DNA of 64,000 nucleotides from Thermoplasmata archaeon (GTDB lineage Archaea; Thermoplasmatota; Thermoplasmata; Lutacidiplasmatales; UBA184), in assembly GCA_021816865.1 (NCBI GenBank), contig JAKAWX010000001.1, positions 124,739 to 188,738 on the forward strand. The letters are read 5' to 3'. A program made the position numbers and the translations under genes. The notes under the pieces were generated by a model, which worked only from the letters and a program-made list of their open reading frames with translations, was not told the origin of the DNA and searched no databases. How positions within the stretch are numbered: position 1 is the first letter of the stretch; each line of letters begins with the position of its first letter. Below are positions 1 through 64,000 of this stretch, in pieces.

Positions 1-467
1 AGACCGACGGACCCCCGGTCGAACCAGCGAACGTTCGAGGCCGCGGGGAACCAGAGTCGGCTGAGGAGGATCGGGAGCGCGATCGAGTACGTTGCGTGAA
101 AGGTCGTGAGGCCGAGCGCCCAGAGCCAGTTGACCCCGAACGCGTGCCCGTACGTCCCGAGGAGGAAGACCGGCGGTCCGCCCGTCGCGAAGAACGTGTG
201 CGCCCCGAACCCCTCTTCGCCGATCCCGTACGCGGCGCCGAGGAGGAGGATCGAGGCCCACCCCTTCCGGTAGGCGACCGCGAACTCCCGGATCAGGAGC
301 GCTCCCGACCCGTAGAGGGCGACGTCGATCCCGAACGAAAGGACGAACCCCGGGGGATTCGTCGCGAGCGAGCTGATCGGGGTCGACCCCGTGAGAAGCT
401 CGGGGATCGACGGGGCGAGGAGGAGGAGGGCGAGGACGGGAAGTCGCGGGCGGATGCGGATGCGCAC
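1..467 (-). CDS. hypothetical polytopic membrane protein; the 3' end lies outside the window
   Basis: My own minus-strand translation from GTG (complement of 465-467) reads VRIRIRPRLPVLALLLLAPSIPELLTGS...GIDVALYGSGALLIREFAVAYRKGWASILLLGAAYGIGEEGF...VNWLWALGLTTFHATYSIALPILLSRLW. It has several hydrophobic segments and GC3-rich codons. It is absent from the ORF track because no stop falls inside the window. Confidence 0.45.
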   Translation of the reverse strand, partial: MRIRIRPRLPVLALLLLAPSIPELLTGSTPISSLATNPPGFVLSFGIDVALYGSGALLIREFAVAYRKGWASILLLGAAYGIGEEGFGAHTFFATGGPPVFLLGTYGHAFGVNWLWALGLTTFHATYSIALPILLSRLWFPAASNVRWFDRGSVG

Positions 468-499
468 GATCCCTCCTGGCGCTCGCGGCTACTTGAACC

Positions 500-1360
500 G
501 TGGGCTCGGCGGCCGGCGTCCCCCGAGGCTATAACCGCCGTTCCCCTCGCCTTCCGAGGCCGAACGTGCGCGAGATCCTGGCGCACATACCCTTCCGAGG
601 GACCATTCGAGAGCGGTCGGTCGACCCGTTCGTCCGGCTGCTGAACACGCTGCGAACCAAGCGCCGGGTCCGCGGCGTCCTCTTCGACATCTCGAGCGGG
701 GGCGGCGAGAGCACGGCGTCGACCGACCTCTACCTGGCCGTCAAACGACTCGACCGGGCGAAGCCGGTCGTCGCCTCGATCGGGTCGCTGGGCGCCTCCG
801 GCGCCTACCTCGCCGCGCTCGGAGCCCGGCGCATCCTGGCCTACCCCGACTCGGGCGTCGGGTCGATCGGGGTGATCTACCCCCACATCGCGGTCCGCGA
901 TCTCGCCCGGCGCCTCGGAGTCTCGGTCGACCTCGTCCACGCCGGCCTCCATAAGGACGCCTACCAAGGGTACCGGCCGCTGACCGACCTCGAGCGGACG
1001 AAGCTCCAGGCGGTCACGGACGACATCTACGAGCAGTTCGTCGCGATCGTCGCGCGGGAGCGCCAACGTCCTCTCGAGGAGATCCGCGCGCTGGCGACCG
1101 GAGAGTTCTGGACCGGCCGTCGGGCCCAGGAGCTCGGGCTCGTCGACGCGGTCGGCGACCGGGAGGCGGCGATCGAAGAGCTCTCGAGGCTCACCGGTGT
1201 GCCCGCCCGCAAGACCGTGCGCCTCGGGCCTCCGCGCCCGTTCGTCGATCGGCTCCTGAACGGGGCCGCCGGAGACCTCGGGGGAGGGTGGTTCGGTCGC
1301 CTCCGGGACGGCTTCGAGGACGCGGTGCTCGACGCCGGTAGCGGGTGGTTCCGCCGCTAG
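500..1360 (+). CDS. sppA: signal peptide peptidase SppA (S49 / ClpP-fold serine peptidase)
   Basis: 286-aa ORF with S49 hallmarks: VRGVLFDISSGGGESTAS, VVASIGSLGASGAYLAALGARRILAYPDSGVGSIGV, FWTGRRAQELGLVDAVGD. The GTG start is uncertain. Confidence 0.8.
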   Translation: MGSAAGVPRGYNRRSPRLPRPNVREILAHIPFRGTIRERSVDPFVRLLNTLRTKRRVRGVLFDISSGGGESTASTDLYLAVKRLDRAKPVVASIGSLGASGAYLAALGARRILAYPDSGVGSIGVIYPHIAVRDLARRLGVSVDLVHAGLHKDAYQGYRPLTDLERTKLQAVTDDIYEQFVAIVARERQRPLEEIRALATGEFWTGRRAQELGLVDAVGDREAAIEELSRLTGVPARKTVRLGPPRPFVDRLLNGAAGDLGGGWFGRLRDGFEDAVLDAGSGWFRR

Positions 1361-1387
1361 GCGGGCGACGTCGCCGCCCGAGTGCTG

Positions 1388-1394
1388 TTAAATA
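1388..1394 (+). promoter_or_regulatory. TATA-like box (TTAAATA) about 30 nt upstream of the ATG at 1421
   Basis: An AT-rich heptamer in an otherwise GC-rich spacer. The spacing is typical of an archaeal leaderless promoter. Confidence 0.4.
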
Positions 1395-1420
1395 CCCGCC
1401 CCGCGGTTCTCGGCGTTGCC

Positions 1421-1582
1421 ATGCCCGACAATCGCCGCACGGGGTTCTCGAGCGCCGCCGGCCTCATCCAGTACTACGACATGGAGGAGACCCGGTCGCT
1501 CAAACTCAACCCGTACCTGGTCCTCGGGCTCGGGATCGGTTCGGCCATCCTCGTCGAGATCCTCAACTGGCGGGCCATCTAG
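1421..1582 (+). CDS. secG: preprotein translocase subunit Sec61beta (archaeal SecG)
   Basis: MPDNRRTGFSSAAGLIQYYDMEE..LKLNPYLVLGLGIGSAILVEIL. This shows the conserved SAAGLxxYYD motif plus a single C-terminal TM. I trimmed the start from track ORF 1382 to the internal ATG that has an upstream TATA. Confidence 0.8.
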   Translation: MPDNRRTGFSSAAGLIQYYDMEETRSLKLNPYLVLGLGIGSAILVEILNWRAI

Positions 1583-1781
1583 GTCGACCTCGCCTCGGGT
1601 CCGGCGCCGGTCCCCTTCGGACCGGCCGACGGTCGCCCACGGAGTTAAACGGGGTTCCGAGCACCGTGGTCGGAGGACGATTCCACCCCTCGCGGAAGGT
1701 CGATAAACGCCTCGGCAGGCCCCGCGACGGGGCCCACGGTGCGGTATATGTAGCTGAAGGCGTATCGGCGTTCGAGCCGAC

Positions 1782-1985
1782 TTGAAAGCCCGAACGATCG
1801 TGGCCGGCGTGTTCATCGCCATCCCCTTCGCCGTTCTGCTGTCCCTTCCGCTGTACAACGTAACGGCACCCGAACTCTCGGGCATCCCGTTCTTCTACTG
1901 GTGGCAGACGCTCTGGCTCGCGCTTTCGGCCGGGCTCTTCCTGAGCGCGGCGGTCCTGATCGACTGGGACCGGACGGAGGACTGA
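1782..1985 (+). CDS. small two-TM membrane protein, DUF3311-like accessory of a solute:sodium symporter
   Basis: 67 aa, two hydrophobic helices, and a stop 1 nt before the symporter ATG at 1987. A TATATGTA box lies at 1745-1752. Position and size match the small subunit usually found upstream of SSS transporters. Confidence 0.6.
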   Translation: MKARTIVAGVFIAIPFAVLLSLPLYNVTAPELSGIPFFYWWQTLWLALSAGLFLSAAVLIDWDRTED

Positions 1986-1986
1986 G

Positions 1987-3522
1987 ATGTTCGACGCGGT
2001 GAGTTGGCTCGTGTTCTTGACGTTCTTCGCGATCTTCGTCTTCATCGGCTTCGCCGCCGTCGTCTGGAGGCGCGGGAACCTCGCGCACATCAACGAGTGG
2101 GCGCTCGCGGGTCGCCGGCTCGGGACGTGGCTCATGTTCTTCCTCGTCGGCGCCGACCTGTACACGGCGTACACCTTCATCGCGATCCCTTCGTCCGTGT
2201 TCGCGAAGGGCGCGATCTTCTTCTACGCGGTCCCCTACGTCACGCTCACGTTCGGCATCGCGATGCTCGCGATGCCCCGCATCTGGTCGATCAGCCACAA
2301 GAAGGGCTACCTCACCGCCTCCGACTTCATCCGGGACCGTCACCAGAGCCGAACGCTGGGCGTCATCGTTGCCGTGACGGGGATCGTGGCCCTCCTCCCG
2401 TACATCGCGCTCCAGATCGTCGGGATGCAGGCGGTCCTGACCGCCATGTTCTCTCAGACCTCGACGGGCCTGGCCCCCTCCTCGCTCAGCGACATCGCGC
2501 TCTTGGTCGCGTTCGTGATCCTCGCGGCGTTCACCTACGTGAGCGGTTTGCGGGGCGCCACGCTCACCGCGGTCCTCAAGGACGCCATCGTCTTCATCAC
2601 CGTGATCGCCGTCATCGTCGTCGTCGCGACCGCGGGTGACTTCTCGAAGGCGTTCACCGCGAAGGCGGCGTTCGCGACGCTCCCGACCAAGTTCGAGAAC
2701 GCCTACCTCAGCCTCTTCGTGATGAGCGCGCTCGCCCTCTACCTCTACCCTCACGCGATCAACGGCGTCCAGAGCGCGACGGGAGTCAAGCCCTTGCGCC
2801 GCAGCACCGCCCTCCTCCCGCTCTACGGGATCGGGCTCGCCGGCCTCGCGCTCTTCGGGGTCATCGTCTACGCCCTGCCGAGCGCGCTCGCGTACGTGCA
2901 TACCTTCCCCACGTCCACCCAGGGAACGCAGGTCGTGCCCGGTGTCATCCTGTTCACCCTTCCGGACTGGCTCGCCGGACTCGCGTTCCTCGGGATCTTC
3001 ATCGGCGGGCTCGTCCCGGCCGCGATCATGGCGATGTCCCAGGCGACGCTGCTCGCGCGCAACGTCATCGGCGAAGCGACGAAGCTCAAGCCGGAGACGG
3101 AGCTGCGGATCGCGAAGTACGGCTCGATCCTGTTCAAGTTCCTCGCCCTCGGGTTCGTCTTCGTGATACCGGCCACCTACGCGGTCCAGCTCCAACTGTT
3201 CGGGGGAGTGCTCATCCTCCAGATCCTCCCTTCGCTCTTCTTCGGCCTCTTCCGCTACCGCCTCGGCAAGTTCTCGCTGATCACCGGCCTGCTCGCCGGG
3301 GTCGGTTACGGCCTGTACCTGATGGAGTATGCGAACAACTTCACGTCGTGGACGACGACGCTCTACGTCGCGTCCCAACCGTTCGGCTACCTCTACATCG
3401 GGCTGACCGCGTTGCTCACGAACATCGTGATCGTCCTCGTCGGGTCCCTCATCGAGAACCGACTCGTCCACCGCGCTCCCGCGGCCTTGGCTACGGCGCC
3501 CCCGGGCCCGGCGCAGGATTGA
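1987..3522 (+). CDS. sodium:solute symporter (SSS) family transporter
   Basis: 511 aa and polytopic. The N-terminal WALAGRRLGTWLMFFLVGADLYTAYTFIAIPS is typical of SSS family members. Confidence 0.9.
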   Translation: MFDAVSWLVFLTFFAIFVFIGFAAVVWRRGNLAHINEWALAGRRLGTWLMFFLVGADLYTAYTFIAIPSSVFAKGAIFFYAVPYVTLTFGIAMLAMPRIWSISHKKGYLTASDFIRDRHQSRTLGVIVAVTGIVALLPYIALQIVGMQAVLTAMFSQTSTGLAPSSLSDIALLVAFVILAAFTYVSGLRGATLTAVLKDAIVFITVIAVIVVVATAGDFSKAFTAKAAFATLPTKFENAYLSLFVMSALALYLYPHAINGVQSATGVKPLRRSTALLPLYGIGLAGLALFGVIVYALPSALAYVHTFPTSTQGTQVVPGVILFTLPDWLAGLAFLGIFIGGLVPAAIMAMSQATLLARNVIGEATKLKPETELRIAKYGSILFKFLALGFVFVIPATYAVQLQLFGGVLILQILPSLFFGLFRYRLGKFSLITGLLAGVGYGLYLMEYANNFTSWTTTLYVASQPFGYLYIGLTALLTNIVIVLVGSLIENRLVHRAPAALATAPPGPAQD

Positions 3523-3537
3523 GGAACGCGGCGACGC

Positions 3538-4518
3538 CTACGCGGGCGACGCCCGCATCGGAAGGAAGGCCGAGGCCGGGGACCGCCCGGGAAGGAACCG
3601 GTCGGTGTCGGACAGCCCGAGGAGGAAAACCTTCGACTCCGGCGACTCGTCCAGGATCCGGTAGCCGGTGCGGTCCGCGAGTCGCCGGGCGAACGCCCCG
3701 ATCTCGTCGTGGGGCGGCACGTGGTCCCGCCCGAGGCGTCGGCGGGACTTCCCCATGTAGACGTACCCCTTCGGCTCGATGAAATCCGGACGGGCGACGA
3801 GGTCGAGGTCCGCGTAGGCGTCCACCCAGCCGATGTTCCAGCCGCGAACGAGCGTGTGGCGGACCACGCGCCGCGTCCTGAGCCCGCGGACGATCGAGAG
3901 CGACTCGACCAGGCGGTCCCACGCGTGCTCGTCCGACGGGAGCGTCAGCCGGCGGAACACCTCGCGGTTCGGGGCCGTGACGGAGACGTAGAGCTGCGTC
4001 GGAAGGGGGTCGAGGGCCCGCAGCGCGTCCGGGTTGGTCCCGTTCGTAACGAGGAACGTCGTGATCCCGCGCTCGTGGCAGAGCTCGAGGAACCGGTTCA
4101 TCTTGGGGTAGAGCGTCGGCTCGCCGGTCAGCGAGATCGCGATGTGCTTCGGCGTCTGGGATTCCTCCCACCGACCGAGGTCGATCGCCGGGTCGCCTTT
4201 GAACCCCGAGAGGATCCGTCGCTGGGCGTCGATCGACCGCTCGAGCAGACCCTCCGGGTCGTCGTACTCGGGCATCACCGCGTCGTTCTCCCATCCCTGG
4301 TTCCGCCAGCAGAAGCGGCAGTGGAGATTGCACGAGTCGATCGCCGGCGACATCTGGAGGCACCGGTGGCTCTCGATACCGTAGAACCGCCCTTTGTAGC
4401 AGTCCCGGCCCTCCGTCAGCGACTCTTTCGACCAGTAGCACAGCTTGACGGCGCTGTGCTTGCCGACGAGCTGGTATCCCTGGCCCAAGAGCTCGTTCGA
4501 GAGGTCCTGGTCCCCCAT
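3538..4518 (-). CDS. taw1: 4-demethylwyosine synthase Taw1/TYW1 (radical SAM)
   Basis: YQLVGKHSAVKLCYWSKESL..RDCYKGRFYGIESHRCLQMSP...CNLHCRFCWR (CxxxCxxC radical-SAM motif). Length of 326 aa fits. Confidence 0.85.
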   Translation of the reverse strand: MGDQDLSNELLGQGYQLVGKHSAVKLCYWSKESLTEGRDCYKGRFYGIESHRCLQMSPAIDSCNLHCRFCWRNQGWENDAVMPEYDDPEGLLERSIDAQRRILSGFKGDPAIDLGRWEESQTPKHIAISLTGEPTLYPKMNRFLELCHERGITTFLVTNGTNPDALRALDPLPTQLYVSVTAPNREVFRRLTLPSDEHAWDRLVESLSIVRGLRTRRVVRHTLVRGWNIGWVDAYADLDLVARPDFIEPKGYVYMGKSRRRLGRDHVPPHDEIGAFARRLADRTGYRILDESPESKVFLLGLSDTDRFLPGRSPASAFLPMRASPA

Positions 4519-4597
4519 CGTAAGGCCGCTCGACCGGGGCCCGACCCATAAGCCTTTGGACGTGCCCCGGGGTGAGAAGAGCCCGGGGAGGCCGGCC

Positions 4598-5842
4598 GTG
4601 GAGTCGAACGTCCGATGGCTCGCCCTCGGGGCAGTGATCCGGGCCTCCGGGATGAGCCTGGTCGCGCCGTTCTTCTTCCTTTACCTGAGGAACGTGCTCG
4701 CCCTCGGCTACGTCGACATCGGCCTACTGGTGGCGGTCACGGGTGTCGTTCCTCTCGCTCTCGCGCCGTTCGCCGGACTCCTCACCGACCGCGTCGGGCG
4801 GCGCCGGGTCATCCTCGTGTCGCTCCTGGTCGAGGCGGGCGCCCTTCTTCTGGTCGCCCCCGCGATGCAGGCTCGGTGGCTTCTCGGCATCCTCGTCCTC
4901 GTCACGCTCGTCCAGACCGTCGGGTCCATCGCGGGACCGGCGATCAGCGCCTACGTGGCCGATTTCGTCTCCGGATCCGACCGCACGACGGGGTACACCT
5001 GGGTCCGGATCGGCTGGAACGTCGGGTTCACTCTCGGTGTCCTGTTCGGAGGCGTGCTCATCGGCTTGCTGGGTTTCATCCCTGTCGCGCTGCTCGCGGG
5101 CAGCGTACTGGTCGCCGGGACCACGTTCCTAACGGTGGCGCTCGATCCTTCGCCGTACGACCGCGGCCGCCCCTCGCGGGGGGGCCCGCCGGCCTCCGCG
5201 ACGTTCCTCGCGCGCCCGGGTTCGATCCGGGCGAGCGCGCGGCGTCTCGCTCGGGACCGGCCGTTCCTCGCCCTCTGCGCGGCGGTGGGACTCGCGTCCC
5301 TGACCCTGGGCCAGTGGTCGGTGACCTTTCCCCTGTACGTGAACTCGGTCCTCGGCGTTCCCTACGCGGTCCTCGGGATCGGCCTCTCGTTGAACGGCCT
5401 CCTCGTCGTCTTCGGCCAGTCCGCGACGACCCGGGCCTCGCTCGGCCACCGCCACACGTCGCTCCTGATCGTCGGGTCCGCGCTCTACGGGGGGAGCTTC
5501 CTCCTTCTCGGGGCGAGCGGCCTTCTCTCGGCCGCGGTCGTTCCGCTCTTCTTCGCGGTCGTGGTCGTCCTCACGTTCGGGGAGAACCTCGGGTCGATCC
5601 CGATGACGACCCTCCCGTCGAACCTCGCGCCTCCGAGCGACATCGGCGCCTACAACGGGACGTTCCAGGCGATCGTCGGCGTCGGCCAGGTCCTCGCCCC
5701 GACGCTCGGAGGGCTCGTCCTCGCGACGGGCGCCGCGCCGATCGTCGTCTGGGCGGCGCTGTGCGCTCCGATGGCGCCCGCGCTGCTCGTCGTCGGGCTC
5801 TACGTCGAGCCCCGGCTCGACCGGACCGCCAACCGGGCGTGA
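4598..5842 (+). CDS. MFS transporter
   Basis: About 12 hydrophobic segments and an LTDRVGRRRVILVS loop motif. I moved the start to the in-frame GTG at 4598 so that it does not overlap the divergent taw1 start. Track ORF begins at 4445. Confidence 0.8.
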   Translation: MESNVRWLALGAVIRASGMSLVAPFFFLYLRNVLALGYVDIGLLVAVTGVVPLALAPFAGLLTDRVGRRRVILVSLLVEAGALLLVAPAMQARWLLGILVLVTLVQTVGSIAGPAISAYVADFVSGSDRTTGYTWVRIGWNVGFTLGVLFGGVLIGLLGFIPVALLAGSVLVAGTTFLTVALDPSPYDRGRPSRGGPPASATFLARPGSIRASARRLARDRPFLALCAAVGLASLTLGQWSVTFPLYVNSVLGVPYAVLGIGLSLNGLLVVFGQSATTRASLGHRHTSLLIVGSALYGGSFLLLGASGLLSAAVVPLFFAVVVVLTFGENLGSIPMTTLPSNLAPPSDIGAYNGTFQAIVGVGQVLAPTLGGLVLATGAAPIVVWAALCAPMAPALLVVGLYVEPRLDRTANRA

Positions 5843-5845
5843 GGC

Positions 5846-6805
5846 CTAGCGGGCCGCGGGGGGGGTCGCGAGAGCGGGATCGGTGCCGTTGTCCCCTTGC
5901 ATCAACGCGAGGTAGGCGTCCTCGAGGGCGAGCGACGCGCTCTGGTAGGTGAGGACCGGCCCGAGGCGGACGAGCGCCTCGAGGATGGCCGACCGGGCGG
6001 ACGACGACCCGTCGAACGAGATGCGGAACCGTCGCTCGCCCACCACGGCCGCGTCTTCGACCATCGGACCGATCCCCCGGATGCGGTCGAGGAGGATCGG
6101 GGTCGCGAACTCGACGTCCACGGCCCGGGTGCGGAACCGGTCGGCGACGTTGCCGACGGTGTCCCGGAGAAGTATCTGGCCCTGATTGATGAAGATCACC
6201 TGGTCGCAGATCTCGGTGACCTCCTGCATCAGGTGCGAGCTCATCAGGATCAGGTGGTCCTTCTTGAGGTCGTTCAGGAGGTTGCGGACGAGGATCCGCT
6301 CCTTCGGGTCGAGGCCGCTCGTCGGCTCGTCGAGGATGATGATCCGGGGGTCCCGGACGAGCGACGCCGCGATCACGACGCGCTGGCGCTGGCCCTTCGA
6401 GAGCCGGCCCGTGCGCGCGTCGAGCGGCGGGAGCTCGAGCCGGTCGTGGAGGTCGGCGATCTCCTTCGCGATGCTCCGCGAGCGACCCCGACGGAAGTCC
6501 GAGACCATCTCGACCGCCTGGGCGACCGTCTGCGACGGGTACGGCTCGGGGCTCTCGATGATCGCGCCGACGTCCGCGAGGGCCGCTTTGCGTTCGCGGT
6601 GGACATCGAAGCCGTTGATGCGCGCACTGCCGCGCGTCGGGCGCAGGAGCCCGGTGAGGAGCTTCAGGGTCGTCGTCTTCCCGGCCCCGTTCGGTCCGAG
6701 GTAGCCGATCGCTCCCGAACCCTCGTACCGGAACGTCGCGTCGGCGAGAGCGGGGCGTCCGCCGCCGTAGGACTTCGTGAGCGCCGAGATCTCGATCGTG
6801 CTCAC
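5846..6805 (-). CDS. ABC transporter ATP-binding protein (ABC-2 exporter type)
   Basis: Walker A GPNGAGKTTT, signature LSKGQRQRV, Walker B IIILDEPTSGLD. Confidence 0.9.
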   Translation of the reverse strand: MSTIEISALTKSYGGGRPALADATFRYEGSGAIGYLGPNGAGKTTTLKLLTGLLRPTRGSARINGFDVHRERKAALADVGAIIESPEPYPSQTVAQAVEMVSDFRRGRSRSIAKEIADLHDRLELPPLDARTGRLSKGQRQRVVIAASLVRDPRIIILDEPTSGLDPKERILVRNLLNDLKKDHLILMSSHLMQEVTEICDQVIFINQGQILLRDTVGNVADRFRTRAVDVEFATPILLDRIRGIGPMVEDAAVVGERRFRISFDGSSSARSAILEALVRLGPVLTYQSASLALEDAYLALMQGDNGTDPALATPPAAR

Positions 6806-6914
6806 GGTCCGTCCTCTCCCTCCGAGCGGAAGGCGGGGGCCGTGCGCCGGACCACCGATGCCGACGGATCTCCTCGAACGACGGACCCCTGCCTGTCGCG
6901 CGCGCGGTCGGCCG

Positions 6915-7715
6915 TCATCCCTTCGACTCCTTGTACTGATACAGGACCGCGCTCACGACGAGGAAGAGCACGGCGTACACGAGCATGATCGCGATCCCCT
7001 CTGGGACCGTGGGCACGGCGCCGGTCCCGGCGATCCGGACCCGGCTCGGGAAGACCTCCGAGATCGCATCGCCGGCCCAGAGGATGGAGAACCACGGGTC
7101 CACGCCCGCGAACGCCGCGATCCCGGTCGCGATGTCGAGCCCGAAGAAGAGTACCAGGACGGTCGAGATCATGCTGGTCGCCGGGCTCCGGAAGAACGAG
7201 CTGAACAGGAAGGCGACCGAGAGGACGCCGAGAGCGTAGAGCGAGGCGAGCCCGAGCGACTCGCCGACCTCGACCCAGGGGGTGCCCAGCACCCCGTGGA
7301 AATAGACGGCCCCCGAGACCGCGACCACGAAGTAGACGAGGATCAGAACGAACGACGCCGCGAACGCCGCCGCGTACCGGCCGAGCAGGAGGGTCCCCCG
7401 TCGCACCGGCAGCACGAGCGTGTAGTACCCGGTCGGGCTCCCGAAATCCATCGCGATCGCATCGCCCCCGAGGAACGCCCCGATGATGAGGCCGAAGATC
7501 GTGAACAGGCCCAAGAAGCCGCCGAGATACCCGCCGGCGTCCGCCCCGCCGACATGATAGTAGATCGTCGCCGCGACGAACCCGACGGTCGCGACCAGGA
7601 CGATGACGAGAAGGGCGAGGAACCGCATCGTCCGCAGATAGAAGCGGACCTGGTGGCGGAACGCCATGCCGAACTGCGCGGCGTCGCTCGGCACCCCCGG
7701 GGGGTCGACCGCCAT
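6915..7715 (-). CDS. ABC-2 type transporter permease
   Basis: 266 aa, about 6 TM segments, directly upstream of and co-oriented with the ABC ATPase. Confidence 0.7.
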   Translation of the reverse strand: MAVDPPGVPSDAAQFGMAFRHQVRFYLRTMRFLALLVIVLVATVGFVAATIYYHVGGADAGGYLGGFLGLFTIFGLIIGAFLGGDAIAMDFGSPTGYYTLVLPVRRGTLLLGRYAAAFAASFVLILVYFVVAVSGAVYFHGVLGTPWVEVGESLGLASLYALGVLSVAFLFSSFFRSPATSMISTVLVLFFGLDIATGIAAFAGVDPWFSILWAGDAISEVFPSRVRIAGTGAVPTVPEGIAIMLVYAVLFLVVSAVLYQYKESKG

Positions 7716-7781
7716 GGCATCCCAGCACCGCGAGGGGCGGATAACCCTGAGGGATGCGTGCGGGGACTTCGCACGCGGTCG

Positions 7782-9902
<2,121 letters not shown>

Positions 9903-9939
9903 GGAGAGCGGACCCCGCCCCTACCTACCGGCCGACGGC

Positions 9940-10089
9940 CTACCGCGGGTCGGGGCGGTGGGTTCGCTCGTAGGTCTTCTGGCACGCGGCCGCGCAGAAG
10001 TAGACCGTCTCTCCGCCGTAGCGTCCCTGTGCCGCCGCCGTCGTGCTCTCGATCGTCATCCCGCAGACCGGATCCTTTACCTTCGCCAT
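9940..10089 (-). CDS. small YHS/TRASH-domain metal-binding protein (49 aa)
   Basis: Not in the ORF track because it is under 60 aa. My translation: MAKVKDPVCGMTIESTTAAAQGRYGGETVYFCAAACQKTYERTHRPDPR. It has the same DPxCGM...YFC..C pattern as the CopA N-terminus. It lies 37 nt upstream of copA on the same strand, and a TATA-like CTAAATAAG (complement of 10121-10129) lies upstream. Confidence 0.7.
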   Translation of the reverse strand: MAKVKDPVCGMTIESTTAAAQGRYGGETVYFCAAACQKTYERTHRPDPR

Positions 10090-10138
10090 GCTAATGCCTT
10101 CGCGACTGCCAGTCCATTAGCTTATTTAGCGTAGCAGG

Positions 10139-10744
10139 ATGAACGGGCGCGTCCCGAATCCGGAGAGAGCGATGGCGACCCAAGGGCCCGGCGCGCTGCG
10201 GAACGACCGTTCGCTCGCGGTCGACTTCTCGAACACGATCGCATGTCCGGGGTGCCGAGCGCAAGACGCGTTCGCCTCGGTCGAGAGCGCCCGTCGGTGG
10301 CTGCGCGCGAGGGCCCCCGACGCCGCCCCCGATTGGACACCGGGCGAGTGGATCGGACTCCGAGGGTTCCGGGAGGACGTCCGGAGGGTACTTCGGGCCG
10401 CGGCCACGGGCTCCCGGCCGCCCGGGGACGCGCTCGCCTCGGTCAACGAGGCTCTCCAGGGCGCGTCGCCGGTTGCGCTGAGGTACCAGGGGGGCCGGTG
10501 GTCCCAGGTGCGCGCCCCGGGACCGCGCGCCCCCATGGTCGAGCTTCGGCTCCGGATCGCACGGTCGGCGGCCGACGCCCTCACCGGCCCGAAACGACCG
10601 CGCGTGCGACTCTGCCAGGCGCCCGGCTGCCTCCACTTGCTGTTCGCCCGGTCGTCCCGCCAGCTCTGGTGTTCGCCGAGCGGCTGCGGGAACCGCGTTC
10701 GGGTCCAGCGACACTACCGAAAGTCTCGCGGAGCCCCGGCGTAG
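10139..10744 (+). CDS. CGNR zinc-finger domain protein (putative regulator)
   Basis: C-terminal LCQAPGCLHLLFARSSRQLWCSPSGCGNRVRVQRHY matches the zf-CGNR pattern. It is divergent from the YHS-copA unit. An alternative start is the ATG at 10172. Confidence 0.75.
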   Translation: MNGRVPNPERAMATQGPGALRNDRSLAVDFSNTIACPGCRAQDAFASVESARRWLRARAPDAAPDWTPGEWIGLRGFREDVRRVLRAAATGSRPPGDALASVNEALQGASPVALRYQGGRWSQVRAPGPRAPMVELRLRIARSAADALTGPKRPRVRLCQAPGCLHLLFARSSRQLWCSPSGCGNRVRVQRHYRKSRGAPA

Positions 10745-10850
10745 GAGCGCCGCCACCTCCCTGGCACCGGGAGCCCGGTCCGACCCGGTCCGCGGCGGGC
10801 GGCGCCCCCCCCCCGAAACCTTCAACCGCATCCCGGGGTGGCGCTCGGCC

Positions 10851-11177
10851 GTGGTCGAGAACCTCGCGCCGCCCGACGTGGCCGAGCGGATGAAGCGCGG
10901 GCCGGTGGAGCTGGTGCTCCTGGACGTGCGCGAGGTCTTCGAGCGCCGAGTCGCTTCGATCGATCCGTCGTTGCACATCCCGATGAACGAGGTTCCGGAC
11001 CGCCTCGACGAGATCCCGAAAGACCGGTTGCTCGTCGTTTACTGCCACAGCGGGGAGCGCTCGATGCTCGTTGCCGGGTTTCTGGCGGGCCGGGGGTACC
11101 GGTCCGTGGCCAACCTGGCCGGAGGGATCGACGCCTGGTCCGCGCTCGTCGACCCCGATGTCCCCCGGTACTACTGA
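10851..11177 (+). CDS. rhodanese-like domain protein (sulfurtransferase)
   Basis: 108 aa. LLDVREVFE..., active-site loop VVYCHSGERS, and C-terminal NLAGGIDAW. Confidence 0.85.
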   Translation: MVENLAPPDVAERMKRGPVELVLLDVREVFERRVASIDPSLHIPMNEVPDRLDEIPKDRLLVVYCHSGERSMLVAGFLAGRGYRSVANLAGGIDAWSALVDPDVPRYY

Positions 11178-11310
11178 GGCCGCGGCCGGAGACCGCTCCC
11201 CTGCGGGAGAGTACTTGCGCCCCGGGACGCGGGGACCCGGGAGACGTTTCGAAGCGTGGGAGGGCGGCCGCGCCGAGGGACGCGGGCGGCGGCGGATCGG
11301 TCGAGGCGGT

Positions 11311-11652
11311 TCACCGTCGACGCCCGCCGCGCTCGCCGGGCGACGGCGGACGGAGGACCTCGACGTACGCCCGCATCTTCCAGTAGGTATCGAGGAACTC
11401 CTGACCACGGGACGTGACGTCGTAGACCGGCCGACCGTCGAGCTCGTCGCTCTTCAGGAGTCCGAGACCGAGCAGGAGGTCGACCACGGTGCGCAGGCGG
11501 TCGACGGGCATCCCGGCCCCGTAGGAGACCCGCGTGATGCGCGCCGCGCCGTGGTACCGCTTCACGACCTCGAGCACCGTCGCGTAGATGTCGGTGACCT
11601 CCCGCCGTCGGGAGACCCCTCCTCCGTTCGCGCCGCTCGCCATCCGGCGCAC
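11311..11652 (-). CDS. archaeal winged helix-turn-helix protein (HTH_45-like)
   Basis: 113 aa. DIYATVLEVVKRYHGAARITRVSYGAGMPVDRLRTVVDLLLGLGLLK...YDVTSRGQEFL has a wHTH layout. It starts 7 nt after the stop of the upstream beta-helix gene. Confidence 0.6.
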   Translation of the reverse strand: MRRMASGANGGGVSRRREVTDIYATVLEVVKRYHGAARITRVSYGAGMPVDRLRTVVDLLLGLGLLKSDELDGRPVYDVTSRGQEFLDTYWKMRAYVEVLRPPSPGERGGRRR

Positions 11653-11658
11653 CTCACC

Positions 11659-12876
11659 CTACAGCGGGAACGGCGGCAACTCGGCGACCTTGCGGGGCGG
11701 AGAACGGACCTCGGCGCCTCGGTCGACCTGAACGGAGTCGACGTACGTGACCTCGTCGGCGACCGCCCGTTCGCTCACGCGAACCGTTCGGGCGAAGATC
11801 CGTCGCGCCTCCGCCCTCGCGCCGAGCTCGACATGGTCCCCGTAGATGTCCTCGGCGCGAGCGCGGTCGTCGAGCTCGACCGACCCGCCGACAAGCGGAC
11901 CGCTCGCGCGGGTACGGCGGCCAAGTCGAAGGCGCGCCGCCTTGAGGCCCGTCTCGGTCGCCACCGACCCACCGACCTCCGCGGTCGACGCGAACACCGC
12001 GTGGTGGGCGGCGAGCTTGCCCCCTACCTCGAGCCGGTCGCCCACGAGCTCGTCCCGGACGCTCACCGAACCGCCCGCCTCGAGCCGGCCGGTGAGCCGG
12101 AGCGCGCCGTCGGTCTCGAGCTTGCCGCCGACCTCGACGTCGGCGCCCTCGGCGGGAGAATGGATCGTTCCGATCCCCCCCACCTCGAGTGTCCGAAACT
12201 TGAACGGTCCCTGGACGTTGAACATCCCTCCGACTTCGACCGACCCCCCGGTCGCAGCCCCCCGGAGGTCGGCTACGCCCCCGACCTCGAGGGACCCGAA
12301 CGTGAGGTCCTCGTCGCTGACGAATCGCCCCCCGACCTCGATCGCTCCCCGGACCGTCCCGCCCTTGAGGCGGATGAGACCCCCCACCTCGAGCGACTCG
12401 ATCGTCACCAACGCAACGTCCACCGAGCCGCCGACCTCGACAGCCGACGCGGTCAACGGTCCCGCGAGGTGGAACCGCCCGCCGACGGAGACGCGCTGGG
12501 CGGTGAGCGAGCCGGCGCCGTCGAGGACCCCCCCGACCTCGAACTCCTGGGCGGTCGCGGCCCCGGCGATCGCGAGCCCCCGGTCGACGTCCACCCTGCG
12601 GGCGCGGAGCTCGCCGCCGACCTCCAGGGCACTGTCCGTGGCCCGGATGTCCTCGTGAACGACGAGGTCGCCGCCCACACGGACCGTCCCCTCGTCGCAC
12701 TCGAGGGATCGGCATTCGAGCGGGCCAGCGACCTCGGCGTTGCCCTCGAAGCGAGCCCGTCCGGTGACGACGAGCCGGGCGTCGACGTCGATCCGTGCGT
12801 TCGCTCCGACGATGAGGTCCCCCTCGACCGCGCCGAGGCGGGCATGGGTGCCCCGCGGGATCCGGGTCTCGGTCAT
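11659..12876 (-). CDS. bactofilin-like (polymer-forming, beta-helical) repeat protein
   Basis: 405 aa. It contains 11 exact EVGG motifs plus RVGG, SVGG, LVGG and EAGG, spaced about 17-22 aa apart (e.g. SALEVGGELRA, QEFEVGGVLDG, SAVEVGGSVDV, ESLEVGGLIRL). This resembles bactofilin/DUF583 beta-helix turns. Confidence 0.6.
   Translation of the reverse strand: MTETRIPRGTHARLGAVEGDLIVGANARIDVDARLVVTGRARFEGNAEVAGPLECRSLECDEGTVRVGGDLVVHEDIRATDSALEVGGELRARRVDVDRGLAIAGAATAQEFEVGGVLDGAGSLTAQRVSVGGRFHLAGPLTASAVEVGGSVDVALVTIESLEVGGLIRLKGGTVRGAIEVGGRFVSDEDLTFGSLEVGGVADLRGAATGGSVEVGGMFNVQGPFKFRTLEVGGIGTIHSPAEGADVEVGGKLETDGALRLTGRLEAGGSVSVRDELVGDRLEVGGKLAAHHAVFASTAEVGGSVATETGLKAARLRLGRRTRASGPLVGGSVELDDRARAEDIYGDHVELGARAEARRIFARTVRVSERAVADEVTYVDSVQVDRGAEVRSPPRKVAELPPFPL
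11880..12681 (-). repeat. intragenic degenerate tandem repeat encoding about 15 xVGG beta-helix turns
   Basis: GAGGTCGGCGG-type codon blocks recur throughout. The antisense frame reads as repeated PPTS (track ORF 11846..12658), which is the mirror image of the EVGG periodicity. Confidence 0.6.
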
Positions 12877-12899
12877 CCGAGCGCTCCAGGGCGGGGAGA

Positions 12900-12906
12900 C
12901 CTATAG
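12900..12906 (-). promoter_or_regulatory. TATA-like box (CCTATAG) about 27 nt upstream of the 12876 start
   Basis: This is the only AT-containing patch in the divergent spacer. The spacing fits a leaderless start. Confidence 0.35.
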
Positions 12907-12979
12907 GGGTTGGTCACGTCCGGTGACCACCCCGGAGGCGGTTCGGGGAGATGATAACCCCGAAATCCTACGGGCGCCC

Positions 12980-13678
12980 GTGAACGACTCGTTCGACCGC
13001 CTGCGCCGCGAGGTCGTCGCCTGCGTCCGGTGCCCGCGGCTCGTCCGCTACCGCGAGCGGGTCGCCGTGGAGAAGAAGAGGGAGTTCCGTGCCGAGACCT
13101 ATTGGGGACGCGGGGTCCCCGGATTCGGCGACCCGTCCGCCCGCCTCGTCGCCGTCGGACTCGCTCCGGCGGCGCACGGGTCGAACCGGACGGGACGGGT
13201 CTTCACCGGCGACCGCTCGGCGGCGTTCCTCGTCCGTGGGTTCCACGCCGCGGGCCTCGCGAACCAACCGACATCGACCCACGGCGGCGACGGGCTCCGC
13301 TACACGGACCTCTATCTGACGGCGGCGGTCCGGTGCGCCCCACCGGACAATCGGCCGAGCCCTTCCGAGCGGTCGAACTGCATGCCGTACCTCGACCGCG
13401 AGCTGCGCCTGCTCACGAACGCTCGGGCGATCCTCGCGCTCGGCGGGTTCGCCTGGGACGCGCTCCGGGACGCCGTGCCGACGGTCTACGGGGTCGAGCG
13501 TCCGTCGACGCCGTTCGCTCACGGAGCGTGCGCGCCTCTCGGCCCCGGTCGCCCGCTCCTGTGGGCCTCGTACCACCCGAGTCCGCAGAACACGAACACG
13601 GGGAAGCTCACCCACGCGATGTTCGTCGGGCTTCTCGAACGGATCCGGGCCTCGTACTCGGAGTCGTCGTCGTCCTGA
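12980..13678 (+). CDS. uracil-DNA glycosylase, family 5 (UdgB-like)
   Basis: GDPSARLVAVGLAPAAHGSNRTGRVFTGD matches the family-5 GLAPAAHG.NRTG motif. CVRCPRL and a C-terminal HPSPQN motif are present. I chose the GTG at 12980, which has ATGATAAC 25 nt upstream. An alternative is the GTG at 12923. Track ORF starts at 12740. Confidence 0.75.
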   Translation: MNDSFDRLRREVVACVRCPRLVRYRERVAVEKKREFRAETYWGRGVPGFGDPSARLVAVGLAPAAHGSNRTGRVFTGDRSAAFLVRGFHAAGLANQPTSTHGGDGLRYTDLYLTAAVRCAPPDNRPSPSERSNCMPYLDRELRLLTNARAILALGGFAWDALRDAVPTVYGVERPSTPFAHGACAPLGPGRPLLWASYHPSPQNTNTGKLTHAMFVGLLERIRASYSESSSS

Positions 13679-13851
13679 TCCCGGCGGTCGCGGCCTCGCT
13701 GAGGACTCGGGTGCCCGATCGGCCCGCTCCGATCGAGGGGGCTCGGTTGCGGCGCGATGGGCCGAGGGTGTCGGCCGACACGTCCGCTGGACGGCGGACC
13801 GCGTCGGCGGCGCTACGAAAGAGATAATCTCTCCCGCGGGTCGCCGGACCG

Positions 13852-15834
13852 ATGGGCAACTTCGAGGTGCTCGAGCGGGACGGACTCGCGCGTCTCGGTC
13901 GGTTCGAGACTCCCCACGGACCCATCGAGACGCCCGCACTCCTCCCGGTCGTCCATCCGGACCCCGAACGGCAGCCCGTACCCCCCCTCGAGATGCGCCG
14001 GCGGCTCGGGGTCCGGGCGGTCATCACTTCGTCGTACATCATCTGGAGAACCCCACCCCTGAGGGCGGTCGCCGAGGCGGAGGGGGTTCACGGCCTCCTC
14101 CGGTTCGACGGACCCGTGATGACCGACTCCGGTGCCTTCCAGCAGCACGCGTACGGCTCGGTCGAGGTCGGACCCGAAGAGATCCTCGCGTTCCAGGGAC
14201 GGATCGGCTCCGACATCGCCACCGTGCTCGACATCTTCACGGAGCCCGAGACGGCCCACGACGCGGCCGCCGAAGCCCTCGCATCGACCCTCGAGCGGGC
14301 TCGACATGCTCGCTCCGCCCGCGCGGGCCTGCTCGCGGTGCCCGTCCAGGGGGGTGCGCACGACGACCTGCGCGCCCTCAGCGCGGCCTCCGCGAGCGCT
14401 CTCGGCGACGTCCTTGCGGTCGGAGGCGTCGTCCCCCTGATGGAACAGTACCGGTTCCCCGAGCTCGTCCGTGAGATCGCGGCCGCGCGCCCGTTCCTCG
14501 GCTCCGGCTCTGCCGTCCATCTCTTCGGGACCGGCCACCCGATGACGTTCGCCCTCGCCGCGCTCTTCGGGGTCGACCTGTTCGACTCGTCGGCGTACCA
14601 CAAGTTCGCCCGCCGGGGCAGCCTCCTCTTTCCCGAGGGAACGGTGCCGATCGACGACCTTCGCGACGCGGTCTGCCACTGCTTTCTGTGCGGGGAGATG
14701 CCCCTCACCGAGGTCGCGCGGCGCCCGACGGAGGAGCGGGAACGGCGGATGGCGTTCCACAACCTGCTCGCGTCGGTCGAGGAGGTCGGGAGGGTGCGGC
14801 GGGCGATCCGGGAGGGCACCCTCTGGGAGCTCGCCGAGCGGCGGGCCACGGCCCACCCCGCGCTGCGGGCCGGCCTCGCGGAGGCGCGGCTCCGTCCGGA
14901 GGTCTTCTGGCCGACCGAACCCGAGAGCCGTAGGGCGTTCCGGGAGACCGGCCCCGACAGCCGGGAGCGTCCCGCGGTCGTCCGATTCCGGGCCCGGGTC
15001 GGAGAGTACGTCGCGCGCCACGCGGGCCCGTGGAGGTCGCTCTCCCGGATCCCCCTGCGCCCCGAGTACCTCGCGCGCGTGCCGGCGGACGACCGCTCGG
15101 GCGTTGAGGTCGCCTGGGAGGCACCGACGCCGCTCGGTCCCGTGCCGCTCGAACTCACCGAGCTCTACCCGATCGGTCCGTATCTCGGGATCGAGGAATT
15201 CTCGGACCCGCCCCGCCACCGGCCTCCGTCGGTGGCCGCCGCGGAGGCGGCGCGGGAGCTTCGCGACGGCGCCGACCTCGCTCGCGATTGGACCGAAGAC
15301 TGGACGCGTCGCCAGGTGCGCGCCCTCCTCGACTGGCAGTATGGCCCCGAGGTCGCCGCCGCGATGGCCCCGTCGCTGGTCGGGGAGCGTTCCCGTCGCA
15401 CGGGACGACTCCGGACGCTCGAGGACCGAGCGGGCACCCTCCTGTTCCACGTCGGCACCGACTCGGTCGCCCGCCCGAACTACCGGGGGGCGGAGCGACT
15501 GCGCGGACACCTCGGGGTCGGCCGGCACCGGCTCGTCGTGGCGGACGACGCGGTCCCGTTCGTTCGCGGCGGCCGAAGCCTCTTCGCCCGGTTCGTCGAG
15601 CGCGCCGACCCCTCGCTCGTCCCGGGGATGTCGGCGCTGTTGGTCGACCGGTCCGACACGCTGCTTGGCGTGGGACGACTCGTTCTCGCGCCGCACGAGA
15701 TGGCCCAGATGTCGCGGGGCGTCGCCGCCCGGGTCACGGCGCACGCCGGGAGCCCCGAGACCGCTGAGGATGACGAGGCCGCCCAACCCCCCTCCGACCC
15801 CGGAATCGACTCGACTCGAGAGCGTGAGGTTTAA
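13852..15834 (+). CDS. tgtA: archaeosine tRNA-guanine transglycosylase (ArcTGT) with a C-terminal PUA region
   Basis: MGNFEVLERDGLARLGRFETPHGPIETPALLPVV..., DSGAFQ, and the zinc motif CHCFLCGEMP. At 660 aa it is archaeal-length. A GATAATC box lies at 13823-13829. Confidence 0.9.
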   Translation: MGNFEVLERDGLARLGRFETPHGPIETPALLPVVHPDPERQPVPPLEMRRRLGVRAVITSSYIIWRTPPLRAVAEAEGVHGLLRFDGPVMTDSGAFQQHAYGSVEVGPEEILAFQGRIGSDIATVLDIFTEPETAHDAAAEALASTLERARHARSARAGLLAVPVQGGAHDDLRALSAASASALGDVLAVGGVVPLMEQYRFPELVREIAAARPFLGSGSAVHLFGTGHPMTFALAALFGVDLFDSSAYHKFARRGSLLFPEGTVPIDDLRDAVCHCFLCGEMPLTEVARRPTEERERRMAFHNLLASVEEVGRVRRAIREGTLWELAERRATAHPALRAGLAEARLRPEVFWPTEPESRRAFRETGPDSRERPAVVRFRARVGEYVARHAGPWRSLSRIPLRPEYLARVPADDRSGVEVAWEAPTPLGPVPLELTELYPIGPYLGIEEFSDPPRHRPPSVAAAEAARELRDGADLARDWTEDWTRRQVRALLDWQYGPEVAAAMAPSLVGERSRRTGRLRTLEDRAGTLLFHVGTDSVARPNYRGAERLRGHLGVGRHRLVVADDAVPFVRGGRSLFARFVERADPSLVPGMSALLVDRSDTLLGVGRLVLAPHEMAQMSRGVAARVTAHAGSPETAEDDEAAQPPSDPGIDSTREREV

Positions 15835-15876
15835 AGGTCGGCGCGGTTCGCCGGGCGCGGCGGCCCCGGGTACCCG

Positions 15877-16107
15877 ATGACGAAGACGTTCCTCCTCCTC
15901 CAGCTCGACAGCGAAGGTGCGCCGTACTCCGAGGTCGCTGAGGTCCTCGAGAACCTCGGGTTCCGGCCCGAGACCGAGGGGTACGATTTCGTGTACGACT
16001 GGGGCCGGGACGCGAGCGTCTCCGAGGTGCTCGGGCTCGCGGACCGGATCCAGGAGGCCCTGAGGGGCCAGCGAGTGTTCTTCCGGATCGAGTCGACGGA
16101 CGAGTAG
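15877..16107 (+). CDS. small conserved-looking hypothetical protein (76 aa)
   Basis: The composition is not low-complexity (MTKTFLLLQLDSEGAPYSEVAEVLENLGFRPETEGYDFVYDWGRD...) and GC3 is high. I recognise no family. Confidence 0.5.
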   Translation: MTKTFLLLQLDSEGAPYSEVAEVLENLGFRPETEGYDFVYDWGRDASVSEVLGLADRIQEALRGQRVFFRIESTDE

Positions 16108-16159
16108 ACTCCCGGCGCCTTTAGTCGGCGCTTATTAGCGCCCGTCGGCTGGTCGTGCG

Positions 16160-17146
16160 ATGGTCGTCCTCGGGATCGAGTCGACCGCCCACACCGCGTC
16201 GGTCGGCATCGTCGACGAGCGCGCGGAGGTGCTCGGGCTCGCCTCCGACATGTACCGGCCCGCCCTCGGGGGGATCCACCCCCGGGAGGCCGCGAACCAC
16301 CACGTGGAGGTCCTCCCGGGCCTCGTCGAACAGGCGCTCGAGCGGGCGCGCGTCCGACCGAGCGAGGTCGACGCGGTCGCGTTCTCGCAGGGGCCGGGGC
16401 TCGGACCGTGCCTGCGCGCGGGCGCGACGGTCGCCCGGGTCCTCTCCCTCGCCTGGAAACGGCCGCTCGTACCGGTGAACCACTGCGTCGCCCACGTCGA
16501 GATCGCGCGCGTGCTGAGCGGGCTCGACGACCCGCTCCTCCTCTACGCGAGCGGAGGGAACACGCAGGTGATCGCGTACGGCCGGGGACGCTACCGCGTG
16601 CTCGGGGAGACGCTCGATATCGGTGTCGGCAATTTCCTCGACAAGCTTTGGATCGGCCTCGGCGGGACGTTCCCGGGCGGTCCCGCGCTCGAGGCCGAAG
16701 CGCGGACCGGCACGGAGCTGCACGCCCTGCCGTACTCCGTGCACGGCATGGACGTCGCGTTCTCGGGGATGCTGACCGCGACCCTCGCGCTCCACGCGAA
16801 GGGAACGCCCCGGCCCGACCTCGCCTACTCCGTCGAGACGACCGCCTACGCGATGCTCACCGAGATCACCGAGCGGGCGCTCGCGCACCGCGGGAGGAAC
16901 TCGGTCGTCCTCGGCGGGGGCGTCGCGTGCAACGAACGGTTGCGCGGGATGGTCCGGGCGATGGTCGAGGGACGCGGCGGAACGATGTTCGCTCCGCCCC
17001 GATCGCTGTGCGTCGACAACGGCGCGATGATCGCGTGGACCGGGCATCTCGCCCATCGCGCGGGCGTCTCGGTGGACGTCCCCGACTCGGCGGTGCTTCC
17101 CCGGCAGCGGACCGACCTCGTTTCGACTCCCTGGCGGGCCGGGTAG
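16160..17146 (+). CDS. kae1: tRNA N6-adenosine threonylcarbamoyltransferase Kae1
   Basis: VLGIESTAHTASVGIV..., GGIHPREAANHH, NHCVAHVE, SGGNTQV, VLGGGVACNERLR. A CTTATTAG box lies at 16131-16138, 25 nt upstream of the ATG. Confidence 0.9.
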   Translation: MVVLGIESTAHTASVGIVDERAEVLGLASDMYRPALGGIHPREAANHHVEVLPGLVEQALERARVRPSEVDAVAFSQGPGLGPCLRAGATVARVLSLAWKRPLVPVNHCVAHVEIARVLSGLDDPLLLYASGGNTQVIAYGRGRYRVLGETLDIGVGNFLDKLWIGLGGTFPGGPALEAEARTGTELHALPYSVHGMDVAFSGMLTATLALHAKGTPRPDLAYSVETTAYAMLTEITERALAHRGRNSVVLGGGVACNERLRGMVRAMVEGRGGTMFAPPRSLCVDNGAMIAWTGHLAHRAGVSVDVPDSAVLPRQRTDLVSTPWRAG

Positions 17147-17156
17147 CCCTCGAACG

Positions 17157-18425
17157 ATGGACGCACCCGCGGGACGGCCGCCCGAGCGGTGGGACGTGCT
17201 CGTCGTCGGGGCGGGGCCGGCGGGGTCGACCGCCGCGTACCGGCTCGCCCAGCGGGGCCACTCGGTCCTGGTCGTCGAGGAGCACGGCAAGGTCGGCCAG
17301 CCGGTCCAGTGCGCGGGACTCGTCTCCCGGCGGGTCCTCGACCTCGCCGGGTCCGAGTCGATGGTGCGCGCGACCGTGTGCGGCGCGAGCGTCTTCGGCC
17401 CGGGCCTCGGGTCGGTCTCGTTCCGCGCCCCCGAGCCCCGGGCGTTCGTCATCGACCGCGCGGGCCTCGACGTTCACCTCGCCGACCGGGCCGCGCGCGC
17501 GGGCGCCGAGTACCGGACGTCGACGCGGTTCGACCGGCTCCTCCCGGGTCCGGTCGACGGCGTGCGGGTCCGGCTCCTCGACGGCGAGGACGCGCCGATC
17601 GAGGTGACCGCCCGGCTCGTGATCGGGGCCGACGGGGTCGCGAGCGCGGTCGCGCGCGCCTTCCGGCTCCGCCGGCCGGTCGAGATCCTGCCCGCCTTCG
17701 AGGCCGAGTTCCCGGCGAGCCCGGGGGACCCGGACGCGGTCGAGGTCTACCTGGGTCGGCGGTTCGCGCCCGGGCTCTTCGGTTGGTGGATCCCCGACGG
17801 CGCGGGGGGCGCGCGCGTTGGGGTCGCCGCGGACGCGGACGGGACGTCGGCCCGCGCGTACTACCTGCGGCTCCTCGAGCATCTCGCGAAGAGGTTCGGG
17901 CGCCCCCTCGGGAGCCCGACCGCGTACCTCGTCTCGGGGATCCCGATCGGCACCCTGCCGAAGACCCACGGCGACCGCGTGCTCTTGGTCGGCGACGCGG
18001 CGGCCCAGGTGAAGCCGCTGTCGGGCGGCGGGATCTTCACGGGGATGACCGGCGCGGAGATCGCCGCGCGGGTCGCCGACGAGGCGCTGCGGGCCAACGA
18101 CCTCTCGGCGGCAGCGCTCGCCGAGTACGACCGCCGCTGGACCGCCGGGCTCGGAGAGGAGTTCCGGCGCGCGCACTACCTCAGGCGCGTCTTCACGCGA
18201 CTCTCGGACGCCGACCTCGACGCCATCGTCCGCGCCCTCGGGTCGTCGGAATCGCCGGCGACGATCGTCGCGTTCGGGGACATCGACTTCCCTACGCACG
18301 TCGTGCGGGAGCTGCTGCGGACCTCCCCGTCGCTCGTTCGGCTCCTCCCGAAGGCGCTCGGGGCCTGGGTCTCGTCGGGCGCCTACCTCGCCCCGGACGT
18401 CGAGCCGGGGCCTCTGCGGAAGTAG
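17157..18425 (+). CDS. geranylgeranyl reductase family flavoprotein (likely digeranylgeranylglycerophospholipid reductase)
   Basis: FAD-binding motif DVLVVGAGPAGSTAAYRLAQRGHSVLVVEE, followed by CAGLVS and LVGDAAAQVKPLSGGGI. Confidence 0.85.
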   Translation: MDAPAGRPPERWDVLVVGAGPAGSTAAYRLAQRGHSVLVVEEHGKVGQPVQCAGLVSRRVLDLAGSESMVRATVCGASVFGPGLGSVSFRAPEPRAFVIDRAGLDVHLADRAARAGAEYRTSTRFDRLLPGPVDGVRVRLLDGEDAPIEVTARLVIGADGVASAVARAFRLRRPVEILPAFEAEFPASPGDPDAVEVYLGRRFAPGLFGWWIPDGAGGARVGVAADADGTSARAYYLRLLEHLAKRFGRPLGSPTAYLVSGIPIGTLPKTHGDRVLLVGDAAAQVKPLSGGGIFTGMTGAEIAARVADEALRANDLSAAALAEYDRRWTAGLGEEFRRAHYLRRVFTRLSDADLDAIVRALGSSESPATIVAFGDIDFPTHVVRELLRTSPSLVRLLPKALGAWVSSGAYLAPDVEPGPLRK

Positions 18426-19132
18426 ACCCACGCGCCGGCGCCGACGAGCACGACAGAGCCGGCCAGGAGGGCGCCGAGCACCCAGCCCCAGTCCGAGGCG
18501 GCGACCTCGACGGCGGTCTCGGGAGTCACGCCCGAGACACCGAGACGGCTCAGGTTCAGCGTCACGCTCCCGTTCGGCAGCTCGGTCGCCGCCTGCCACA
18601 CCGATGCGGTGAACCATCCGCGCGACTCGAGGAGATAGGACGTGCCGTTCGTGGCAAGAGTGAAGGAGAGCGCGGTCCGCACCGCGTACGCACCGCTCCC
18701 GGTGGTGTCGGACGTCACGACGCCCACCGACCCCCGGTAGACACTCGCGTTCGTGAGGGTGCCGACCGACACGTTGGCGACCGGACCCGACGACGTGGGT
18801 GTCGTGAGGTCGGGCGCCCCGGCGACCGGGGCGAACGACGGCCCCCCGCCCGGAAAGCCGTTGAACGCGTAGACCTCGAACGTCACGACGAGCGAGTCGA
18901 GGGCGCTCGGGAGCGGGTCGGCGACCGTGAACGCCACCGTCCCCGTGCTTCCCGGCGCGAGGGTGGGGGCGCTCAGGTTGCCGAGGAACGCCCTCGAGAG
19001 CCCGAGCGGGAGCGGCGGAGCGCTCCCGCCGCTCGCGGGCACGGGGAGCCCGGTCCCGAGGAGCACGAGGGCGATCGAGAGCGTGAGGGCGGTAGGCACC
19101 GCGCGCGTCGGGCCGGCGGACCGTCTAACCAA
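18383..19132 (-). CDS. secreted, C-terminally membrane-anchored protein with N-glycosylation sequons
   Basis: It has an N-terminal signal-like segment (TALTLSIALVLLGTGLPVPASG), several NxS/T sequons (NLS, NVS, NAS, NGT, NGS) and a C-terminal TM (WGWVLGALLAGSVVLVGAGAWVYF) followed by RRG. Its start overlaps the stop of the upstream peptidase gene by 8 nt. Confidence 0.6.
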   Translation of the reverse strand: MVRRSAGPTRAVPTALTLSIALVLLGTGLPVPASGGSAPPLPLGLSRAFLGNLSAPTLAPGSTGTVAFTVADPLPSALDSLVVTFEVYAFNGFPGGGPSFAPVAGAPDLTTPTSSGPVANVSVGTLTNASVYRGSVGVVTSDTTGSGAYAVRTALSFTLATNGTSYLLESRGWFTASVWQAATELPNGSVTLNLSRLGVSGVTPETAVEVAASDWGWVLGALLAGSVVLVGAGAWVYFRRGPGSTSGAR

Positions 19133-20036
19133 CGGGCTCCTCCGGGTACTCCCCGCTCTCGGCGAGCGCGACGAGCCGCCGGATCCGCTCGACCGTCTCG
19201 CGCCGCCCCCGCCGGCCGCGGACGCCGAGGAGCGCCACCGGGCCGGGGTATCGGCGGGGGTACCGGCCCCGGTCGCCGGCGAGCCCGGCCTTGAAGAGGG
19301 CCCGGGCGAGCGCGCGGGGCCGCCGGGTGAGCTCGACCGCGTCGAGATCCGCCCGGTACTCCTCGCGCCGGGTCAACGAGGCGCTGAGGAGCGCGAAGAT
19401 GGGGTCCCAGCGCATCATGCGGGAGAGCATCCGGATGAACGTGAGGTAGCGACCGTCGAGCTCGCGGATGTGTCCGAGCTCGTGCGCGACGACCGCCTCC
19501 CACTCCTCGACGGTCAGCCGCTCGAGAAGCCCCTCCGACACGAGGATCACGTCCCGACGGAAATGCCGAAGGCCGCGACCCCGCTCGAGCACGGTGAACG
19601 TGAAAGCGTCCGGACGCGCCGACGGGAACGCGTAGAGGGCGACCGAAGCGGGCCGGGCCGCGAGCGTTGGGGGCCAGGAGAGGGGCCGGGCCACGACCAG
19701 CCGAAGGATCCCCCGAGCGACCGCTTGGCTCACGACGAAGGCGACCAGGAACACCGCGAACGCCCCGGCGGCACCGAGGACCCAGAGGACGAGGAATCGG
19801 CCCTCGAAGAGAGCCAGAGGGCTCGCGATCAACCGCTCGATGCCCCGGAACCCTCCGTTCGAAAGGACCCAGAGGAGCGCGGTGGTCGCGAGGACGGCCC
19901 AGGAGGCGAGGAACGCCGCGGCGAGACGCAGGACGGTCGGGGAGGTCGACCGACGGTAGGCCGCCCGGAGGCCGATGCCGATCCCCACCCACGCGAGGAC
20001 CGGCAGGTACGTGACGGCGATGGGTGCGAGCGCCAT
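19125..20036 (-). CDS. BlaR1-like / M48-M56 family membrane metallopeptidase
   Basis: Four N-terminal TM segments, then HELGHIRELDG (HExxH) and a downstream EEYRAD. It sits directly downstream of a BlaI-type repressor gene. Confidence 0.75.
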   Translation of the reverse strand: MALAPIAVTYLPVLAWVGIGIGLRAAYRRSTSPTVLRLAAAFLASWAVLATTALLWVLSNGGFRGIERLIASPLALFEGRFLVLWVLGAAGAFAVFLVAFVVSQAVARGILRLVVARPLSWPPTLAARPASVALYAFPSARPDAFTFTVLERGRGLRHFRRDVILVSEGLLERLTVEEWEAVVAHELGHIRELDGRYLTFIRMLSRMMRWDPIFALLSASLTRREEYRADLDAVELTRRPRALARALFKAGLAGDRGRYPRRYPGPVALLGVRGRRGRRETVERIRRLVALAESGEYPEEPVG

Positions 20037-20052
20037 GGCGCGATGCCGAGGG

Positions 20053-20412
20053 TCAATCGAGCCCGAGGCGACGGCGGAGCTCGCGCTCCTGCGTCGGGTC
20101 GAGCTTGGACAGTTCCTCGTTCAGGTGGACCACTCCCGCCGGGCCGAACATCGCCACGACGCCCCTCAGGAGATTCACGAGGTATTTCTGCTCGACGTTC
20201 ACGGGCCGGTAGACGTACCGCTCGCCTCCCCGGCAGGTTTCGCGACGACGACGGACCAGCCCTTTCGCGTGCAGACGGGCCAGGATCGTCGCGACCGTCG
20301 TGTAGGCGACCCGCACCCCCCGACGTTCGAGGGCTTCGCGGACCTCTCGGGCGGGCGCGGCTTTCAGCTCGCGCAACGACGTCAGGACCTCCGCCTCGAG
20401 CGAGCCCAGCAT
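20053..20412 (-). CDS. BlaI/MecI/CopY family transcriptional repressor
   Basis: MLGSLEAEVLTSLRELKAAPAREVREALERRGVRVAYTTVATILARLHAKGLVRRRR...YVYRP is the winged-helix penicillinase-repressor pattern. I trimmed the start from track ORF 20646 to the internal ATG, giving 119 aa. Confidence 0.8.
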   Translation of the reverse strand: MLGSLEAEVLTSLRELKAAPAREVREALERRGVRVAYTTVATILARLHAKGLVRRRRETCRGGERYVYRPVNVEQKYLVNLLRGVVAMFGPAGVVHLNEELSKLDPTQERELRRRLGLD

Positions 20413-20575
20413 CCGGATCCCGACCTCTTCGAGCCGGACTCGCTCCTTAAACGATGCGTCGCACGAGAACGAACCGGTTCGTACCCTACGCATTTCAAGA
20501 CCGTCGCTCGGGCGCCGGAGGGGGCGGCTCCACGCCCGAGCAAGTGTTAATGGCCCGACCCCGTTCCGCGCCCCG

Positions 20576-21976
20576 ATGGCGATTCGGGGCCCGGTGGTCG
20601 ACAGCGTGCTCGACCTCGTGGGGAACACCCCGCTCGTCCCGCTCAAGCGGGTGACGCAGGGCCTCCCCTACCGGGTGCTCGCGAAGCTCGAGTACCTCAA
20701 TCCGGGGGGTTCCGTGAAGGACCGGATCGGTGCGAGCATGATCGACGAGGCCGAGCGCACCGGGGAGCTCCGACCCGGCGGCACCCTCGTCGAGGCGACC
20801 AGCGGGAACACGGGCGTCGGCCTCGCGCTCGTCGCAGCGGTACGGGGGTACCGGACGGTCTTCGTGCTACCGGACAAGATGAGCGCGGAGAAGATCCGCC
20901 TGTTGCGGGCCTTCGGGGCGCGGGTCGTCGTGACCCCGAGCGGCGTTCCGCCCGAGCACCCGATGAGCCATTACTCGGTCGCCCGCCGGCTCGCGAGCGA
21001 GATCCCCGGCGCCTACTATCCCAACCAGTACGAGAACGCGAACAACCCCGATGCCCACTACCGAACGACCGGTCCCGAGATCGACCGGGACGTGGGCGGC
21101 GACCTCACGGCGGTCATCGGAACGGTCGGCACGGGCGGGACCATGAGCGGGGTCGGCCGCTACTTCAAGGAACATCGCCCGTCGGTGAGGATCGTCGCGG
21201 TCGACCCGGCCGGCTCCCTCCTCGGTCCCTTTTTCCGGACGCACACCCTCGGGAAGGCGACGCCCTACCAGGTGGAGGGGATCGGGGAGGACATGATCCC
21301 GAACTCGATCCACTTCCAGTACCTCGACGAGTTCGTCGAGGTCGGCGACCGCGAGTCGTTCGTGATGGCCCGCCGACTCGCGCGAGAGGAGGGGATGTTC
21401 GTCGGCGGCTCGGCCGGCTCGGCCGTCGTCGGAGCCGTGCGGTGGCTGTCGGGACACCCTCTGCCCGACGGCGCGACGGTCGTCGTCATCCTTCCCGATT
21501 CGGGCGACCGGTACCTCTCGAAGTTCTACTCGGACGACTGGATGCGCGAGAAGGGGTTCCTCGACGTCGGGGCGGCCGCCCGTGACCTCATCGGCCGCAA
21601 GGGGCCGACGCCGGCGCTCGTCGCGGTCGACCCGACCACGGTCGTGCGCGACGCCCTCGCCCTTCTCCGGCACCACGACATCTCCATGATGCCCGTCCTC
21701 TCCGGGCCGACGAACGTCGGGAGCTTCCAGGAGGACGAGGTCCTTCGCCGCGCCCTCGCGGACGAAACGGTGGTCGAGCGGTCGGTCGCCACCGTCCTCT
21801 CGGCGCCGTTCGTCGAGGTCGGCGCGGACGCCCCGGTCTCGGAGGTCCTCCACCGCCTCAAGGAGGAACGGGCGCTGCTCGTCCGCGACGCGGCCTCGGG
21901 GGCCGCGATCGGCGTGCTGACGCGCCACGACCTCGTCGGGTACCTCTCGGAGGAGGAGGGCGAACGTGCGGTTTGA
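20576..21976 (+). CDS. cystathionine beta-synthase (PLP-dependent domain plus a CBS-domain pair)
   Basis: LNPGGSVKDRIG (PLP lysine), SGNTGVGLA, GTGGT. The C-terminal region of about 130 aa has a CBS-pair pattern (HHDISMMPVL..., LVRDAASGAAIGVLTRHDLV). Confidence 0.85.
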   Translation: MAIRGPVVDSVLDLVGNTPLVPLKRVTQGLPYRVLAKLEYLNPGGSVKDRIGASMIDEAERTGELRPGGTLVEATSGNTGVGLALVAAVRGYRTVFVLPDKMSAEKIRLLRAFGARVVVTPSGVPPEHPMSHYSVARRLASEIPGAYYPNQYENANNPDAHYRTTGPEIDRDVGGDLTAVIGTVGTGGTMSGVGRYFKEHRPSVRIVAVDPAGSLLGPFFRTHTLGKATPYQVEGIGEDMIPNSIHFQYLDEFVEVGDRESFVMARRLAREEGMFVGGSAGSAVVGAVRWLSGHPLPDGATVVVILPDSGDRYLSKFYSDDWMREKGFLDVGAAARDLIGRKGPTPALVAVDPTTVVRDALALLRHHDISMMPVLSGPTNVGSFQEDEVLRRALADETVVERSVATVLSAPFVEVGADAPVSEVLHRLKEERALLVRDAASGAAIGVLTRHDLVGYLSEEEGERAV

Positions 21977-23108
21977 CACCCGCCTCATCCACGCGGCCCA
22001 GCCCGCCGACCCCCTTACGGGTGCGGTGAACCCGCCGATCTACCTCTCGAGCACCTTCCGCCAGTCCGCGCCGAACGTCCACAAGGGCTACGTCTACAGC
22101 CGCAGCGGCAACCCGACCCGCGCGGTGCTCGAGGCGACGATCGGGGCGATCGAGAGCGGCCGCGCGGGCCTCGCCTTCTCCTCGGGCCTCGGCGCCCTCG
22201 CGACCCTGCTCGAGGCGTACCCGACCGGGAGTCGGATCGTCGCCGTCGACGACCTCTACGGCGGGACCTGGCGCCTGATGGACCACCACCGTCGCCAGTT
22301 CGGCGTGAACGTCGACTACGTCGACATGACGGACCTCGCGAACGTTCGGGCCGCGCTCGCCCGACCCGCGGACCTCGTCTACGTCGAGTCCCCCACGAAC
22401 CCGCTCCTCAAGATCATCGACCTGAGAGCGGTCGCCCGGATCGCCCACCGCGCGAAGGCGACGGTCGCGGTCGACAACACCTTCGCGACACCGGCGCTCC
22501 AGCGACCGATCGAGCTGGGCGCCGACGTCGTCCTTCATTCGACCACGAAGTACCTCGGCGGCCACTCCGACATCATCGGCGGCGCCCTCGCGTTCGGGGA
22601 CGCGAAGCTCGCCGAACGGTTCGCCTGGCTGCAGAACGCGGTCGGCGCCGTCCCGAGCCCGTTCGACTGCTTCCTCGTCCTGCGGGGGATTCACACCCTC
22701 GGCGTGCGGATGCGCGCCCACGAGGAGAGCGCGCGGGCCGTCGCGGAGGTACTGGACGGGCACCGCAAGGTCCGGTGCGTCCACTACCCGGGCCTCGACA
22801 GCCATCCGCAGCACGCCCTCGCCCGACGCCAGATGGGCGGATTCGGGGGGATGGTGAGCGTCGAGCTCGCGGGTGGGTCCCGCGCCGCGCTCGGGTTCAT
22901 GCGGCGGCTAGAGGTGTTCGCTCTCGCCGAGAGCCTGGGCGGAGTGGAGTCGCTCGTCGACCACCCGGCGACGATGACGCACGCGAGCGTGCCGAAGGCC
23001 GAGCGCGAGGCGCACGGGGTCACGGGGGGGCTCGTCCGATTGTCGTGCGGTATCGAGGACCCGGCCGACCTCGCCGACGACGTCCGTACGGCGCTCGGAA
23101 GGAGCTAG
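21966..23108 (+). CDS. cystathionine gamma-lyase / gamma-synthase family PLP enzyme
   Basis: The Cys/Met-metabolism PLP family pattern is present: YSRSGNPTR, VDNTFATP, HSTTKYLGGHSD (PLP lysine). It overlaps the CBS gene end by 11 nt. Confidence 0.85.
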   Translation: MRFDTRLIHAAQPADPLTGAVNPPIYLSSTFRQSAPNVHKGYVYSRSGNPTRAVLEATIGAIESGRAGLAFSSGLGALATLLEAYPTGSRIVAVDDLYGGTWRLMDHHRRQFGVNVDYVDMTDLANVRAALARPADLVYVESPTNPLLKIIDLRAVARIAHRAKATVAVDNTFATPALQRPIELGADVVLHSTTKYLGGHSDIIGGALAFGDAKLAERFAWLQNAVGAVPSPFDCFLVLRGIHTLGVRMRAHEESARAVAEVLDGHRKVRCVHYPGLDSHPQHALARRQMGGFGGMVSVELAGGSRAALGFMRRLEVFALAESLGGVESLVDHPATMTHASVPKAEREAHGVTGGLVRLSCGIEDPADLADDVRTALGRS

Positions 23109-23110
23109 GC

Positions 23111-24553
23111 GTGCGCCGCTTCACCGTCTACGACTCGCTCTCCCGGTCGACCCGGGAGTTCGCGCCGATCCATCCGCCGCGCGTCGGGCTCTACGTCTGC
23201 GGACTGACGCCGTATGCCCCGGCGCATGTCGGCCACGGGCGGACGTTCGTCTTCTTCGACGTCGTCGCCCGGGCGCTGCGCCGCTGGGGCTACCGCGTCT
23301 TCTACGTGCAGAACGTGACCAACCTCGACGACAAGCTGATCGCCCGCGGCAGCGAAGAGGGGATCGACCCGCTCGTCCTCGCGGACCGTCACTTCCTCTC
23401 GTACCGCCTCTCGATGGAGCGGCTCGGGGTGCGGTCGGTGAACTACTACCCGTTCGCCACCGACTACGTTCCCGAGATCCTCGAGCAGGTTCGTCTCCTC
23501 CTCGACCGCGGCTTCGCCTACGTCGCCTCCGACGGCTCGGTCTACTACGAGGTCGCGAAGTTCCCGGGCTACGGCCGGCTCTCCGGTCAGAAGGTCGAGG
23601 CCCTGCGGGCCGGCGCCCGGGTCGAGGTCGACACGCGCAAGCGTTCCCCGGAGGATTTCGTCCTCTGGAAGGCCGCGACCCCGGGCGAGCCCAGCTGGGA
23701 GAGCCCTTGGGGCCCCGGCCGGCCCGGTTGGCACATCGAGGACACGGCGATGACCGCCCGCCTCCTCGGGGACCGCTACGACCTCCACGGGGCCGCGGTC
23801 GACCTCATCTTCCCGCACCACGAGGCGGAGATCGCCCAGGCCGAGGCGGCGACCGGCCGTGCGCCGCTCGTCAACTACTGGATGCACGGCGGCCTCCTCC
23901 TGTTCGACCGCGAGAAGATGTCGAAGTCGCTCGGCAACGTCATCTCGCTCGACGAGGCGATCGACTCCTTCGGCCCGGGGCCGCTGCGCCTGTTCTACCT
24001 GAACGCGCAGTACCGCGGCCCGCTCGACTTCCACCCGGACCGGACGCTCGCGGAGGCGCGCGAGGCGTACGCCCGGCTCGCGGTCGGCATCGAGCGGATC
24101 GACGACCTGCTCGAACGGGACGGGCCCGAGCGGCCGGGCGCCGAGCCTCCCGAAGCGCTCGGGCACGACGCGCAGGAGCTCGTCGAACGCCTGGACCGGA
24201 CCCTGGCGGACGACTTCAACACGCGCGAAGCGATCGCGCTCCTCTTCGGGTGGACCCGAAAGATCGCCGAGCACCTCGCCCAGCTCGATACGTACTCGGG
24301 CGCGGGGCTCGAAGGGCTCGCCGCTCCGTACCGTTGGGCCGAGGAGGTCCTCGGGCTCTTCGCGCGGGAGCGAGGTTCGCGCGCCGGGGCCTGGGGCTCG
24401 ATCGTCGGGGTCGCGATCGCCGCCCGGGCGCGCGCGCGCGCCCGCGGGGATTACGCCGAGGCGGACCGGATCCGGGACGAGCTTCGCCGGGCGGGGGTCG
24501 AGCTCGAGGACGGGGCGGGCGACACCCGCTGGAAGGCGGCCGGCGGCCCCTAG
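23111..24553 (+). CDS. cysS: cysteine--tRNA ligase
   Basis: Class I motifs are present: YVCGLTPYAPAHVGHGR (HIGH-type) and KMSKSLGN. The GTG at 23111 lies 2 nt after the upstream stop. Track ORF starts at 22775. Confidence 0.9.
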   Translation: MRRFTVYDSLSRSTREFAPIHPPRVGLYVCGLTPYAPAHVGHGRTFVFFDVVARALRRWGYRVFYVQNVTNLDDKLIARGSEEGIDPLVLADRHFLSYRLSMERLGVRSVNYYPFATDYVPEILEQVRLLLDRGFAYVASDGSVYYEVAKFPGYGRLSGQKVEALRAGARVEVDTRKRSPEDFVLWKAATPGEPSWESPWGPGRPGWHIEDTAMTARLLGDRYDLHGAAVDLIFPHHEAEIAQAEAATGRAPLVNYWMHGGLLLFDREKMSKSLGNVISLDEAIDSFGPGPLRLFYLNAQYRGPLDFHPDRTLAEAREAYARLAVGIERIDDLLERDGPERPGAEPPEALGHDAQELVERLDRTLADDFNTREAIALLFGWTRKIAEHLAQLDTYSGAGLEGLAAPYRWAEEVLGLFARERGSRAGAWGSIVGVAIAARARARARGDYAEADRIRDELRRAGVELEDGAGDTRWKAAGGP

Positions 24554-24569
24554 GGGCGCACGGGGGACG

Positions 24570-25604
24570 ATGCGAGGGTTCGGGTTCCGCGAGCACGGTG
24601 GCGTCGACCGGCTCGAGTTCATCGACCTCCCGGACCCGGTCCCGGGCCCGGGCGAGGTCCGCGTCGCCGTCCGCGCCGCGGCGTTCAATCGGCTCGACCG
24701 CTTCACCCTCGCCGGCATCCCCGGCGTCCCGGTCGAGCGGCCCCATGTCCTCGGCTCGGACGGAGCCGGCGTCGTCGATTCGGTCGGCGAGGGCGGGCCA
24801 TCGCTCGCCGCCGGCACGAAGGTCCTTCTCAACCCCGGCCTCTGGGACGGCACGTGCGACGCCTGCCGCGCCGGTCGCGAGGCCCTCTGCCGGAACTACC
24901 GGGTGGTGGGCGAGCACACCCAGGGAACCGCCGCCCCGTATGTCGTCGTCCCTTCCGCGAGCGTCCACCCGCTGCCCGAGCGCCTCTCCTTCGAGGAAGG
25001 GGCGGCGGTCCCGCTCGTCTTTGAAACCGCGTGGAGGGCGCTCACCACCGTCGGCGAGGTCGCCCCGGGAGACCGGGTCGCCATCGTGGGGGCCGGGGGG
25101 GGCGTTCCGACCGCGGCGGTCCAGGTCGCGAAGCTGCGCGGCGCCACGGTGGTCGTCGCGTCGCGGTCGACCGCGAAGGAAGCGAAGGTCCGTGCGCTCG
25201 GAGCGGACGGTTTCGTGACGTTCGACGACGAGCACCCGCTCGACAAGGTCCTTTGGCAGTGGAGCGAGAAGCGGGGGATCGACGTCGTGTTCGACTCGGT
25301 CGGGGCCCCGACGCTTCCCCGATCGGTCCGCGCGCTCGCCCGGGCGGGCCGGGTGGTCGTGGTCGGGGCGACCGCGGGTCCGGTCGTGGAGTTCGACGTC
25401 CGCACCCTCTTCTGGCGGCAGGCATCGATCCGCGGAAGCACGATGGCCGGCGCCCGGGAGTTCGAGGACGTCTTGGCCCACCTCGCGGCGGGCCGACTCA
25501 AACCGGTCGTCGACTCCGTGACCCCGTTCGAGCGCGCCCGGGAGGCGTTCCGACGGTTCGACGACGCGGACCTGTTCGGAAAGATCGTGCTCCGGGTGGC
25601 CTAG
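24570..25604 (+). CDS. zinc-type alcohol dehydrogenase / quinone oxidoreductase (MDR superfamily)
   Basis: PGPGEVRVAVRAAAFNRLD, the GSDGAGVV motif, and the Rossmann motif VAIVGAGGGVPTAAVQVAKLRGA. Confidence 0.85.
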   Translation: MRGFGFREHGGVDRLEFIDLPDPVPGPGEVRVAVRAAAFNRLDRFTLAGIPGVPVERPHVLGSDGAGVVDSVGEGGPSLAAGTKVLLNPGLWDGTCDACRAGREALCRNYRVVGEHTQGTAAPYVVVPSASVHPLPERLSFEEGAAVPLVFETAWRALTTVGEVAPGDRVAIVGAGGGVPTAAVQVAKLRGATVVVASRSTAKEAKVRALGADGFVTFDDEHPLDKVLWQWSEKRGIDVVFDSVGAPTLPRSVRALARAGRVVVVGATAGPVVEFDVRTLFWRQASIRGSTMAGAREFEDVLAHLAAGRLKPVVDSVTPFERAREAFRRFDDADLFGKIVLRVA

Positions 25605-25689
25605 ACCTCGCGCTCCCCGGCACCGGCGGTAGCCGCCGTGGTGCGAACCGTCCCCGGTCGTCTTTCCGGGGACGTGTTTCGAAAGCACA

Positions 25690-25697
25690 TTTAAGTA
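25690..25697 (+). promoter_or_regulatory. TATA box TTTAAGTA about 28 nt upstream of the GTG at 25722
   Basis: The extended element TTTAAGTAGAGGAAC is almost identical to the one at 43496 (TTTAAGTAGAGGGAC). Confidence 0.5.
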
Positions 25698-25721
25698 GAG
25701 GAACCCGGCCTTTCTTGCCAC

Positions 25722-28700
25722 GTGAGTCGTTCAATGGGACCGCCCTCGGGCTCCGGGGGACCCGTACGGCTTCGGGATCGGCGCATCATGCGGGGAACGG
25801 TGGCGGTGGTCGGGATTCTTCTGGTGCTCCTCGGTTCGGGCGGTCTGCTGGTCGCGGCGTCGCCGTCGCCGGCCGCACCGTTCGCCGGCTCGGCCGCCGT
25901 CTCGCCGGCGGCGGTGACGCACGGCGACCTCGTGGTCGCGAACGGCACGTCGGTGACGATCGGCCCGCTCAGCGGGAGCACCACGTACTACCAGGGCGGC
26001 AACATCACGGTCGAGCCGAGCGGGACCCTCATCGTGCAGAACACGACCCTCAGCTTCGTCCAGTTCGTCGGCGCGTCGGGGACCCTTTCCGAGCGCCTTT
26101 CGCACATCTACCGGTTCGTCGACCTCGGGACGGTCGACTTCGTCAACTCCACCCTCACGACCGACGTGGCGACCCTGAACGCGTCCGCGAAGCTCTTCGT
26201 GAGCGTCTCGGGGACGCTCAACGTCCGCAACTCGGTCTTCGCCTTCCCCGGGTGGCTCAACGTCGTCGGGTCGGCCGCGGCGGCGACGTTCAACCGCTCG
26301 CTCGTCGAGCCGAACCCGGCGGTCGCCGGCCTCGTCGAGCCCTCCGTCCTGCTGGCGGACACCTCCTCGAGCCCCGTCCTGAACGTCTCGGGCGGAGCCC
26401 AGTTCAACTTCTTTGCGAGCCAGTATGCCGGCCTCTACAACGACAACCTGACCGCGAACGGGGTTCCGAGCGCCCCGCCGTTCTCCACGACCTCGAGCGT
26501 CGCCCTCCCCACGGGAGGCGTGACCCTCGCGAACGGCGCGTTCAGCCTGCCGAGTCCCACCAACTCGACCGCTCTCGCCGAGGCGATGCTCTATCCCAGC
26601 GAGGCGGCGAGCGTTACGGTGACGATCGACTACACGAGCACCGCCGGCGGAACGGTCACGGCTCCGGTCTCGGTCGCCTATGCCGGGTCGCTCTACCCCG
26701 TCGGGACCGCCTCAATGCCGACGACGGGGTCGAGCGCGACCCTCGTCGCGGGAGCGGGCTCCCCGCTCGTTCAGGCGATGAGCGAGGGCGGAAGCCCGTT
26801 CGACCTCTCGGCGGGCGTCACGTTCGCCTCGGCGTCCGCGGCCGGGGTCACGCTGACGAGTGTCACGCTGTCGCTTACGGCCGCCCCGAACTACAACCTC
26901 ACGGCGTCGGGGAGCGGTACGCGCGTCGCCCTCGTGGACAGTTCGCTCGGCGTCAACTTCAATCCGAGCCTCTCCAATCTCTCGTCGGCCCTGCCCTGGG
27001 CCTCCAACAAGCTCCTCGTCACGGCCGGCGCCGAGGCGTTCCTCGCGAACCTGACGGTGCCGAACCCGCTGCCCGAGGTCTACGCGACGTCCGCCGTCCT
27101 CCCCTCTTCGGGGGGATCCGCCGTCGTGTACCGGTGGGCCCAGTTCAACCTCACGGGCGGCCCGAACGCGATCCTCGGGATCAACGGCGGCGCCGTCTCC
27201 GCCTACTACGCCTCCGACTCGAACCAGACGAACAATGCGACCGCGAACGCGCTCAACGACCTCGCGGCGACCTCCCCGGCGATCTGGGGGTACCTCCAGT
27301 ACTGGGACGCGGTCCAGGGACGCCCCGCCTACGGGTCGAGCGGTCCGAGCGGCATCGCGAGCGTCCTCCTCGCCTCCGCCGAGATCGACGACACGTCCCT
27401 CCCGAACGGGAACTACCTCGGCGATTACCATGTCGGGGTCTACGCGCCGCTGACTCCCCCGGTCACTTCCTGGCTGCTCGGGGCGGTGAGCCCGTACCCT
27501 CAGGGGGTCGCGGCCGGAACGAGCGGCTACGGCCAGCCGGACGTCCTCTCGAGCGTCAACTTCCCGCAGTACGTCGTGAACGCGTCGGCCGGCGGGGTGG
27601 TCGTCAGCGCGAACTCGACCGTCAACTCGACGGTCCGGATCGGTCAGGTGCTCGGCGTCAACGTGACGTTCACCAACTACGGGGAGGCCCCCGTCTACGC
27701 GGTCAACGCGACCCTGTACTGGAACGCGAGCCGCACGACACCGATCGCGCGCGTCTCGGCGAGCGGGCTCACCCTCGCGAACGGGGCCTCGCGGACCTTC
27801 CTCTTCAGCTGGGTCGTCAACGACACCGTCACCGGGCTCCGGGGCCACGCGTTCCTACAGAACCTGTCGGGCGTCGTCGGCTGGAACGGGACCCTTAGCG
27901 GTTCGTACCATGGCGGGGCCGTGTTCACCGCGCCGGTGACGTTCACGCCCTCGCAGGTCGTGGTCGCCTCGGCGACCGCCCCGGCGTCGAGCGTTTCTCT
28001 TGGCCAGACGTACCTCACCTTGGGCGTGGTCCACTACAACGGCTCCCAGCCGGCGACCCTCCGCCTGTTCGCGACCCCCACCTCGGGCGGCTCGCCGGTC
28101 CAGGTCGGGTACGCGAGCTCGCTCGCGGGGTCGTTCTCGGTCGCGTGGACCGCGAACGGACTGAGCGCGGGGACCTCCTACACGCTCACGGTCGTGGCGA
28201 CGTACAACGGCGTGAGCTCGGCCGCGTACACCGCCGGCACGTTCTCGGTCCCGGGGTCGCCGACGACCGCGAAGAGCTTCCTCACGCAGACGTTCTTCGG
28301 GCTCCCCCTGTGGATGTGGCTCGCGATCGGCGCGGCGATCGTGATCGCGATCGTCGCCTTCCTCCTCTTCGCCCGCCGCCAGGCCGCCGGCAAGCTGGTC
28401 GAGTGCGGCGAGTGCGGCAACCTGATCCCCGAGGAGGCGACCGTCTGTCCGAAGTGCGGGGCGGAATTCGAGGCCGACCTCATCCGCTGCAGCCGCTGCG
28501 CCTCCACGATCCCGGCCGACTCGACCGTCTGTCCGGAGTGCGCCGCCCAGTTGCTCGGCAAGCCCGGTGAGGGCGCCGACGACCCCGAGCGGCAGGGATA
28601 CGCCGACTTCACCGAGAAGTTCCGCGCCGAAGCGAAGCGCGAACTCGGCGAGAACTACACCGAGGGTGCCTTCTGGGACTGGTGGAAGCGCCAGCCGACG

Positions 28701-29000
28701 TACACCTCCTTCAGCCAGTGGAGGCTCCAGCAGGGCCAGGGAACGTCGCGCACCGGCATGACGGCCCCGCCGGCCGCCGCCGAGGCCCCGGGGCCGGCAG
28801 CCTCCGCCTCGCCGCCGCCCCGCAAGGGGACGGGCGGTACGCCGCCGGCCGCACCGTCGCGGTCCGCGGCCCCTCCGGCCGAGACCGTCCTGCCCCCGCC
28901 GCCCGCGGGGGGAGCGGGCCTCAAGGCGTGTCCGAACTGCGGCAAGGAGATCCCGACGGACTACCTCGTCTGCCCGTTCTGCGGCGCCGTGACGCAGTAG
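25722..29000 (+). CDS. very large surface (S-layer-like) glycoprotein with one C-proximal TM and a cytoplasmic tail carrying three zinc ribbons
   Basis: 1092 aa. It has an N-terminal signal/TM (VAVVGILLVLLGSGGLLVAASPSPAAP), a long Ser/Thr/Asn/Gly/Ala/Val-rich ectodomain with many NxS/T sequons, a TM (LWMWLAIGAAIVIAIVAFLLFARRQ), then CGECGNLIPEEATVCPKCG, CSRCASTIPADSTVCPECA, and a terminal CPNCGKEIPTDYLVCPFCG. An alternative start is the ATG at 25734. Confidence 0.7.
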   Translation: MSRSMGPPSGSGGPVRLRDRRIMRGTVAVVGILLVLLGSGGLLVAASPSPAAPFAGSAAVSPAAVTHGDLVVANGTSVTIGPLSGSTTYYQGGNITVEPSGTLIVQNTTLSFVQFVGASGTLSERLSHIYRFVDLGTVDFVNSTLTTDVATLNASAKLFVSVSGTLNVRNSVFAFPGWLNVVGSAAAATFNRSLVEPNPAVAGLVEPSVLLADTSSSPVLNVSGGAQFNFFASQYAGLYNDNLTANGVPSAPPFSTTSSVALPTGGVTLANGAFSLPSPTNSTALAEAMLYPSEAASVTVTIDYTSTAGGTVTAPVSVAYAGSLYPVGTASMPTTGSSATLVAGAGSPLVQAMSEGGSPFDLSAGVTFASASAAGVTLTSVTLSLTAAPNYNLTASGSGTRVALVDSSLGVNFNPSLSNLSSALPWASNKLLVTAGAEAFLANLTVPNPLPEVYATSAVLPSSGGSAVVYRWAQFNLTGGPNAILGINGGAVSAYYASDSNQTNNATANALNDLAATSPAIWGYLQYWDAVQGRPAYGSSGPSGIASVLLASAEIDDTSLPNGNYLGDYHVGVYAPLTPPVTSWLLGAVSPYPQGVAAGTSGYGQPDVLSSVNFPQYVVNASAGGVVVSANSTVNSTVRIGQVLGVNVTFTNYGEAPVYAVNATLYWNASRTTPIARVSASGLTLANGASRTFLFSWVVNDTVTGLRGHAFLQNLSGVVGWNGTLSGSYHGGAVFTAPVTFTPSQVVVASATAPASSVSLGQTYLTLGVVHYNGSQPATLRLFATPTSGGSPVQVGYASSLAGSFSVAWTANGLSAGTSYTLTVVATYNGVSSAAYTAGTFSVPGSPTTAKSFLTQTFFGLPLWMWLAIGAAIVIAIVAFLLFARRQAAGKLVECGECGNLIPEEATVCPKCGAEFEADLIRCSRCASTIPADSTVCPECAAQLLGKPGEGADDPERQGYADFTEKFRAEAKRELGENYTEGAFWDWWKRQPTYTSFSQWRLQQGQGTSRTGMTAPPAAAEAPGPAASASPPPRKGTGGTPPAAPSRSAAPPAETVLPPPPAGGAGLKACPNCGKEIPTDYLVCPFCGAVTQ

Positions 29001-29076
29001 GCCGCGGCGCGCCCGTTCGGACCGAACCCTTTCCCCCTCTGCTTTATCCCGCGCCGGCCTTGCGTCGGGCCGAGAG

Positions 29077-30309
29077 ATGCCGGGGGACGTCGACCGCGGG
29101 CGGCTGAAGCTCGAGTGGGCCCGGAGCCACATGCCGGTCCTCGAGGGGATCCGGCGGCGGTTCGAAGCCGAGCGGCCGTTCGCCGGCCTCACGATCTCGG
29201 CGGTGCTGCACGTCGAGGCGAAGACGTGCGCGCTCGCCCTCGCCCTCGCGGCGGGCGGGGCCGACGTGCGCTTGGCCGCGAGCAACCCCCTTTCGACCGA
29301 CGACGACGCCGTCGCCGCCGTGCGCGAGGCGGGCGTCGAAACGCTCGCCGAAAAGGGCGAGTCGGTCGCGGCGTACCGGGCGGGCGTCCGGGCGATGCTC
29401 GACGCGGACCCCGACGTGATCGTCGACGACGGCGCGGACCTGGTGGCGCTCGCCCATACGGCGCGCACCGACCGTGGCCGCATCCGGGGCTCGACGGAGG
29501 AGACGACAACCGGCGTCACGCGGTTGCGCGCGCTCGAGCGGTCGGGCCACCTGCGCTTCCCGGCGATCGACGTGAACGACGCCGAGATGAAGCACCTCTT
29601 CGACAACCGCTACGGTACGGGCCAATCCACGCTCGACGGCCTGTTCAGCGCGACGAACCTCCTCCTCGCCGGGAAGACGTGCGTCGTCGCCGGCTACGGC
29701 TGGTGCGGCAAGGGGGTCGCCGCCCGGCTGAGGGGCGTCGGCGCGGAGGTCGTCGTGACCGAGGTCGACCCGGTCCGCGGGATCGAGGCCCGTCTCGACG
29801 GTTTCCGGGTGATGCCGATGCTCGACGCCGCCCGAGAGGCCGACCTGATCGTCACGGTCACCGGCGCCACCTCCGTCGTGCGCGCCGAGCACTTCCGCGT
29901 CCTCAAGGACGGTTGCCTGCTCGCGAACTCGGGCCACTTCGACGTGGAGGTCGCGCGGACCGAGCTCGAACGCCTGTCGGTCGGGCACCGCACGGCGCGC
30001 CCGTACGTCGAGGAGTACCGGTTCGCGGACGGCCGTCGCGCGTACCTGCTCGGGGAGGGCCGGCTGATCAACCTCGCCGCGGGCCAGGGCCACCCGGTGG
30101 AGATCATGGACCTCTCCTTCGCCCTCCAGGCGCTGAGCGCCGAGCACCTCGCGAAGCACGGCGCATCGATGGAGCCGCGCGTCCACGCGGTCCCGCGCGC
30201 GCTCGACCGCTCGGTCGCGGAGGCGGCGCTCGGCCCCCTCGGTGTCCGGCTCGACACGCTCACCCCGGAACAGCTCGCCTACGTCGCCCAATGGGAAGGA
30301 GGAACCTAG
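29077..30309 (+). CDS. ahcY: adenosylhomocysteinase (S-adenosyl-L-homocysteine hydrolase)
   Basis: LEWARSHMPVL, EAKTCALALAL, EETTTGV, DNRYGTGQS, and the NAD-binding motif VVAGYGWCGKGVA. At 410 aa it is archaeal-size. A CTTTATCC box lies at 29042-29049. Confidence 0.9.
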   Translation: MPGDVDRGRLKLEWARSHMPVLEGIRRRFEAERPFAGLTISAVLHVEAKTCALALALAAGGADVRLAASNPLSTDDDAVAAVREAGVETLAEKGESVAAYRAGVRAMLDADPDVIVDDGADLVALAHTARTDRGRIRGSTEETTTGVTRLRALERSGHLRFPAIDVNDAEMKHLFDNRYGTGQSTLDGLFSATNLLLAGKTCVVAGYGWCGKGVAARLRGVGAEVVVTEVDPVRGIEARLDGFRVMPMLDAAREADLIVTVTGATSVVRAEHFRVLKDGCLLANSGHFDVEVARTELERLSVGHRTARPYVEEYRFADGRRAYLLGEGRLINLAAGQGHPVEIMDLSFALQALSAEHLAKHGASMEPRVHAVPRALDRSVAEAALGPLGVRLDTLTPEQLAYVAQWEGGT

Positions 30310-30313
30310 CGAA

Positions 30314-30709
30314 ATGACCGAAGAGAAGGTGCCCGAGGAACTGCGCTACACGAAGAGCCACGAATGGGTGCGCGTCGAGGGGGACGTCGCCACGGTCGGG
30401 ATCACCGACCACGCCCAGGGTCAGCTCACCGACATCGTCTTCGTAGACCTCCCCGCCGCCGGCCGGGTCGTGACGAAGGGCGCGACCGTCCTCGTCCTCG
30501 AGTCGGTGAAGACCGTCGCGGACGTCTACGCCCCGGGCGACGGGACGCTCGCGGAGGCGAACGCCGAGCTGAAGGCGCACCCCGAGCTCGTCAACCAGGA
30601 CCCGTACGGCCGCGGCTGGCTGTTCAAGGTGAAGCTCGCCGCGCCGATCGACGCGGCGGGGCTCCTCCGCGCGGCGGAGTACTCGGCGCACGTCGCGTCG
30701 GGCGCGTGA
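30314..30709 (+). CDS. gcvH: glycine cleavage system H protein (lipoyl carrier)
   Basis: YTKSHEWVRVEGDVATVGITDHAQ and the lipoyl-lysine context VLESVKTVADVYAP. I used the ATG at 30314. Track ORF starts at 30242. Confidence 0.85.
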   Translation: MTEEKVPEELRYTKSHEWVRVEGDVATVGITDHAQGQLTDIVFVDLPAAGRVVTKGATVLVLESVKTVADVYAPGDGTLAEANAELKAHPELVNQDPYGRGWLFKVKLAAPIDAAGLLRAAEYSAHVASGA

Positions 30710-30838
30710 CGCGCCCGCCGAACCGAGCGGACCGCGGACCCTTCGGAATCCCCGCCGGGGGGAGCCGCGGTCCGAGGGACGGGTCGGGGGAGGGGCCGGC
30801 GGCCCGGCGAAGGGCGCCGGGTCTTCGACGCCCGGCCC

Positions 30839-32707
30839 TTACTTGCCCGCGAACTTCGGGGGTCGGCGCTCGAGAAAGGCCCGCATCCCCTCGCCGCGGT
30901 CCTCGGTCCCGAAAGTGTGGCCCGCGCTCTCGGCCTCGAGATGGAGCGCGCTCGCGAGCGACGCGTCGAGTCCCCGGTCGATCACCTGCTTGACCCACCG
31001 TACACCGAGAGGGGCGCGGCTCGCGATCGTCGCGGCGAGGGCGCGCACCTCGTCCCGCGCGGTCGCGGCCGGGACGACCCGGACGACGAACCCCATCCGG
31101 TGCGCTTCCTCGGCGCTCACCGGACCGCCGGTGTAGACGAGGAGCTTGGTGCGGGCCCGGCCGATGAGCCGCGTGAGCCGCGTCGCCCCGCCCATGCCGG
31201 GATGGATCCCGACGGTGACCTCGGGAAGCCCGAGTCGGGCGTCGTCCGCCGCCACGATGAAGTCCGCCGCGAGGGCGAGCTCGAGGCCCCCCCCGAGCGC
31301 GAACCCCTCGACCAACGCGATCACGGGCGTGGGGAACCGTTCGATCCGCTCGGCGACGCGCTGGCCCTGGAAGCCGAACGCCACGCCTTCGGCAAGCGTC
31401 TTTCGCTCCATCTCCGCGATGTCGGCCCCGGCGGCGAACACCGGCGACGAGCCCGCGAGCACCACCGCGCGCAGCTCGGCCTCGCCCTCGAGCGCGCGGA
31501 ACGTCGCGTCGAGCTGGTCGAGCAGCGCCGCGTTCAGCGCGTTCAGGACCTCGGGCCGGTCGAGGAGGACCCACGCCACCGGACCGTCGCGCTCGACCCG
31601 CACGTAGGAGAGCGGCCAGCGCGCCTCCCCCCGGCCGGCCCGCTCCCCAAGCTCCCGCGCGACCGGGAACTGCCCCGGCCAGCGGCCGGCGTACTCCGTC
31701 ACGAGCTCGAGCCCCTTCGCGAGGCCGAGCTCGGAGAGCTGCGCGAACGGCCCGACGGAGCGACGCAGGCCGACGACGGCGCCTCGGTCCGTCGCTTCGG
31801 CGCTCGCGACCCCCTCCTCCACGAGACGGGTCGCGATGCCGATCGTGAGTCCGAGGAGGCGTCGCCGCACCGCCTCCTTCTTCTCGGGCTCGACCGCGGA
31901 CTCCTTCCACGGCCACGGGGCGCCCCGGGCGAACTGGGATTCGAGCCGCTTCGAGGGAGCGTACGCCGGCCCGAACGCGCGGTGGAGCGACGACTGGGCG
32001 TGGAACGCGATCGGGATCCCCGTGACGTTCATCAGCTCGAACGGCCCGAGCGTCGCGCCGAAGAGTTCCCGGCCGACCTCTTCGATCGTCGCGAGGCTCG
32101 CGACGCCCTCCTCGGCGAGTCGGGCGGACTCGTTGAGGTACGGGACGAAGAATCGGTTCACGCAGAACCCCGCCCGGTCGGCGGTCTCGATCGGGATCTT
32201 GCGGAGGAGGTAGCAGAACCGCTCAAGCTCGTCGAGCGTCGTTTGGTCGGTCTCGGCGCCGCCAACGATCTCGACGAGCCGGTTGATCGCCGCGGGGAAG
32301 AAGAAGTGGAGGCCCGCGAACCGACCGGGGGCGGGGAATCCGCGCGCGAGCTCGGTGACCGAGAGGGACGAGGTGTTGGTGACCACGAGCGCGTCGGGAG
32401 CGACGAGCGGAGCGACCTCCGAGAAGAGGGTCCGCTTCGCCTCCGCGTCCTCGAAGACAGCCTCGACCACGAGCGCGGCGTCCCGCACGGCCTCGGCGAG
32501 GTCCGTGCCGAACGTGATCCGCCCGAGGATCTCCTCCCGACGCGCGGGGGTCATCTTCTGACGCTGGACCGCCCCGGCGAGCGTCTTCTCGAGGAGACCG
32601 CGGCCGCGGTCGATCGACCGGGCGTCGACGTCCCGCACGCGCACACGGAATCCCGCCTGCGCGCAGGCCTGCGCGATGCCGTTGCCCATGTTGCCGCCGC
32701 CGAGCAC
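30839..32707 (-). CDS. fused 3-hydroxyacyl-CoA dehydrogenase (N-terminal) / enoyl-CoA hydratase (C-terminal)
   Basis: The N-terminal Rossmann motif LGGGNMGNGIAQ is followed by HADH C-terminal repeats. The C-terminal crotonase part has LNALN, FAAGADI and GGGLELALA. The GTG start sits right at the Rossmann strand, so the true start is uncertain. Confidence 0.85.
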   Translation of the reverse strand: MLGGGNMGNGIAQACAQAGFRVRVRDVDARSIDRGRGLLEKTLAGAVQRQKMTPARREEILGRITFGTDLAEAVRDAALVVEAVFEDAEAKRTLFSEVAPLVAPDALVVTNTSSLSVTELARGFPAPGRFAGLHFFFPAAINRLVEIVGGAETDQTTLDELERFCYLLRKIPIETADRAGFCVNRFFVPYLNESARLAEEGVASLATIEEVGRELFGATLGPFELMNVTGIPIAFHAQSSLHRAFGPAYAPSKRLESQFARGAPWPWKESAVEPEKKEAVRRRLLGLTIGIATRLVEEGVASAEATDRGAVVGLRRSVGPFAQLSELGLAKGLELVTEYAGRWPGQFPVARELGERAGRGEARWPLSYVRVERDGPVAWVLLDRPEVLNALNAALLDQLDATFRALEGEAELRAVVLAGSSPVFAAGADIAEMERKTLAEGVAFGFQGQRVAERIERFPTPVIALVEGFALGGGLELALAADFIVAADDARLGLPEVTVGIHPGMGGATRLTRLIGRARTKLLVYTGGPVSAEEAHRMGFVVRVVPAATARDEVRALAATIASRAPLGVRWVKQVIDRGLDASLASALHLEAESAGHTFGTEDRGEGMRAFLERRPPKFAGK

Positions 32708-32871
32708 GGCGACGGACTTCGGAGGGCGCAGCGGGGTCGCGGTCGTGAGTTTCCCCTCGGAGCGGGGGCTCCGTCACCGAGGCAGGAGAGCCCGCACTTA
32801 ACCGTTGTCGCGCCGGCGCGCGTCGCGGGCCTTCCGGGGCTCCCGCCGGACCCCTCCCGCGGACCCCACCG

Positions 32872-33771
32872 GTGGCGGGGATTCCCCTTTTAGGCCCGGC
32901 CCCATCGAGGGGCGTGGACGGCGCGGATGTCGACCGAGCGGCGGCGGGGGCGCTCGAGGCCGACCGACGGTTCGTCATCTCGCTCGGCGGCTACGCGCTC
33001 GAGATCGCGGGCGCAACGCTCGTCACGCACGAAAAGGTCCCCGTTCCCCGGTTCAATTTTGTCGAGGCGTACGGGGTCGGTGCGGAACGACAGACCGCGT
33101 TCTTCGAGCGGGCGCTCGACCACTACTTCCAGCGGGCCCTTCGTCCGACGTTCCGGGTCCCCGAGCCGGTCCCCGGCCATCTCGACGCGGGGCTCCGCCG
33201 GTTCGGGTTCGCCCCGCGGTCGTCGCCGCTCGTCCTTCTCCTCTCGACCGGCGAGCGACCCGACCCGCTCGGGCCGACGGTCGACGTGCGTCCGGCGATC
33301 GCGGGTGAGCTCGACCAAGTCGCGGCGTTCTGGGCGTCGGAGCGCGAGCGGCCCGAGCTCCGGAGCGCGCTCGACGTCGTCCTGAGCCACCCGAATCCCC
33401 ACGAGCGCCTCGCGGCCCTGCTGGCCCGCATCGGGGAGGAGCCGGTCGCGAGCGCCCTCGTTTACCGACACCGTGACGTTGCCGGGATCCACGCGGTCGC
33501 GACGCGCCCTGAGGCGCGCGGGCAAGGCGCGGCATCGGCGATCGTCCGATACGCGCTCGAGCGCGACCCGGTCGGACCCGGGGCCCGCTACTCGATCTTT
33601 GCCGATTCGCCCCGCCTCGAGCGACGGCTGGGCCGTCTCGGCTTTCGCCCGGCGCTCTCGTTCCGGCAGTACGACCTTCCCGCGGGCGCCGAGCTCGCGA
33701 TCCCGCCCGTCGGACCCCGGACGCCTCCCCGGTGGCGACCCCCTCGGGGCGGGACCGGCCCCAGGGGTTGA
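32872..33771 (+). CDS. GNAT family N-acetyltransferase (predicted)
   Basis: The acetyl-CoA binding-like segment VATRPEARGQGAASAIVRYAL precedes GFRP. The start is uncertain. An alternative is the GTG at 32914, downstream of a CTTTTAGG box. Confidence 0.55.
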   Translation: MAGIPLLGPAPSRGVDGADVDRAAAGALEADRRFVISLGGYALEIAGATLVTHEKVPVPRFNFVEAYGVGAERQTAFFERALDHYFQRALRPTFRVPEPVPGHLDAGLRRFGFAPRSSPLVLLLSTGERPDPLGPTVDVRPAIAGELDQVAAFWASERERPELRSALDVVLSHPNPHERLAALLARIGEEPVASALVYRHRDVAGIHAVATRPEARGQGAASAIVRYALERDPVGPGARYSIFADSPRLERRLGRLGFRPALSFRQYDLPAGAELAIPPVGPRTPPRWRPPRGGTGPRG

Positions 33772-33808
33772 CGGCCGACCTGGGCGGACGACCTGCCGGG
33801 GCCGCTCC

Positions 33809-36166
33809 TTACGCGCGCGACCGCAGGCTCGCGAGCTTCATCCGCTGCTCGAGCGACGCGATCGTGCGGATCGTCGAGAGGACCGTGTCGGCGTTCAGCG
33901 AGATCGAATCGATCCCTTCGCCGACGAGGAACTCCGCGAACTCGGGATAGACGCTCGGCCCCTGGCCGCAGATCCCGACCGTCCGTCCCTCCGCGTGCGC
34001 CCCTTCGATGAGCAGGGAGATCGCGCGGAGCACCGCGGGGTCGCGCTCGTCGAAATATCCCATCCGACCGAGGGTCTCGGAGTCGCGGTCGGCCCCGAGA
34101 ACGAGCTGGGTAAGGTCGTTCGACCCGATCGAGAACCCGTCACAGTGCTTCGAGAACTCGCGGGCGAGGAGGACCGTGGACGGGACCTCCGCCATGAGGT
34201 ACAGCTGGAAGTCGCGGGAGCGGCGGAGGCCGTGGGCCTTCATCATCTCGGCGATCTCCTCGAGCTCCCAGGTGTTCCGGACGAACGGAAGCATGACCAT
34301 GGCGTTCTTGAGGCCCATCTCCGTCCGCACGCGGTGGATCGCCTCGAGCTCGCAGAGGAACGCCGGCTTGTAGACCGGGGAAATGTAGCGCGAACAGCCG
34401 CGCCACCCGATCATCGGGTTCTCTTCCTGCGGCTCGAACTCTTCGCCGCCCGGCATTCCGCGGTACTCGTTCGTCTTGAAGTCGGAGGTCCGGATGATCA
34501 CGGGCCGAGGGTGGAACGCCTGGCAGACCTTGCCGATCCCGTCGGCGAGTCGCCGCACGAGCTCGTCCTTCTTCCCCTTCTTCAGGAGCGCGAGCGGGTG
34601 CTCGCGGATGTGCGCGGTGAAGATGAACTCGATGCGCAGGAGGCCCACTCCGCCCACCGGCAGGCGGGCGTACTCCTCCGCCTTCTCGGGGACTCCGACG
34701 TTGACGTAGATCTTGGTCGCCGTGACCGGTACTCCGGCGTGGCCGTGCGAGTGGTCGAGGACACCGCCGGCCGGGACGGTCCCGGACGGTTCGGCCGCGC
34801 TCGCGCCCGCCGGGCCTTTGCGGACGATCCCCTTGTAGACCGCGCCGGTCTTCCCGTCGACCGTCACCTCCATGCCTTCGGTGATCAGGGTCGTCGCTTC
34901 GCGCGTCCCGACCACGCACGGTACGCCGAGCTCGCGCGAGACGATCGCCGCGTGGCAGGTCATCCCGCCCTCGTCCGTGACGATCGCCGCGGCCCGGGAC
35001 ATCGCCGGCACCATGTCCGGCGTCGTCATCGAAGTGACGAGGATCTCGCGATCCTTGAGATGCTCCATCTCCGCGGCGCCGCGCAGGATCCGGGCCACGC
35101 CCGACGCGATCCCCGGGCTCGCCCCGAAGCCCCGCAGGAACGGCCCTTCGCCGCCCTTCCCGTCGGTGCTCTCGCCCGCGCGTTCGGCCTTCGCTCCCGG
35201 TGCTGTGGACGTAGGTATGGTCGTCACGGGTCGTGCCTGCACGATGTAGAGCGAGTCGGCGTCGCCGCACCACTCGACGTCCATCGGGCGCCGGTAGTGC
35301 GATTCGATGAGGCGGGCGAGCGAGACGAGCCGCTGGAGGCGGTGGTCGGGGAGCTTCTGGGCTTTGCGGTCCGCGGCCGGGACGTCCTCCCGGCGGTTCC
35401 CGCCGCCTTCGGCCCGAACGATCCTCACCCTCTGTTCGGAGAGCTGCTTGTGGACGATCTTCTGGGTCGCGCCGTCGATGACGTAGTGGTCGGGCGTGAC
35501 CTCGCCGCCGACGATCGCCTCGCCGAGGCCGTAGCCGGCTTCGACGATCATGTGGTTCTCGCCGGTGTTCGGGTCCCGCGTGAAGAGGATCCCGCTGACG
35601 GTCGCATCGACCATCTTCTGGACGAGCACGGCCAGCCGGACATCGGCGTGGTCGAACCCCTTCTTCTGACGGTAGACCAGGACGCGCGGGGTGAAGAGGG
35701 AGCCCCAGCACTTGCGGACGGAGGCGAGCACGTCGTCGACGCCCGCAACGTTGAGATACGTCTCCTGGAGCCCGGCGAACGACGCGCCCTCCAGGTCCTC
35801 CGCGGTCGAGCTCGAGCGCACCGCCGAGAAGCGCACGTCGTGCCGGGCGACGTACGCCTCGTACGCCTCCGCGATCTGGCGGCGCAAGGCCTCGGGGTAC
35901 TCGATCGACTCAAAGAGGCTTCGGATCCGGTTCGACGCCGCCACACCCGTCTCGGGCCGGCTCGGATCGATCGTGGCGAGCGCCGCGGGGATCTCGCGCT
36001 GAAGCGCCGTCGCATCGACGAACGCCCGGTAGGCGTCGGTCGTCACGACGAACCCGGGCGGGACCGGGAGCCCCTGCCGGACGAGCTCCCCGAGCTTGCA
36101 CGCCTTCCCCCCGACGAGCGGCAGGTCGGTGTCGGAGACGGTCGCGAGGTCCACGATGAACGGCAT
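33809..36166 (-). CDS. ppsA: phosphoenolpyruvate synthase (pyruvate, water dikinase)
   Basis: LVGGKACKLGEL, the phosphohistidine region GGMTCHAAIVSRELGVPCVVG, and the PEP-utilising C-terminal GSNDLTQ. Length 785 aa. Confidence 0.9.
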   Translation of the reverse strand: MPFIVDLATVSDTDLPLVGGKACKLGELVRQGLPVPPGFVVTTDAYRAFVDATALQREIPAALATIDPSRPETGVAASNRIRSLFESIEYPEALRRQIAEAYEAYVARHDVRFSAVRSSSTAEDLEGASFAGLQETYLNVAGVDDVLASVRKCWGSLFTPRVLVYRQKKGFDHADVRLAVLVQKMVDATVSGILFTRDPNTGENHMIVEAGYGLGEAIVGGEVTPDHYVIDGATQKIVHKQLSEQRVRIVRAEGGGNRREDVPAADRKAQKLPDHRLQRLVSLARLIESHYRRPMDVEWCGDADSLYIVQARPVTTIPTSTAPGAKAERAGESTDGKGGEGPFLRGFGASPGIASGVARILRGAAEMEHLKDREILVTSMTTPDMVPAMSRAAAIVTDEGGMTCHAAIVSRELGVPCVVGTREATTLITEGMEVTVDGKTGAVYKGIVRKGPAGASAAEPSGTVPAGGVLDHSHGHAGVPVTATKIYVNVGVPEKAEEYARLPVGGVGLLRIEFIFTAHIREHPLALLKKGKKDELVRRLADGIGKVCQAFHPRPVIIRTSDFKTNEYRGMPGGEEFEPQEENPMIGWRGCSRYISPVYKPAFLCELEAIHRVRTEMGLKNAMVMLPFVRNTWELEEIAEMMKAHGLRRSRDFQLYLMAEVPSTVLLAREFSKHCDGFSIGSNDLTQLVLGADRDSETLGRMGYFDERDPAVLRAISLLIEGAHAEGRTVGICGQGPSVYPEFAEFLVGEGIDSISLNADTVLSTIRTIASLEQRMKLASLRSRA

Positions 36167-36176
36167 GCCGACCGCC

Positions 36177-37199
36177 CTAGGCCCGCCCGCGCTCGAAGAC
36201 GTAAGCGACGAGGTCGGACGCCGGTGAGTAGGGATGCACGACGTGAGTGTCCGCCCGCGTCCAGGTGCCCTTCGGTCCGAGCGACTCCACGACCCCCTCC
36301 GTCCTCCGTTCGAGGTCCGTCCGGGGAGTTACCTCATAGTAGTAGAGCCTCCCCCGAGGCGCGACCGTCCGTGCCACCGACGGTAGGTACTTAATCCCTT
36401 CGAGAGGAAGGTTCAGGATGACCTTCTCGCGGGGTTCCGCGCTCGGGGTGTACGACTCGAGCGACGCTTCGACCGGCTCGACGAGGCGCGCGTTCCGGGC
36501 ACGGAGGAGCGACGCGCGCAAAAGCTCGATCGCGGCCGGATTCGCGTCGACGGCGGTCAGCTGCCGGGCGCGCCCGTCGCGCGCGATGGTGAGCGCGAAC
36601 GGGCCGACGCCGCAACAGAAGTCGTACACGCGGTCCCCCTCGGCGACCTCGGAGGCGACGCGCCGGTGCTCCCGGGCGAGCCGGGGAGAGAAGTAGGCTC
36701 GTTCGACATCGACCTCGATCTCGATCCCGTTCTCCCGGTGCCGCGTCCTCCAACCCCCCGAGCCGGCGATCCTCTCGACCGAACGCCGCCGTTCCGCGCC
36801 CTGGACCCCGTGGTCGAGCCCCACCACGCGGGCCCCCGGGACGAACCCGAGCAGGGCCTCGCCGACCTCGGAGCGGAGCGGCCGGAGCTCGTCGGCCAGC
36901 CGGACGAGCACGATGTCGCCGACCACGTCGAACGACCGGGGCAGTAGGGCCTTCGCGTCCGACGTCCAGGCGAGCCGGTCCCGATAGCCGGACGGACCCG
37001 CGGGCCCGAACGGGCGGAACTCGAACGGAGCGGGCGTTCCGACGCCGTCGGGGACGGAGGCTCCTTCTACGAGAGGAAAGACGATCGTGTCCGCCTCGCG
37101 CGCGATCTCGAGGTCGGTACGGAGGGCTCCGGACCCGCGCAACGCCCGCCGCACCTCTTCGCCCCGCTCGCGGGGCACCCGGAGCCCGGGGGCGATCAT
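36177..37199 (-). CDS. trm5: Met-10+ family tRNA methyltransferase (Trm5 m1G37, or Taw2-like)
   Basis: FSPRLAREHRRV, the SAM motif VYDFCCGVGPFAL, and the NLP motif (VILNLPLEG). I cannot separate Trm5 from Taw2 by eye. Confidence 0.7.
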   Translation of the reverse strand: MIAPGLRVPRERGEEVRRALRGSGALRTDLEIAREADTIVFPLVEGASVPDGVGTPAPFEFRPFGPAGPSGYRDRLAWTSDAKALLPRSFDVVGDIVLVRLADELRPLRSEVGEALLGFVPGARVVGLDHGVQGAERRRSVERIAGSGGWRTRHRENGIEIEVDVERAYFSPRLAREHRRVASEVAEGDRVYDFCCGVGPFALTIARDGRARQLTAVDANPAAIELLRASLLRARNARLVEPVEASLESYTPSAEPREKVILNLPLEGIKYLPSVARTVAPRGRLYYYEVTPRTDLERRTEGVVESLGPKGTWTRADTHVVHPYSPASDLVAYVFERGRA

Positions 37200-38536
37200 G
37201 CCGAGGGGGGCGAGCCCGGGGCCGGGGCCAGGAGGAGCTCGAGGACCTCCGACCCCTTTCGGGTACCGAGCGACCCCTTCGCGGCGTTCGATTCGCCGAA
37301 CTTCCCCGAACCGGGGGGCGGTGCGGCGGCGACTCCCGCGCCGACGAGAAGGAGCGGCACCGGGTCGTCGGAGTGTCCCTTGAGGATCGACGGCGTCGCG
37401 TGGTCCGCCGTAACGGCCAATCGCACCCGGGCGAGGTCGAGGCCCGACAGGAACGGGCCGAAGAACGACCGGTCGATCGCCTCGACGATCTCCTGCTTGA
37501 GGAGCGCGTTCCCGTCGTGCCCGGGCTCGTCGGGGCCTTTCAGGTGCACGTAGACGAACGGGTACTTCTCAAGGAGGCGAACGGTACGTTCGGCGCGCTC
37601 GCGGTAGCCGGCGTCCCGGTCGGCTCCCATCGGGCCTACATACTCGTCCGCGAGCCCGAGGACGCGGGCGATCCCTCTCTCGACCGGCATTTCGGTCAGG
37701 GCCGCCCCCGGGCGGCCGTGCTTCTCCGCGAACGGCATCGGCCGCCGCCCGGCGAGCGCGCCCGCGTTCCGGACCAGGAGCGCGTTGGCGATCCGTTTCC
37801 CGCCGAGGGCCCGCCGGGCGTTCACGCGGTGACCGGCGAGCAGCGCGGCCGCGCGGTCGAGGAAGAGGTTGACCGCCTCCGCCGTTCTTCGGGCCTCCGG
37901 GGTTTCGCGGAGAGGCTCCGTACGAAGGATCGTCGGGTTTTCGGGGCGGCGCGCGTGGCCCATCCCGCCGACCTTCTCGTAGAACGGGTCCGAGTTGGAG
38001 ATGTCGGGCGATAGGGCGCCTCCGCTCGCGGGGCTCAGCCAAAGGATTCCCCGGTGGCCCACGGTCGCGCGGACCTCCGCCCGGATGCCGAGGTCCCCGA
38101 CCAGGTCGGCGTCGGTGAGCCCGCGCGCGAGCTCGGCGGCCTCGTTCGTGGAGAGGGAGCGACCCACCCGCGAGTCGAGGATGGCGCCGTTTCCTTCGGC
38201 GGTGGCGAAATTGAGCCGCAGCGCCACGTCGCCCGGAGCGAGCGGGATCTCGGCCCCCAGCGCCTCGAGCACCCCCCGGCCGGGAGAGTCCCGTATCGGG
38301 TCGTAGCCGAGAAGCGCGAAGACGCCCGCGTCCGATTCGGGGGCGACGCCCGGTCCCACGACCACGACCTCACCCGAGGCGCCGCGCCGCACAAGACCGT
38401 CGAGGTGGGGGGTCGTCGCGGCCTCGACCGGGCTCCGGCCCCCGGTGGCTGGGTGGGGCCGATCTCCCAGGCCGTCGAGCACGACGAGGACGCTCGAGAA
38501 CGCGGTCGGAGAGCCGGGCGCGCCGGTCGTACGCAT
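37196..38536 (-). CDS. apgM: 2,3-bisphosphoglycerate-independent phosphoglycerate mutase, archaeal type
   Basis: VLVVLDGLGDRP...TPHLDGL, VYVHLKGPDEPGHDG, VTADHATP. There is a 4-nt overlap with the trm5 start. Confidence 0.85.
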   Translation of the reverse strand: MRTTGAPGSPTAFSSVLVVLDGLGDRPHPATGGRSPVEAATTPHLDGLVRRGASGEVVVVGPGVAPESDAGVFALLGYDPIRDSPGRGVLEALGAEIPLAPGDVALRLNFATAEGNGAILDSRVGRSLSTNEAAELARGLTDADLVGDLGIRAEVRATVGHRGILWLSPASGGALSPDISNSDPFYEKVGGMGHARRPENPTILRTEPLRETPEARRTAEAVNLFLDRAAALLAGHRVNARRALGGKRIANALLVRNAGALAGRRPMPFAEKHGRPGAALTEMPVERGIARVLGLADEYVGPMGADRDAGYRERAERTVRLLEKYPFVYVHLKGPDEPGHDGNALLKQEIVEAIDRSFFGPFLSGLDLARVRLAVTADHATPSILKGHSDDPVPLLLVGAGVAAAPPPGSGKFGESNAAKGSLGTRKGSEVLELLLAPAPGSPPSA

Positions 38537-38538
38537 TT

Positions 38539-38546
38539 CTTAATAA
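38539..38546 (+). promoter_or_regulatory. TATA-like box CTTAATAA about 30 nt upstream of the GTG at 38573
   Basis: An AT-rich octamer in a GC-rich spacer, divergent from apgM. Confidence 0.4.
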
Positions 38547-38572
38547 GGAGCGGTCGGCCTTCCCCCCGTCCC

Positions 38573-39652
38573 GTGCAGCAGCAGAAGGGGGGCGGCTTTA
38601 GGCGTTTCGCGCAGACGCCCGTCGGCAAAGCCTCGCTGATCGCTATCGCCATTCTGCTAACGTTCGCCTCCTACGTCTACGTGAGCGCCCTCGTTGCGAT
38701 ACCCGCGATCCTTCTGTTCGGCCTCGCGCTCCCGATCTGGGGCGGGCTCAAGCGTCCCCGGTACCTCGCGCTCTCGGGTCTCGTGATCCTCCTGATCGTC
38801 GCGCCGGTCTCCTCGCTCGTGATCACCCAGGACATCCGGGCGCCGGTAGCGCTCGCGAGCTCGCTCACCGACATCACCGGCACCGGAGGGAACGCGCTGA
38901 TGCAGAACGCTTCGGTGAGTCCCTACACGGGCACGACCTCTACGGACTTCACCTGGCAGGTCACCATCTTCCCTCAGGGGATCCCGAAGGGCAATTCCTC
39001 TCCCCTCTGGCTGAACCTCTACGTCAGCACCTGTCCGGGTGCCACGAGCAACGTCTCCGTGCCGAGCTGGTGCTCGGCGGGTTTCCCCTTCCATCTCCTG
39101 AACTACACGTTCGCGGGCAACCTCACCGCTCCCCTCACCCGCACGTTCAACTACACGATCGGCGCGAACGGCATCTGGGACTGGCAGATGGGGATCTACA
39201 CGCGCAACCTCACGACCGGCAAGCTGTTCTACCAGACCCTGGTCGGCGACCCGACGTATAACGGCATCGAGGGCCCCGTGGTCGGGGACTTCGCGACCAC
39301 GTACTTCGCGCTCCTCCCGACCCTCTATCTGGACGGCTTCCTCTTCCTGGGTGCCCCCTTCTACGTTGTGCTCGTCAGCTACATGTTCTTCAAGAACCGC
39401 GAGGCCCGCCGTAAGCAGGCGCGCGATCGCGCGCCCGAATCGATCCCGCCCTCCGGAGGGCCGTCGGACGGGGCCGCCGCGGGGTCCACCGGTCCCACGC
39501 TGAGCCTCCCTCCGCCCGGAGGGGCCCCATCGCCTGCGGTTAAGGAGCGAACCTGCCCCAACTGCAACGCGGTGGTGTACGAGAACGAGGCGAACTGTTG
39601 GAAGTGCGGTGCAAGCCTCACGTCCGGTAGCACCCCCCTTCCTTCGGGGTAG
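38573..39652 (+). CDS. membrane glycoprotein-like protein with a cytoplasmic C-terminal zinc ribbon
   Basis: N-terminal TMs (ASLIAIAILLTFASYVYVSALVAIPAILLFGLALPIW...), an ectodomain with sequons (NAS, NSS, NVS, NYT, NLT), a TM (LFLGAPFYVVLVSYMFF), a Pro/Gly-rich linker, then CPNCNAVVYENEANCWKCG. I chose the GTG at 38573 so the ORF clears apgM. Track ORF starts at 38054. Confidence 0.6.
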   Translation: MQQQKGGGFRRFAQTPVGKASLIAIAILLTFASYVYVSALVAIPAILLFGLALPIWGGLKRPRYLALSGLVILLIVAPVSSLVITQDIRAPVALASSLTDITGTGGNALMQNASVSPYTGTTSTDFTWQVTIFPQGIPKGNSSPLWLNLYVSTCPGATSNVSVPSWCSAGFPFHLLNYTFAGNLTAPLTRTFNYTIGANGIWDWQMGIYTRNLTTGKLFYQTLVGDPTYNGIEGPVVGDFATTYFALLPTLYLDGFLFLGAPFYVVLVSYMFFKNREARRKQARDRAPESIPPSGGPSDGAAAGSTGPTLSLPPPGGAPSPAVKERTCPNCNAVVYENEANCWKCGASLTSGSTPLPSG

Positions 39653-39863
39653 GGCCTTCGCCCCGCGTTCCCCCCCGGGTCGGGCGAGCACCGACCTGCC
39701 ATCAGATCAAGGTCTCTTGCATTTCGGAGCACTGCGGGTGTGCCCGACGTACTCCAACTGCGCCTACGGGGATTCGTTTGGCCCGAGCCTCAGAACCGCT
39801 TGGGCGGCCTCGTATCCTCGCTGACGCCCGCTCATGCCCTCCGCCGCCAAGGCCGGAGGTAGC

Positions 39864-41537
39864 TCACGAGACCCTTTGTGCCCGCGGAGCCGATTCCTCC
39901 ACGATCAGTCGAGCCGCGACCGCAATCGGTGGGAGGTCGTTGTTCGGAGTCGACCCCCGAGCCGGGATCGCCGGACCGGCCTGCGAAATCGTCCCCATCG
40001 GTCCCGAGATCGCGAACGTGGCGGAGCAGGTAGGGCCGGAACCGGTCGCCGAGTTGGAAAGGACTGCTTCAAAACAGAACCCTCCGGAATCCCCGGTGCC
40101 GGTCGTCACGATCGCCCAGTACGTACCGGGTCCTCCGTAGCCGCTGTATGAGCTCAGTGAGATCGAGATCATGGCGTTCGGACCGTTCGCCGACTGTCGG
40201 GCGGAACCGAGACTCGGGGTTCCCCCCATACCGGTCCCCATTTGGTAGACCGGCTGTGGCCCGCTGGTCGTCCCGTCCGATTCGAATACGTTGACGTAGT
40301 TGTAGTTGTTCCACTGATTGTTCGATACGGAGAAAGTGAACACCGTCTGCTGGTTCTGGTTAAGGGAGCACGCGGTGACCGTGCCGAAGGACGTCGCGAT
40401 CGTCTGACCCGAACAGGAGGGGGTCGGAGCACTGACCGTGATGGTGACCGAGGTGGAGGCGACATTCGCCTTCGAGTCCGTCACACTGAGCGTCGCAAGG
40501 AACGTCCCTGCGGTCGTGTAGGTGTGGCTCGGGTTCTGAAGGGCACTCGCGCCCCCGTCGCCAAAGTTCCACGAATAGGTGAACGGACCAGTCCCCCCGC
40601 TCTGGGTCGTGGCGAAGGTGACCGTCAGGGGATAGACTCCCGAGGTCGGCTGGGCCGTGATGCTGACGTAGAGCTGGCCGGTGGGTCCCGAAACGCGGAT
40701 CGTGACGGCCGCTGCCGTGGTCTGGCCGGCGGACCCGGAGGCGTTGACGAATCCGGTGAACGTGCCCGGCCCCGCAGCGCCGGAGGTGGCGTTGTAGGTC
40801 CATTGGCCCTGGTACAGCACCATCTTAACCGGATTGCTGGGAAGGCCCGGTACGGTAGCGAGGTTGGCGTAGACCGAGTTCGGCTTCACTCCCCCGGTGA
40901 TCGTGGCGTAGACGGAGAAGGGCGCGCCCTGGGCGACGGGAGTAGACGACACCCAAGTGGACGTGATCACCGGCGGGGTGACGATCTTCTGGCCCGGAAG
41001 GACGACGCTGTAGAGGAGCTGGCTCCCGCTCACAACGTACACGGTGATGTTGTCGGGCAAGGGGTCGGTCGTGGGCGTTCCACAGATCGACGTGAAGGAG
41101 CGAGACCAGGTCTGACCAAGGTTCCAGGTGGACGTACTGATGCCCGATCCCACCGTCATCGACGTGGAGAACGGGCAGCTGTTCGGATACGCGGCCGATT
41201 TGAGGTAGATCAGCCCCGTCGAGGCGACCGCGGGACCGGTGAGGTGGGTGATGTTGATACCGCTCACCGCGGTTCCGCCGGGCGCCAACACGAGGTTCGC
41301 CTGGAACTGGTTCGCGTTTTGAGGTGGGGGGGACGGGAACGAGGTCACGAAGGCGAAGATCGAAGCGAACAACGTGACCGTGAGTGCCAAGAGGAGGATC
41401 GTCGCGACAACGTCAGAAACCCCGCGGCGCGAACGGTGTCGGTGGATCGACGGCCTTCCGCGAGCGCTCTGAACCGGAGTCACCCCCAACGGCGCGGGTT
41501 CCGGTGACGAGACCTGACCTGAGCGGGACACAACCAA
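39864..41537 (-). CDS. class III signal peptide (archaeal type IV pilin-like) protein with a PKD domain
   Basis: RRGVSDVVATILLLALTVTLFASIFAFV matches the archaeal pilin N-terminal (DUF1628-type) pattern. The PKD signature is GTGPFTYSWNFGDGGASALQNPSHTYTTAGTFLATLSVTDS. The TTG start is uncertain. Confidence 0.7.
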   Translation of the reverse strand: MVVSRSGQVSSPEPAPLGVTPVQSARGRPSIHRHRSRRGVSDVVATILLLALTVTLFASIFAFVTSFPSPPPQNANQFQANLVLAPGGTAVSGINITHLTGPAVASTGLIYLKSAAYPNSCPFSTSMTVGSGISTSTWNLGQTWSRSFTSICGTPTTDPLPDNITVYVVSGSQLLYSVVLPGQKIVTPPVITSTWVSSTPVAQGAPFSVYATITGGVKPNSVYANLATVPGLPSNPVKMVLYQGQWTYNATSGAAGPGTFTGFVNASGSAGQTTAAAVTIRVSGPTGQLYVSITAQPTSGVYPLTVTFATTQSGGTGPFTYSWNFGDGGASALQNPSHTYTTAGTFLATLSVTDSKANVASTSVTITVSAPTPSCSGQTIATSFGTVTACSLNQNQQTVFTFSVSNNQWNNYNYVNVFESDGTTSGPQPVYQMGTGMGGTPSLGSARQSANGPNAMISISLSSYSGYGGPGTYWAIVTTGTGDSGGFCFEAVLSNSATGSGPTCSATFAISGPMGTISQAGPAIPARGSTPNNDLPPIAVAARLIVEESAPRAQRVS

Positions 41538-41566
41538 TCTCTCTGAACATATCAGGCGGGGGTCGG

Positions 41567-41574
41567 TTATTTAG
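41567..41574 (-). promoter_or_regulatory. TATA-like box (CTAAATAA on the minus strand) about 34 nt upstream of the 41537 start
   Basis: The plus strand reads TTATTTAG, the only AT-rich patch near the start. Confidence 0.4.
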
Positions 41575-41997
41575 ACGTTATCGTGGGCTACCCGGAGCCT
41601 CGTATCCGGACTGGGCGACGCAAGGACCTTCGCGCCCAACGCATCTTGTCGAGTACCGGGACTCCGCACCCCGCTTCTGACGAGTGCCGTACGGCTCAAA
41701 CCCCGAGCGAGTGGAAGGGTCCGAGATCTGGGGTGTTCGGCGGGGCCCCGGCTTGAGCCATCCGCGAACCGCCTGGGGACGCGATAGTAGCCGGGTGCGA
41801 TCTGGGCGTGACCCCTGTCGCGTAGAAGCGGCGGTACGAAGCCGCATCGGGCGCAGCGGTAGGGGCACTGGTCGAGGCGCCGGGTCGACGCCATCGAGAC
41901 TAGCCCACACTGTCGTTGATGAGAAAGGGGTAGGAAGTGGTTAGCCGCAACCCCACCCGCCTTCACGGGGAGGTTGGCCTGCTCTATCCCAGGAGCC

Positions 41998-42555
41998 CTA
42001 CGGCAGCGCGACGCTGGTCGTGCCCTGGAGAGCCCCGGTGCCGGCTGCGATTAAGTCGTCGCCCGATACCGAGATGCTCGTGTAGAGGACCAAGGTGTCG
42101 GTGCTGGCGAATGTAACCGGAAGCGAGCCTCCGCTCCAGGTGCCCGCCGTGAAGTTGAACGCGGCGAGCGTCGTTCCGGTCAGACTCAGTATCGTGACCG
42201 TTGCGCCTCCAGGCATCGAGACGGGGGAACCCCCGCTCTGCACGGTAAACTTGACGTTCGCCGTGGTTACGGTGGAGCTCGCGGACGCGATGCCCACCGA
42301 GTAGCAGTGGCCGGCCGGCGGAGACGCGCCGCAGGGACTGGTCGCGCTTCCGCTAGACTGCTGAGCCACTCCGTAGCCGAAAGCGCTACCAATGGGTGTG
42401 GAACCAGGGCCCTTCGTCAGTCCGGAGATCAGTACGTACAAGACGGCAGCCAGCACGACCGTGATCGCGACGAGCAAAATCGTCGCGATGATCGGCGACA
42501 CACCGCGCTTGCGCGCCTTTCTCCAGCTTCGTTCTCTCTTGCCAAAGACGTTCAT
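41998..42555 (-). CDS. archaeal type IV pilin-like protein (class III signal peptide)
   Basis: MNVFGKRERSWRKARKRGVSPIIATILLVAITVVLAAVLYVLISGL is a canonical KRG|VSP prepilin-peptidase-type site followed by a hydrophobic helix. Length 185 aa. GGAGG lies 11-15 nt upstream of the ATG (complement of 42566-42570). Confidence 0.75.
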   Translation of the reverse strand: MNVFGKRERSWRKARKRGVSPIIATILLVAITVVLAAVLYVLISGLTKGPGSTPIGSAFGYGVAQQSSGSATSPCGASPPAGHCYSVGIASASSTVTTANVKFTVQSGGSPVSMPGGATVTILSLTGTTLAAFNFTAGTWSGGSLPVTFASTDTLVLYTSISVSGDDLIAAGTGALQGTTSVALP

Positions 42556-42613
42556 TCTCGCTTTTCCTCCGAGGGTCGTTAGACCCGCGGGTGACGCTAT
42601 GGCAAAGCGCCAC

Positions 42614-42622
42614 TATTTAAAA
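42614..42622 (-). promoter_or_regulatory. TATA box (TTTTAAATA on the minus strand) about 60 nt upstream of the pilin ATG
   Basis: The plus strand reads TATTTAAAA within a stretch of about 40% G+C. It is followed by a leader that contains a GGAGG Shine-Dalgarno sequence. Confidence 0.45.
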
Positions 42623-42651
42623 CATGACGTTGATTGAACGACAAACATCGA

Positions 42652-42669
42652 CATGTGATTCGTCACATG
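42652..42669. repeat. perfect 7-bp inverted repeat with a TTCG spacer (CATGTGA-TTCG-TCACATG)
   Basis: Read directly from the sequence. It lies inside the AT-rich patch. A 10-bp palindrome, ACGCATGCGT, follows at 42692-42701. Confidence 0.7.
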
Positions 42670-43297
42670 CCGAACTAACCTGTAACTGCGCACGCATGCG
42701 TATCAATGCCGTCCGCCCGAGTCTCTCGGGCCCTCATGACCGCATTCCGCGAAGGTCAGGGTTCGGGGACCCTGCGCTGGCTGAACCCCTTGGCGCGAGT
42801 ACGGGCCCTAAGTATAGGGTTGCCATGACCCGAAGCCAAACGTGGACGGGCGATCTGGACCTCGGGCGCTCCCGGTCGAGGCGGCGCCGAGCGATGCGGG
42901 ACGCCCCACCTGGACACGCGTGGACTCGAACGGATACCATACGCACGTCCCCCGCCGCGCACGCACCTCTTCGCGCTGTCCGTGGACCGGCGGCCGATAA
43001 CCAGTCGGCCTCGGTTTACCCCATCCGCCGTAGTGAATGCCCTAGCTCATCGGACCGACCCGTCCAGCGCTGGGGCTCCCGTTGTTTGGACGTGGCAAGG
43101 AGTCGATCGACCGGGACCGCTGTGGGGGATTCCGCCTCGAATAGGTCGACGCGACGAGATCGCTCAACTTTTGGGAGCGAGATACTCCTTCAGCCCTCCT
43201 TGGCCCGCGGCGCTCGGCCCGGGCGTAAAGGAACCCGAGTCGCCGACCGGGCCGGCCCTTTACCTCGCAGGTCCCCGACACTACACGGTAGACGAGA

Positions 43298-43308
43298 GTC
43301 GAACGGGC
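43298..43308. repeat. left arm (GTCGAACGGGC) of an 11-nt inverted repeat; the partner is at 43404-43414
   Basis: It is the exact reverse complement of GCCCGTTCGAC at 43404-43414. Both arms are followed by CCAATC. Confidence 0.7.
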
Positions 43309-43403
43309 CCAATCAAACGTCGTCCCGCGTAGTGCACGCGTACTTCACGCGTCTTGGACGGGTCTCGCAGAGCCGGTTATACTGAGCGGTTCTTCGAAGC
43401 TCA

Positions 43404-43436
43404 GCCCGTTCGACCAATCGAACAACTTGTTCGACA
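43404..43436. repeat. cluster of nested palindromes with a GTTCGAC core
   Basis: GCCCGTTCGAC is the right arm of the 11-mer inverted repeat. GTTCGA-CCAA-TCGAAC spans 43408-43423 and CGAACAA-C-TTGTTCG spans 43419-43433. The 9-mer TGTTCGACA (43428-43436) recurs at 43533-43541, over the RHH start codon. Confidence 0.7.
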
Positions 43437-43495
43437 CGTCAGGAATCGTCCTGAATCGGGCTACGGCTTTGTGCTCTCAGCGCGACGGCCGCGCG

Positions 43496-43503
43496 TTTAA
43501 GTA
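43496..43503 (+). promoter_or_regulatory. TATA box TTTAAGTA about 30 nt upstream of the GTG at 43532 (leaderless RHH gene)
   Basis: The element TTTAAGTAGAGGGAC is nearly identical to the promoter element at 25690. Confidence 0.5.
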
Positions 43504-43531
43504 GAGGGACTTTACATGACTCTGCTCGGCT

Positions 43532-44035
43532 GTGTTCGACAACGCTCCAGAGACGGGATCTGAGCGCTCCCGCGCCCAGAATGCCTCCCGGAAGGAAGCC
43601 GAGGACGCGCGCATCGCCCTACGGTGCAACCTGAAGGAGCTCCAGTTGGTCGACTCGTTCGTGGCGAGCGGCGAGTACCCGACCCGATCGGAGCTCATGC
43701 GGGCGGCGCTGCACGCGTTCCTGCGCTCCCGAGCGACGCCGACCGCGCCGACGACGCCGGCCGCCGACGCCGAGGGCCTTGTCGAGGTCCCCGTGCGACT
43801 GCGACCGGAAGAGTACGCGGCCCTCGAGACCTACAGTCGCCACGTCGCGAACGGCCGTCCCGTGCGAGACATTCTCGCCGAGATGGTCCGCCGCGGAGAG
43901 ATGGAGATGAAGGTCCACGAGCTCGTCCACCGCGCCCGGGCGACCGTGCGCGAGGCGGCGGAGACCCGAACCCAGGTCGGAGCGCTCAGCGAGAGCGGCA
44001 AGGACCTGGAGCGAAAGGGGGTCGTCGGTCGGTAG
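43532..44035 (+). CDS. ribbon-helix-helix (CopG/Arc/MetJ-type) DNA-binding protein with two RHH motifs
   Basis: RHH motif 1: RIALRCNLKELQLVDSFVASGEYPTRSELMRAALHAFL. RHH-like motif 2: VEVPVRLRPEEYAALETYSRHVANGRPVRDILAEMVRRGE. A Thr/Pro/Ala linker joins them. Length 167 aa. Confidence 0.7.
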   Translation: MFDNAPETGSERSRAQNASRKEAEDARIALRCNLKELQLVDSFVASGEYPTRSELMRAALHAFLRSRATPTAPTTPAADAEGLVEVPVRLRPEEYAALETYSRHVANGRPVRDILAEMVRRGEMEMKVHELVHRARATVREAAETRTQVGALSESGKDLERKGVVGR

Positions 44036-44070
44036 CGCCCGAGAGTTGGAGACACATCCGAGGGGGGGTT

Positions 44071-44997
44071 GTGGGAACCTACGAGGCCGAGCGAACGAAG
44101 AGCGACCGAAGCGCCATGCCGGGCTACGGCGAGCCGGACGACGCGAGCTGGGAGAACCGGCTGCGTCTCGGCCAGGATGTCCGATTCGTCCTGGCGGCCG
44201 TTGGTGGCGGGGCGATCCGAGTCGGAAGGGAGATCGCGCGCCAGCACATCCGGCACCTCGAGACGGTCGCGATCAATTGCGACCCCAAGGTCCAAGGATT
44301 CGACGAGTTCGACCGGCGGGTCTACCTCGGCCCCGACACCGGCATCGACACCGACACCGGAGGCTCGCCCATGGTCGGGGGTCTCCTGGCGCGGGCGGCC
44401 GAGCCGGCGCTCCAGCGGATCTTCCACGGCGCGACGTTCGTCATCGTTATCGGAAGCCTCGGCGGCGGTGCCGGGAGCGGCGCGTTGCCGTACGTGCTGG
44501 AGGTCGCCTCCCGCAACGCCGAGGTCGTGAGCGCTTTCGTGATCAAGCCGTTCCGCTGCGAAGGTGAGCGTCGGGCGCTCGCCGATCGGGCGATCGGCCG
44601 GCTCCACTTCGTGGAGTCGTTCGTCGAGAAGCGCGAACGCGGCTTCGCCACCCTCCAGACGCTCGACAACGAGAGCCTCGCTCGCACCCAGGGAGGCCTC
44701 GCCTTCACGCACGTGAGCCAGCACTGGGCCTCCATGATCGAAGAGCACATCGAGCGGTCGTTCCTCGCACCGGCGGAAGCGCTCCTCGAGACGCTCCAAA
44801 TGAGCCAGTCGGTCGAGCAGGGGCCCGTCAACCGGATCCCGCCGGCCGAGGTTCCCGCGGTCGGATTCCCTCCGCACGGCCCGGCCCCCCCGATGCCCGA
44901 GGGCCCGCCGATCCTGCCCGCGATCCACATGATGGACCTCGAAGCCGAGCTCGAGTTCGAGATCGAGCCGGGAGCTCGTCCCGCGCCGGCGCGCTGA
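44071..44997 (+). CDS. FtsZ/tubulin-superfamily GTPase, N-terminal GTPase domain only (no T7 loop or C-terminal subdomain), with a Pro-rich tail
   Basis: VLAAVGGGAIRVG, VAINCD, GGSPMVG, VIVIGSLGGGAGSGALP (tubulin signature), VIKPFRCEGERR, TLQTLDNESL. Together these are collinear with E. coli FtsZ residues about 10-200. The GTG at 44071 is preceded by GAGGGGGG. An alternative start is the ATG at 44116. Confidence 0.75.
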   Translation: MGTYEAERTKSDRSAMPGYGEPDDASWENRLRLGQDVRFVLAAVGGGAIRVGREIARQHIRHLETVAINCDPKVQGFDEFDRRVYLGPDTGIDTDTGGSPMVGGLLARAAEPALQRIFHGATFVIVIGSLGGGAGSGALPYVLEVASRNAEVVSAFVIKPFRCEGERRALADRAIGRLHFVESFVEKRERGFATLQTLDNESLARTQGGLAFTHVSQHWASMIEEHIERSFLAPAEALLETLQMSQSVEQGPVNRIPPAEVPAVGFPPHGPAPPMPEGPPILPAIHMMDLEAELEFEIEPGARPAPAR

Positions 44998-45089
44998 CGG
45001 GCCCACCCCCGCCGGGCAGGCCCCTCCGTCTGCTACGCCCGGCGGTACCGAATCAACCTTAAGTGCGGCCCGGGTTCCGGGATTCCTCG

Positions 45090-45257
45090 ATGGACGGCCG
45101 ACTGTTCACGGTCCTGGGTTTCCTGGTCCTTCCGGTCGCCCTGCTCGGCCTCACGGTCGCGGAGTTCCACTCGAACCCCGTGGCGATCCTTGCCTTGCTC
45201 GCGATGATGATCGGCGGGGCGTTCTACCTTCTGACCTACAGCGAGACGTTCGCCTAA
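45090..45257 (+). CDS. small two-TM membrane protein (55 aa)
   Basis: MDGRLFTVLGFLVLPVALLGLTVAEFHSNPVAILALLAMMIGGAFYLLTYSETFA. A CCTTAAGT box lies about 29 nt upstream of this ATG. Track ORF starts at the GTG at 45063. Confidence 0.45.
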   Translation: MDGRLFTVLGFLVLPVALLGLTVAEFHSNPVAILALLAMMIGGAFYLLTYSETFA

Positions 45258-45313
45258 GTTCCCCCGCCGCGACCGCCGCTGACCCCCGGGTCGCGCGCTC
45301 CGTCGTCGCCGGG

Positions 45314-46138
45314 CTACCGGTACATCTCGGGGGACGGCGGCTGCGGGGTTTCCGTCGACGGTTGGGAGGGGCGGGCCTTCATCGCCGCCCTGAGCGCCTT
45401 CTCGATCTGCTCGGCTTGGGCGCGCAGCGGTCCGGTATCGATCTCGATCTCGGGCAGGAGGCGGTCGAGCGACTCGATGAGCGCCGCGCCCGCCCGGTGG
45501 TCCGGCAGGCCCTCGGCGACGCGAGCGCTCACGAGGAGGACGACGACCGGCACGGACCGGCCCAATCCCTGGACGAGGAGACCTCCGGAAACCCCGCCGA
45601 TCACTCCGTCCTCGAGCATCCGCGCCTTCGTGGCCTCGAGGCCGTGCAGGATCGCCGGATCCTTACGAGAGCACGCGAACCAGACCTGCTCGGGGCGGTC
45701 GTCGGTGAGCGCGGCCGCGGTCTCGGCGCTCTCGTCCTCCTCGTCGCCCGCCGGATGGGGCACCACACCTTCGAGGCAAACGATCATCCGCGCTCGGTGG
45801 CGCTCGGCGTTGTCGAGGATCGTCCGGGCGAGGGCGTTCGCTTGCGGCGGCGTCGGCGGGAACTCGGAGAGCACGAGGGCGAGGTCGGGGCGGCCGTACG
45901 CGCGGACCATGGGATTGACCTCGCCGCCCTGCACGATCGCGATCGGGGAGAGCTCCGGCGAGTCGAACCGGCCGACCCGCGGGAGCTTGAGCGCACGGAT
46001 GATGTAGTGCGCGGCCACGATCGCCGCAAGGCCCGCACTCGGGAACGCCGAAACGACCACGGACCCGGTCTGGAACGTCGCCGACGGCTCGGCTTCCTCG
46101 CGCCAGGTGAACTCCAACGGGACCACCGCCCGACGCAA
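45314..46138 (-). CDS. proteasome assembly chaperone (PAC2) family protein
   Basis: VVVSAFPSAGLAAIVAAHYIIRALKLPRVGRFDSPELSPIAIVQGGEV...MIVCLEGV...VVVLLVSARV is the archaeal PAC2/DUF75 pattern. I chose the TTG at 46138, which lies 8 nt after AAGGAGGG. An alternative is the GTG at 46126. The long track ORF reaching 47209 is antisense to fen and is not credible. Confidence 0.75.
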   Translation of the reverse strand: MRRAVVPLEFTWREEAEPSATFQTGSVVVSAFPSAGLAAIVAAHYIIRALKLPRVGRFDSPELSPIAIVQGGEVNPMVRAYGRPDLALVLSEFPPTPPQANALARTILDNAERHRARMIVCLEGVVPHPAGDEEDESAETAAALTDDRPEQVWFACSRKDPAILHGLEATKARMLEDGVIGGVSGGLLVQGLGRSVPVVVLLVSARVAEGLPDHRAGAALIESLDRLLPEIEIDTGPLRAQAEQIEKALRAAMKARPSQPSTETPQPPSPEMYR

Positions 46139-46213
46139 GGCCCATCCCTCCTTTAGAGCCTGTCGGGAGGGGCCGCGGCAACCCCAAGTACTTCCGCCCG
46201 CTCCGAGGACGAC

Positions 46214-47248
46214 GTGGGGCTTCCGTTCAAGGAGATCGTCTCCGCGCAAGAGCTCCCCTGGGAGGCGCTCGCCGGGCGTACCCTCGCCGTCGACGGCTAC
46301 AACGCGGTCTACCAGTTCCTCGCGACGCTGCGCCAGCGGGACGGCCAACTGTTCTCCGACGCCGAGGGACGCGTAACGAGCCACCTCATGGGCGTCTTCT
46401 ACCGGACCACCTCGTTGCTTCGCGAGGGGGTCCTGCCGCTCTGGGTGTTCGACGGCAAGCCTCCCGAACGCAAGGCGGGAACGATCCGCCAGCGGATCGC
46501 GACGAAGGAGAAGGCTGAGGAGGAGTGGCAGAAGGCGCTCGCGGCCGGCGACCTTGAAACGGCCCGGCGGAAGGCGGCCCAGACGTCCCGCCTCACGCGG
46601 CCGATGGTGGAGGAGCTCGTAGGGCTCCTCTCGGCGCTCGGCGTTCCCGCGCTCCGGGCCCCCGGCGAGGGCGAGGCCCAGGCGGCGTTCATGGCCGCGA
46701 AGGGGACGGTCTGGGCAGCGGCGTCGGAAGATTACGACAGCCTCCTCTTCGGAGCCCCTCGACTCGTTCGCGGGCTCGCGGCGCGAGGTCGCGGGGCCAC
46801 GAGCCCCGGCGCTCAGCTGATCGACCGGGGGGACCTCCTGCTGACCCTCGGCATCGATGCGGAGGAGCTCATCCTCCTCGGGATCCTGGTGGGGACCGAC
46901 TTCAACGACGGGGCCCCCGGCTACGGGCCGAAGAAGGCGCTCAAGCTCGTCCGACAGCATCTCGGTTTCGCGAGGACCGCCGAGACGGCAGGCCTCGACC
47001 CGGTCGAGGCGAGAGAGGTCGCCGACATCTTCCGGCACCCGAACGCCACCGACACCCCGGCGCCCGCGTTCGGGCCGGTCGACGAGACCGCGGTCCGGCG
47101 GATCCTCGTGGACGAACACGGGTTCTCCGAGGCCCGGGTGCGGGCCGCGATCTCGCGCGCCCGGCAGCGCCCGGTCCCGAGCGCGAGCCCGAACGAGGCC
47201 CGGGGCCACCAGACGCTGCTCGAGACGTTCGGGGGGTCCGCGCCGTGA
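46214..47248 (+). CDS. fen: flap endonuclease 1
   Basis: LAVDGYNAVYQFL, TSHLMGVFYRT, PLWVFDGKPPE, EGEAQAA, EDYDSLLFG, and the H3TH motif LVGTDFN. Confidence 0.9.
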   Translation: MGLPFKEIVSAQELPWEALAGRTLAVDGYNAVYQFLATLRQRDGQLFSDAEGRVTSHLMGVFYRTTSLLREGVLPLWVFDGKPPERKAGTIRQRIATKEKAEEEWQKALAAGDLETARRKAAQTSRLTRPMVEELVGLLSALGVPALRAPGEGEAQAAFMAAKGTVWAAASEDYDSLLFGAPRLVRGLAARGRGATSPGAQLIDRGDLLLTLGIDAEELILLGILVGTDFNDGAPGYGPKKALKLVRQHLGFARTAETAGLDPVEAREVADIFRHPNATDTPAPAFGPVDETAVRRILVDEHGFSEARVRAAISRARQRPVPSASPNEARGHQTLLETFGGSAP

Positions 47249-48720
47249 GCCGGTTCGAGTGCGTCCCCAACTTCTCCGAGGGCCGCGACGAGTCGAAGGT
47301 CGCGCGGATCGCCGCGGCCGCCCGGGAGGTCCCCGGCGTCACGGTGCTCGACGTCGAGCGGAACGCCGACCACCACCGGTCGGTGATCAGCCTCGTCGGC
47401 GAGGGCGATGCGCTCGTCGAAGCGGTCGTCCGGATGATGACCGTGGCGACCGCCACGATCGACCTCACGCACCACCAGGGCGAGCACCCCCGGATGGGCG
47501 CCACCGACGTGGTGCCGTTCGTCCCCCTCGGCTCGGCCTCGATGGCGGAAGCGGTGAAGCTCGCGGAGCGCCTCGGCGAACGTGTCGCCCGCGAACTCGG
47601 TATCCCGGTCTATCTCTACGCGGCGGCGGCCCGACGGCCCGACCGCGCGGACCTCGCGAAGGTCCGCGAGGGCCAGTTCGAGGGGATCCGCGACTCGATC
47701 GCGGCCGACCCGGCCCGCGCGCCCGATTTCGGCCCGGCGAAGATCCACCCTACCGCGGGCGCGGTCGCGATCGGCGCACGACCGGTGCTCATCGCCTACA
47801 ACGCCTACCTCACGACGGCCGACGTGTCGATCGCGAAGAGGGTCGCGAAGGCGGTGCGGGCCCGGGACGGCGGTCTTCCCGAGGTCAAGGCGCTCGGGTT
47901 CGAGATCCGGGAGCGGTCGCGCGCCCAGGTCTCCATGAACCTGACGGACTACCGGGTGACGCCGATCCACCGGGCCCTGGAGGCCGTCCGTCGGGAGGCG
48001 CAACGCTACGGCGCCGGCATCGAGGAGTCCGAGATCGTGGGCCTCGTGCCCGAGGACGCGCTCTTCGACGCGGCGGAGTACTACCTCCAGCTCCACTCGT
48101 TCGACCGGGAGGCCGTGCTCGAGCGCAAGGTCCGCGCGGTCGACGCGGCGACTCCCGGTGGGGAATCAATCGCGTCGTTCGCCGCCCGCCTGGCGGCGCG
48201 CACGCCGACGCCCGGCGGTGGGAGCGCCTCCGCGGTCGCGGCAGCGCTCGGAGCGGCGCTCGGCGAAATGGTGCTCGCCTACTCGATGGACCCGGCGAAC
48301 CCCGCGGAGGACCTCCGCGAGGTGGCCCGCGCACTGACCGAAGGTCGGGGCCGCCTGCTCGAGCTCGCGGAGGAGGACAGCCGCTCGTACGAGGCCGTCC
48401 GAGCGGCCCGTCGCGCGCGCAAGGAACGGGCGGGGGCGGCGGACGTCCAGGCGGCGTACGTCGCGGCGCTCGAGGCCGCCGCGAACGCCCCCCTCGAGAC
48501 GGCTCGTCGGTCGGCCGAGCTCTCGGTCCGGATCGAGGCGGTCCGCGGTCGAACGAAGCCGGCGCTGGGAAGTGACCTCGTGACCGCGCTCGCCCTCCTC
48601 CGGGCGGCGACCGAGGGCGCGCTCGCGAACGTCGCCATCAACCTCGATGACCTCAGGGCTGTCGGCCGCCCGGTCGAGGCGTTCGAGGTCGAGATCGGCC
48701 GGCTGCGACCGCGAGGCTGA
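47245..48720 (+). CDS. ftcD: bifunctional glutamate formimidoyltransferase / formimidoyltetrahydrofolate cyclodeaminase-like protein
   Basis: N-terminus: ECVPNFSEGRDESKV...HHRSV...HPRMGATDVVPFVP. The C-terminal part of about 190 aa is helical and cyclodeaminase-like (TPTPGGGSASAVAAALGAALGEMV). There is a GTGA overlap with the fen stop. Confidence 0.85.
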   Translation: MSRFECVPNFSEGRDESKVARIAAAAREVPGVTVLDVERNADHHRSVISLVGEGDALVEAVVRMMTVATATIDLTHHQGEHPRMGATDVVPFVPLGSASMAEAVKLAERLGERVARELGIPVYLYAAAARRPDRADLAKVREGQFEGIRDSIAADPARAPDFGPAKIHPTAGAVAIGARPVLIAYNAYLTTADVSIAKRVAKAVRARDGGLPEVKALGFEIRERSRAQVSMNLTDYRVTPIHRALEAVRREAQRYGAGIEESEIVGLVPEDALFDAAEYYLQLHSFDREAVLERKVRAVDAATPGGESIASFAARLAARTPTPGGGSASAVAAALGAALGEMVLAYSMDPANPAEDLREVARALTEGRGRLLELAEEDSRSYEAVRAARRARKERAGAADVQAAYVAALEAAANAPLETARRSAELSVRIEAVRGRTKPALGSDLVTALALLRAATEGALANVAINLDDLRAVGRPVEAFEVEIGRLRPRG

Positions 48721-48730
48721 GGAAGGCCCC

Positions 48731-49438
48731 ATGGAGCCCTCTCGGGAGTCGGGCCGGGGCGCACGACCGGAGGTCTGGGTCAATTGCGCCGCGTCGTTCG
48801 ACGGACGACTCGCCTACGCGGACGGTGCCCGGGCCCGGCTCTCGTCGCCCGAGGACCTCGTCCGGGTCCAAACGCTACGTCGGGACTCGGACGCCATCCT
48901 GGTCGGCGTCGGCACGGTGGTGAAGGACGACCCGTCCCTGCGCGTGCACTGGGAGCTCCTCGGCGAACCGGTCGGACGGAACCCCACGCGGGTGGTCGTC
49001 GACGGGAGCGGCCGGACGCCCGAGTCCGCCCGGGTCCTCGACACGACGGCGTCGACGATCGTCGCTACCTCCCGACGCTCGACCCGCCGTTTCCCGGCCC
49101 ACGTCCGGGTCGTCGTCTGCGGCGAGCGCCGGGTCGAGATCCCCGAGCTCTTCCGCCGACTCCACGATCTCGGGGTCCAACGGATGCTGGTCGAGGGGGG
49201 GGCCGAGATCCTCTCGAGCGTCCTTCGCTCGGGCCTCTTCGACCGGTTCACGGTCTACACCGCACCGGTCGGCATCGGAGGAGCGACCGCGCCGCCGATC
49301 CTGGCAGGCCCCGAGACCCACGGACCCGACGAGACGGTCGACCTCCGCCTGGTCGGTATCGAGCGGCTCGGCGAGGGGCTCGTCGCGACCTACACACCCC
49401 GTCGGGACCCCCCGGCCCGCACGGCGCTTCCCCGGTAG
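48731..49438 (+). CDS. 2,5-diamino-6-(ribosylamino)-4(3H)-pyrimidinone 5'-phosphate reductase (RibD C-terminal family)
   Basis: VWVNCAASFDGRLA, DAILVGVGTVVKDDPSL, VVDGSGRTP, MLVEGGAEI. I used the ATG at 48731. Track ORF starts at 48647. Confidence 0.8.
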   Translation: MEPSRESGRGARPEVWVNCAASFDGRLAYADGARARLSSPEDLVRVQTLRRDSDAILVGVGTVVKDDPSLRVHWELLGEPVGRNPTRVVVDGSGRTPESARVLDTTASTIVATSRRSTRRFPAHVRVVVCGERRVEIPELFRRLHDLGVQRMLVEGGAEILSSVLRSGLFDRFTVYTAPVGIGGATAPPILAGPETHGPDETVDLRLVGIERLGEGLVATYTPRRDPPARTALPR

Positions 49439-49488
49439 CCGCCCGAGACCGGCCGGGGCGGGGCATAGGTTCATAACCCCCGGCCCGC

Positions 49489-49908
49489 GTGATTAGTACC
49501 GTGACGATGGCTACTCCGATGGCGATGGCGCCCCCGTACCCCGCGCGGCGTCCCCTCGGCGTATCGATCCTCGCGGTCCTGGTCGGGATCTACGGGGTCG
49601 TCCTGATCCTCGGCGGACTCCTCCTCCTCGTCGGCTCGGTCGCCCTGTCGGCCCTCGGCTTCGGACCCCATTTCCTCGGCCTCGTGGGGGTGCTCGCGGG
49701 CGCGGTCGTGCTAATCGTCGGCCTGATCATCCTCGGGGTCGCGCTCGGGCTCTGGCACCTTCGGCTCTGGGCCCTCGTCCTCGCCCTGATCGTGACGTTC
49801 GTCGAACTCCTCGGTTACGCGGTCGGTGGAAACTTCGTCAGCTTCGGGTTCATCTTCTCGCTCATCATCTTCGTCTACCTGATCGCCGTCCACCGACACT
49901 TCCACTAG
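49489..49908 (+). CDS. hypothetical membrane protein (4 predicted TM)
   Basis: Strongly hydrophobic: SILAVLVGIYGVVLILGGLLLLVGS..., LWALVLALIVTFVELLGY... An alternative start is the ATG at 49507. Confidence 0.5.
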   Translation: MISTVTMATPMAMAPPYPARRPLGVSILAVLVGIYGVVLILGGLLLLVGSVALSALGFGPHFLGLVGVLAGAVVLIVGLIILGVALGLWHLRLWALVLALIVTFVELLGYAVGGNFVSFGFIFSLIIFVYLIAVHRHFH

Positions 49909-50012
49909 GCCAAGGATACTCGGCCCGGGGGCCGGCGGGGCGGGTCCCGTCCCGGGTCGCTCCGACGCGCACCCGTTATCCGTCCGAACGACTCCCCGGG
50001 AGGGGGATTCGC

Positions 50013-51020
50013 GTGAAGCTCGTGCACTTCACCCTGCAGGACCAGTTCCACTTCGGCATGATCACGGACTCGAACGAGTTCATCGACCTCGACAACGCGT
50101 GCCGGGATTACTATGGGGTCAATCCGGTGAAGGGCGCCGACCCGAGCCGGTTCCGCGACATGCAGGCGTTCTTCTCGGGAGGGGCCGGCTCCGTCGAACT
50201 CACGAGGAAGATCACCGAGTACATCGACCGGCGGCGCAAGATGGGCTGGACGCCCCGCGCCGCGACCGGCGCGCGTCTCTTGTTCAAGGCCGAGGAGGGT
50301 GTCAAGCTCCTCGCCCCGGTCGTGCGGGGCGTGAAGGTCTACTGCCTCGCCTCGAATTCCCGCTCGCACGTGACGGAGCAGGGGAAGCCGATCCCGAAGC
50401 ACCCGTACGTCTTCACGCGGTTCGCGAACAGCCTTGTCGGACCGACCGAGCCGCTCGTCCTCAACCCCGCGGGCTCGTTCCCCGACGTCGAGCTCGAGCT
50501 CGCGGTCGTGGTCGGCAAACGGGGCAAGCACATTCCCGTCGAGCAGGCGATGGAGCACATCGCGGGCTACACGATCGCGCTCGATCTGGGCTACCGCGAT
50601 CTCCAGTACCCCGCCGACGGCGGCCCCGTCGACTGGGTCATGGGGAAGGGGTTCGACGGGACGATGGCCGTCGGGCCGTGGGTCGTCCCGAAGGAGGAGG
50701 TCGGGGAACCGTACCCGCTCGCGATGGAGCTCAAGGTCGGCGGGGTCGTCCGGCAGGCCGGCGACACCACCGACTACATCTTCCGGATCCCCGAGGTGCT
50801 CGCGCACCTTTCGACGGGGATCACGTTCGAGCCGGGGGACCTCATCTCCCTCGGGAGCCTCGGCGGAGTCCCCGGCTACGAGTTCGGCAACGAGTCGAGG
50901 AAGCTCAAGCCGGGCGACCAGATCGAGGCGACGATCGACCGGATCGGTCGCCTCCTCATCCCGGTGAGGGCCGAAGCTCCGCTTCCCCCCGCAGCACCAG
51001 GAACAGCGCCACCGGCGTAG
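50013..51020 (+). CDS. fumarylacetoacetate hydrolase (FAH) family protein
   Basis: The FAH-fold pattern is present: ELELAVVVGKRGK, DLGYRDLQ, KGFDGTMAVGPWVV, DYIFRIPEVLAHLSTGITFEPGDLISLGS. The GTG start is preceded by GGGAGGGGG. Confidence 0.85.
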   Translation: MKLVHFTLQDQFHFGMITDSNEFIDLDNACRDYYGVNPVKGADPSRFRDMQAFFSGGAGSVELTRKITEYIDRRRKMGWTPRAATGARLLFKAEEGVKLLAPVVRGVKVYCLASNSRSHVTEQGKPIPKHPYVFTRFANSLVGPTEPLVLNPAGSFPDVELELAVVVGKRGKHIPVEQAMEHIAGYTIALDLGYRDLQYPADGGPVDWVMGKGFDGTMAVGPWVVPKEEVGEPYPLAMELKVGGVVRQAGDTTDYIFRIPEVLAHLSTGITFEPGDLISLGSLGGVPGYEFGNESRKLKPGDQIEATIDRIGRLLIPVRAEAPLPPAAPGTAPPA

Positions 51021-52221
51021 GGAGCTCGTCGGAGCCGCCCGGGTGCCCGCGGACGCCGCCCCCGGGAAACGGCAGGTCGACGCGTTCGCGGTACGCGATC
51101 GCCGTCCGGGTCTCCTCGGGATCGCTCGTGAGCGCATCGCGGAACGGGTCGAACCCCGGGATCGCGTCCCGCGCGAGCGGGACCACGCGCAGCCCCGTGC
51201 CGCCGTGGAGCGAGCCCGGCAGCCGGATCAGCCGGTGGATGTCGGTCGTCACCGGCGCGTCCGTCTCCCCCTGGACCTCGACGACCGCCCGGCCGACGAT
51301 CGCCTCGAGGAGCTCGGCCGGCAGGTCCTTGCGGAAGACGTCAAGCGTGCGTGACGCGCGGATCTTCTCGGCGCCCCGCTCGGTGACGAGGAGACGGGCC
51401 CACCGCCGCGCGACGGCCGGCGGGACCCCGTACCCCTTGAGCTCGTCGGCGACCGCGCCGACGGGCAGCGCCTCCCACCGGCCTAGGACCTCGAGGAAGG
51501 CGCGGGTCGTGCGACCTTTCCATCCCGGCGCGTCGGGCGGTGCGAGCCGACGCGTCCGGGCGAGGGCGGAGCCGCCGAGCCCCGGCTCCGGTTCCTCGTC
51601 GAGCACCGCGGCGGTGCGGCCCCGGCGCACGTCCTCCCGACCTTGTTCGACCGCGAGCATCGGGTCCACGCCCGTGCCGAGGATGTAGTCGACGAGCTCG
51701 CGGCGCTCGGGGCTCGTCAGGGCGAGGAACCGCTCGTCCCGGACGTGGACGTGGTACCCCCGTCCTCCCGAGAAGACGAACGACGTGGCGTCGGGGTCGA
51801 CGCCGAAGTCGCCGAAGAGGAAGTCGTCGACGAGCCGGAGGAGGCGGTCCTTCACGAGCGCGAGCTGGCCCGCATAGTCCCGGGACTCGGCCCCGCGCAG
51901 ATGGTCCGCGTCGAGGTCGAAGATGAGGTCGGCGCCGAGCCACTCCTTGGCGGCCATCGTCGGCCCGTCCGGGTACCGGTAGTAGGCGGAGGAGTAGTAC
52001 ACGTGCCGGGGGACCTCGCGCGCGAGGAAGGCGCGGAACTCCTCGGGCCCGCGCAACGTCGCGTGCCGGCGCATCATCGTTTCGAGCGCGAAAGGGAACG
52101 CCGCGAATTCGCGTCGCGCAAGCCGGGTCGGCGCCGGGACGTCGGCGATCGCGTAGTACCGGGCGAAGACGCCGCGCGCCCAGGCGAGCGTGGGAGCGTC
52201 GAGCGGAACGGTCTTCGCCAT
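50956..52221 (-). CDS. priS: DNA primase small (catalytic) subunit PriS
   Basis: REFAFPFAL-type N-terminus (RREFAAFPFALETMMRRH), catalytic LIFDLDADH, and SGGRGYHVHV. I trimmed the start to the ATG at 52221, 5 nt after the KH gene stop. Confidence 0.85.
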   Translation of the reverse strand: MAKTVPLDAPTLAWARGVFARYYAIADVPAPTRLARREFAAFPFALETMMRRHATLRGPEEFRAFLAREVPRHVYYSSAYYRYPDGPTMAAKEWLGADLIFDLDADHLRGAESRDYAGQLALVKDRLLRLVDDFLFGDFGVDPDATSFVFSGGRGYHVHVRDERFLALTSPERRELVDYILGTGVDPMLAVEQGREDVRRGRTAAVLDEEPEPGLGGSALARTRRLAPPDAPGWKGRTTRAFLEVLGRWEALPVGAVADELKGYGVPPAVARRWARLLVTERGAEKIRASRTLDVFRKDLPAELLEAIVGRAVVEVQGETDAPVTTDIHRLIRLPGSLHGGTGLRVVPLARDAIPGFDPFRDALTSDPEETRTAIAYRERVDLPFPGGGVRGHPGGSDELPTPVALFLVLRGEAELRPSPG

Positions 52222-52226
52222 CCGCG

Positions 52227-52805
52227 CTACCCTTCGTCGGGCGGCGCGTCGACCCCGACCGCCGCCTCGACGACCGACTCGCGCCGAAGCCGCGCGAGCA
52301 GATGGAAGACGGTCGAGTGCTCGCTGCCGCGCAGGAGGAGCTCGACCGCCCGCGTCGCGTGCTCGAGCTGCCCTTCCTCGCCGATCAGCGCGACCGTCGA
52401 GCCGTAGACGCTCATCGAACATCCCGAGAGCTCCTCGATCCTCGAGCGAGCCCGGCCGCGCGTGCCGATCACCCGGGCCCGGATGCGGCGGAGCGCGTCC
52501 TTCTCGTGGCGGCCGGTGGTGAACTTGATGTCGAGGATGCCGAGGAACGTGTCCTTCTTCAGCAGGCGCATCGCGCGCGCCGGCGAGAACCCGCGGCCGA
52601 TCGCGAGGACGATGTCGCGCGCCGTGAGGACCCGCATGGGGTCGTCGTCCGGCCCGGAAACGCGCACCTCGCCCTCCGCCGCGTCGACCACGACCTCGGC
52701 ACCGGTGCGCTCGGCGATCTCGCGACGCGTGCGCCCGCCCGGGCCGATGAGGGCACCGATGCGGTCCTCGGGGATCCGAGCGTAGAGCACCGGCACCTCC
52801 CTCAT
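52227..52805 (-). CDS. KH-domain RNA-binding protein (archaeal Dim2/Pno1-like)
   Basis: There are two KH motifs: RIGALIGPGGRTRREIAERTGA and RARVIGTRGRARSRIEELSGC. There is an ATGA start/stop overlap with rio1. Confidence 0.8.
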   Translation of the reverse strand: MREVPVLYARIPEDRIGALIGPGGRTRREIAERTGAEVVVDAAEGEVRVSGPDDDPMRVLTARDIVLAIGRGFSPARAMRLLKKDTFLGILDIKFTTGRHEKDALRRIRARVIGTRGRARSRIEELSGCSMSVYGSTVALIGEEGQLEHATRAVELLLRGSEHSTVFHLLARLRRESVVEAAVGVDAPPDEG

Positions 52806-53587
52806 CCCCTCCCCGTCGGCGGACCGACCTCGTCCCCACCCACCGCCGAATAGAACTCCTGCGGCGTGACCGCATGGCCGAGACGGGTAACGAACTTGGT
52901 GAAGTTCTCGATGTCCCGCCGGAGGAGGCGGGGCGCCTCGGGGTGGTCGGTGGGGATCGCCTGGGCGACGTCGATCAGGACGACGCGATCGTCGAAATAG
53001 AGCACGTTGTACGGCGAGAGGTCCCCGTGGACGAGCTTCGCCGTGCGCACCATACCGCCGATCTCGCGAACGAGCTCGTCGTAGAGCGCCTTCGGGTCCG
53101 GCACGAGGGCGTCCTTGAGGCGCGGGGCGGCACCCTCCTCCGTGCCGATGTACTCCATCACGAGGATGTTCCGGTAGTGGGCGTACGGAAGGGGCGCCCG
53201 GACGCCCGCGTCGCGCAGTCGGCCGAGGATCGTGTGCTCCCGGCGCGTCCAAGCGAAGATGAGACCCCCGAAGTTGCGCACGCTCGCCTCGCGCTTCAGC
53301 TGCTCGAGGGCGTAGGCGGGGAGACGGCGGAAGGTCGTGTTCGAGATCCGGTAGATCTTGACGGCCCGGTACTCCACTCCCTTCGTGGCCCGGAAGACAC
53401 CGCCCTCCTTGCCGGTCGAGATCGGGTGGTCGATCGCGTCGAACTCCCCCCGGTTGACGAGACGCGAGACGGCCAGCAGCGTCGCGTGGTCGAAGAACTC
53501 GTCGAGGAGCTTGCGCTGGTCGGACTCCCGGCGGCGGTCTTCGACCCGTTCGTGCCGGGGGAACACGACCGCGTTGGGACGAGGCAT
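52802..53587 (-). CDS. rio1: RIO1-type serine protein kinase
   Basis: ISTGKEGGVFRA, AVKIYR, LVHGDLSPYNVL, and IDVAQA. Confidence 0.85.
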   Translation of the reverse strand: MPRPNAVVFPRHERVEDRRRESDQRKLLDEFFDHATLLAVSRLVNRGEFDAIDHPISTGKEGGVFRATKGVEYRAVKIYRISNTTFRRLPAYALEQLKREASVRNFGGLIFAWTRREHTILGRLRDAGVRAPLPYAHYRNILVMEYIGTEEGAAPRLKDALVPDPKALYDELVREIGGMVRTAKLVHGDLSPYNVLYFDDRVVLIDVAQAIPTDHPEAPRLLRRDIENFTKFVTRLGHAVTPQEFYSAVGGDEVGPPTGRG

Positions 53588-53733
53588 GACGGCGGTGCCA
53601 CCGGGCGCGCGCTCTTAGACTCTCGGGGCCGAACTACGGTCCCTAGGGCACGGGTCAAGGGTCGGCGGTCCGCGTGCGCACGTGGTGCCGGTGTAACCGC
53701 ACCTATTTGGACCCGGGACGACTCCTAGGCATC

Positions 53734-54303
53734 GTGAGCGTGCTTCGTCTCTCGGACGCCGGCCCGAGCCGCCCCGTCCCGAACTCGTCCCCCCCATCCC
53801 CACCGTCGGAGCCCGCGTTCCCGCTCGCCCGCCTCCTCGAGGCGCCGGCGGATTACGATGGGGTGTTCCGCGTCGTACGGGGCGCCGTCCGCCGCGTACT
53901 CGGCATCGAGCGCCCCGGCCTCGGGCTCGGGCTCTCCAACCTACCGCCTCAGCTCGGAGCCTACTGGCAGGTCACGGGGAACCTCATCGTCCTGAACGAG
54001 GGCCTGGTCGAGACGATGCGCGCGCACGCCCGCGGACCGCTCGAGCTGAATTCCTTCCTCTATGTGATCCTCGCCCACGAGTACCTCCACGCCCTCGGGT
54101 ACCTCGACGAGCGGTCCGTCCGGGAAGTGACCGCCCGCGTGACGCGCTCGGCGTTCGGCGCGGAGCACCCGGCGACGCGGATGGCCGAGGGCGACCTCTG
54201 GCGGCTTTACCCGTTCCTCGCGTACGCGCCGATGGGCGATGGCCAGCGCCTGCGCGTCGTGCCTCGGTTCGACCTCGCTTCCACGGAACGGTACATCCGC
54301 TAG
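53734..54303 (+). CDS. hypothetical protein with an HExxH motif (possible metallopeptidase)
   Basis: LYVILAHEYLHALGYLDE. I used the GTG at 53734, which lies about 28 nt after a CCTATTTGG box. Track ORF starts at 53674. I recognise no family. Confidence 0.45.
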   Translation: MSVLRLSDAGPSRPVPNSSPPSPPSEPAFPLARLLEAPADYDGVFRVVRGAVRRVLGIERPGLGLGLSNLPPQLGAYWQVTGNLIVLNEGLVETMRAHARGPLELNSFLYVILAHEYLHALGYLDERSVREVTARVTRSAFGAEHPATRMAEGDLWRLYPFLAYAPMGDGQRLRVVPRFDLASTERYIR

Positions 54304-54366
54304 GCGGGCCTCCCGGCCCCACGTCGCTCTTTATCCCGAGAGGGGGCATCGGCTCGGTCGCGGGCC

Positions 54367-54837
54367 ATGGCGATCCTGTTCAACCTGGTCGGCATCGTCC
54401 TCGTGGTCGGCGGGATCGTCTTTCTCGCCCTCGAGCTCATCCACCCGGGCGCGCTCCTCTTCATCCCGGGGTCGATCCTCCTCGTGGGAGGGCTCCTCTA
54501 CATGTTCCTGCCGGACACGCTCCTCAACAGCTACGTCGGCACGCTCCTGATCGTCGTCGCGGCGGTGGCGGCGGGGTTGATCGAGATCCCGTACTACCGC
54601 TGGGTCGCGCCCACGCACCGTCCGATGAGCACGACCAGCGCCGGTCTCGTCGGGGACGAGGCCGTCGTGATCGTCCCGGTCGTCCCCGATACCCTCCGGG
54701 GGAAGGTTCGCGTCCGCTCCGAGGTCTGGTCCGCGAAGGCGACGGTCCCGATACCGGTCGGGACGCGCGTGCGGATCGTTCACGGCGAAGGGGTCTCGGT
54801 CTCGGTCGAGCCTCTCGAGCCACCGAGGAGCTCATGA
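54367..54837 (+). CDS. NfeD family membrane protein (stomatin operon partner)
   Basis: Hydrophobic N-terminal helices precede a C-terminal OB-like region (LVGDEAVVIVPVVPDTLRGKVRVRSEVWSAKA...RVRIVHGEGVSVSVEP). It sits directly upstream of an SPFH gene. A CTTTATCC box lies at 54328-54335. Confidence 0.8.
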   Translation: MAILFNLVGIVLVVGGIVFLALELIHPGALLFIPGSILLVGGLLYMFLPDTLLNSYVGTLLIVVAAVAAGLIEIPYYRWVAPTHRPMSTTSAGLVGDEAVVIVPVVPDTLRGKVRVRSEVWSAKATVPIPVGTRVRIVHGEGVSVSVEPLEPPRSS

Positions 54838-54927
54838 GCGCGGCCGCCTTGAGCCGGCCCGAAGGGGTGCCGCAGCGTATGGAGAAGCGTTCGGTCGCCC
54901 GGTGGTCCCGAGGGCGGTAGGTCGGAG

Positions 54928-56157
54928 ATGGCGGATTACACGATCGCGATCGTGGGGGCCGTTCTCGCGGCCGTCCTGGTGCTCGTCCTGCTCAACCGGA
55001 TGATCTACACGATCCAGCCGTACCAGCAGGGAATCGTGACCCTGCTCGGGTCGTACAAGCGGATGATCAACCCCGGGTTCAACATGGTGAGCCCGCTCTC
55101 GATGGTCCTCAAGATCGACCTCCGTACCCAGGTGCTCGAGGTCCCGCGCCAGGAGGTCATCACCAAGGACAACTCCCCGACGAACGTCGACGCGATCATC
55201 TACATCAAGGTCGTCGACGCGCCGAAGGCGATCTTCCAGGTCCAGGATTACCACATCGCGACGGTCGCCCTCGCCCAGACGACCCTGCGGTCGATCATCG
55301 GCGACATGGAGCTCGACGAGATCCTCTACAACCGCGAACGGATCAACACCCGCCTTCGCGACATCCTCGACGAGGCGACCGACAAGTGGGGCGTTCGCGT
55401 CGACGCGGTCGAGATCAAGGAGGTCGACCCGGTCGGTCCGGTCAAGACCGCGATGGAGGAGCAGACGGCGGCGGAGCGCCAGCGCCGCGCGGCCGTCCTC
55501 CGGGCGGACGGGGAGAAGCGGAGCGCGATCCTCGTCGCGGAGGGCCAGAAGCGCTCGCGGATCCTTCAGGCCGAAGGGGTGCGCCAATCCCAGATCCTCG
55601 AGGCGGAAGGCGCCCGGGTCGCGACCATCCTCGAGGCCCAGGGAGAGTCCCAGCGCCTGAGGATCCTCTCGCTCGGAGCCGGCGTCCTCGACGCGAAGGC
55701 GCTCACCGTCCTCTCGCTCGACACGGTCGCGAAGGTCGGGAACGGTCAGGCGACGAAGATCCTCTTCCCGTTCGAGTTCTCGCGCCTGATGGAGGGGGCG
55801 AGCGAGTACATGGGCACGAGCCGTCAGGTCCCCGACCGTGGGCTCAACACGCTCGACGACCTCGAGAAGCGCATCGGGTCGATGGACAACATCCTGGGCC
55901 CGATCCCGAAGCAGGAAGAGCTCCTCACCGAGATCAAGTCGATCGAGGAGGAGATCAAGGCGGAATCCGAGGAGTCGACGAGCATGGTCTCGCCGTACAG
56001 CAAGGGGGTCCGCGGACCCGGCGTCCCCGAGCTCCCTCCCGCCGACGTCATCGCCCCCCCACCGTCCCACACGCTCCCCCCGACGGCTTCGTCGCCGGTC
56101 GCCCCGGGTCCGACGGCCGCCGACCCGAGGCGTCGGCCCCCACCGCCCGCCCCCTGA
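54928..56157 (+). CDS. SPFH/Band 7 (stomatin/prohibitin-like) protein with a long coiled-coil and Pro-rich C-terminus
   Basis: An N-terminal TM is followed by QGIVTLLGSYKRMINPGFN, TKDNSPTNVDAIIYIKV, RSIIGDMELDEIL, WGVRVDAVEIKEVDP and AEGQKRSRILQAEG repeats. Confidence 0.9.
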   Translation: MADYTIAIVGAVLAAVLVLVLLNRMIYTIQPYQQGIVTLLGSYKRMINPGFNMVSPLSMVLKIDLRTQVLEVPRQEVITKDNSPTNVDAIIYIKVVDAPKAIFQVQDYHIATVALAQTTLRSIIGDMELDEILYNRERINTRLRDILDEATDKWGVRVDAVEIKEVDPVGPVKTAMEEQTAAERQRRAAVLRADGEKRSAILVAEGQKRSRILQAEGVRQSQILEAEGARVATILEAQGESQRLRILSLGAGVLDAKALTVLSLDTVAKVGNGQATKILFPFEFSRLMEGASEYMGTSRQVPDRGLNTLDDLEKRIGSMDNILGPIPKQEELLTEIKSIEEEIKAESEESTSMVSPYSKGVRGPGVPELPPADVIAPPPSHTLPPTASSPVAPGPTAADPRRRPPPPAP

Positions 56158-56273
56158 CGTTGGCTCCGCTCGCGGGAAGGTCCGAAGACGGCGCTTTCGG
56201 ACGGGGCGACGCGTTCCTCGTCGGCCCCGGACCACCTTTATGAGCCGGCGGCCCCGATACCCGCGCGCGCACC

Positions 56274-57062
56274 ATGGACGCGATCCGAGTCTTGCGGGAC
56301 GGCGCCGTTCTCACCCTCACGATCGACCGACCCGAGCGGCTCAACGCGCTCGACGTGCCGTCGATGCTCGCGCTCCGCCAGAGGCTCCAGGAGGCGTCGA
56401 CCGACCGCGCGGTCCGCGCCGTGCTGCTCACGGGGGCCGGCCCCGCGTTCTGCGCCGGCGGCGACGTCGCGGTGATGGACGAGCATCGCGCGCGGGGAGA
56501 GCTTCCCGCGCTCTTCCACGCGCTGACCGCCGAGATGGAGATGGGCATCCGCGAGATCCTCGGGATGCCGAAGCCGGTCGTCGCCGCGCTGCCCGGCGTC
56601 GCCGCCGGGGGCGGGCTCTCCCTCGCGCTCGCGGCCGACTGGCGGATCGCCTCGGAGTCGGCGGTCCTCGTTCCGGCGTTCCCGACACTCGGCGCGGTAC
56701 CGGACGGCGGCCTCTCCTACTTCCTGCCGCACTACCTCGGGATCGGCCTCGCCCAGGAGCTCCTCTTCACCTCCGCGCGAGTCTCCGCCGCGCGGGCGCG
56801 CGAGCTCGGCCTCGTTCACGAGGTCGTCCCCGCCTCCGACCTCGGCCGACGGGCGGCGGAGCGGGTCCGCGAGCTCGCCGAGGGACCGACGTTCGCCTAC
56901 GGGGGGACGAAGCGCCTCTTGCACGCGGCCTTCGGCCAGGGCGCGGAAGCCCAGCTCGCGCTCGAGCGGCGGCTCGCCGTGGAGGCCGCCGGCCGCGGCG
57001 AGCTTGCGGAAGGCGTCCGAGCGTTCCGGGAAAAACGCCGGCCGAAGTTCCCTCCCCCTTAG
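56274..57062 (+). CDS. enoyl-CoA hydratase/isomerase (crotonase) family protein
   Basis: LTIDRPERLNALD, LTGAGPAFCAGGDV, and AAGGGLSLALAAD. Confidence 0.85.
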   Translation: MDAIRVLRDGAVLTLTIDRPERLNALDVPSMLALRQRLQEASTDRAVRAVLLTGAGPAFCAGGDVAVMDEHRARGELPALFHALTAEMEMGIREILGMPKPVVAALPGVAAGGGLSLALAADWRIASESAVLVPAFPTLGAVPDGGLSYFLPHYLGIGLAQELLFTSARVSAARARELGLVHEVVPASDLGRRAAERVRELAEGPTFAYGGTKRLLHAAFGQGAEAQLALERRLAVEAAGRGELAEGVRAFREKRRPKFPPP

Positions 57063-57705
57063 GCGAGGCGACCGTGGGCGGGTTCGCCCGGGTCGGGCCT
57101 CGGGTCCAGGGCCGGGCGAGCCGGGCCTCGAGCGCGGCCTTCGCCTGCGGCCATTCGCTCGCCAGGAGGCTGTAGACGACCGACGATCGGAATCGGCCGT
57201 GGCGCAGCCGGAGGTGCTCCCTCAGGGTGCCCTCGCGCCGGGCGCCCAGCCGCTCGATCGCCGCTTGCGAGCGGAGGTTGCGCGAGTCGGTCTTCAGCTG
57301 AACCCGATGGACGCCCTCCGCCTCGAACGCATGGCGGAGCCCGAGGTACTTCACCTCGGTGTTGACCGGCGTCCGCCAGACGGCCGGGTCGAGCCACGTG
57401 CCGAGCTCGACGCTCTGGTCCTCGCGGTCGATGTAGAGATAGCGGAACATGCCGACCGTGCGTCCCCCCGGCGGCGACACGATCGCGAACGGCAGGACCT
57501 CCCCCCGGGCGGCGAGCGCGAGGAGCTCGTTGACGAGCGCGGCCATCTCACCGCGCGTTCGGCCCGGACCGATCCGCAGGTACTTCCAGACGTCGGGGTC
57601 GCGGCCGGCCCGAGCGAGCCCATCGATGTGGTCTCGAGCGAGCGGGACGAGCTGGACGAACCGCCCGGTGAGCACGAGCGGCTGTCGGAACCCCGAGGCG
57701 GCCAC
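56767..57705 (-). CDS. GNAT (RimJ/RimL-type, Acetyltransf_3) N-acetyltransferase with an unusual C-terminal extension of about 100 aa
   Basis: LTGRFVQLVPLARDHIDGL..., FRYLYIDREDQSVELGTWL, NTEVKYLGLRHAFEAEGVHRVQLKTDSRNLRSQAAIERLGA. It is collinear with the paralog at 57749-58402 up to ...ARPWT. It then continues as an Arg/Pro/Ala-rich tail antisense to the crotonase gene. Confidence 0.65.
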   Translation of the reverse strand: MAASGFRQPLVLTGRFVQLVPLARDHIDGLARAGRDPDVWKYLRIGPGRTRGEMAALVNELLALAARGEVLPFAIVSPPGGRTVGMFRYLYIDREDQSVELGTWLDPAVWRTPVNTEVKYLGLRHAFEAEGVHRVQLKTDSRNLRSQAAIERLGARREGTLREHLRLRHGRFRSSVVYSLLASEWPQAKAALEARLARPWTRGPTRANPPTVASPKGEGTSAGVFPGTLGRLPQARRGRRPPRRAAARARAGLPRPGRRPRARGASSPRRRTSVPRRARGPAPPPVGRGRRRGRPRERGRARAPARRRLARR

Positions 57706-57748
57706 GCCGCCGGGACCGGTCGGGCGGGCATAACGGCGGTGACGAGGG

Positions 57749-58402
57749 TCACCGCCACGGTCGATCGGGTCCGGTCCAGGGACGGGCGAGCTTCTCTTCG
57801 AGACCGCGCTTCACGGTCGGCCACTCCCGGTCGAGGATCCCGTAGTAGACGGAGGTGCGGAACGACCCGTCCGCGAGCCGGCGGTCCTCTCGCAGGATCG
57901 CCTCCTGGAGCGCCCCGATCCGCTCGATCGCGCGTCGCGAGCGTTCGTTGCGGAGGTCGGTCTGCAGGTAGATGCGATGGGCCCCTTCGACCTCGAAGGC
58001 GTGGCGGAGGAGGAGGTACTTCGCTTCGGTGTTGCAGGGGGTCCTCCAGAGCCGGCGGGCGAGCCAGGTCCCACCGACCTCGGCGTTGCGGTCCTCTCGG
58101 TCGATGTGCAGGAACCGCGTCATCCCGACCGGCCGGCCGTCCGAGGCGGTGAGCGTCGCGAACGCGAGGTCCGTCCCGGCGGCCTGGCGCTCGAGGAGCA
58201 GGGCGATCAACCGGTCCATCTCGGCGAGGGACGCCCCCGGACCGTTCAACAGGTAGCGGCCGACCTCGGGGTCCGCACCCGCTTCGGCGAGGGCATCGCG
58301 GTGCTCGGGCGACAGCGGGACGAGCCGAACGTACCGTCCCTCGAGCGTAAGCGGTGGTCGGAAGGTGAGCGCGCCCACGGGCCGGCCACCCGGAAGCCCC
58401 AC
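57749..58402 (-). CDS. GNAT (RimJ/RimL-type) N-acetyltransferase
   Basis: LEGRYVRLVPLSPEHRDAL, FLHIDREDRNAEVGGTWL, NTEAKYLLLRHAFEVEGAHRIYLQTDLRNERSRRAIERIGA. Length 217 aa. Confidence 0.8.
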   Translation of the reverse strand: MGLPGGRPVGALTFRPPLTLEGRYVRLVPLSPEHRDALAEAGADPEVGRYLLNGPGASLAEMDRLIALLLERQAAGTDLAFATLTASDGRPVGMTRFLHIDREDRNAEVGGTWLARRLWRTPCNTEAKYLLLRHAFEVEGAHRIYLQTDLRNERSRRAIERIGALQEAILREDRRLADGSFRTSVYYGILDREWPTVKRGLEEKLARPWTGPDRPWR

Positions 58403-58467
58403 TTAATCCCCCCGACCGCGGCCGGAGGCGCGCGAAACCTTAGCATCCTGTCCCCGCCCTACAGAGG

Positions 58468-58475
58468 TTAAATAA
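58468..58475 (+). promoter_or_regulatory. TATA box TTAAATAA about 50 nt upstream of nuoA
   Basis: It is the only AT-rich element in the spacer preceding the nuo operon. Confidence 0.4.
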
Positions 58476-58523
58476 CGACGAAGGGTCCGACGCGACGAAT
58501 CCTTCGCACGGTAGGGAACGACG

Positions 58524-58889
58524 ATGGAAGCAGGGGTGACGACGTTCCTAGTCTTCGCCCTCATCGCGGCGATTTTCGGAGCCGGGTCGATCTTCGCGAA
58601 CCGGTGGCTCGGGGCCAAGCGTCGCCAGTCGTACCTCCAGCTCACGACGTACGAATGCGGCGAGGAGGCCGAAGGCGAGGCCCAGATCGACTTCCCGACC
58701 CAGCATTACACCTTCGCGATCGTCTTCGTGGCGGTCGACGTGCTCGGGTTCGTGCTTGCCCTCTGGGGTCTCACCTTCCGCGGCGCGAACTCGGGATGGT
58801 ACCCCGTCTTCATCGCCGTCGGCTTCACCGGTCTCGCGATCGCGGGCATCTACTACGCGCTGAGCGGCGAGAAGAGGTGGGTCATCTGA
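58524..58889 (+). CDS. nuoA: NADH-quinone oxidoreductase subunit A
   Basis: 121 aa with three TMs and a YECGEE motif. It is the first gene of the nuo cluster. Confidence 0.85.
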
Positions 58890-58957
58890 CCGCCACCGCC
58901 GCGCCCCCGAGCCCCCCTCGGGCAACGTCGCCCCCTCCGGTCGACGGCGAGCTCCCG

Positions 58958-59500
58958 ATGGCCGGTCGGGCGGCGGTGCCGTTCGTCGAGATCGAGGCGC
59001 TGCGGGTGAAGGAATTCATTCCCGCGGCGAAGGAGGCGCTCACCGCCCTCATCGCCGAGCAGGGCCAGGCAAGGCTCATCCGGCCCGTCTTCAACTGGGC
59101 GGGCCGCAACTCGCTCTTCCCGCTCCACTGGGGACTGGCCTGCTGCGCCATCGAGTTCGCCGCCGGCTTCGGGGCCCGATGGGACGCGGAGCGGTTCGGG
59201 GTCGTGCCCCGCTCGTCGCCGCGCCAGTGCGACCTGATGATCGTCAACGGGACCGTCACGTGGAAGGTCGCGCACAAGCTCATCACGCTCTACGAGCAGA
59301 TGCCCGAGCCGAAGTGGGTGATCGCGATGGGCAACTGCGCGACCGGCGGGGGCCCGTTCCGAACGGCCTACTCGGTCGTACCGGGCGTGGACAAGCTCGT
59401 CCCCGTCGACGTGTACATCGCGGGATGTCCGCCCCGCCCCGAGGCGATGCTCGACGGCATCCTTCGCCTCGAGCAACTGATCCGGGAGCGCAAGGAGTAG
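58958..59500 (+). CDS. nuoB: NADH-quinone oxidoreductase subunit B
   Basis: GLACCAIE, the [10 protein letters not shown] region (cluster N2 ligands) and [10 protein letters not shown]. An alternative upstream GTG at 58877 overlaps the nuoA stop. Confidence 0.85.
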
Positions 59501-59539
59501 GCGGCCGGCCCCCGGACGCGGAGCAGGGAGAAGGGGACG

Positions 59540-60016
59540 ATGCAGCCGGCGGACCTCGAACGGGCCCTCGCGCCGAAGCTCGGCGCCGGCTTGATAGGTG
59601 TCGAGCCGTTCGAGGGAATGGCCGGACGCGTCCGGTTCCACCGCGAGGCGGCGCTCGACCTCTTCCGCACGGTCCGCGAGGACCTCGGGTTCGCCCACCT
59701 CTCCATGGTCGGCGGAATCGACTGGGTCACCCATCGCGAGGTCTTCTACGTCGTCTGGTCCGACGACGCGAACCAGTACCTCGTCCTATCGACCGATCTC
59801 CCGGCCGAGGACGCGCACGTCGAGTCGGCATCGGGCGTCTGGCCGAGCGCGAACTGGCACGAACGCGAGACGTGGGAGATGGTGGACGTCACGTTCGACC
59901 ACCACCCGGATCTGCGGCACCTCCTGGTGCCGGACGGCTACGTCTTCCACCCGCTGTTGCGGTCGTTCAAGCTCCACGAGCCCGAGGAGCTCGAGGTGAA
60001 ATCGCGCCATGTCTGA
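59540..60016 (+). CDS. nuoC: NADH-quinone oxidoreductase subunit C
   Basis: SANWHERETWEM is the NuoC signature. Length 158 aa. Confidence 0.85.
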   Translation: MQPADLERALAPKLGAGLIGVEPFEGMAGRVRFHREAALDLFRTVREDLGFAHLSMVGGIDWVTHREVFYVVWSDDANQYLVLSTDLPAEDAHVESASGVWPSANWHERETWEMVDVTFDHHPDLRHLLVPDGYVFHPLLRSFKLHEPEELEVKSRHV

Positions 60017-61154
60017 GATGTGGATCAACATGGGGCCGCAGCACCCCATGACGCACGGATTGTGGAACCTCCGGGTCCGCATCGACGGCGAGACGGTCCT
60101 CGACGTCGACCCCGAGATGGGGTACCTCCACCGCGGCATCGAGAAGATCAGCGAGGACCGCCACTACAACGAGGTGATCACGCTGATGGACCGGACGTGC
60201 TACGTCGCGGGCCTCGCGTGGGAGCACCTCTACATCATCGCGGCCGAGAAGGCGCTCCGCATCCAGCCGCCCGAGCGGGCCGATTACCTGCGCATGATGT
60301 GCGAGGAGTTCCAACGCATCGGCTCGCACCTGATGTGGTACGCGGCGTTCGTCCAGGATATCGGCCTCATGAGCCCGTTCCTCTACGGGATGCGGGACCG
60401 GGACCTCGTCCTCGACCTATTCCAGAGCTACACCGGCGCCCGGATGACCTACGAGTACATGCGGGTCGGGGGCGTGCGCAACGACCTTCCGCCCGGCTTC
60501 ACCGACCAGGCGCGCAAGGTCCTCGATTGGCTCGTTCCCCGCTTCAAGGAGTACGACCAGCTCTGCCTCGGCTCCGACATCTTCCACAAGCGGTGCGACC
60601 ACCTCGGCGTCCTCTCGGCGAGCGATTGCATCCGCCACGGGGTCACGGGGCCGATGCTCCGGTCCGCCGGCGTGAAGCGCGACCTCCGGAAGAACCGGCC
60701 GTACTCGCTCTACAAGGAGGTCGACTTCGATGTGGCGGTCGCCGACGGGGCGGACGTCACCGCCCGCTACCTCGTCCGGATGGAGGAGATGCGCCAGTCG
60801 GTCCGCATCCTCCGCCAGGTCGTCGACTGGCTCGACGCGCACCCCGGGCCGGTGATGGCCGAGACGGTCCCCCGGTGGATGGGAGCCCCGTACGCTCCCG
60901 TCGGCCGGGAGGGGTACCTCCTGAAGCGCCAGTACCCGAAAGGCGTGGGGTTCTCGTCGATCGAGGAACCGCACGGTGAGGCCCAGGCGTACGTCGTCAA
61001 CGAAGGCGGGGAGCACCCGTACCGGGTCAAGTTCCGTTCGCCGGTCTTCGCGAACCTGAGCGCCGCACGGACCTACCTGGTCGGCTACCACGTCGCCGAC
61101 ATCCCGCCGATCATGGGCAGCGTCGACGTGTGCGTCGGAGAGTGCGACCGCTAG
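60009..61154 (+). CDS. nuoD: NADH-quinone oxidoreductase subunit D
   Basis: NMGPQHPMTHG, GYLHRGIEK, and a C-terminal DVCVGECDR. It overlaps the nuoC stop. Confidence 0.9.
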   Translation: MSEMWINMGPQHPMTHGLWNLRVRIDGETVLDVDPEMGYLHRGIEKISEDRHYNEVITLMDRTCYVAGLAWEHLYIIAAEKALRIQPPERADYLRMMCEEFQRIGSHLMWYAAFVQDIGLMSPFLYGMRDRDLVLDLFQSYTGARMTYEYMRVGGVRNDLPPGFTDQARKVLDWLVPRFKEYDQLCLGSDIFHKRCDHLGVLSASDCIRHGVTGPMLRSAGVKRDLRKNRPYSLYKEVDFDVAVADGADVTARYLVRMEEMRQSVRILRQVVDWLDAHPGPVMAETVPRWMGAPYAPVGREGYLLKRQYPKGVGFSSIEEPHGEAQAYVVNEGGEHPYRVKFRSPVFANLSAARTYLVGYHVADIPPIMGSVDVCVGECDR

Positions 61155-61172
61155 GGAGGAGGGAGGGAACGG

Positions 61173-62303
61173 GTGTCGAACGTCACGCTCTACTCGGTGT
61201 CCTACCTGCTCTCGGACACCGTCCTCCGGGCGATCGGCTCGGTCCTTCCGAGGCCGCTCTCCGCCTGGATCACGAACGCGGATCTGATCACCGGCATCGC
61301 GGTGCTGGTCTTCGGAGCGCTCCTGCTCGCCGCGAGCATGCTCAACACGATCGTCCTCATCTGGTGGGAGCGCAAGCTCCTCGGCCGGTTCATGGACCGG
61401 CGGGGGGCGATGCACGTCGGGTATGCCGGTCTCCTCCAGAACTTCGCGGACGGGTTCAAGCTCTTCCGCAAGACGACCGTCCAGCCCCGCGACGCCGACT
61501 CCCTCGGCTTCTACACGGGTCCGACCGCGTACATGGTGACCTCGATGATCCTGTTCGGGATCCTCCCGATCTCGTCGGGGTGGAACTCGGGGGTCCTCCC
61601 GCTCAGCCTCCTCCTTGCGCTCGCGGTCTTCTCGTTCGCTCCGCTCTTCATCTTCGTGAGCGCCTGGTCGAGCAACAACAAGTACTCGCTGATGGGCGGG
61701 ATGCGCTCGGCCGCCCAGATGATCGCCTACGAGGTCCCGCTCCTCCTGGCGGTCGTCGCCGTCGTGATCGTCGCCGGTAGCTTCGACCTCACGACGATCG
61801 TCTACGAGCAGCAGAACTACTGGTTCTGGGGGCCGCTCGTGGTCGCCTTGGTCGTCTTCTTCGCCGGGATGCTCGCGGAGATGGAGCGCATCCCGTTCGA
61901 CCTTCCGGAGGCCGAGGCCGAACTCGTCGAAGGATGGAACACCGAGTACGGCGGGATGCTCTTCGCGTTCTTCATGCTCGCCGATTACCTCCGGGCGCTG
62001 GTCGGCAGCATCCTGGTCGTCCTTCTTTTCCTCGGGGGCTGGACCCTGCCGACCTGGGTGCCCGCGGCGCTCACGTCGTTCCCGCTCGCGGGGATCGTCT
62101 GGTTCATGGTCAAGACCTACATTGTCTTCGGCGTCTTCGTCTGGATCCGCGCGTCGCTGCCGCGCGTGCGCACCGACCAGCTGCTCCGGGTCGGCTGGAA
62201 TCGGATGATCCCCCTCAGCTTGCTCTCGGTGTTCCTCGCCGCGCTCCTCGTCACGGTGAAATGCCTTCCGGTGTTTGGCTGCGTCCCCTCGCTGGGGGTC
62301 TAG
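61173..62303 (+). CDS. nuoH: NADH-quinone oxidoreductase subunit H
   Basis: WWERKLLGRFMDRRG, LQNFADGFKL, and PFDLPEAEAELVEGWNTEYGG. Confidence 0.9.
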   Translation: MSNVTLYSVSYLLSDTVLRAIGSVLPRPLSAWITNADLITGIAVLVFGALLLAASMLNTIVLIWWERKLLGRFMDRRGAMHVGYAGLLQNFADGFKLFRKTTVQPRDADSLGFYTGPTAYMVTSMILFGILPISSGWNSGVLPLSLLLALAVFSFAPLFIFVSAWSSNNKYSLMGGMRSAAQMIAYEVPLLLAVVAVVIVAGSFDLTTIVYEQQNYWFWGPLVVALVVFFAGMLAEMERIPFDLPEAEAELVEGWNTEYGGMLFAFFMLADYLRALVGSILVVLLFLGGWTLPTWVPAALTSFPLAGIVWFMVKTYIVFGVFVWIRASLPRVRTDQLLRVGWNRMIPLSLLSVFLAALLVTVKCLPVFGCVPSLGV

Positions 62304-62314
62304 AGGAGGGAGCG

Positions 62315-63094
62315 ATGGCGAGCGAGGTCACGGCGAAAGAGAAGCCGGGCGAGCACCCGGTCCTCTGGGTCGCGCGTCCGATGGCGACCGCCGCGCGGCA
62401 GTTCGCGAAGAGCCTCTTCCGCCCGTCGACGATCGTCTACCCGTACGAGCGTCTCGAGAACCCCGAGTTCCGCGACCGGCTCGAGGTCGCGTCGGGAAAG
62501 CCGTTCGGTGTCGGCCAGGTCTGGGACAACTACCGCGGCGTCCACGCCCTGAACATCGCGACGTGCATCAGCTGCAACCTCTGCGCGTTCTCCTGCCCGG
62601 ACGTCTGCATCGAGATGGTCAGCGTTCCCGGCGGCGACCCCAAGCACCCGAAGAAGTGTCCGCAAATCGACTACGGGAAGTGCAGCTACTGCGGGTTCTG
62701 CTCGGACGCCTGCCCCGAGGGCTGCCTCACGATGACGACGCGCTACGAGCTCTCGACACCGAAGCGCTCGGAGATGATCTACTCGCCCGAGAAGCTCCAC
62801 GAGATCTTCCGCTCGAAGCTCCCGATGAACCCGATCCGCCTCGCTCGCCCCGAGAACGAGGACGCGATCCTCCTCGACCCCCCGCTGTGCATCGGGTGCA
62901 ATGCGTGCTCGCGCGACTGCCCGACCCAGTGCATCACGATGCTCGACATCCCGAAGCCCGAGGCGAAGCCCGGCGAGAAGCTTCCCCGGCGGATCTGGAA
63001 GGAGCCCGTCGTCAACGACTCCGACTGCGTCCGATGCGGGACGTGCATCAGCGTTTGCCCCAAAGAGTGCCTGTTCTGGGGGACTCGAAAGTGA
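62315..63094 (+). CDS. nuoI: NADH-quinone oxidoreductase subunit I, extended form with four CxxCxxCxxxCP motifs
   Basis: CISCNLCAFSCP and CSYCGFCSDACP form the canonical pair. CIGCNACSRDCP and CVRCGTCISVCP form an extra C-terminal pair. Length 259 aa. I used the ATG at 62315, preceded by GAGGAGGGAG. Confidence 0.85.
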   Translation: MASEVTAKEKPGEHPVLWVARPMATAARQFAKSLFRPSTIVYPYERLENPEFRDRLEVASGKPFGVGQVWDNYRGVHALNIATCISCNLCAFSCPDVCIEMVSVPGGDPKHPKKCPQIDYGKCSYCGFCSDACPEGCLTMTTRYELSTPKRSEMIYSPEKLHEIFRSKLPMNPIRLARPENEDAILLDPPLCIGCNACSRDCPTQCITMLDIPKPEAKPGEKLPRRIWKEPVVNDSDCVRCGTCISVCPKECLFWGTRK

Positions 63095-63579
63095 TCCTCG
63101 AGGAATTCGCATTCCTCGTCCTGGCCGCGGTCGCGGTCGTGACGGCGATCTCGTCGCTCCTCGTTCGAGAGCTCGTCCACACGATCCTCTGGATCGCGGT
63201 CTTCTTCGTCGACCTCTCGGCGATCTACTTCCTCCTCGAAGCGCCGTTCCTCGGAGTGCTCCAGCTCGGCGTCTATGCGGGGGCCGTGACGGTCCTGCTC
63301 CTCTTCGGGATCATGGTCACGCGGAAGCGGATCTTCTCGCGCGAGGCCGCGACCGGAATCGGCGCGGTCCCGTTCGCGCTCGCGGTCGTCACGTTCATCT
63401 TCCTGGTCGCGTCGGTCGGCGAGTTCCCGCAAGGATCGACGGGGATCCACGCGTACGACCCATCGTTCCTCTCGGAGAACCTGTTCAACGTCAACGGCCC
63501 CTGGCTCTTGCTCCTCGGCCTCATCATGCTGAGCGCGGTCGGCGGGGCGATCTACCTCGTACGGGAGGGGCGCGATTGA
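63091..63579 (+). CDS. nuoJ: NADH-quinone oxidoreductase subunit J
   Basis: The GTG at 63091 overlaps the nuoI stop (GTGA). FLGVLQLGVYAGAVTVLLLFGIMV is typical of NuoJ. Confidence 0.8.
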   Translation: MILEEFAFLVLAAVAVVTAISSLLVRELVHTILWIAVFFVDLSAIYFLLEAPFLGVLQLGVYAGAVTVLLLFGIMVTRKRIFSREAATGIGAVPFALAVVTFIFLVASVGEFPQGSTGIHAYDPSFLSENLFNVNGPWLLLLGLIMLSAVGGAIYLVREGRD

Positions 63580-63893
63580 CCGACCTCCCGATCGTCGGGT
63601 TCGTCGCGCTCTCGGCCGGCCTCCTCGCGATCGGCGTCTTCGGGATCCTCACGCGTCGCAACTTCATCCTCCTCCTGATCGCGATCGAGATCTCGATGAA
63701 CGCGGCGATCCTCAACTTCGTCTACTTCGGTGCCTACCTCGGCGGAACGCCGGGACTCACCGGCCAGTCGATCGCGGTGGTCCTGGTCGGCTTCGCGGCC
63801 ACCGAGGTCGCGGTCGGGCTCGGGATCGTGCTCGCGCTCAACCGCGTGAAGGGAACGATCAACGTCGAGAAGGCCACGGAACTCCGCCTCTAG
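63576..63893 (+). CDS. nuoK: NADH-quinone oxidoreductase subunit K
   Basis: The TTG at 63576 overlaps the nuoJ stop and is preceded by GGGAGGGG. GILTRRNFILLLIAIEISMNAAILNF and VGFAATEVAVGLGIVL are present. Confidence 0.8.
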   Translation: MTDLPIVGFVALSAGLLAIGVFGILTRRNFILLLIAIEISMNAAILNFVYFGAYLGGTPGLTGQSIAVVLVGFAATEVAVGLGIVLALNRVKGTINVEKATELRL

Positions 63894-63911
63894 GGGGGAT
63901 GGGGGACGAGC

Positions 63912-64000
63912 GGACTCACCGGACTCTTCGACTGGGCGTTCCTCGTCCCGCTCTTCATGGTCGCCGCGTTCGCGATCGTCGGGCTCGCCGGCACCCGGCT
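63912..64000 (+). CDS. nuoL: probable 5' end of NADH-quinone oxidoreductase subunit L (partial; start unresolved)
   Basis: The frame reads GLTGLFDWAFLVPLFMVAAFAIVGLAGTR, which resembles a NuoL N-terminus. There is no canonical start between the TAG at 63891 and the in-frame ATG at 63957. Confidence 0.4.

What the first reader, a model, noticed from the sequence alone, without database searches (positions are those of the whole stretch)
42556..43531. Gene-free, locally AT-rich, palindrome-dense region of about 1 kb between the pilin gene and the RHH/FtsZ-like cassette
Elsewhere in the window, intergenic spacers are mostly under 150 bp. Here 976 bp carry no credible ORF.

The 253-aa track ORF 42624-43385 is Arg/Ser/Thr/Pro-rich and lacks the strong GC3 bias of real genes.

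Composition drops locally: I counted 24 G+C in the 60 nt from 42601 to 42660.

The region contains many dyads:
- CATGTGA-TTCG-TCACATG at 42652-42669
- ACGCATGCGT at 42692-42701
- CCCGAG-TCT-CTCGGG at 42716-42730
- GTCGATCGAC at 43102-43111
- CTGAGC-11 nt-GCTCAG at 43382-43404
- the GTTCGAC cluster at 43404-43436

Possible roles:
- a centromere-like or operator array for the adjacent RHH protein
- one or more structured ncRNAs
- a large shared regulatory region for the divergent pilin and RHH promoters
- a replication-origin-like unwinding element, which is less likely
Basis: seen in the sequence. Interest (0 to 1): 0.6.

Follow-up and report, generated by a model that had tools for sequence, protein, structure and literature searches.

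The report
Pilin / RHH promoter region with filler
The 1-kb gene-free gap is a two-way promoter region whose two ends carry control sites conserved across a whole genus of uncultured soil and peat Thermoplasmata, while its 650-bp middle is fast-drifting non-coding DNA found only in three close relatives.

Summary
The gap is real. Two descriptors fail: only the ends are AT-rich (50% and 56% G+C; middle 66.5%, window 70.5%), and the dyad count is ordinary for this window.

The region lies between an archaeal type IV pilin gene (minus strand) and an operon encoding a tandem ribbon-helix-helix (RHH), CdrS-like protein and a short FtsZ-like protein. This layout recurs throughout the genus, normally with a 430-530-bp spacer. 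Only the window and two close relatives have about 1 kb.

Both ends are conserved.
- **RHH side:** GTTATAC, then GTTCGAC 32 nt on, GTTCGACACGTCAG 21 nt on, TTTAAGTA 67-68 nt on, and the GTG start 36 nt on. This holds in 112 of 118 distinct sequences.
- **Third site:** another GTTCGAC overlaps the start codon in all 118.
- **Pilin side:** a TATA box, a palindrome, phased CG motifs and an ATGCGCAT dyad.

The middle (42704-43357) is single-copy and absent from 100 congeners. It diverges faster than 4-fold sites. It shows no frame, no codon periodicity, no protein family, no Rfam hit and no conserved RNA fold. Replication-origin tests were negative.

Verdict: an ordinary divergent promoter/operator region plus lineage-specific filler. 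That the RHH protein binds these sites is inferred, not shown.

The parts
41998..42555 (-). Archaeal type IV pilin gene (185 aa), transcribed leftward away from the region
   Evidence: Pfam Pilin_N gives 30.6 bits (cut-off 25.2). TIGR02537 gives 52.9 bits (cut-off 20). The N-terminal part is 92-97% identical to L018 at the DNA level, the C-terminal part only 57-68%.
42565..42571 (-). Complement of a Shine-Dalgarno-like GGAGGA for the pilin mRNA
   Evidence: TCCTCCG on the + strand. CCTCC is present at this place in 82 of 86 distinct pilin-side sequences.
42573..42586 (.). Palindrome GGGTC-GTTA-GACCC between the pilin TATA box and its ribosome site. Inferred to be an operator at or near the transcription start, or a 5'-UTR hairpin.
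   Evidence: The pattern GGGNC-N4-6-GNCCC is present in 73 of 86 distinct sequences. It is identical in the window, L018 and L080.
42614..42622 (-). TATA box of the pilin promoter (TATTTAAAA on +; TATTTGAA or TATATGAA in congeners)
   Evidence: A TATA-like octamer is conserved at this position in 83 of 86 sequences. It lies about 60 nt upstream of the pilin ATG. The transcription start was not mapped.
42639..42675 (.). Four CG-centred motifs at 10-12-bp intervals (CGACA, CGACA, TCGTCA, CGAAC): candidate phased protein-binding sites upstream of the pilin promoter
   Evidence: The consensus of 32 typical spacers is CGnCA-N6-CG-N9-TCGnC-N5-GACGTAAT. The UUCG hairpin that this stretch forms in the window is not kept in L018 or L080.
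42686..42705 (.). Dyad element CTGCGCAC-GC-ATGCGTAT.
   Evidence: ATGCGCAT-type element found in 82 of 86 sequences at 100-170 nt from the pilin ATG. L018 has ATACGCAT-CA-ATGCGTAT and L080 has ATGCGCAT-GA-ATGCGCAT.
42704..43357 (.). Lineage-specific, non-coding, fast-evolving middle (654 bp, 66.5% G+C)
   Evidence: Single copy in the genome. No real match in 100 congeneric species, phage or plasmid collections, or by a conserved-core pattern in JGI metagenomes. Homologous only in L018 (72% identity, indels of 1-45 nt) and L080 (about 60%). No frame shows a synonymous excess, and there is no codon periodicity. Structure conservation index 0.49, the same as shuffled controls.
43376..43382 (+). 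Invariant GTTATAC heptamer, 32 nt before GTTCGAC site 1. Either a fourth GTTNNAC-type site or a second TATA-like box.
   Evidence: Present in all 118 distinct upstream sequences. The distance to site 1 is 32 nt in 109 of them and 31-33 nt in 7 more.
43408..43414 (+). GTTCGAC site 1
   Evidence: Two upstream GTTCGAC copies are present in 117 of 118 sequences, 21 nt apart in 109 of them. The 14 nt between the copies is not conserved.
43429..43442 (+). GTTCGAC site 2, extended to GTTCGACACGTCAG
   Evidence: The exact 14-mer occurs in 104 of 118 sequences. It is unique in the 1.54-Mb genome.
43496..43503 (+). TATA box TTTAAGTA of the RHH operon, 36 nt before the GTG start. This predicts a nearly leaderless mRNA.
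   Evidence: Present in 115 of 118 sequences, at 36 nt from the start codon in 112. The transcription start is inferred from the usual archaeal distance of about 25 nt between TATA box and start.
43532..44035 (+). Tandem RHH, CdrS-like protein gene (167 aa). A third GTTCGAC at 43534-43540 overlaps codons 1-3 (M-F-D).
   Evidence: The NCBIfam CdrS model gives E=5.7e-6 and 26 bits, below the cut-off of 100. The best fold matches are RHH antitoxins of the ParD type (TM-score 0.62-0.71 over about 40 residues, E about 1). GTGTTCGAC occurs in 118 of 118 sequences. M1, F2 and D3 are invariant while residues 4-23 vary.
44116..44997 (+). Short FtsZ/tubulin-family gene, co-oriented with and directly downstream of the RHH gene
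   Evidence: Pfam Tubulin gives 46.5 bits (cut-off 33). The ftsZ equivalog gives 67 bits (cut-off 295). A homologue was found in 134 of the 141 loci fetched around RHH homologues.

Best explanation
The region is the divergent control region between two transcription units: a type IV pilin gene reading left, and an operon for a tandem RHH (CdrS-like) protein plus an FtsZ-like protein reading right. The functional parts are its two ends.

**Right end (43376-43540).**
- An archaeal TATA box, TTTAAGTA, sits 36 nt before the GTG start, so the mRNA should be nearly leaderless.
- There are four heptamers of the type GTT(ATA/CGA)C. Their start-to-start spacings are 32, 21 and 105 nt, about 3, 2 and 10 helical turns, which places them on one face of the DNA.
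- The last heptamer overlaps the start codon.
- I infer that these are operators through which the encoded RHH protein controls its own operon. The upstream sites lie where CdrS sites lie in Haloferax. The site at the start would block initiation, possibly by looping to the upstream pair.

**Left end (42556-42705).**
- It holds the pilin ribosome site, a palindrome at the expected transcription start, the pilin TATA box, four CG motifs phased at 10-12 bp, and a 20-bp dyad of the ATGCGCAT type.
- These are sites for one or more unidentified regulators of pilin expression.

**Middle (42704-43357).**
- It has no detectable function. It is DNA gained in the common ancestor of the window's species and two close relatives, and it has since drifted without constraint.
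- Its origin is unknown.

**Shown:** the anatomy, the conservation, and the absence of coding or RNA-structure signal.

**Inferred:** promoter use, transcription starts, and the identity of the binding proteins.
For: **Synteny and spacer length**
- The pilin and RHH genes are adjacent and divergent throughout the genus, and the FtsZ-like gene follows the RHH gene in 134 of 141 loci.
- The spacer is 430-530 bp in most of the 36 genome and 60 metagenome loci measured. It is 976, 1050 and 1042 bp only in the window, L018 and L080, whose RHH proteins are 97-98% identical to the window's.

**Right end**
- The right-end layout, with fixed spacing, holds in 112 of 118 distinct sequences, while the DNA between the motifs varies freely.
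- It persists in genomes whose RHH protein is only 54-59% identical to the window's.
- There is no shared RNA fold in this block: structure conservation index 0.07. Conservation is therefore at the DNA level.
- The 14-mer GTTCGACACGTCAG is unique in the genome. The paired arrangement has only one other match, at C11:1310, whose context was not examined.

**Left end**
- The motifs are conserved in 62-83 of 86 distinct sequences.

**Middle**
- 72% identity to L018, against 84% at 4-fold degenerate sites of four flanking genes, and about 60% to L080.
- Indel lengths are not multiples of 3.
- Synonymous to non-synonymous differences are at best 21:46 in any frame, against 40:13 in the FtsZ-like control gene.
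- tblastx scores are similar in all six frames.
- No protein family, no Rfam match, and no excess RNA folding.

**Literature parallel**
- In Haloferax volcanii, CdrS is an RHH regulator cotranscribed with ftsZ2. Its ChIP-seq motif lies 41-110 nt upstream of the transcription start at 15 of 18 sites (PMC8406309; see also PMC7439475).
Against: - No binding or transcription data exist.
- The RHH assignment is weak. The CdrS model scores 26 bits against a cut-off of 100, there is no PDB sequence hit, and fold matches have E of about 1.
- The third GTTCGAC is fully explained by coding M-F-D with preferred codons, so it may not be a DNA site at all.
- GTTCGAC is a common heptamer in this genome, with 45 copies in the window. 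The case rests on positional conservation, not on rarity.
- Three lineages keep a roughly 1-kb spacer despite heavy sequence turnover. This could hint at a length or spacing constraint that was not tested.
- A fast-evolving, unstructured transcript cannot be excluded from sequence alone.
Confidence: 0.7

Rival explanations
1. The middle, or the whole spacer, encodes one or more non-coding RNAs. One possibility is a transcript driven rightward from the symmetric TATTTAAAA box. Another is one driven leftward from GTATAAC.
For: - The region is long and gene-free, with G+C close to the genomic level.
- Two invariant A/T-rich boxes face the middle.
- The + strand folds slightly better than shuffles, z = -1.6.
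Against: - No Rfam match, even at E<=10, beyond two chance hits, and no tRNA or tmRNA.
- z-scores of -1.6 and -0.75 are unremarkable.
- The consensus fold of the window and L018 has a structure conservation index of 0.49, the same as column-shuffled controls (z = -0.4 and -0.2).
- The sequence diverges faster than 4-fold sites, and it is missing from 100 congeners.
- The UUCG hairpin is not kept in the two closest relatives.
Confidence: 0.08
2. The middle is the remnant of a decayed gene or of a mobile or foreign insertion. This concerns its origin and is compatible with the main explanation.
For: - The extra 500 bp or so exist only in one small clade.
- Other congeners carry whole genes at this site, such as an alcohol dehydrogenase and a membrane protein. 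The site therefore tolerates insertions.
- The neighbouring pilin C-terminal region is also hypervariable.
- The middle's G+C of 66.5% is gene-like rather than spacer-like.
Against: - No similarity to the genes inserted in other species, to the organism's own genome in six frames, to 1.84 billion representative proteins, or to phage and plasmid collections.
- No residual codon periodicity.
- No terminal inverted repeats, direct repeats or tandem repeats of note, and only one copy in the genome.
Confidence: 0.15
3. The GTTCGAC sites form a centromere-like loading site. The RHH protein would be an adaptor that couples this DNA to filaments of the adjacent FtsZ/tubulin-like protein, as in tubC-TubR-TubZ (type III partition).
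For: - The gene order (iterated sites, then a DNA-binding protein, then a tubulin-family GTPase) matches tubC-tubR-tubZ. This comparison is from my own knowledge.
- The sites are helically phased.
- The pairing of RHH and FtsZ-like genes holds in 134 of 141 loci.
- The FtsZ-like protein ends in a Pro-rich linker and an acidic peptide. This is the kind of tail that binds partner proteins.
Against: - There are only 3-4 sites, and one of them is explained by coding.
- The locus is chromosomal, among housekeeping genes (FEN1, PAC2, PEP synthase), and stable across a genus.
- TubR is a winged-helix protein, not an RHH protein (own knowledge).
- The upstream sites lie at about the distance from the start at which the transcription factor CdrS binds (PMC8406309).
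- Nothing indicates a plasmid or provirus.
Confidence: 0.06
4. The region is a replication origin or an unwinding element.
For: - There are AT-rich patches at both ends.
- A subset of congeners has CCAGTGGAAAC next to the pilin TATA box. This resembles the archaeal origin recognition box (ORB) core as I recall it.
Against: - The window itself lacks that motif.
- It occurs once per spacer, without clusters, and genome-wide counts equal those of the reversed control pattern.
- The only Cdc6_C match is on contig C6.
- The cumulative GC skew of contig C2 shows no clear turn at 167-168 kb.
Confidence: 0.02

Closest known systems
cdrS-ftsZ2 locus of Halobacteria: the RHH regulator CdrS, cotranscribed with a tubulin homologue (PMC7439475, PMC8406309)
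   Same: - A small-domain RHH gene sits directly upstream of, and co-oriented with, an FtsZ-family gene.
- Candidate binding sites lie about 90-125 nt upstream of the start. This is close to the range of 41-110 nt upstream of the transcription start reported for CdrS motifs.
- The RHH domain gives its best family hit to the CdrS model.
   Different: - The protein is 167 aa with two RHH-like units, not about 60 aa, and it scores 26 bits against a cut-off of 100.
- The downstream gene is a short, divergent fourth FtsZ paralogue (67 bits against 295). The genome's two canonical ftsZ genes lie elsewhere.
- The motif here is a direct repeat of GTTCGAC.
- There are no functional data.
Autoregulated RHH operators made of phased short repeats (Arc, MetJ, CopG, omega, ParG; own knowledge)
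   Same: Short 7-bp sites repeated at whole numbers of helical turns, placed upstream of and across the start of the regulator's own gene.
   Different: - The context is an archaeal TATA/TFB promoter.
- The sites are far apart (21, 32 and 105 nt) rather than abutting.
- The binder is predicted to be a single-chain tandem RHH.
tubC-tubR-tubZ type III partition cassettes of Bacillus plasmids and Clostridium phages (own knowledge)
   Same: The order is iterated DNA sites, then a DNA-binding protein gene, then a tubulin/FtsZ-family GTPase gene.
   Different: - The locus is chromosomal and genus-wide.
- There are 3-4 sites rather than 7 or more.
- The predicted binder is an RHH protein, not a winged helix.
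- The GTPase is truncated.
Divergent archaeal promoter regions upstream of pilin and archaellin genes (own knowledge)
   Same: A TATA box lies about 60 nt before the pilin ATG, with a palindrome at the expected transcription start and conserved dyads upstream.
   Different: - The regulator is unknown.
- The spacer is unusually long for a 1.5-Mb genome, even in its normal form of about 450 bp.

Membership tests
cdrS-ftsZ2 locus | The RHH protein matches the CdrS family model above its curated cut-off | tested here: not met
   NF058555 gives 26.2 bits against a cut-off of 100, E=5.7e-6. It is the only hit to that model in the genome.
cdrS-ftsZ2 locus | The RHH gene sits directly upstream of, and co-oriented with, an FtsZ-family gene | tested here: met
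   The RHH gene ends at 44035 and the FtsZ-like gene starts at 44071 or 44116. An FtsZ-like homologue was found in 134 of the 141 loci fetched around RHH homologues.
cdrS-ftsZ2 locus | The downstream gene is an FtsZ2 orthologue | tested here: not met
   TIGR00065 gives 67 bits against a cut-off of 295, covering only the N-terminal GTPase domain. Two full FtsZ genes (415 and 390 bits) lie on contigs C10 and C3.
cdrS-ftsZ2 locus | The regulator binds a specific motif upstream of target promoters | not testable with these tools
   Only positional conservation of GTTCGAC sites is available. Testing needs EMSA or footprinting.
Archaeal TATA-box promoter | A conserved A/T-rich octamer lies about 25-35 nt upstream of the transcription start | tested here: inconclusive
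   TTTAAGTA lies 36 nt before the GTG start in 112 of 118 sequences. A TATTTRAA-type box lies about 60 nt before the pilin ATG in 83 of 86.
Structured non-coding RNA | Match to a curated covariance model | tested here: not met
   No Rfam family reaches its gathering score in the whole window. At E<=10 there are only mir-57 and a frameshift element, both far below their cut-offs.
Structured non-coding RNA | A secondary structure conserved beyond shuffled controls | tested here: not met
   For the middle, the structure conservation index is 0.49, against 0.49-0.51 in shuffles. For the right block across 103 sequences it is 0.07.
Archaeal replication origin | Several origin recognition boxes flank an AT-rich stretch, next to orc1/cdc6 | tested here: not met
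   No ORB-like cluster in the window's genome or in five relatives. The Cdc6_C match is on contig C6.
Archaeal replication origin | A change of GC-skew sign at the site | tested here: inconclusive
   The cumulative skew of C2 is noisy, with no clear extreme at 167-168 kb. The genome is in 11 contigs.
Type III (TubZ) partition cassette | A tubulin/FtsZ-family GTPase encoded downstream of a DNA-binding adaptor | tested here: met
   Pfam Tubulin gives 46.5 bits against a cut-off of 33. An RHH-like gene lies upstream.
Type III (TubZ) partition cassette | A centromere made of many iterated repeats, on a plasmid or phage | tested here: not met
   Three or four heptamers only. The neighbours are housekeeping genes and the synteny is stable across the genus. 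No phage or plasmid match to the middle of the spacer.
Pseudogene | Frame-shifted similarity to a protein family, or residual codon periodicity | tested here: not met
   See for similarity, for periodicity, and for substitution pattern.
MITE or IS remnant | Several copies in the genome; terminal inverted repeats | tested here: not met
   Single copy in the 83%-complete genome. Only four short imperfect inverted pairs, none at the ends.

The most novel reading that the evidence does not exclude
The four helically phased GTT(ATA/CGA)C sites may be more than transcriptional operators. They could be a chromosomal loading site at which the single-chain tandem RHH protein nucleates or anchors filaments of the adjacent truncated FtsZ-like protein. 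That would make this an RHH-based, chromosome-encoded analogue of tubC-TubR-TubZ, conserved across a family of uncultured soil Thermoplasmata.
Probability: 0.06. Interest if true: 0.75.

Novelty: new member of a known kind. Interest (0 to 1): 0.3.

Why it matters
- **For the scan:** a conspicuous 1-kb 'dark' gap is explained, and it is mostly not functional.
- **For archaeal cell biology:**
  - The right-hand 170 bp is a sharply defined, genus-wide cis-regulatory module in front of an operon for a CdrS-like RHH protein and an FtsZ-family protein. The organisms cannot be grown.
  - The module gives a concrete DNA probe and a candidate protein-DNA pair. These allow a bench test of whether RHH control of tubulin-family genes, so far shown only in haloarchaea, extends to Thermoplasmata.
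- **A point of caution:** the contrast between rigidly conserved ends and a middle that turns over faster than 4-fold sites shows that spacer length alone is a poor guide to function in compact archaeal genomes.

Tried and rejected
1. **Rfam and tRNA scans.** Rfam at gathering score over the whole window and at E<=10 over the region, plus ARAGORN. Nothing found.
2. **Coding tests.**
   - G+C by codon phase.
   - Pfam on the 253-aa ORF and on a 79-aa minus-strand ORF.
   - Six-frame tblastx against the organism's own genome and all loci.
   - Synonymous versus non-synonymous counts in all frames against L018.
   - phmmer of the 253-aa ORF against 1.84 billion proteins.
   - All were negative.
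3. **RNA structure.** Single-sequence z-scores, RNAalifold on the window-L018 pair, and column-shuffle controls on both strands. No signal. The 20 'compensatory' pairs are what shuffled alignments also give.
4. **Mobile or foreign origin.** Copy number in the genome, 100 congeners, phages and plasmids, a conserved-core pattern in JGI metagenomes, repeats, and genes inserted at the same site in other species. No link found.
5. **Replication origin.** ORB-like motif search, GC skew and the location of orc1/cdc6. Rejected.
6. **Regulon search.** The GTTCGAC pair and the 14-mer were searched in the organism's own genome. The 14-mer occurs only at this locus, and the pair has one other match, at C11:1310, which was not followed up. 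No regulon could be defined. CACGTCAG recurs in low-GC patches near the ends of contigs C10 and C11, which remains unexplained.
7. **Crude gene caller.** A GC3-based gene caller was tried to measure all spacers. It missed real genes, so its numbers were discarded.
8. **Bacterial promoter and terminator scan.** It does not apply to archaeal promoters and was ignored.
Full report
**1. Where the window comes from**

The window lies on contig C2 of a 1.54-Mb assembly in 11 contigs. The assembly is 83% complete and has about 70.7% G+C. Relatives found with the adjacent RHH protein are all metagenome-assembled 'Thermoplasmata archaeon' genomes from soils and peat, including MAG UBA184. UBA184 is mentioned in the paper that names the order Lutacidiplasmatales (PMC9287336). 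I did not test whether this genome belongs to that order.

**2. Checking the observation**

The 976 bp between the pilin start (42555, minus strand) and the RHH start (43532) carry no gene.
- G+C by codon phase in 42704-43357 is flat at 0.69/0.66/0.65 (p=0.68). In the RHH gene it is 0.74/0.50/0.87.
- The 253-aa ORF has no Pfam match.
- Against 1.84 billion representative proteins it finds only itself, the matching ORF of the sister genome, and a low-complexity hit.

- **AT-richness.** The low-G+C patches are confined to the ends: 42556-42703 at 50% and 43358-43531 at 56%. The middle 654 bp is 66.5%, and the window as a whole is 70.5%.
- **Dyad density.** The region has 14 hairpin dyads with 6-bp stems, against 4.5 in its own dinucleotide shuffles. 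Tiles of 976 nt across the same window average 10.5 +/- 5.1, and 28% of them reach 14.

**3. The neighbours**

- **Left:** a 185-aa archaeal type IV pilin (Pilin_N, TIGR02537), and beyond it a PKD-domain pilin-like protein.
- **Right:** a 167-aa protein whose residues 27-66 match the CdrS RHH regulator model below its cut-off (26 bits against 100, E=5.7e-6). A second strand-helix-helix unit follows.
  - An AlphaFold model built from 38 homologues (pLDDT 80.5) shows two helix-hairpin units.
  - Its best PDB matches are RHH antitoxins of the ParD type (TM-score 0.62-0.71 over about 40 residues), but with E of about 1.
- **Next gene:** a 293-aa protein with only the FtsZ/tubulin GTPase domain (Pfam Tubulin 46.5 bits; ftsZ equivalog 67 bits against 295).
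- The genome also has two canonical ftsZ genes and a third FtsZ-family gene elsewhere.
- An FtsZ-like homologue was found in 134 of the 141 loci fetched around RHH homologues, including sister genera.

**4. Comparison with relatives**

The divergent arrangement of pilin and RHH genes recurs across the genus.
- In 36 genome loci and 60 metagenome loci where both genes could be placed, the spacer is mostly 430-530 bp.
- Only three sequences have about 1 kb: the window (976 bp), L018 (JAJZGO010000024, 1050 bp) and L080 (VFSW01021076, 1042 bp). Their RHH proteins are 97-98% identical to the window's.
- A few other loci have whole genes inserted at this site, such as an alcohol dehydrogenase and a membrane protein.

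**5. The conserved ends**

*RHH side.* I compared 118 distinct upstream sequences.
- 112 of them have exactly this layout: GTTATAC, then GTTCGAC 32 nt on, then GTTCGACACGTCAG 21 nt on, then TTTAAGTA 67-68 nt on, then the GTG start 36 nt on.
- The intervening DNA varies freely.
- All 118 continue GTG-TTC-GAC, which gives a third GTTCGAC. M-F-D is invariant in the protein, although residues 4-23 are variable.
- In the window these elements lie at 43376-82, 43408-14, 43429-42, 43496-503 and 43532-40.
- The heptamer spacings of 32, 21 and 105 nt are about 3, 2 and 10 helical turns.
- The layout survives in genomes whose RHH protein is only 54-59% identical to the window's, although the two most divergent of those (54-56% identical) have lost site 1. 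It is gone from the most divergent sister genera examined, at 48% identity and below.
- RNAalifold finds no shared fold in this block (structure conservation index 0.07). The constraint is therefore on DNA.
- The 14-mer is unique in the genome. The GTTCGAC pair has one other match, at C11:1310, which I did not examine.

*Pilin side.* I compared 86 distinct sequences. They share:
- the complement of a Shine-Dalgarno site;
- a GGGNC-N4-6-GNCCC palindrome;
- a TATTTRAA-type TATA box about 60 nt from the ATG;
- CG-centred motifs at 10-12-bp intervals;
- an ATRCGCAT-N2-ATGCGYAT dyad.

The UUCG hairpin, CCCGAG-TCT-CTCGGG, GTCGATCGAC and CTGAGC-N11-GCTCAG are not kept even in L018 and L080.

**6. The middle (42704-43357)**

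- **Copy number and distribution.**
  - It is single-copy in the genome.
  - It has no real match in 100 congeneric species or in phage and plasmid collections.
  - A 29-base conserved-core pattern found nothing in JGI metagenomes.
- **Rate of change.**
  - It is collinear with L018 at 72% identity, with indels of 1-45 nt. Four-fold degenerate sites of four flanking genes are 84% identical.
  - Against L080 it falls to about 60%, below what blastn can detect, while the flanks are 80-92% identical.
- **No coding signal.**
  - No frame shows a coding-type substitution pattern. The best is 21 synonymous to 46 non-synonymous differences, against 40:13 in the FtsZ-like control gene.
  - tblastx scores are alike in all six frames.
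  - There is no similarity to the genes inserted at this site in other species.
- **No RNA-structure signal.**
  - Single-strand folding z-scores are -1.6 and -0.75.
  - The consensus fold with L018 has a structure conservation index of 0.49, the same as column-shuffled alignments.
- **No repeats.** There are no notable direct, inverted or tandem repeats.

I conclude that this DNA is unconstrained. It was gained in the ancestor of a small clade, and its origin is unknown.

**7. Replication-origin idea**

Some congeners have CCAGTGGAAAC beside the pilin TATA box. This resembles the archaeal origin recognition box as I recall it. The evidence is against an origin.
- The window lacks the motif.
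- It occurs once per spacer, and genome-wide counts equal those of a reversed control pattern.
- The only orc1/cdc6 gene is on contig C6.
- The GC skew shows no clear turn at the locus.

**8. Mechanism proposed**

*Shown:* two conserved blocks with promoter-like and operator-like elements at fixed spacing, and an unconstrained middle.

*Inferred:*
- TTTAAGTA drives a nearly leaderless mRNA for the RHH and FtsZ-like genes.
- The phased GTTNNAC sites are operators for the encoded tandem RHH protein. The upstream pair sits at about the distance at which H. volcanii CdrS binds (41-110 nt upstream of the transcription start at 15 of 18 sites, PMC8406309). The site at the start codon is placed to block initiation, perhaps by looping.
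- The pilin-side palindrome, CG array and dyad bind unidentified regulators of pilin expression.

This works like a CdrS-type autoregulated operon. It fails the membership tests for cdrS-ftsZ2 proper, because the model score is below the cut-off and the downstream gene is not FtsZ2.

**9. Limits**

- Protein binding is untested.
- The third GTTCGAC may be purely a consequence of coding.
- Three lineages retain about 1 kb despite heavy turnover, and I did not test whether length itself is constrained.

**10. Verdict**

This is an ordinary divergent promoter/operator region that has been padded, in one small clade, with about 650 bp of neutral DNA. The reusable result is the sharply conserved GTTATAC/GTTCGAC module upstream of an operon for a CdrS-like RHH protein and an FtsZ-family protein.

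Noticed in passing
window 41590-42400: The C-terminal half of the pilin gene and the ORF beyond it (41571-41966) are hypervariable between close relatives. DNA identity to L018 is 57-68%, against 92-97% for the pilin N-terminus. This fits diversifying selection or allele replacement at a surface-protein locus.
   Followed up: partly
L032, L036, L057, L075 and others, about 75-90 nt from the pilin ATG: About a third of congeners carry CCAGTGGAAAC, which resembles the archaeal origin recognition box core, between the pilin TATA box and the CG-motif array. The window has TTGATTGAAC at that position instead. The motif occurs once per spacer, with no clusters in five whole genomes.
   Followed up: yes
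G000:C10:168870-169090 and G000:C11:165845-165875 (outside the window): CACGTCAGAAAACAGGC(C/T)CG recurs in low-GC patches near the ends of two contigs. It shares CACGTCAG(A/G)AA with GTTCGAC site 2 and with the pilin-side block of congeners. It could be a further site for the same factor, or part of a mobile element.
   Followed up: partly
L047, L060, L111, L150 (spacers of 2.0-2.4 kb): In several congeners a membrane-protein gene of 226-261 aa (MxxNLRISLTIL...) is inserted between the pilin and RHH genes. In L047 and L111 a zinc-type alcohol dehydrogenase gene is inserted as well. The site therefore tolerates gene-sized insertions.
   Followed up: partly
window 43532-43540: The RHH protein starts M-F-D in every homologue examined, although the next 20 residues or so are variable. 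The DNA is GTGTTCGAC in 118 of 118 sequences. This suggests a constraint at the DNA level on top of the coding constraint.
   Followed up: partly
G000:C10:16702-17673, C3:4288-5262, C6:148683-149624, and window 44116-44997: The genome has four FtsZ-family genes: two canonical ones (415 and 390 bits), one intermediate (177 bits), and the short one beside the RHH gene (67 bits). No CdrS-like gene other than the tandem RHH was detected.
   Followed up: partly
window 44998-45313: A 316-bp convergent gap between the FtsZ-like and PAC2 genes is 82-90% identical to L018. This is much better conserved than the middle of the studied region. It contains a 64-aa ORF (45063-45257) that another note calls a tiny membrane protein.
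   Followed up: no

What the first reader, a model, noticed from the sequence alone, without database searches (positions are those of the whole stretch)
43532..45257. Cassette of a tandem-RHH DNA-binding protein, an FtsZ-family GTPase reduced to its N-terminal domain, and a tiny membrane protein
Seen in sequence: ORF 44071-44997 is collinear by eye with the FtsZ N-terminal GTPase domain.
- VLAAVGGGAIRVG corresponds to GVGGGGxNAV.
- VAINCD corresponds to AVNTD.
- GGSPMVG corresponds to GAGANPEVG.
- GSLGGGAGSGALP carries the GGGTGSG tubulin signature with a T-to-A change.
- VIKPFRCEGERR corresponds to VTKPFxFEGxKR.
- TLQTLDNESL corresponds to IPNDKLL.

The similarity ends after the H7-like helix (WASMIEEHIERSF). 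There is no NxDxxD/E T7 synergy loop and no C-terminal subdomain. A Pro-rich linker follows (IPPAEVPAVGFPPHGPAPPMPEGPPILP), ending in an acidic amphipathic peptide (MMDLEAELEFEIEP). That layout recalls the FtsZ linker plus partner-binding C-terminal peptide.

The downstream space (45000-45313) is too short to encode the missing domain in another frame. It therefore does not look like a frameshifted canonical ftsZ.

A 167-aa RHH protein ends 35 nt upstream. A 55-aa two-TM protein follows downstream.

Inference: a centromere-binding-type protein paired with a tubulin-fold NTPase has the same logic as type III (TubR/TubZ) segregation loci, here with RHH in place of the TubR wHTH. Alternatively it is a membrane-remodelling module like the FtsZL1 family I recall from the literature, which I cannot verify here. 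Without a T7 loop, canonical head-to-tail GTPase activation would not work, so the biochemistry would be unusual.
Basis: partly seen in the sequence, partly recalled or inferred. Interest (0 to 1): 0.8.

Follow-up and report, generated by a model that had tools for sequence, protein, structure and literature searches.

The report
Half-length FtsZ with CdrS-like regulator
A group of soil Thermoplasmata archaea carries a well-conserved two-gene operon: a DNA-binding regulator like those that control archaeal cell division, followed by an FtsZ division protein that keeps its GTP-binding half but has lost the half needed to build and fire normal filaments, a form I found in no searched paper.

Summary
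ORF 44071-44997 encodes a 308-aa FtsZ-family protein with only the N-terminal GTPase domain and helix H7. It has no T7 loop and no C-terminal subdomain. A disordered Pro-rich linker and a conserved acidic-hydrophobic end peptide follow.

It is not a pseudogene:
- More than 400 homologues are almost all 302-321 aa.
- 63 species-level Thermoplasmata genomes carry it.
- Core dN/dS is 0.10-0.14.

The RHH gene ends 35 nt upstream, and no promoter lies between the two genes. Its best family match is CdrS, the regulator of ftsZ2. Five more distant short FtsZs, in partly or wholly different neighbourhoods, also have an RHH gene directly upstream. So do full-length Thermoplasmata FtsZs. The RHH promoter carries phylogenetically invariant TGTTCGACA boxes.

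The TubR/TubZ and FtsZl1 readings are not supported. The locus is chromosomal, has no relatives in the plasmid or viral collections, and has the wrong architecture.

The 55-aa membrane protein is real but has its own promoter. Its link to the pair is weak.

Best reading: a derived cdrS-ftsZ-type operon whose product can offer only the nucleotide face. It probably caps or modulates canonical FtsZ filaments. That step is inferred. I could not test whether canonical FtsZ occurs in the same genomes.

The parts
43376..43382 (+). Invariant GTTATAC block. It may be a distal TATA-like element about 25 nt upstream of the first GTTCGAC box.
   Evidence: Invariant in 14 diverse orthologous promoters. Function is inferred only.
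43408..43414 (+). GTTCGAC box 1 (upstream copy). It is lost in the deepest members of the clade.
   Evidence: Present at -124/-125 from the start codon in most of the ~60 loci.
43428..43442 (+). Box 2, TGTTCGACACGTCAG. This is the best-conserved non-coding element and the presumed operator of the RHH protein.
   Evidence: Nearly invariant across the clade at -103/-104, 21 nt from box 1. The exact 9-mer occurs only twice in the 64-kb window.
43496..43503 (+). Archaeal TATA box TTTAAGTA of the RHH-FtsZ operon. It ends 28 nt before the GTG start, so the mRNA is leaderless or nearly so.
   Evidence: Invariant TTTAA(G/A)TA in all aligned loci.
43532..44035 (+). Gene for a 167-aa CdrS-like RHH protein: RHH1 at residues 27-66, probable RHH2 at 83-120, a long C-terminal helix and an invariant GVVGR end. 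Box 3 (TGTTCGACA, 43533-43541) overlaps the start codon.
   Evidence: dN/dS 0.09-0.30.
44036..44070 (+). 35-nt spacer with a conserved purine/G run (GAGGGGGGG, 44060-44068) and no TATA-like element. This implies co-transcription and a Shine-Dalgarno-type restart.
44071..44997 (+). Gene for the 308-aa short FtsZ: a poorly conserved N-terminal leader (residues 1-31), the GTPase N-domain plus H7 (residues 32-250, 44164-44820), and a Pro-rich disordered linker (251-290).
44941..44967 (+). Conserved C-terminal peptide EAELEFEIE (family consensus E[VA]ELTFE[VI]). It alternates acidic and hydrophobic residues and is a presumed partner-docking motif.
   Evidence: E293, F296 and E297 are invariant within an otherwise variable tail. 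The motif is also kept in the deep representatives P0121-P0134.
45058..45065 (+). TATA-like element CTTAAGTG. It is the small membrane protein gene's own promoter.
   Evidence: Conserved (C/G)TTA(A/T)(G/A) block ~25 nt before the ATG in 14 loci.
45090..45257 (+). Gene for a 55-aa protein with two transmembrane helices (MDGR...F.SNP...YLL[TS]Y). It is conserved in the clade, but its link to the operon is uncertain.
   Evidence: A 4.4-kb insertion separates it from the FtsZ gene in L059. Its sequence is not found next to the more distant short FtsZs.

Best explanation
The locus is a lineage-specific derivative of the archaeal 'RHH regulator + FtsZ paralogue' operon, the arrangement known as cdrS-ftsZ2.

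The 167-aa CdrS-like RHH protein is a transcription factor. It most likely binds the invariant TGTTCGACA boxes: two lie upstream of the TATA box and one sits on the start site. Through them it would control its own bicistronic, leaderless mRNA.

The second cistron makes a 'half FtsZ'. This is a nucleotide-binding N-domain plus H7, followed by a flexible linker and a conserved terminal docking peptide. It has the top (nucleotide) face of an FtsZ subunit. It has neither the T7 loop nor the C-terminal subdomain that form the bottom face. It therefore cannot build a canonical self-activating homopolymer.

The most likely role is as a division-linked modulator. It would add, through its nucleotide face, under the T7 loop of a canonical FtsZ at the growing (bottom) end of a filament. 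It would then terminate or anchor that end, with the tail peptide recruiting a partner.

Shown: domain content, conservation, purifying selection, operon structure, RHH pairing across lineages, and the promoter footprint.

Inferred: DNA binding to the boxes, GTP binding, and above all the capping/modulator role. I put that last step alone at roughly 0.35.
For: Fold and motifs.

Conserved family of constant length:
- The top 120 hits are 285-323 aa at 68-97% identity.
- Only about 19 representatives at 50% clustering score below 1e-30, followed by a sharp drop to canonical FtsZ.
- 63 GTDB species carry it, all Thermoplasmata.

Selection: core omega is 0.10-0.14, like the neighbouring FEN1 gene.

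Operon: a 35-nt spacer with a conserved G-run and no TATA.

RHH pairing independent of neighbourhood:
- 5 of 5 distant short-FtsZ loci have an RHH gene directly upstream. Four neighbourhoods are distinct; two of the five loci share part of theirs.
- 3 of 3 full-length Thermoplasmata or related FtsZ loci do too.

CdrS is the top NCBIfam hit for 5 of the 6 RHH proteins scanned and a close second or third for the other.

Published cdrS-ftsZ2 synteny and regulation: PMC7439475. 'ftsZ2 frequently with parD': PMC8178401.

Promoter footprint.

Capping logic: bottom-interface FtsZ mutants are toxic, filaments grow at the bottom end, and MciZ caps there (PMC8936486).
Against:
- I could not establish that the same genomes encode a canonical FtsZ to be capped. 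None of the top 120 relatives of a Thermoplasmata FtsZ query lay on the large contigs that carry the short gene. That is weakly compatible with the short form being the only copy of that paralogue.
- Several nucleotide-pocket residues differ from FtsZ: T1 Asn to Arg, T4 Thr to Ala, and the guanine-binding Asp of H7 to Ala. Two deep family members have a degenerate T4 loop. GTP binding is therefore not certain.
- The terminal peptide does not match the archaeal SepF-binding 'GID' motif.
- CdrS similarity is below the model's cutoff (26 versus 100 bits).
- In a neighbour-joining tree the short forms do not nest inside a canonical FtsZ2-type clade.
Confidence: 0.55

Rival explanations
1. The short protein is itself the working division FtsZ of these archaea, having replaced the RHH-linked paralogue. 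It would assemble by a non-canonical route, for example through the extended H7 helix or by insertion of the terminal beta-strand-like peptide into a neighbour. GTP turnover would be activated by another partner.
For: - It occupies the same operon position behind an RHH gene that full-length FtsZ occupies in other Thermoplasmata.
- No close full-length relative was seen on the large contigs of this clade.
- The core is under very strong purifying selection.
- H7 is predicted to be unusually long, residues 212-249.
Against: - Most of the bottom interface of FtsZ and tubulin filaments is made by T7, H8 and the C-terminal subdomain, all of which are missing.
- AlphaFold gives no ordered contact for the tail.
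- The absence of other FtsZ genes was not shown.
Confidence: 0.2
2. It is a monomeric GTP-binding switch or pseudo-GTPase that no longer touches filaments. Nucleotide state would control exposure of the terminal peptide to some partner, and the RHH would simply be its transcriptional regulator.
For: - The glycine-rich loops are retained, but guanine-specific and T1 residues are altered.
- T4 is degenerate in deep members P0131 and P0132.
- The tail peptide is unlike known FtsZ tail motifs.
Against: The persistent pairing with a CdrS-type regulator across lineages argues for a retained division context. There is no positive evidence for any other pathway.
Confidence: 0.15
3. One reading: a type III-like segregation module. 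The RHH protein would bind a centromere, and the tubulin-fold GTPase, through its tail, would move DNA.
For: - An RHH DNA-binding protein sits directly upstream of a tubulin-fold NTPase with a long tail.
- Repeated DNA boxes lie upstream.
- The basic GVVGR end of the RHH and the acidic end of the GTPase are both conserved.
Against: - Chromosomal core synteny in 63 species.
- No plasmid or viral relatives.
- TubZ/PhuZ-type profile scores are negligible.
- There are only 2-3 boxes, locked to the TATA box and start site.
- TubZ needs both domains and T7 to treadmill, which this protein lacks.
- The RHH resembles CdrS.
Confidence: 0.05
4. Split FtsZ: the missing C-terminal subdomain is encoded elsewhere in the genome as a separate polypeptide that reassociates with this N-domain.
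For: From general knowledge, the two FtsZ domains fold independently.
Against: - No FtsZ_C-like sequence occurs anywhere in the 64-kb window or in the ~12-kb flanks of 63 orthologous loci.
- T7 itself, which follows H7 on the same chain, is missing.
- The tail has evolved its own conserved peptide.
Confidence: 0.05

Closest known systems
cdrS-ftsZ2 operon of Euryarchaeota (CdrS RHH regulator plus FtsZ2; PMC7439475, PMC8406309)
   Same: - A small RHH transcription factor gene lies immediately upstream of an FtsZ-family gene on the same strand and is co-transcribed with it.
- CdrS is the best family match of the RHH.
- The same pairing is seen with full-length FtsZ in other Thermoplasmata.
   Different: - The RHH is 167 aa with a probable second RHH and a long C-terminal helix. 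Haloarchaeal CdrS is ~60 aa.
- The FtsZ partner lacks T7 and the whole C-terminal subdomain.
- It does not group with canonical clades in the tree.
- There is no GID tail motif.
Canonical FtsZ (TIGR00065; PF00091 + PF12327)
   Same: - The N-terminal GTPase fold with T1-T6 loops and H7.
- A disordered linker followed by a conserved terminal peptide.
   Different: - No T7 synergy loop and no C-terminal subdomain.
- 67 bits against a 295-bit cutoff.
- T1 Asn to Arg, T4 Thr to Ala, and H7 Asp to Ala.
- A 10-residue insert between H5 and S6.
Bottom-interface FtsZ mutants and the end-capper MciZ (Redick 2005 and Du 2018 as cited in PMC8936486; Bisson-Filho 2015)
   Same: This is a functional analogy only. 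A subunit with an intact top face and no usable bottom face should add to the growing end and block it.
   Different: Those are laboratory mutants or an unrelated 40-aa peptide. Here the cap would be a naturally evolved, separately regulated paralogue. No binding has been shown.
ARC3 of plant chloroplasts, which has an FtsZ-derived N-terminal region and is a negative regulator of Z-ring assembly. The regulatory role is in PMC13650779. The FtsZ-like origin of its N-terminus is from my own knowledge (Shimada 2004).
   Same: A degenerate, non-polymerising FtsZ derivative used to restrain FtsZ assembly.
   Different: ARC3 is eukaryotic, carries MORN repeats and has lost its GTP-binding motifs. It has no homology-level link to this family and no RHH partner.
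TubR/TubZ type III plasmid partition
   Same: A DNA-binding protein gene next to a tubulin-fold NTPase gene with a C-terminal tail.
   Different: TubZ has both domains and treadmills. TubR is a winged HTH. tubC is an iteron array. These systems sit on plasmids or phages. None of this applies here.
FtsZl1 (Makarova and Koonin 2010, PMC2875224)
   Same: A divergent FtsZ-like N-domain in which T6-H7, T7 and the C-domain are not recognisable.
   Different: FtsZl1 proteins are ~1000 aa with a long coiled coil and an alpha-helical C-domain. They are linked to vWA, GTPase and OmpA genes. Here H7 and T6 are clearly present, the protein is 308 aa, and the partner is an RHH.

Membership tests
Canonical FtsZ | N-terminal Rossmann-type GTPase domain with T1-T6 loops and the tubulin signature | tested here: met
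   PF00091 E=8e-12. Alignments to FtsZ. AF2 model and Foldseek hits to FtsZ structures. The signature is GGGAGSG, and T1 and T2 carry substitutions.
Canonical FtsZ | T7 synergy loop (NxDxxD) after H7 | tested here: not met
   The aligned positions read TLQMSQ and vary within the family.
Canonical FtsZ | C-terminal subdomain (FtsZ_C, PF12327) | tested here: not met
   No Pfam hit. Residues 252-308 are disordered. Only ~200 columns align structurally. No such sequence occurs elsewhere in the window.
Canonical FtsZ | Score above the TIGR00065 equivalog cutoff (295 bits) | tested here: not met
   67 bits.
Canonical FtsZ | Archaeal C-terminal 'GID' SepF-binding motif | tested here: not met
   The tail consensus is E[VA]ELTFE[VI]. 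The motif definition is from PMC8178401.
cdrS-ftsZ2 module | RHH gene immediately upstream of an FtsZ-family gene, on the same strand and co-transcribed | tested here: met
   A 35-nt spacer without a promoter element. The arrangement is conserved in 63 genomes and in 5 distant short-FtsZ loci. Transcription itself was not measured.
cdrS-ftsZ2 module | The RHH belongs to the CdrS family | tested here: inconclusive
   NF058555 is the best NCBIfam hit but scores 26 bits against a cutoff of 100, and the model is haloarchaeal. The same is true of the RHHs of related loci at 23-57 bits.
cdrS-ftsZ2 module | The FtsZ partner is an FtsZ2 orthologue | tested here: inconclusive
   In the NJ tree of the N-domain, the short forms make their own long-branched cluster (bootstrap 62) outside both canonical archaeal clades. 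No maximum-likelihood analysis or labelled FtsZ1/FtsZ2 references were available.
cdrS-ftsZ2 module | The RHH regulates the operon and cell division | not testable with these tools
   Only a conserved operator-like footprint is available.
TubR/TubZ type III partition | TubZ-family GTPase with both tubulin domains | tested here: not met
   Tubulin_2 PF13809 scores 13.9 bits, below its cutoff. PHROG PhuZ scores 16 bits. There is no C-domain.
TubR/TubZ type III partition | Located on a plasmid or phage, with an iteron centromere | tested here: not met
   Conserved chromosomal synteny. No hits in the plasmid or viral collections. Only 2-3 boxes, fixed relative to the TATA box.
FtsZl1 | ~1000-aa protein: FtsZ-like N-domain, long coiled coil and alpha-helical C-domain, with vWA/GTPase/OmpA neighbours | tested here: not met
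   The protein is 308 aa with a disordered tail. Its neighbours are pilins, PAC2, FEN1 and FTCD. The family definition is from PMC2875224.

The most novel reading that the evidence does not exclude
The short FtsZs may be an unrecognised class of archaeal division tubulin. This covers the window's clade and the two more distant groups that also sit behind an RHH gene. Each would be a 'nucleotide-face-only' subunit made under cell-cycle control by a CdrS-like regulator. It would dock under the T7 loop at the growing end of canonical FtsZ filaments. Through its tail peptide it would couple that end to another machine, for example ESCRT-III/CdvB (which Thermoplasmata keep without CdvA), SepF or a small membrane protein. 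That would make it a natural, genetically encoded filament-end regulator.
Probability: 0.25. Interest if true: 0.85.

Novelty: new variant of a known kind. Interest (0 to 1): 0.62.

Why it matters
How archaeal FtsZ rings are regulated is largely unknown, and few FtsZ-binding factors have been identified. Here evolution has kept one half of FtsZ under strong selection in a whole lineage, and apparently in two further groups. It is always wired to the same kind of regulator that controls ftsZ2.

If the protein caps or tethers filament ends, it would be the first endogenous FtsZ-derived end regulator in prokaryotes. It would also be a clean tool for probing filament polarity.

If instead it divides cells alone, it would overturn the view that T7 and the C-terminal subdomain are indispensable for tubulin-family function.

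Either way, the locus gives a directly testable operator/regulator pair for an uncultured archaeal group.

Tried and rejected
1. Pseudogene or frameshift. Rejected: constant length across the family, dN/dS of 0.1, and no C-domain in any frame.

2. Co-occurrence with canonical FtsZ in the same genomes.
- I searched with a high-GC Thermoplasmata FtsZ (P0227) and compared contig lengths. There were no matches.
- I looked up the abundant high-GC FtsZ P0387. It comes from other assemblies.
- Neighbours of canonical ftsZ loci are not present in the window.
- Result: inconclusive. No whole-genome access was available.

3. Internal duplication of the RHH by hhalign: not significant, E=0.15. Pfam does not see the second half.

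The single-sequence model has low confidence.

5. Homology between the 55-aa membrane protein and the small 2-TM proteins next to the distant short FtsZs: not significant.

6. Rfam and tRNA scans of the long upstream spacer found nothing.

7. Defence-system, phage, plasmid and virus searches found nothing relevant.

8. One-mismatch genome-wide enrichment of the box was discounted. GTTCGAC is simply Phe-Asp codons in a high-GC genome.

9. Six of the seven full-text searches run, the ones aimed at this question, found no description of N-domain-only archaeal FtsZ.
Full report
**1. What is there**

The window is about 70% G+C. Its close relatives are all labelled Thermoplasmata archaeon MAGs, mostly from soil and peat.
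- a 167-aa protein at 43532-44035;
- a 308-aa protein at 44071-44997, after a 35-nt gap;
- a small membrane protein, whose conserved start is the ATG at 45090 (55 aa).

**2. The 308-aa protein is an FtsZ reduced to its N-terminal half**

[quoted passage not shown] TIGR00065 aligns residues 43-179 to model positions 24-161 of 353, at 67 bits against a 295-bit cutoff. Every PDB sequence hit is an FtsZ, matched over residues ~40-180.

An AlphaFold2 model built on 44 homologues gives a confident S1-S6/H1-H7 fold for residues ~32-250. It includes an unusually long H7 (212-249). Residues 1-30 and 252-308 are disordered. Foldseek against the PDB returns only FtsZ structures, with ~195-200 aligned columns and TM ~0.5. 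That is the N-domain plus H7.

In a joint alignment with archaeal and bacterial FtsZs:
- T1 (GGG), T2 (NCD), T3 (GGSPxVG), T4 (GGGAGSG), T5 (PFRCEGERR) and T6 (LDNE) are all in place.
- The T1 Asn is Arg, the T4 Thr is Ala, and the guanine-binding Asp of H7 is Ala. An invariant His-Trp precedes that Ala.
- A clade-specific 10-residue insert forms an extra helix (182-189).
- The NxDxxD T7 loop has no counterpart.

tblastn with 125 FtsZ representatives finds no other FtsZ-like segment in any frame of the window.

**3. It is a conserved family, not a decayed gene**

- The 5.8-billion-protein search returned 431 hits. The top 120 are 285-323 aa (mostly 305-309) and 68-97% identical.
- In the exhaustive HMMER scan of 50%-identity representatives, only 19 score below 1e-30. 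The full-length ones are 302-321 aa. Scores then drop abruptly to canonical FtsZs, which match only profile positions ~38-179.
- 63 species-level GTDB genomes carry the gene, all Thermoplasmata.
- The alignment shows an almost invariant core (residues 32-236), a variable Pro-rich linker and a conserved terminal peptide E[VA]ELTFE[VI]. The deepest representatives keep this peptide in recognisable form.
- Pairwise dN/dS of the core is 0.10-0.14, the same as the neighbouring FEN1 gene. The leader and tail run at 0.3-0.8.

**4. The RHH partner and the wider pattern**

The upstream protein has a weak RHH_1 match. Its best NCBIfam match is CdrS, the haloarchaeal regulator of ftsZ2 (residues 27-66, 26 bits, below cutoff).

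Within the 63 genomes the whole neighbourhood is syntenic: two pilin genes, RHH, short FtsZ, the small membrane protein, PAC2, FEN1, FTCD and RibD_C. Adjacency inside this clade therefore proves little.

The decisive evidence comes from more distant short FtsZs of 268-307 aa. They also have only PF00091 and end after H7. All five that I could place on contigs have an RHH gene of 126-162 aa directly upstream. Four of these neighbourhoods are distinct, and two of the five loci share part of theirs.

Full-length FtsZs of other Thermoplasmata or related archaea show the same arrangement. Their RHH genes are 104, 75 and 105 aa, and two of them are demonstrably tandem RHHs. CdrS is the top NCBIfam hit for five of the six RHH proteins scanned, and a close second or third for the other.

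This matches the published cdrS-ftsZ2 synteny (PMC7439475) and the remark that archaeal ftsZ2 is frequently next to parD (PMC8178401).

Evidence that the window's RHH is tandem:
- The alignment places VEVPVRL opposite the second strand of those proteins.
- A low-confidence single-sequence model shows beta-alpha-alpha twice, then a long helix.
- A direct profile comparison of the two halves was not significant.

I therefore rate the 'tandem' label as probable, not shown.

**5. Regulatory anatomy**

Fourteen diverse orthologous promoters were aligned. They give a clear footprint in otherwise diverged DNA:
- an invariant GTTATAC (43376-43382);
- a GTTCGAC box (43408-43414);
- the nearly invariant TGTTCGACACGTCAG (43428-43442);
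- the TATA box TTTAAGTA (43496-43503);
- TGTTCGACA again, exactly on the GTG start (43533-43541).

The boxes are spaced 21 and 105 nt apart. They recur at the same offsets in essentially all ~60 loci examined. The exact 9-mer occurs nowhere else in the window.

The TATA box ends 28 nt before the start codon, which implies a leaderless or near-leaderless mRNA. The RHH-FtsZ spacer has a conserved G-run and no TATA, so the two genes form an operon.

This layout fits a self-regulated promoter, not a centromere. Binding of the RHH to the boxes is an inference.

**6. The small membrane protein**

It is a real, conserved gene with motifs MDGR, F.SNP and YLL[TS]Y, and dN/dS of 0.14-0.40. However:
- It has its own conserved TATA element and a leaderless ATG.
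- In one genome a 4.4-kb insertion separates it from the FtsZ gene.
- One distant group has a different 63-66-aa two-TM protein encoded convergently downstream. Its similarity to the window's protein is not significant. The other distant group has none.

I treat the link as possible but unproven.

**7. Readings rejected**

TubR/TubZ:
- The locus is chromosomal and vertically inherited.
- It has no viral or plasmid relatives and no defence-system match.
- Similarity to PhuZ/TubZ-type profiles is negligible.
- It lacks the domains TubZ needs to treadmill.

FtsZl1: those proteins are ~1000 aa with a coiled coil and a different gene neighbourhood.

Pseudogene: see section 3.

**8. How it most likely works**

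An FtsZ subunit contributes its nucleotide-bearing top face to the subunit above it. It contributes its T7/H8/C-domain bottom face to the subunit below. This protein has only the former, so a self-activating homopolymer is excluded.

The literature reports three relevant points (PMC8936486):
- Bottom-interface FtsZ mutants are toxic, while top-interface mutants are not.
- Filaments grow at the bottom end.
- MciZ caps that end.

A natural subunit with only a top face is the evolutionary equivalent of such a mutant. I therefore favour a role as a regulated end-capper or end-adaptor of canonical FtsZ filaments, with the tail peptide docking a partner. The peptide's alternating acidic and hydrophobic residues suggest beta-strand addition.

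This step is inferred. It depends on two untested things: GTP binding, and the presence of a canonical FtsZ in the same cell. The main rival is that the short protein is itself the division FtsZ and works by an unknown assembly mode.

**9. Relationship to canonical clades**

In a neighbour-joining tree of the N-domain (209 columns, 100 bootstraps), the window's clade and the two distant short groups cluster together. Bootstrap support is 62 for all three and 86 for the two closest. They fall outside both canonical archaeal clades, and both of those clades include members with an RHH upstream.

With such long branches, this does not decide between a single ancient origin of the short form and repeated truncation of an RHH-linked FtsZ.

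**10. Novelty and limits**

Full-text searches found no description of N-domain-only archaeal FtsZ proteins. These included reading the FtsZl1, FtsZ/tubulin evolution, CetZ diversity and SepF papers. Only a generic category of 'non-canonical' tubulin-superfamily proteins is mentioned. The searchable library is incomplete, so prior description cannot be excluded.

I classify the finding as a new variant of a known kind: an FtsZ-family paralogue in a cdrS-ftsZ-type operon.

The chief gaps are:
- the FtsZ complement of the host genomes;
- the taxonomy of the two distant short groups;
- any biochemical evidence.

Noticed in passing
window 43532-44035 versus neighbours: The RHH gene has much lower synonymous divergence (dS 0.40-0.52) than the FtsZ gene, the small membrane protein gene or FEN1 (0.54-1.24) in the same genome pairs. 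This suggests nucleotide-level constraint or strong codon bias from high expression.
   Followed up: no
window 42630-43370: About 700 nt of apparently non-coding DNA lie between the pilin gene and the RHH promoter. The stretch is alignable only to the closest relative, at 69% identity against ~95% for the coding DNA. It is much shorter in other genomes: the gap is 425 nt in L001. It has no Rfam or tRNA hit, and the 253-aa ORF across it looks spurious.
   Followed up: partly
window 39864-41537 and 41998-42555 (minus strand): Two archaeal type IV pilin-like genes (Pilin_N, class III signal peptide) are conserved directly upstream of the operon in the whole clade.
   Followed up: no
L069 5924-6124 (-) and L072 1938-2129 (-): In one distant short-FtsZ group, a conserved 63-66-aa two-TM protein is encoded convergently right after the short ftsZ. 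The two copies are 64% identical. The layout resembles the window's 55-aa protein, but there is no significant sequence similarity.
   Followed up: partly
L059 6573-11062; also L060 and L064: L059 has a 4.4-kb insertion between the short ftsZ and the small membrane gene. The insertion carries pilin-like and beta-propeller-repeat genes. The short ftsZ shows apparent frameshifts in three long-read MAGs, which are probably assembly errors.
   Followed up: partly
proteins P0131 and P0132 (deep members of the family): Their T4 signature has decayed to GGEAGTE and GGETGSS while the rest of the protein and the tail peptide are kept. Some members may no longer bind nucleotide.
   Followed up: no
proteins P0146 (731 aa) and P0148 (826 aa): The representative search turned up proteins made of two complete FtsZ units in tandem on one chain.
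   Followed up: no
L066, L070 and L073, upstream of their RHH genes: Promoters of the RHH-FtsZ pairs in other lineages carry their own clusters of GACA/TGTC-containing repeats, some overlapping the start codon. This hints at a shared operator logic. It was not tested statistically.
   Followed up: no
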